Made by a program: the position numbers and the translations under genes. Of a DNA stretch of 13,035 nt, positions 1-13,035 are shown piece after piece (the stretch's first letter is position 1; each line of letters opens with the position of its first letter). The DNA lies in the NCBI GenBank assembly GCA_027021705.1, contig JALUTT010000051.1, forward strand, positions 1 to 13,035, in the 5' to 3' direction. The notes beneath the pieces are model-generated. The model was given only the letters and a program-made list of their open reading frames with translations, had not been told where the DNA came from and did no database searches. Source of the DNA: Anaerolineae bacterium. GTDB taxonomy: Bacteria > Chloroflexota > Anaerolineae > S140-20.

Positions 1-148
1 CTCAAGTCCCGAAAAGTGGCCTGAAGGGGCCTTCTCGGCTCGGTTGTTGCGTTATGAAGGTGCTTCATCACCCCGGCCCGCAAACCGGGGATGGGGCCTT
101 ATTGTCTCTTGTTGTCAAAAGTCCAATGGGAACGGATTGAACGGATTT

Positions 149-525
149 GGAACGGATGGGGGGGTGGTGCTCCCAAGAGGGCTTGTCCAGACCTTCGCAC
201 CGCTTCGTGCTCTTTGAGCTCTTGGTGCCCTTCGTGTTTCCCGCCGTGGTCGGGGCGGACGAGCTGTCAACGAATTGGGGAACGGATAGCTGTCAACGGA
301 TTGGGAACGGATTGAACGGATTTGGAACCTCGTTGCCTCGCCGACTCGCTGACTCGCTGACTCGCTGACTCGCTGACTCGCTGACTCGCGTCAACGGATT
401 GGGAACGGATGGGGGGTTGGTGCTCCCAAGAGGGCTTGTCCAGACCTTCGCACCGCTTCGTGCTCTTTGAGCTCTTGGTGCCCTTCGTGTCTCCCGCTGT
501 GGCCGGAGCGGACGAGCTGTCAACG
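149..525. repeat. 124-bp direct repeat, two copies (149-272 and 402-525)
   Basis: GGAACGGATGGGGGG...TGCTCCCAAGAGGGCTTGTCCAGACCTTCGCACCGCTTCGTGCTCTTTGAGCTCTTGGTGCCCTTCGTG...GACGAGCTGTCAACG occurs twice at offset 253, with 5 mismatches by eye. Confidence 0.95.
343..390 (+). repeat. 8-bp tandem repeat (GACTCGCT)x5 + GACTCGCG
   Basis: Read directly; degenerate units (GCCTCGCC) precede it. Confidence 0.97.
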
Positions 526-560
526 GATTGGGAACGGATTGAACGGATGGGGGACGACGG

Positions 561-750
561 CTCAGTGTCTTCACTTCCCTCAGTGCGTCAGTGATTCCGG
601 GGGCTTTTGAACCAAGCGTGACCGGAGGCTGTTGGGGCAAAGATACAGGAGCGTTGCGCTTCTACCGCCTCCAACCCATTTTGGTCACACTCAATTCAAT
701 TGCGCCCCCTGTTGAATCACTGAGCAACTGAAAGAAATGAGCACACTGAG
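561..750. repeat. 37-bp imperfect inverted repeat (561-597 / 714-750) with 116-bp spacer
   Basis: Reverse complement of 561-597 is GAATCACTGACGCACTGAGGGAAGTGAAGACACTGAG; 714-750 is GAATCACTGAGCAACTGAAAGAAATGAGCACACTGAG. 29/37 positions match. Inner GGGGGC (599-604) and GCCCCC (704-709) can extend the stem. Confidence 0.85.
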
Positions 751-783
751 GGGTTGTGCGCCCCCGGACAAAACAAACAGAGC

Positions 784-789
784 AAGGAG
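784..789 (+). promoter_or_regulatory. Shine-Dalgarno AAGGAG for ATG 796
   Basis: AAGGAG lies 6 nt upstream of the in-frame ATG at 796. Confidence 0.75.
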
Positions 790-795
790 CAGCCA

Positions 796-2076
796 ATGGT
801 CCCACCGCCGCGCAGGGCCGAGACCCTGAAAGAAGCCTACGCCGTGCTGGACCCCGCCCGGCCCCTGGAGGGGGAGTGGCTGGACCGTTTCTACGCCGAG
901 CGCCCGCCGGAGGCCAGCCTGGATCCGCTGATTGACGAGTTGGCGGAGCTGGACCCCAGCGAGGCGGACAAGACCCTCTTCACCGGCCACCGGGGCAGCG
1001 GCAAGACGACGGAACTGGCCCGGCTGGAGCGGGCGCTTCAGGAGACCCACACCGTCGTCCGGCTCAACATCGAAGAACTCCTCAACCTGGGGGACGTCGA
1101 ATACACCGACCTGCTGGTCACCCTGGGGCTCCAAGTCTTCCGGGCCGCTCGGCGCAGCGGCATGGACCTGGGCGAGAGACGGCTCCAGGACCTGATCTTC
1201 TGGTACCGCACCCACATCCTGGAAGAGGACGAACAGCGACGCATCGAGAGCGAGGTGGGCGGAGAGCTGAGCGTCGCCGTTGCCAAGATCAGCGTCAAGC
1301 TGGCCACCGACGCCCCCCGTCGCGAGACCGCCCGCGCCGAGGCCCAGGCCCACCTCTCCGACCTGCTGGAACGGCTGAACGCCCTGCTGGAGAGGCTGCG
1401 CCGGACGACGGGCCGTCGCACGATGGTCATCGTGGATGGCCTGGACAAGCTGTACGACCTGAACCAGGTACGCGACCTCTTCTGCCAAGGGGCCAACGCG
1501 CTGCTGGAGCCCCAGTGCCGCATCGTCTACACCATTCCCCTGGCCCTCTACTACACCGATGACTTCCAGCAGGCGCGGATGGCCTTCCCCCGCACCTTCT
1601 CCCTGCCCAACATCAAGACGGAGGAGCGGGATGGGCGGCCCTGCCGGGAGGGGCGGGAAGCGCTGCGCCGCGTGCTGGAGAACCGCCTCCACCCCGACCT
1701 GGTGACACCGGAGGCGACCAAGCGGCTGATCACGCTGAGCGGGGGCCTGCTCAAGGAGTTGATCGCCCTGGCCCGCCAGGCGGTGCTCCGGGCCCGACGG
1801 CTGCGGGGTGACCGGGGTCCCGTCCAGGCCGACGACGTGGAGTACGCCGCCCGCCAAGTGCGCAACACCTACCGCGCCAGCCTGACGGAAGCCCAGTACC
1901 GGGAGCTGCAGCGCATCTACCGGGGGGAGCCCTTCGTCAACAGCCCGGTGAGCCGCTCCCTGCTGCACAACCTGAGCCTGCTGGAGTACGATGGCGGCGA
2001 CGCATGGTGGGCGATCCACCCCCTCGTGCGCCCGCTGGTGGAGGAGCGATCGGGTGGGATCCTTGAGCGTGCGTGA
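796..2076 (+). CDS. P-loop ATPase of AAA+/STAND-like type, about 426 aa, with no fused effector or repeat domain
   Basis: Walker A GHRGSGKTT (985), Walker B MVIVDGLDK, post-core SGGLLKEL helix, C-terminal LLHNLSLLEY...WWAIHPLV. Start moved from 754 to ATG 796 because of the RBS. Codon usage is GC3-rich. Confidence 0.9.
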   Translation: MVPPPRRAETLKEAYAVLDPARPLEGEWLDRFYAERPPEASLDPLIDELAELDPSEADKTLFTGHRGSGKTTELARLERALQETHTVVRLNIEELLNLGDVEYTDLLVTLGLQVFRAARRSGMDLGERRLQDLIFWYRTHILEEDEQRRIESEVGGELSVAVAKISVKLATDAPRRETARAEAQAHLSDLLERLNALLERLRRTTGRRTMVIVDGLDKLYDLNQVRDLFCQGANALLEPQCRIVYTIPLALYYTDDFQQARMAFPRTFSLPNIKTEERDGRPCREGREALRRVLENRLHPDLVTPEATKRLITLSGGLLKELIALARQAVLRARRLRGDRGPVQADDVEYAARQVRNTYRASLTEAQYRELQRIYRGEPFVNSPVSRSLLHNLSLLEYDGGDAWWAIHPLVRPLVEERSGGILERA

Positions 2077-3928
2077 ACCGACCTTCCTGGAGGAATTGGG
2101 CCTCGACCTGGCGCTGTTGAGCGATGCGCTGGACCTGCTAGAGGGCAGCGGCTTCCTCTTCGCCGTCTGCCGGGAGGGTGCGTTGCGCGATCGGCTGATG
2201 GACCAGGTGCGCGAGCACCTGGAGGCCGACGGTCGCCGCCTCGTCGTGGTCCCCTTCTCACCCCGGCAACCGGACCTGGCCGGCCAACTGGAGGCCCGGC
2301 TTCCCTCGGACGCCTCCTCGCCTCCGCCCGTCGTCTTCGTCCGGGTCGTGGGCCTGCCCGGCGACGACGAGGCGCGGGCCGCCCGGGCGTTGCGCACTCT
2401 CAACCTGCAGCGGGAGCGGCTGGCCCGGCTGGAACTGCCCATCGTCTTCTGGCTGGAGCAGAGCGCCCTGGGGCGGCTGATGGAGCACGCGGCCGACCTC
2501 TTCGCCGCCCGCAGCGGCATCTTCACCTTCGAGGCTCCCCGGCGCGAGGCGGCGGTCCCGTCGTCGGTGCAGACCAAAGTGGCCATCACCCTGCTGGACC
2601 GCTTCCACCGCTTCCTGCTTCCCCCTGACGAGCTGCGCCGGCGGGCTGCCCTCTACGAGCGGCGGCTGGAGCGGGAGCAGGCCGCCGAAGCGCCCAACTG
2701 GTCCCGCATCGCCCTCCTCTGCCGGGACCTGATCCACATCCATCGGGAGCTAGATGACCACGAGCGCGTCCAGGTCTTCCTGCTCCAGGAGATCGAAGCC
2801 TGGCGAGAGGCGTTGGCCGCCACCCGGCCGGAGGCGGCCCCTCTGGAGCACTCCCGGATCCAGCACAACCTGGGTCTTGCCTACCATAACCTAGCCCAAT
2901 TTCGTGACCGGGAGGCGAACTTAGAACGAGCTATCGCTGCCTACCAAGAAGCCCTCCGCTTCCGCACGCCCGACATCGCTCCCTTGGAATATGCAAGAAC
3001 CCACCACCGCCTAGGCACCGCCTACCGCCACCTGGCCCAGGTGCGGGAGCGAGAGGCCAACCTCCGGCGGGCTATCCAAGCCTACCGGGAAGCCCTCCGC
3101 TTCCACACCCCCGACACCGCCCCACTAGACTACGCAAGGACCCAGTACAGCTTGAGCATTGCCTATCGGAACCTGGCCTATGTCCGCGATCGAGAGGCGA
3201 ATCTGAAGCGAGCCATTACTGCCTGCCGAGAAGCCCTTCGCTTCCTGACGCCCGAGGCAGCCCCTCTGGAGTACGCCAGGGCCCGGCAAAACCTGGGTGC
3301 CGCCTACGCCGGCTTGGCTCAGGTCCGTGACCAAGAGACAAATCTGGAGCAGGCCATCTTTCTTTATGAAGAAGCTCTCCGGTTCCGCACGCCCGACATC
3401 GCTCCCCTGGAATATGCAAGAACTCGGCACCACCTAGGCACCGTCTATTGGCATCTGGCCCAGGTGCGGGAGCGGGAGGCGAACCTGGGGCGGGCCATCG
3501 AAGCCTTCCGGGAAGCCCTTCGCTTCCGCACGCCAGACCAGGCCCCGCTGGACTACGCGATGACCCAGTACAACCTGGGCCTCGCCTACGCCGACCTGGC
3601 CCAGGTGCGGGAGCGGGAGGCCAACCTCCGGCGGGCCATCGAAGCCTTCCGGGAAGCCCTCCGCTTCTGGACGCCGGACCAGGCCCCGCTGGACTACGCG
3701 ATGACCCAGTACAACCTGGGCCTCGCCTACGCCGACCTGGCCGAGGTACGGGATCAGGAGGCCAACCTCCGGCGGGCCATCCAAGCCTTCCAAGAGGCCC
3801 TCCGCTTCTGGACGCCGGAGACGGCCCCGCAGGACTATGCCGAGGCCAGGCGCCACCTGCTCCGGGTGAAAAGGGCACGGACCGCCCTCGTCCGCCAGCA
3901 GAACGAGGAGGAGTGCAACCCGACCTGA
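2054..3928 (+). CDS. Tetratricopeptide-repeat protein with an N-terminal alpha/beta domain (possible degenerate P-loop fold) and 7 full + 1 partial 47-aa TPR units
   Basis: Repeats of the form EALRFxTPxxAPL(E/D)YAxxxxxLGxAYxxLAQVRxREANLxRAIxAxx. N-terminal motifs GFLFAVC, VVFVRVVG, LNLQRERL, PIVFWL, AADLFAARSGIFTF. Start is uncertain: GTG 2054 (GAGGAG at 2041-2046), TTG 2063 or GTG 2069. All overlap the upstream stop at 2074-2076. Confidence 0.88.
   Translation: MGSLSVREPTFLEELGLDLALLSDALDLLEGSGFLFAVCREGALRDRLMDQVREHLEADGRRLVVVPFSPRQPDLAGQLEARLPSDASSPPPVVFVRVVGLPGDDEARAARALRTLNLQRERLARLELPIVFWLEQSALGRLMEHAADLFAARSGIFTFEAPRREAAVPSSVQTKVAITLLDRFHRFLLPPDELRRRAALYERRLEREQAAEAPNWSRIALLCRDLIHIHRELDDHERVQVFLLQEIEAWREALAATRPEAAPLEHSRIQHNLGLAYHNLAQFRDREANLERAIAAYQEALRFRTPDIAPLEYARTHHRLGTAYRHLAQVREREANLRRAIQAYREALRFHTPDTAPLDYARTQYSLSIAYRNLAYVRDREANLKRAITACREALRFLTPEAAPLEYARARQNLGAAYAGLAQVRDQETNLEQAIFLYEEALRFRTPDIAPLEYARTRHHLGTVYWHLAQVREREANLGRAIEAFREALRFRTPDQAPLDYAMTQYNLGLAYADLAQVREREANLRRAIEAFREALRFWTPDQAPLDYAMTQYNLGLAYADLAEVRDQEANLRRAIQAFQEALRFWTPETAPQDYAEARRHLLRVKRARTALVRQQNEEECNPT
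2807..3870 (+). repeat. Intragenic 141-bp tandem repeat array (TPR units)
   Basis: Unit starts at 2807, 2948, 3089, 3230, 3371, 3512, 3653 and 3794. 3536-3601 is identical to 3677-3742. Confidence 0.95.
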
Positions 3929-3960
3929 GCCACCCGGCCCGTCTCCCGGGCACCCTCCCA

Positions 3961-4068
3961 CTACGACGCTACCCGCTACGACGCTATCCGCTACGACGCT
4001 ATCCGCTACGACACTACGACGCTATGACGCTACAACGCTATGACGCCATGACACCATCCGCTATGACT
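3961..4068 (+). repeat. Degenerate 7/8-bp tandem repeat (CTACGACG / CTATCCG)
   Basis: ctacgacg ctacccg ctacgacg ctatccg ctacgacg ctatccg ctacgaca ctacgacg ctatgacg ctacaacg ctatgacg ccatgaca ccatccg ctatgact. Confidence 0.93.
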
Positions 4069-5067
4069 CCCCCCACCGTCGCCATCCTGACCACCGGCGG
4101 CACCATCGCTATGCGCCGGGACGATGAGGCCGGCGGGGCGGTCCCCCTCCTCCGGGCCGCCGACTTCGCCGCCGCCCTCCCCCCCGGCCTGGCGACGCCG
4201 GAGATGGACGAGATCGTCAACCTCCCCAGCTCCCACTTCACCGTGGAGACGCTGCTGGAGATCCGCCGCCACGTGCTGGCCGCCCTGGCCCGCCCCGAGG
4301 TGGCCGGCGTCGTCATCACCCACGGCACCGACGTGATGGAGGAGACCGCCTACCTGCTCGACCTGACGGTCCCCGGCGAGAAACCGATCCTCCTGACGGG
4401 AGCGATGCGCACCGCCTCCCAGTTGGGCTACGACGGCTATGCGAATCTGGCCGCCGCCGTCCGCGTCGCCGTCGAGCCGGCCGCCCGGGGGCTGGGCGCG
4501 GCCATCGTCTTCAACGACGAGGTCCACGCCGCCCGCTGGGTCACCAAAGGCCACACCCTCTCCACCGCCACCTTCATCTCCCCCGGCTGGGGCCCCATCG
4601 GGCGGGTGGAGGGGGATCGGGTGATCATCGCCCGCCGGCTCCCCCGCGCCCCCCTGGTGAGCGACCGGCTGGAGCCCCGCGTCGCCCTCATCAAGCTGGC
4701 CGTGGGGATGACGCCGGACTGCCTGGAGGACGCCGTCCGGCGGGGGGTGCGGGGCATCGTCCTGGAGGGGCTGGGCGGGGGGCGGATCCCCCCCTGGTGG
4801 CTGGAGCCGGTCCGGCGGGCCATCGAGCAGGGCGTGGCCGTCGTCTTGGCCTCCCGCTGCCCCGGTGGCCGGGTCTGGGACGCCTACGGCTACCCGGGAG
4901 CGGTGCGGGATTGGCTGGCGATGGGCTGTCTGCCGGCCGAAGGGCTCAACGGTCAGAAGGCCCGCATCAAGCTGATGGTCGTTCTGGGCGCGGCCCAATC
5001 CCTTGACGAAGTCGCCGCGTTATGGAAGAGTACCGGAGCGTGTTCTCCCGAAGGGGCCGGTTGCTGA
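4063..5067 (+). CDS. L-asparaginase (asparaginase/glutaminase family), cytoplasmic
   Basis: ILTTGGTIAM and VVITHGTDVMEETAY signature motifs, plus TGAMR, KGHT, GIVLEGLGGG and LNGQKARIKLM. No signal peptide. Start at ATG 4063 (alternatives 4024 and 4048); the 3448-4062 extension in the ORF track is a shadow frame. Confidence 0.93.
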   Translation: MTPPTVAILTTGGTIAMRRDDEAGGAVPLLRAADFAAALPPGLATPEMDEIVNLPSSHFTVETLLEIRRHVLAALARPEVAGVVITHGTDVMEETAYLLDLTVPGEKPILLTGAMRTASQLGYDGYANLAAAVRVAVEPAARGLGAAIVFNDEVHAARWVTKGHTLSTATFISPGWGPIGRVEGDRVIIARRLPRAPLVSDRLEPRVALIKLAVGMTPDCLEDAVRRGVRGIVLEGLGGGRIPPWWLEPVRRAIEQGVAVVLASRCPGGRVWDAYGYPGAVRDWLAMGCLPAEGLNGQKARIKLMVVLGAAQSLDEVAALWKSTGACSPEGAGC

Positions 5068-5099
5068 AGGCCGGGCTTCAAAGAGCAGGCTGGCTGCCT

Positions 5100-5441
5100 A
5101 TGCGACTCCCTAACGCTGACCTGGCATACGTCCCGCCCAGAAAACTGACGGATTACTTGCTATCAGAGACCCATGCGGTGGGGAAGGCAAAAGCCAAGTT
5201 CTTCCGTAAAATGGGGTTCAAGGCACAGCGCATTGAGGTGCTAAGGCGAGCTCTCCTTGAAATTGCCCAGACTGGAGAGGTCAAGGAAGTTATCGAGACA
5301 CCCTATGGCAAGAAATACATCGTGGATGGGGTGTTACACACACCTTCAGGCAGGCAAGCACGAATTCGAACGGTATGGATTGTAGAAACCGGGCAGGAGA
5401 GCCCCCGGTTTGTCACAGCCTATCCGTGGGAAGGGGGATAG
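5100..5441 (+). CDS. DUF6883-like protein (putative toxin-like domain)
   Basis: Recognised pattern MRLPNA...KLTDYLLS..H..GKAKAKFF..MGF...TPYGKKYIVDG.L.TPSGR...IRTVWI......PRFVTAYP. Start at ATG 5100. A/T-richer than the flanks. Confidence 0.8.
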   Translation: MRLPNADLAYVPPRKLTDYLLSETHAVGKAKAKFFRKMGFKAQRIEVLRRALLEIAQTGEVKEVIETPYGKKYIVDGVLHTPSGRQARIRTVWIVETGQESPRFVTAYPWEGG

Positions 5442-5444
5442 ACA

Positions 5445-5675
5445 ATGATCCGTGAATTGGATACTGTAGTGTTGGCGCGGGATTTGCCGGAGCATGGGCT
5501 CAAAGCAGGGGATGTAGGAGCAGTGATGTATGTCTATGGGAGAGGCGAGGCCTTTGAAGTGGAATTCGTAACCGGCGAAGGACAGACGATAGCCGTGGTG
5601 ACCCTCGAGCGCAAAGATGTCCGGCCAATGGGAAAGGAAGAGATCCTGCATGTGCGTGCCCTGGCACCAGCGTGA
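5445..5675 (+). CDS. DUF4926-like small SH3-fold protein
   Basis: MIRELDTVVLARDLPEHGLKAGDVGAV...AFEVEFVTGEGQTIAVVTL. Starts 3 nt after the upstream stop, with a purine-rich RBS (GGGGGA). Confidence 0.85.
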   Translation: MIRELDTVVLARDLPEHGLKAGDVGAVMYVYGRGEAFEVEFVTGEGQTIAVVTLERKDVRPMGKEEILHVRALAPA

Positions 5676-5713
5676 GTAGCCTCCACTGGAGGACCCCTGG
5701 AGGAGAGATTGTG

Positions 5714-6163
5714 ATGTTCCAACGGATCGTCGTCGCCATTGACGGTTCGGCGCACAGCCATCGGGCGCTGGAGTACGCCCGGAGCCTGGCGGAATGCATG
5801 GGCGCGAGCCTCTGGCTTGTCCACGCCTTCCCTTCCACCTCCGACCTCCTGGGGATGGAGGAGCACGCCCGGCTGGTCGCCCGGCGCATGGGCGCCGGTC
5901 AGGCCATCCTGGACGAAGCCCGGGCCAAGCTGGGCGAGACCGATCTGGAGGTGCACGAGGAACTGCTGGAAGGGCCGGCCGCCGAGGCCATCCTGCGGGT
6001 GGCCAAAGTGCGGAACGCCGATCTGATCGTGATGGGGACACGGGGGCTGGGCGCGCTGGGTGGCCTTCTCCTCGGCAGCGTGAGCAACAAGGTGATCCAG
6101 AAGTCCCCCTGTCCGGTGATGCTGGTTCGCGCCGATGGGGAAACCGGTGCCCCTCAATCCTGA
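5714..6163 (+). CDS. Universal stress protein (Usp family), nucleotide-binding type
   Basis: MFQRIVVAIDGS...ALEYA and ADLIVMGTRGLGALGGLLLGSVSNKVIQKSPCPVMLV with an intact G-2x-G-9x-GS motif. RBS GGAGGAG at 5699-5705. Confidence 0.95.
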   Translation: MFQRIVVAIDGSAHSHRALEYARSLAECMGASLWLVHAFPSTSDLLGMEEHARLVARRMGAGQAILDEARAKLGETDLEVHEELLEGPAAEAILRVAKVRNADLIVMGTRGLGALGGLLLGSVSNKVIQKSPCPVMLVRADGETGAPQS

Positions 6164-9100
6164 AGCGCTTCCTCGATTGCGCCGCTACCTGCCCGATCGC
6201 CTCTGGGCCCGCTGGCAGCAGGGCGACACGGCGCCCGGCCTGGCCCACCTCCAGGCGGTCCTGCGGGCCGTGCTGACCGGCCTGCCCCGCCGCGTCGCCC
6301 AGGCGCGGCTGGCCGATCCGAAGGGGCCTGCCGTCGCCGGCGCCTTCGCCCAGGCCACCCTCCTCTTCGCCGACATCGCCGGCTTCACCGCTATGTCGGA
6401 GCGGCTCGGCCAACTGGGCCGCGAAGGGGCCGAGGTGATCACCGGCATCGTCAACGCCTACTTCGCCGCTATGCTGGAGATCATCGCCCGCCACGGCGGC
6501 GACCTCCTCAAGTTCGGCGGCGACGCCCTCCTCGTCGCCTTCGAGGGCGACGAGGGAGCCGTGCGAGGCTGTCGGGCTGCCCTGGAGATGCAACAGGCGA
6601 TGGACCGCTTCGCCGTGGTCGAAACGCCCCAGGGCACCTTCCACCTGCAGATGACGGCAGGGCTGGGCACAGGCCCCCTCTTCCTCGCCAGCCTCGGCTC
6701 CCCCGACCGGCTGGAGTTCGCCGTGATGGGGCCGGTCCTGGAACAGATGGCCCGCGCCGAGGACCTGGCCCGGGCCGGTGAGGTCGTCGTGGACCGGGCC
6801 ACCCGCGAGGCCGCCGGCGCGACGCTCGCCGTCCAGGACGCGCCCCCCGGCTTCTACCGCCTCACCGCCGTCGCCCCCCCACCCTTCCCCCTCGCCAGCC
6901 CACCCCCGCCTTGGCCCGACCTGCCCGCCGACGCCCGCTGGCTGCTCGAACGGCTCGACGCCCTCACCCCCTACCTCCCGGCCGGCGTCCTGGAGCGCAT
7001 CGTCGCCTCCCCCGGCGGGTGGATGATCGAAGGGGAGCACCGCCTGGTCACCGTCCTCTTCGCCAACTTCTACGGCATCAACGCCATCATCCAGGCCCTC
7101 GGCCCCGACCGGGCCGACGAGATCACGGCGATCCTCAACGACCACTTCACGGTGATGCGCGACATCGTCCACCGCTATGGTGGCATCGTCAACAAAGTGG
7201 ACACCTACGCCGTGGGCTACCGCATCATGGCCCTCTTCGGTGCCCCCATCGCCCACGAGGACGACCCCGCCCGCGCCGTCCACGCCGCCCTGGAGATGCA
7301 AGAGGCGATGAGGGCCTTCACCAGCCTCGCCACCAGCGGCGGGCGCTTCTCCCTCAAGCAGCGGATCGGTATCAATACCGGCTACGTCTTCGCCGGCACC
7401 CTGGGCTCCGCCCTGCGCCAGGAGTACTCGGTGATGGGCGACGAGGTCAACCTCACCTCCCGCCTGATGGGGGTCGCCGCCGAGGGGCAGGTGCTCATCA
7501 GCCAGGCCACCGCCCGGCGGGTGGCCGGGCTCTTCGAGTGGCGGGAGCAGAGGCCGGTGAAGGTCAAGGGCAAACGGCTGCCCGTGCGCACCTATTGGGT
7601 CCGTCGAGGTGTCGTGGGCCGGGTGGAGTGGGCCACCTTCCGGGGTGGCTTCTTCGGACGCCGGGAGGAGATGGCGAAGGCCCAGGCGCTGGTGGAGGCG
7701 GCCCTGAACGGTCAGGGGGCCGTGCTCGACATCGCCGGCGACCCGGGCGTGGGCAAGACGCGCCTGGTGGCCGAACTGAGCCTCTACGCCGGCCGGCGGG
7801 GCATGACCACCCTGCGCGGGGCCGCCGTCTCCTACGGACGCAGCCTCCCCTACCTGCCCTGGACCCCCATCCTGCGGGCGCTGTTGGGGATCACCGAGGG
7901 GAACGGGGAGGGCCGGAGGCAGCGGCGGGTCCGGCTCATCGCCGCCCTGGAGGAGGCCGGCCTCGCCGACTGGGCTCCCATCGTCGGCGAGGTCCTGGGC
8001 ATCGAGATCGCCGAGACCCCCCTCACGGCGTCGCTGGACCCCCGACTGCGCCAGCAGCGCTTCTTCGACGTCGTCCTCCAGTTGATCCAGCGGCGGGCCG
8101 AGCGCTCCCCGCTGCTGCTGGTGCTGGACGACGTGCAGTGGGCCGATGCCACCTCCCTGGACCTGATCGCCTACGTGGCCCGCAATGTCGCCACCTCCCC
8201 CCTCCTGCTCGTCGTCCTCCACCGCCCCGACCTGGAGGCCCCACCCTGGCAGGCCGTACCAAGCTGTCACCGGTTGCACCTGGAGGAGCTGGACGAAGAG
8301 GCCAGCCTGGCCCTGGCCCGCTCGGTTCTAGACGGCGACCTCTCCCCGCCCCTCCGCCGCCTCATCCTCGACCGGGCCCAGGGCAACCCCCTCTTCGTGG
8401 AGGAGGTGGCCCGGACGCTGAAGGAGTCGGGAGCCCTCCGGCGGGAGCCGGGGCCTGAGGGGAGGCCGCGCTGGACCCTCGCCGGCGAGGTCACCGGCGT
8501 CCAGGTGCCCACCACGCTGACCGGCCTGATCATGGGCCGTCTGGACCGGCTGGAGACGACGAACCGCCGCCTGCTCCAGGTGGCCTCGGTGATCGGCGTC
8601 GCCTTTCCCATCTCGGTGCTGGCCCGCATCTACCCCTACGACGATCTGGACGGGACGCTGGAGACCCGGCTGGCGGAGATGAGCCGCTTCGACCTGGTCG
8701 CCTTCGCTCCGCCCGACGAGTACACCTTCCGCCAGACGCTCACCCAGGAGGTGGCCTACGAGAGCCTCCCCTTCGCCCGGCGGCGGGAGCTCCACGTGCG
8801 GGTGGGGGAGGACCTGGAGCGCCGCTACGCGGGGGCGCTGGCCGAGCACTACGGCGTGCTGGCCCACCACTTCGAGCGGGGGCAGGTTTTCGAGAAGGCG
8901 TTCACCTACCTGGTCCGGGCCGGCGACCGGGCCCGGGCCGAGTTCGCCAATGAGGCGGCCCTGGACCACTACCGGCGTGCCCTGCGGATCGCCACCGAGC
9001 AGATCCCCCACGTTCCCCCGGTCCAGGCCCGGGTTCCCGACGTGCTGGAGGCGATGGGCGACATCTGCCTGCTGGTGGGCCGCTACGCCGAAGCCATCGA

Positions 9101-10301
9101 GCGCTTTCGGCAGGCGGCGGCCCATCCCCACGTTGCGGCCCGGCGGCGGGGAGACCTGCTGCGCAAGATCGCCCAGGCCCACGAGCGGCAGGGGCAGTAC
9201 GATGAGGCGCTGGACCGCCTGGACGAGGGCCGTCGAGTGCTCTCGGCGCGGGAGGAGGACTGGCGGAGTTCCGCGATGGCCCGCATCTACAACCTGATCG
9301 GGTGGGTGCGCATGCGCCGGGGGGAGATGGAGAAGGCGGTCGAGGCCTGTCGGCAGGGGCTGGCGATCCTGGCGGAGCTGCGGCGGGACCCGGCCCTCCT
9401 GCGGGACGAGGCGGACCTGTACAACACCCTGGGGGCGGTCTACGTCGGTCAGGGCAACTACTCCCAGGCCGCCGAGGTCTACCGGCGCAGCACCGAACTG
9501 CGGCAACAGGCCGGTGACCTGCCCGGCCTAGCCCGTTCCTACAACAACTTGGCCCGCATCGCCTGGGTCCAGGGCGACTTGGCAGGGGCGGAGGACTACC
9601 TCCGGCGCAGCATGGAGATCAGCCGGCGGATCGGCGACAACTACATGGTGGCCCTGGGCTACAACAACCTGGGCGCGGTCGCCTACACCCTCGGTCAGGT
9701 GGATCGGGCGCTGGAGCAGTACCGGGCCGCCCTGGCGCTGCGCCGGCGCATCGGCGACAGCTACGGGGCAGCCCAGACCTCCAGCAACATCGGCGAGGCC
9801 TACCTGCGGCTGGGCCGGTACGCCGAGGCCCGCCGCCATCTGGAGGAAGCCGCCCGCACCTTCGAGGCCATCCAGAGCGAGGGTGAGCTGCCCGAGGTCT
9901 ACTGCCTCCTGGCCCAGGTGGAGCTGGCCCAAGAGGACCCCGCCGCCGCCTTGGAGTACGCCGACCGGGCCCGCCGGATCGCCGAGGCCACGGGCAACCC
10001 CGAGTGGCAGGGCATCGCGGAGCGGGTCCTGGCCGAAGGGCAGATCCGGCGGGGGGAGAGCGCCCAAGCCCGCCGGGCCCTGGAGGCCAGCATCGCCCTC
10101 CTGGACCGGGCGGAGAACCCGCTGGAACTGGCCCGCAGCCACGAAGCGCTGGGCCGGCTCCTGCTGGAGGAGGCCGGCCAGGAAGGACGCGCCCGGGAGC
10201 ACCTGCGCCGGGCCGTGGAGCTCTTCACCGCCGCCGGGGCGGAGGAGGAAGCGGAAGAGGTGCGGAGAATCGCGACCCTCCCCTCTCCTCCACCCGGATG
10301 A
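6135..10301 (+). CDS. Tandem class III adenylate/guanylate cyclase domains + STAND (AAA_16-type) ATPase + TPR repeats; soluble-adenylyl-cyclase-like
   Basis: Cyclase 1: LLFADIAGFTAMSE...KFGGDALL. Cyclase 2: VTVLFANFYG...GIVNKVD...IGINTG.VFAG...EYSVMGDEVNLTSRLM. FFGRREE, Walker A GDPGVGKT (7737), Walker B LLLVLDDVQWAD, AQGNPLFVEE, C-terminal YNNLG-type TPRs. The start could alternatively be GTG 6147. Confidence 0.93.
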   Translation: MGKPVPLNPEALPRLRRYLPDRLWARWQQGDTAPGLAHLQAVLRAVLTGLPRRVAQARLADPKGPAVAGAFAQATLLFADIAGFTAMSERLGQLGREGAEVITGIVNAYFAAMLEIIARHGGDLLKFGGDALLVAFEGDEGAVRGCRAALEMQQAMDRFAVVETPQGTFHLQMTAGLGTGPLFLASLGSPDRLEFAVMGPVLEQMARAEDLARAGEVVVDRATREAAGATLAVQDAPPGFYRLTAVAPPPFPLASPPPPWPDLPADARWLLERLDALTPYLPAGVLERIVASPGGWMIEGEHRLVTVLFANFYGINAIIQALGPDRADEITAILNDHFTVMRDIVHRYGGIVNKVDTYAVGYRIMALFGAPIAHEDDPARAVHAALEMQEAMRAFTSLATSGGRFSLKQRIGINTGYVFAGTLGSALRQEYSVMGDEVNLTSRLMGVAAEGQVLISQATARRVAGLFEWREQRPVKVKGKRLPVRTYWVRRGVVGRVEWATFRGGFFGRREEMAKAQALVEAALNGQGAVLDIAGDPGVGKTRLVAELSLYAGRRGMTTLRGAAVSYGRSLPYLPWTPILRALLGITEGNGEGRRQRRVRLIAALEEAGLADWAPIVGEVLGIEIAETPLTASLDPRLRQQRFFDVVLQLIQRRAERSPLLLVLDDVQWADATSLDLIAYVARNVATSPLLLVVLHRPDLEAPPWQAVPSCHRLHLEELDEEASLALARSVLDGDLSPPLRRLILDRAQGNPLFVEEVARTLKESGALRREPGPEGRPRWTLAGEVTGVQVPTTLTGLIMGRLDRLETTNRRLLQVASVIGVAFPISVLARIYPYDDLDGTLETRLAEMSRFDLVAFAPPDEYTFRQTLTQEVAYESLPFARRRELHVRVGEDLERRYAGALAEHYGVLAHHFERGQVFEKAFTYLVRAGDRARAEFANEAALDHYRRALRIATEQIPHVPPVQARVPDVLEAMGDICLLVGRYAEAIERFRQAAAHPHVAARRRGDLLRKIAQAHERQGQYDEALDRLDEGRRVLSAREEDWRSSAMARIYNLIGWVRMRRGEMEKAVEACRQGLAILAELRRDPALLRDEADLYNTLGAVYVGQGNYSQAAEVYRRSTELRQQAGDLPGLARSYNNLARIAWVQGDLAGAEDYLRRSMEISRRIGDNYMVALGYNNLGAVAYTLGQVDRALEQYRAALALRRRIGDSYGAAQTSSNIGEAYLRLGRYAEARRHLEEAARTFEAIQSEGELPEVYCLLAQVELAQEDPAAALEYADRARRIAEATGNPEWQGIAERVLAEGQIRRGESAQARRALEASIALLDRAENPLELARSHEALGRLLLEEAGQEGRAREHLRRAVELFTAAGAEEEAEEVRRIATLPSPPPG

Positions 10302-10432
10302 GCGCCCGGCGCCGCCCTGCGCCGGCAACAGGGGAGACGGCCGGGGACGCTGCGTCGGCGCAGGGCGGGGCCCGCCTTTGGGAGGAGACCGAGGCCGCCG
10401 GCATCGAGCAAGGAGCAGATCGGAGGGCAGCC

Positions 10433-13035
10433 GTGCTTTCGCCCGAGGAGATCGAAGCCATCCTGAACCGCATCGCCGCTAGGGCCCACACCGAGGCCGA
10501 CCTGGTCGCGCTGCGCGGCCACCTGCTGCTCGACCCGGCCCGAAAGGTGGTGCAGGTCGGGAAGTACAACGTCTCCATCGAGCAGGGGCAAGACGTTTAT
10601 ATCGGCGACCGCATCGTCCAGGGGGCCAACGCGGAGACCTTGAGAGAGGCGCTGCAACAGCTCCTGGGCGAGGTCCGTCTCCGGCCTGGCGCCCCCTTCC
10701 AGGCCCCACCCCTGCCGTCCTATTTCGTTCCCCGCCCCGAGGTGAGTGACGGGCTCAAGGCCCAACTCCTGACCGGGAACGGCCACCCGGCCGGCGTCCT
10801 CGTCGTCAGCGCCATCCACGGCTTGGGCGGCATCGGCAAGTCCACCCTGGCCGCCGCCCTGGCCCGCGACCCCGACGTGCTGGCCCGCTTCCCCGACGGC
10901 GTCCTCTGGGCCACCCTGGGCCGGCAGCCGGACCTCCTCTCCCTGCTCTCCGGCTGGATCCAGGCCCTGGGCGATCGCGACTTCCGCCCCACCACGGCGG
11001 AGGCGGCCACCGCCCACCTGTGCACCCTGCTCCACGACAAGGCAGCCCTGCTGGTGGTGGACGACGCCTGGGAGTCGAACCACGTCCGACCCTTCCTCGC
11101 CGGAGGCGATCGGTGCCGGGTGCTGGTCACCACCCGCGAGGCGGTCATCGCCAGAACGGTGGGGGCCGACCTCTACAACCTGGACGTAATGACCCCGGAC
11201 CAGGCCCTCGCCCTGCTGGAGGGACGGTTGAGGCGGGACCTAACGGGGGAGGAGTGGGCCTCGGCGCGGGAACTGGCCCGCATCGTGGGCTACCTGCCGC
11301 TGGCGTTGGAGCTGGCGGCGGCCCAGGTCGCCGATGGCGTGCCGTGGGACGAGTTGATCGAGGAACTGAACGCCGAGATCGCCCACCTGGAGGCCCTGGA
11401 GCCGCCGGAGGCGGCGGAGGTGCGGGACGAACGGGAGCGGAAGCGCCTGAGCCTCAATGCCTCCTTCCACCTGAGCCTGCGGCGGCTGCCGGAGGGCAAG
11501 CGCGACTCCTTCGCCTGGCTGGGGGTGCTGCCGGAGGACGTGCGCCTCACGCCGGAGATGATGGCGACGGTGTGGGCGCTGGGGGTGCGGGAGGCGCGGG
11601 ACAGGCTGCGCTACCTGCGGAACAAGGCGCTGCTCCTGCCCGGCGCGCCCTTGCCCGACGGCACCCCCACCTATCGCCTGCACGACCTCCTCCACGACCT
11701 GGCCCGCCGCCTGCTGACCGCTCCGCCGGAGCCGGTCCGGGAGGGCGACCTGCCGGGGCTGGGGTTGACACTGCCGGAGGCCCACGCCCGCCTCCTGGAG
11801 CGGTACCAGGCGCGGACGCGGGACGGCCTGTGGTACACCCTCCCCGACGACGGCTACGTCCACGCTCACCTGACCTGGCACCTGGAGCAGGCGGGGCAGG
11901 TGGAAGCGATCCACGGCCTGCTGCGGGAGGAGACGCCAGAGGGACGCAACGGCTGGTACGAAGCGCGAGAGCGGCTGGGCCAGACGGCCGGCTACCTGGC
12001 CGACGTGGAGCGGACCTGGCGGCTGGCGGAAGAGGCCCTCCAATGCCGCTACGCCCTCATCGTCGCCTCCCTAAACGCCTTGGCCAAGAACATCCCCCCA
12101 GTCCTGATGTCCGCGCTGGTGAAAGCGGGCCTCTGGACCCCGGCGCAGGGGCTGGCCTACGCCCGGCAGGTGCCGGGCGCCGAGCAGCGGGCCGCAGCCC
12201 TGGCCGGCCTGGCCCCCCACCTGCCCCAAGACCTGCTGGCCCAGGCCCTGGCCGCCGCCCGCGAGATCCGGGATGCCGAAGCCCGCGCCAAAGCGCTGAC
12301 CGGCCTGGCCCCCCACCTGCCCCAAGACTTGCTGGCCCAGGCCCTGGCCGCCGCCCGCGAGATCCGAGATGCCGATGACCGCGCCGAAGCGCTGACCGGC
12401 CTGGCACCCCACCTGCCCCAAGACCTGCTGGCCGAGGCCCTGGCCGCCGCCCGCGAGATTGAGAATGCAAAGTACCGCGCCAAAGCGCTGACCGGCCTGG
12501 CCCCCCACCTGCCCCAAGACCTGCTGGCCCAGACCCTGGCCGCCGCCAGGGAGATCAGGGATGGGGCACTGCGGACCGAGGCACTGAGAGAGCTAGCTCC
12601 TCACCTGCCGGCACCTCTGCAAGACCAGGTCCTGCAAGAGGCCCTGGCCGCCGCCCGCGAGATTGAGAGTGGATGGCAGCGCGCCGAAGCGCTGACCGGC
12701 CTGGCCCCCCACCTGCCCCAAGACCTGCTGGCCGAGGCCCTGGCCGCCGCCCGCGAGATTGAGAATGCAAAGTACCGCGCCAAAGCGCTGACCGGCCTGG
12801 CCCCCCACCTGCCGGCACCTCTGCAAGACCAGGTCCTGCAAGAGGCCCTGGCCGCCGCCCGCGAGATTGAGAGTGGATGGCAGCGCGCCGAAGCGCTGAC
12901 CGGCCTGGCCCCCCACCTGCCCCAAGACCTGCTGGCCCAGACCCTGGCCGCCGCCCGCGAGATTGAGAGTGGATGGCAGCGCGCCGAAGCGCTGACCGGC
13001 CTGGCCCCCCACCTGCCCGAGGAACGACGCCCGGA
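10433..13035 (+). CDS. NLR-like protein, 3'-truncated by the window: EAD10-like N-terminal domain, NB-ARC ATPase, APAF-1-like helical region, C-terminal 32/36-aa helical repeats
   Basis: Not in the ORF track because there is no stop before the edge. Manual translation from GTG 10433 (GGAGG at 10422-10426): MLSPEEIEAILNRIAARAHTEADLVALR...VVQVGKYNVSIEQGQDVYIGDRIVQG...PFQAPPLPSYFVPRPE...AIHGLGGIGKSTLA (Walker A, 10820)...FPDGVLW...LLVVDDAW (Walker B)...RVLVTTR...GYLPLALE...YRLHDLLHD. An upstream in-frame ATG exists at 10298. Confidence 0.9.
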   Translation, partial: MLSPEEIEAILNRIAARAHTEADLVALRGHLLLDPARKVVQVGKYNVSIEQGQDVYIGDRIVQGANAETLREALQQLLGEVRLRPGAPFQAPPLPSYFVPRPEVSDGLKAQLLTGNGHPAGVLVVSAIHGLGGIGKSTLAAALARDPDVLARFPDGVLWATLGRQPDLLSLLSGWIQALGDRDFRPTTAEAATAHLCTLLHDKAALLVVDDAWESNHVRPFLAGGDRCRVLVTTREAVIARTVGADLYNLDVMTPDQALALLEGRLRRDLTGEEWASARELARIVGYLPLALELAAAQVADGVPWDELIEELNAEIAHLEALEPPEAAEVRDERERKRLSLNASFHLSLRRLPEGKRDSFAWLGVLPEDVRLTPEMMATVWALGVREARDRLRYLRNKALLLPGAPLPDGTPTYRLHDLLHDLARRLLTAPPEPVREGDLPGLGLTLPEAHARLLERYQARTRDGLWYTLPDDGYVHAHLTWHLEQAGQVEAIHGLLREETPEGRNGWYEARERLGQTAGYLADVERTWRLAEEALQCRYALIVASLNALAKNIPPVLMSALVKAGLWTPAQGLAYARQVPGAEQRAAALAGLAPHLPQDLLAQALAAAREIRDAEARAKALTGLAPHLPQDLLAQALAAAREIRDADDRAEALTGLAPHLPQDLLAEALAAAREIENAKYRAKALTGLAPHLPQDLLAQTLAAAREIRDGALRTEALRELAPHLPAPLQDQVLQEALAAAREIESGWQRAEALTGLAPHLPQDLLAEALAAAREIENAKYRAKALTGLAPHLPAPLQDQVLQEALAAAREIESGWQRAEALTGLAPHLPQDLLAQTLAAAREIESGWQRAEALTGLAPHLPEERRP
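12197..13020 (+). repeat. Intragenic 96/108-bp tandem repeats, near-identical at DNA level
   Basis: Unit starts at 12197, 12293, 12389, 12485, 12581, 12689, 12785, 12893 and 12989. Consensus ALTGLAPHLPQDLLAxALAAAREIxxxxxRAx. Confidence 0.96.

Follow-up and report, generated by a model that had tools for sequence, protein, structure and literature searches.

We identified the front two thirds of a gene for an NLR-like STAND ATPase at the 3’ edge of the window (the whole stretch of DNA analysed, 13,035 nt, which is the entire contig C51). Its product carries an effector-associated domain 10 (EAD10) at the N-terminus, placed right before an NB-ARC domain, and an array of helical repeats. The most likely task of the small EAD10 head is to dock a killer protein encoded by a separate gene. 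Relatives of this NLR hint at the docking mode: the C-terminal tail of their partner proteins holds only the beta core of EAD10 (profile positions about 28-64), and not the whole domain. The combination of EAD10 and NB-ARC is an already described architecture, to which this protein adds one more receptor.

Gene extent and domain architecture

The initial annotation had described an open frame of at least 867 codons from position 10,433, and this was confirmed as a reading from a GTG codon, open to the contig edge (Table 1). The stop-free frame could be read from 9887 to 13033 and runs past the 3’ edge, and the gene is truncated because the contig breaks inside the repeat array. We rejected as the start an ATG at 10298, in the same frame and overlapping the stop codon of the gene upstream, and preferred the GTG because a Shine-Dalgarno-like site precedes it and the EAD10 profile sets in at residue 1-3 when translation is read from there. 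The upstream neighbour (6135-10301) encodes two cyclase domains, an AAA_16 domain and TPR; the NLR gene begins 131 nt after it on the same strand, and no terminator-like site was found between the two.

The remainder of the gene is probably located on contigs C119 and C183, judging from sequence shared with the repeats. The 31-mers in common with the repeats of the window numbered 295 of 872 in C119, 166 of 800 in C183 and 14 in C162, with none in any other contig; no exact end overlap of at least 15 nt was found between the 3’ end of C51 and any contig, and the linkage to C119 and C183 is made by shared 31-mers only. C119 consists of repeats, and C183 of repeats plus a tail that can be aligned, up to and including the final RWWP, to the C-terminal end of a full-length orthologue, that of locus L011. 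This conserved tail probably belongs to the gene in the window. C183 joins contig C173 via an overlap of 127 nt, and the subsequent genes are convergent if C183 holds the 3’ end. The suggestion of the initial annotation that a partner might be encoded just downstream was not supported: the contig ends inside the gene, the genes that would follow beyond the join of C183 and C173 are convergent, and the partners of the relatives lie directly upstream.

Table 1. Coordinates of the features identified at the 3’ end of the window, with the basis for each.
Feature	Position (nt)	Strand	Basis or remark
Shine-Dalgarno-like GGAGG	10422..10426	+	6 nt upstream of GTG; read from sequence
EAD10-NB-ARC-repeat STAND/NLR-like gene, 5’ part, 867 codons	10433..13035	+	3’ end open at contig edge
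EAD10 (effector-associated domain 10), aa 3-76	10439..10660	+	Pfam PF19954
Conserved EAD10 beta core QVGKYNVSIEQGQDVYIGD, aa 41-59	10553..10609	+	column conservation, partner-tail alignment
Linker QAPPLPSYFVPRPEV, aa 90-104, module junction	10700..10744	+	paralogue/orthologue alignment start
NB-ARC, aa 125-314	10805..11374	+	Pfam PF00931, 76.2 bits
P-loop GLGGIGKST, aa 130-138	10820-10846	+	motif reading
Walker B LLVVDDAW, aa 206-213	11048-11071	+	motif reading
VTTR, aa 232-235	11126-11137	+	motif reading
GYLPLAL, aa 286-292	11288-11308	+	motif reading
LHD (MHD-equivalent), aa 416-418	11678-11686	+	beyond NB-ARC Pfam span
Apaf-1-like helical domain (HD2), aa 447-497	11771..11923	+	Pfam APAF1_C
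Tandem 32/36-aa helical repeats	12191..13018	+	Tandem Repeats Finder; array cut by contig edge

All five elements of the canonical NB-ARC motif series that had been read from the frame were found, and the domain itself passed the curated cut-off of Pfam (E 3.1e-21). Its best relatives of solved structure were AfsR (E 9.4e-26) and Apaf-1 (E 1.5e-17), and the helical domain behind it matched APAF1_C just above its cut-off of 22.8 bits (23.7 bits, E 4.9e-5). The helical repeats expected after the NB-ARC were likewise borne out, with a period of 96 nt, 8.4 copies and 78% matches, and resolve into six units of 32 aa, two of 36 aa and a cut ninth. The units follow the pattern APHLP...AAAREI-xxxxx-RAxALTGL, with variation mostly in the five residues following REI, and matched no Pfam repeat family. 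The protein contains the three parts of an NLR-like architecture, an N-terminal adaptor, a central NOD and C-terminal repeats, with the C-terminus incomplete at the contig edge. As the initial annotation had anticipated, we found no enzymatic domain in the 867 visible aa or in the part of C183 that probably encodes the C-terminus, and no family of PADLOC-DB v2 matched the NLR at E <= 0.01.

The EAD10 head and gene pairs in related loci

The first 75 or so residues, which the initial annotation had assigned to EAD10, matched the Pfam profile well above its curated cut-off (77.2 bits against 24.1, E 9.8e-22 on the 867 aa, aa 3-76 covering positions 3-76 of 77), and scored 84.3 bits when only residues 1-100 were searched and 82.3 bits, at the same coordinates, in a scan of the whole genome. 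The head is present in one copy, at the terminus, on a core STAND NTPase, as in the EAD10 definition of Kaur et al. 2020. An AF2 model of the domain contained two helices, five short strands and one helix (mean pLDDT 71.7), and a fold search with this model returned noise (best Z 5.3). Across 156 EAD10 domains, columns of the beta core were highly conserved (Q 0.97, G 0.96, K 0.83, Y 0.84, G 0.90, G 0.98 and D 0.96), and the core shows a strand-glycine periodicity. No row for Pfam RHIM was obtained at E <= 10 on the head or on the protein C181b described below, and a distant likeness is possible, given that the HMMER filters drop most weak matches.

The junction between the head and the rest of the protein coincides with the linker. 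The paralogue on contig C92 aligns with the NLR only from aa 90 onward, and most of the 75 loci related to the NB-ARC core match it only from aa 81-92 onward. EAD10 was found in all 112 of the relatives of the head that were tested, and 34 of the 112 EAD10 proteins carried a STAND NTPase, by a hand tally (8 NB-ARC, 19 NACHT, 2 nSTAND1 and 5 other P-loop).

Among the 75 loci, EAD10 was kept only in L006 (72% identical) and L011 (51%). Both contain a same-strand upstream ORF, encoding a small helical protein or a caspase, whose C-terminus matches only positions 29/34-58/64 of the EAD10 profile (E 3.6e-6 each), and the directly upstream slot holds an effector in L005, L006, L011 and L105. In 12 of 70 further EAD10 loci, a core tail was found within 11 residues of the stop of a neighbouring gene. 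Ten of the 12 neighbours were upstream on the same strand and 2 were divergent; by family, 9 were Peptidase_C14 (caspase), 2 CHAT and 1 a small helical family. Tail-bearing effectors were present in the relatives L006, L011/L106 and L105 and in 10 further loci. Across 13 adjacent pairs, tail and head were 39-64% identical over 23 columns, and cognate combinations were only slightly more similar than non-cognate ones (48.2% versus 44.5%), with a permutation p of 0.001 that is overstated because the loci are related. The expectation that the NLR signals through another EAD10-bearing protein was borne out only in part: its relatives lie beside tail-bearing effectors, and the tails hold only the beta core and not the whole EAD10.

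We favour a model, which we consider probable, in which the NLR recruits through its EAD10 heads a separately encoded effector with an EAD10-core tail. The hypervariable array of 32/36-aa repeats would recognise an invader- or stress-derived ligand, and the NB-ARC would then exchange nucleotide and oligomerise. The clustered EAD10 heads would recruit and activate a separate effector ending in the EAD10 core (Q-x-G-K-Y-x-x-N-I ... I-G-D), by a contact that may be strand pairing or amyloid-like stacking, with cell death or defence as the presumed outcome. In related loci the effector encoded directly upstream is either a caspase/CHAT protease or a small helical protein that probably acts on membranes. 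AF2 predicts for the head, with moderate confidence, a compact alpha+beta fold, which suits an adaptor that works as a folded domain no less than it suits an amyloid motif.

Candidate partners in the same genome

We found no adjacent effector for the NLR: the upstream slot holds the unrelated cyclase-ATPase-TPR gene, whose product was rejected as a motif-coupled partner, having no EAD10-like tail. A custom EAD10 profile run over 67,536 six-frame ORFs recovered only the NLR itself, two proteins on contig C181 (C181a and C181b) and a non-significant match on C144. C181a is the sole other match above the cut-off (37-40 bits), but represents the N-terminus of another STAND ATPase and not an effector, and C181b matches the core only. 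The outcome that the initial annotation had named as refuting its reading, no EAD match and no second protein with a similar segment, was not observed.

C181b is an effector-like protein of 180 aa, unlinked to the NLR gene, and has the only such tail in the genome. Its EAD10 match scores 20.7 bits, below the Pfam cut-off, with E 4.3e-6 for the custom profile. Against the core of the NLR it agrees at 8 of 23 positions, and this identity of 35% is lower than in any of the 13 adjacent pairs. C181b is clearly homologous to the upstream protein of L006 and adjoins an NB-ARC gene of its own, the N-terminus of whose product resembles the tail by eye and is not detected by the custom profile. In the structural model, aa 1-108 form a helical bundle (block pLDDT mostly 88-93) and the tail has pLDDT <50. 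The helical domain had no match in Pfam, and the C181b model retrieved nothing from the PDB at E <= 0.001 with Foldseek. VIA wide reached a best Z of 5.3, which is noise for models of this helical kind, and its noise-level rows included a bacterial death-like domain (Z 3.8) and the CC domain of a plant resistosome (Z 4.3). When the alignment of the small proteins was searched as a profile against the PDB, the best E was 0.2. HetE-N is carried by 26% and 12% of the members of two atlas clusters near C181b, which we note as a lead only. A complex prediction for the EAD10 head (aa 1-90) and the C181b tail (aa 108-175), run without controls, scored 0.00 and speaks neither for nor against binding.

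Because the upstream slot is unrelated and the sole tail protein is unlinked, the NLR would either borrow C181b or have lost its cognate effector. We consider it unlikely that the NLR is an orphan, acquired or rearranged without its cognate effector, and inert, decaying or dependent on a tail from another element. The unrelated gene in the slot that holds an effector in L005, L006, L011 and L105 would fit such an origin, as would the low identity of the C181b core. EAD10 is also sporadic: it was found in 0 of 40 relatives, and only 4 of 401 genomes in the phylum, that of the NLR included, have a match above the cut-off. The gene may thus have been imported recently, without its partner. However, the frame is intact over 867 codons with all NB-ARC motifs kept and a good ribosome-binding site, the repeats are nearly identical to one another, as in actively diversifying sensors, and about 5% of the genome is unassembled. 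With 183 contigs, 94.9% completeness and 4.5% contamination, the assembly has the look of a binned genome, and the placement of C51 and C181 in the same genome therefore depends on binning.

Comparison with known systems

The portions of Kaur 2020 (PMC7159879) on which we draw propose EADs as homotypic coupling adaptors and name EAD10 among the effector-recruiting ones, in agreement with the initial annotation. Tables of Kaur, Burroughs, Iyer and Aravind (PMC7159879, PMC8195603) contain the architectures 'EAD10+NACHT+FGS' (Chloroflexi) and 'CASPASE+EAD10', the latter in the supplement of Kaur 2021 (PMC8195603); the term 'EAD10' is absent from those supplements of Kaur 2020 (PMC7159879) that were searched. 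The NLR shares with the EAD10 STANDs of these NTP-dependent conflict systems an N-terminal EAD10 above the Pfam cut-off, a core STAND ATPase and a repeat sensor. In contrast, it has no adjacent second EAD10 gene, and the partner in its closest relatives holds only about 30 EAD10 residues as a C-terminal tail, an arrangement that we did not find stated in the portions of text consulted from Kaur 2020 and 2021 (PMC7159879, PMC8195603).

The partner might alternatively be a complete EAD10-effector fusion encoded in the unassembled part of the genome, with two folded EAD10 domains binding each other, which is exactly the principle in the cited portions of Kaur 2020 (PMC7159879). Many of the 70 further loci contain at least two neighbouring genes with a full N-terminal EAD10, and the compact AF2 model is consistent with such a coupling. 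We regard it as quite improbable, since the assembled genome contains no such protein, with the STAND ATPase C181a as the only other full-type match, and the two closest EAD10-bearing orthologues (L006 and L011) use tail-only partners. It is very improbable that the oligomer-clustered head is itself the output, for example as a toxic filament or scaffold with no separate effector: 60 of the 112 EAD10 proteins carry no other Pfam domain (hand tally) and the NLR has no adjacent partner, but EAD10 is without enzymatic features in the portions of Kaur 2020 (PMC7159879) used here, and caspase, CHAT and small helical proteins with tails recur beside EAD10 receptors.

Recruitment of a tail-bearing effector, the reading that we favour, has a possible parallel in amyloid signalling. 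The parts of Dyrka et al. (10.1101/2020.01.06.895854) that we used describe NLRs coupled to Bell-domain effectors through short bacterial amyloid signalling sequences (BASS1-10) that both partners share, and Bab/Agp amyloid signalling defends E. coli against phage T5, according to the portion consulted of a second report (10.1101/2024.11.07.622273). The gene layout in the relatives mirrors that of these pairs: the effector has a short strand-prone motif at its C-terminus and the NLR one at its N-terminus, the genes are adjacent with the effector upstream, and the effector is either a small helical protein whose first helix is hydrophobic or a CHAT/caspase protein. The identity within the EAD10 pairs (39-64%) compares with 43-56% for BASS pairs, and the EAD10 core contains phi-Q-phi-G, as in the G-phi-Q-phi-G signature of BASS3, RHIM and PP (both from the same parts of 10.1101/2020.01.06.895854). 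Unlike BASS, the element on the NLR side lies within a 77-residue alpha+beta domain and is not a bare motif of 20-25 residues, and Foldseek, VIA wide and PDB profile searches revealed no homology between the small helical domain and Bell/Bab. For amyloid formation there are indirect hints in the low pLDDT of the C181b tail and the strand-glycine periodicity of the core. An adjacent pair of the BASS type was not found at C51, where the upstream gene has no motif and the downstream side is unassembled.

Tentatively, and with less confidence than we place in recruitment as such, EAD10 might be more than a folded homotypic adaptor, and its nearly invariant beta core (phi-Q-phi-G-K-Y-N-phi-N-I-G-x-G-x-D-I-x-I-G-D) might be a RHIM/BASS-like stacking motif, standing alone on the disordered C-terminal tails of effectors. 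C181b carries in tandem a motif A, which also heads at least 8 other STAND proteins in this genome, and a motif B, the EAD10 core. On this reading it would be a single small helical executioner, a death switch shared by several NLR sensors, that of the window included, whose signals it integrates. If this were true, the EAD adaptors of Aravind and the amyloid signalling motifs of Saupe would, for EAD10, be the same device.

The NLR resembles Apaf-1, CED-4 and plant NLRs in its NB-ARC with P-loop, Walker B, GLPL-like and LHD motifs and in its Apaf-1-type helical domain, and in some relatives the N-terminal adaptor may, by analogy, recruit a caspase, as CARD does in Apaf-1. It differs from these proteins in having EAD10 as the adaptor, and not CARD, CC or TIR, and a sensor built from 32/36-aa helical repeats that match no Pfam family, and not from WD40 or LRR. 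With the antiphage STANDs Avs and bNACHT it shares a general STAND sensor logic, although it matches no PADLOC model at the threshold given above. The NB-ARC region is also like that of AfsR, a SARP-NB-ARC-TPR regulator of Streptomyces, its best relative both of solved structure and in NCBIfam. We give hardly any credence to a housekeeping regulator of this kind, perhaps acting in nucleotide signalling with the cyclase-ATPase-TPR gene close upstream on the same strand, and not in conflict or cell death, as the AfsR match is limited to the NB-ARC region and far under the family cut-off (101 against 1430 bits), there is no SARP DNA-binding domain, the repeats are different, the head is a conflict-system adaptor, and paralogues with the same repeats bear trypsin-like or other effector-type heads.

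The genome shows one organism shuffling heads (EAD10, trypsin, helical and coiled coil) among paralogous STAND proteins with a common hypervariable repeat sensor. L006, L105 and L011 are compact two-gene pairs of a small helical protein or caspase with an EAD10-NLR; their partners hold only about 30 EAD10 residues, and the long-proposed coupling by EADs is therefore testable with peptides and point mutants. The same pairs also permit a test of amyloid-like templating by EAD10, as shown for Bab/Agp.

The EAD10-NLR gene and its probable 3' end

The window spans all 13,035 nt of contig C51, which belongs to a 5.19-Mb assembly of 183 contigs (completeness 94.9%, contamination 4.5%). We identified a plus-strand frame without a stop running from 9887 to its last base. 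GTG 10433 was taken as the start because GGAGG precedes it by 6 nt and because, counted from it, the EAD10 profile match sets in at residue 1-3; an in-frame ATG at 10298, overlapping the preceding gene's stop codon, was set aside. Translation from this GTG gives the 867 residues quoted in the initial annotation, confirming its open frame of 867 codons, and contains every NB-ARC motif listed there; EAD10 was also correctly named. Curated models assign the gene to the EAD10 and NB-ARC families (see table). After residue 593 we found six helical repeats of 32 aa, two of 36 aa and a ninth that is cut, varying mostly in the five residues that follow 'REI' and matching no Pfam repeat family.

Features of the window and of the loci compared with it
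Feature	Location	Strand	Evidence or remark
ORF, weak AAA_16	754-2076	+	domain search
ORF, TPR repeats	1991-3928	+	domain search
Asparaginase	about 4078-5067 (ORF 3448-5067)		domain match
DUF6883 protein	5022-5441	+	120.6 bits
Cyclase gene, 1,388 aa: two adenylate/guanylate cyclase domains, AAA_16, long TPR array	6135-10301	+	
EAD10-NLR	10433-13035	+	open at contig end
EAD10 of the NLR	aa 3-76 (profile positions 3-76 of 77)		Pfam 77.2 bits, cut-off 24.1
NB-ARC of the NLR	aa 125-314		Pfam 76.2 bits
APAF1_C of the NLR	aa 447-497		Pfam 23.7 bits, cut-off 22.8
C181 gene row	L080:5998-18715		seven genes on one strand
C181b, 180 aa	C181:61224-61778 = L080:15182-15721	-	
C120 protein, 161 aa, helical	C120:92074-92556	-	begins MDPIT, motif A end
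C175 protein, 273 aa, trypsin-like	C175:2287-3105	-	Cys-rich end, motif A end
C36 all-in-one protein	C36:3-2672	-	helical domain, motif A, NACHT-like P-loop region; runs off contig
Cyanobacterial caspases	L101:3056-4111; L104:1644-2801		tails with motif A, then EAD10 core

Elsewhere in the window, the first two ORFs overlap by 86 nt in different frames, and are either one frameshifted STAND-TPR gene or two genes. The true asparaginase start is probably later than that of its ORF, since the domain begins only at residue 211; the end of this ORF is overlapped by the DUF6883 ORF by 46 nt.

The contig ends within the repeat array, and this end showed no exact overlap with other contig ends. Repeat 31-mers were shared with C119 (1,516 nt, entirely repeat; 295 of 872), C183 (1,005 nt; 166 of 800) and C162 (14), and with no other contig. 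The C183 repeats run into a tail of about 70 aa, ending in RWWP and a stop, that aligns to the C-terminus of the full-length orthologue at locus L011, and a 127-nt overlap joins C183 to C173, where the genes are convergent. Thus, the organism most likely carries the gene intact, with no co-directional gene after it; the joins and the repeat copy number are provisional. An effector just downstream, raised as a possibility in the initial annotation, is not supported, as the probable C183-C173 join puts convergent genes there.

The same repeat type and RWWP-ending tail, for which no Pfam family was found, also stand at the C-terminal end of three complete STAND proteins whose heads are different: a short Gly/Asp-rich motif with a NACHT-like domain (C162, L082), a long helical head (C77, L083), and a Trypsin_2 head, placing a trypsin-like peptidase in the same polypeptide (C73, L084). 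An NB-ARC core paralogue on C92 (52% identity over 811 aa) begins to align right at the QAPPLP linker; its head is a coiled coil and its repeats are of another kind. Heads and sensors are thus swapped as modules.

EAD10 and its gene pairs in other genomes

The first 90 aa, run through a full HMMER search, matched 305 of 1.84 billion representatives at E <= 0.001. EAD10 was present in all 112 sequences scanned for domains from the best 150 of these 305 (omitting 35 under 140 aa and the three longest). By hand tally, the accompanying domain was NACHT (19), NB-ARC (8), FGE-sulfatase (4), nSTAND1 (2), CHASE2 (2), or GUN4, bDLD3, CHAT, LRR, TPR and HTH_7 (one each); six had WD40 only, five other P-loop matches only, and 60 had EAD10 alone. 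The eight NB-ARC proteins indicate that EAD10 with NB-ARC is an already existing architecture. EAD10 is rare in this lineage, exceeding the cut-off in four of 401 genomes of the phylum, this one included, and in none of 40 relatives (three from its own family, 37 from its class).

The NB-ARC core has many relatives among Cyanobacteria and Chloroflexota, in most cases 50-60% identical, and the majority match only from residues 81-92 on. EAD10 is kept in only two of 75 such loci, L006 (72%) and L011 (51%). In each, the gene is immediately preceded by a same-strand ORF whose C-terminal match is limited to the beta half of the EAD10 profile; this ORF encodes a caspase at L011, and at L006 a small helical protein clearly homologous to C181b, a 180-aa protein of the present genome. 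A member of the small helical family, bearing another tail, likewise lies upstream of L005, an NB-ARC orthologue (73%) that lacks EAD10.

Among 70 further EAD10 loci, many contain at least two genes with a full N-terminal EAD10, which is classical coupling. In 12, a neighbouring gene ends, within 11 residues of its stop, in a match confined to profile positions about 28-64; ten of these neighbours are upstream on the same strand and two divergent, and Pfam identified Peptidase_C14 in nine, CHAT in two and nothing in one (L105, small helical family). In alignment, the tails fall on the EAD10 segment with the highest conservation. Head-to-tail identity was 39-64% (mean 48.2%) in 13 adjacent pairs, against 44.5% in non-cognate pairs; the permutation p of 0.001 overstates the significance, as several of the loci are closely related. 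The two cyanobacterial caspases with motif A before the core show that this cassette is not bound to one effector type. The same tandem order as in the C181b tail, but N-terminal, was seen in P0148, a 135-aa head-search representative with a helix, motif A and EAD10 core.

Candidate partners in the same genome

Besides C51, Pfam EAD10 matched three places: C181a, a 1,197-aa STAND ATPase (37-40 bits, profile positions 1-55); C144, an NB-ARC and WD40 protein (23.8 bits, just below the cut-off); and the C-terminus of C181b (20.7-21.3 bits, positions 33-63). A custom profile of 156 domains, run unfiltered on all 67,536 six-frame ORFs of at least 40 aa, matched C51 (106 bits), C181a (E 1.8e-7), C181b (E 4.3e-6) and, non-significantly, C144, and no others. 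Neither profile found an enzyme with a full EAD10 in the assembled genome.

In the large C181b family (718 matches at E <= 0.001, 'hypothetical' wherever named), a conserved helical domain, whose first helix is hydrophobic, is joined to a modular tail. Motif A alone is found in members near 141 aa, motif A and the EAD10 core in those near 170 aa, and some members include a KTSC domain. AF2 modelled C181b itself as a helical bundle over residues 1-108 (pLDDT per block mostly 88-93) and a tail below 50; Foldseek against PDB, a wide VIA search and a PDB profile search assigned no fold to the bundle, and Atlas yielded only a lead towards HetE-N. On C36, this domain (E 1.6e-5) is fused to a NACHT-like ATPase, as expected of a putative effector module; the C-terminus there looks FGE-sulfatase-like by eye.

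The C181b tail comprises, in tandem, motif A (G-E-R-S-V-A-I-G-G-...-I-V-T-G-D) and motif B, the EAD10 core. By regular expression, motif A also lies near the heads of the C144, C181a, C162, C73, C77, C36, C88 and C117 proteins and at the C-terminus of the effector-like C120 and C175 proteins. These last two point to a more extensive network built on motif A among the genome's STAND proteins. Motif B was confined to C181b.

C181b follows an Eco57I-like methylase and precedes a 382-aa NB-ARC protein, three TPR proteins and C181a. The NB-ARC protein has no repeats and the TPR proteins are three separate genes; together they look like a split NLR, or one broken by frameshifts. The first 30 residues of the NB-ARC protein resemble the C181b tail by eye, undetected by the custom profile, and C181b thus has an adjacent receptor of its own. 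Its core agrees with that of the window gene at 8/23 positions (35%), below every adjacent pair.

Proposed working and the nature of the EAD10 head

We propose that clustered EAD10 heads of an NLR-like sensor would recruit an effector through its core-motif tail, and that this copy probably borrows C181b or lacks an effector of its own. Ligand, oligomerisation, binding and outcome in this scheme are inferred from NB-ARC biology and the literature. Its working would resemble that of the conflict systems coupled by EADs described by Kaur et al., and in its relatives also that of the Bell/BASS-NLR pairs reported by Dyrka et al. (10.1101/2020.01.06.895854) and of Bab/Agp (10.1101/2024.11.07.622273). 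The window gene differs from a BASS pair, because no effector is adjacent. That it is an orphan receptor is rather unlikely, and a classical full-EAD10 partner within the unassembled 5% of the genome is less likely still. A self-contained head is highly improbable; so, to the same degree, is an AfsR-like regulator tied to the cyclase gene, which lies directly upstream on the same strand, its stop 131 nt before the NLR and no terminator-like site between them.

AF2 models the head (mean pLDDT 71.7) as a pair of helices followed by five short strands and a third helix, agreeing with the 'mixed alpha+beta' given in Kaur 2020 (PMC7159879), and a fold search matched no solved fold. The beta core includes phi-Q-phi-G, and Dyrka et al. 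describe G-phi-Q-phi-G in their text as the signature of BASS3, RHIM and PP motifs; the Pfam RHIM model did not match the head, and the likeness is a lead, not membership. 'CASPASE+EAD10' and 'EAD10+NACHT+FGS' are already listed in a Kaur 2021 supplement (PMC8195603). Text searches for EAD10 turned up only the Kaur papers and the Bab/Agp preprint, where it is mentioned a single time, as a TGP-linked domain. In the passages of these sources that were consulted, we found no statement of tail-only EAD10 or of likeness to amyloid motifs. The EAD10-NLR belongs to a known class, and adds a testable side hypothesis, that of a tail-only EAD10 core that may resemble amyloid motifs.
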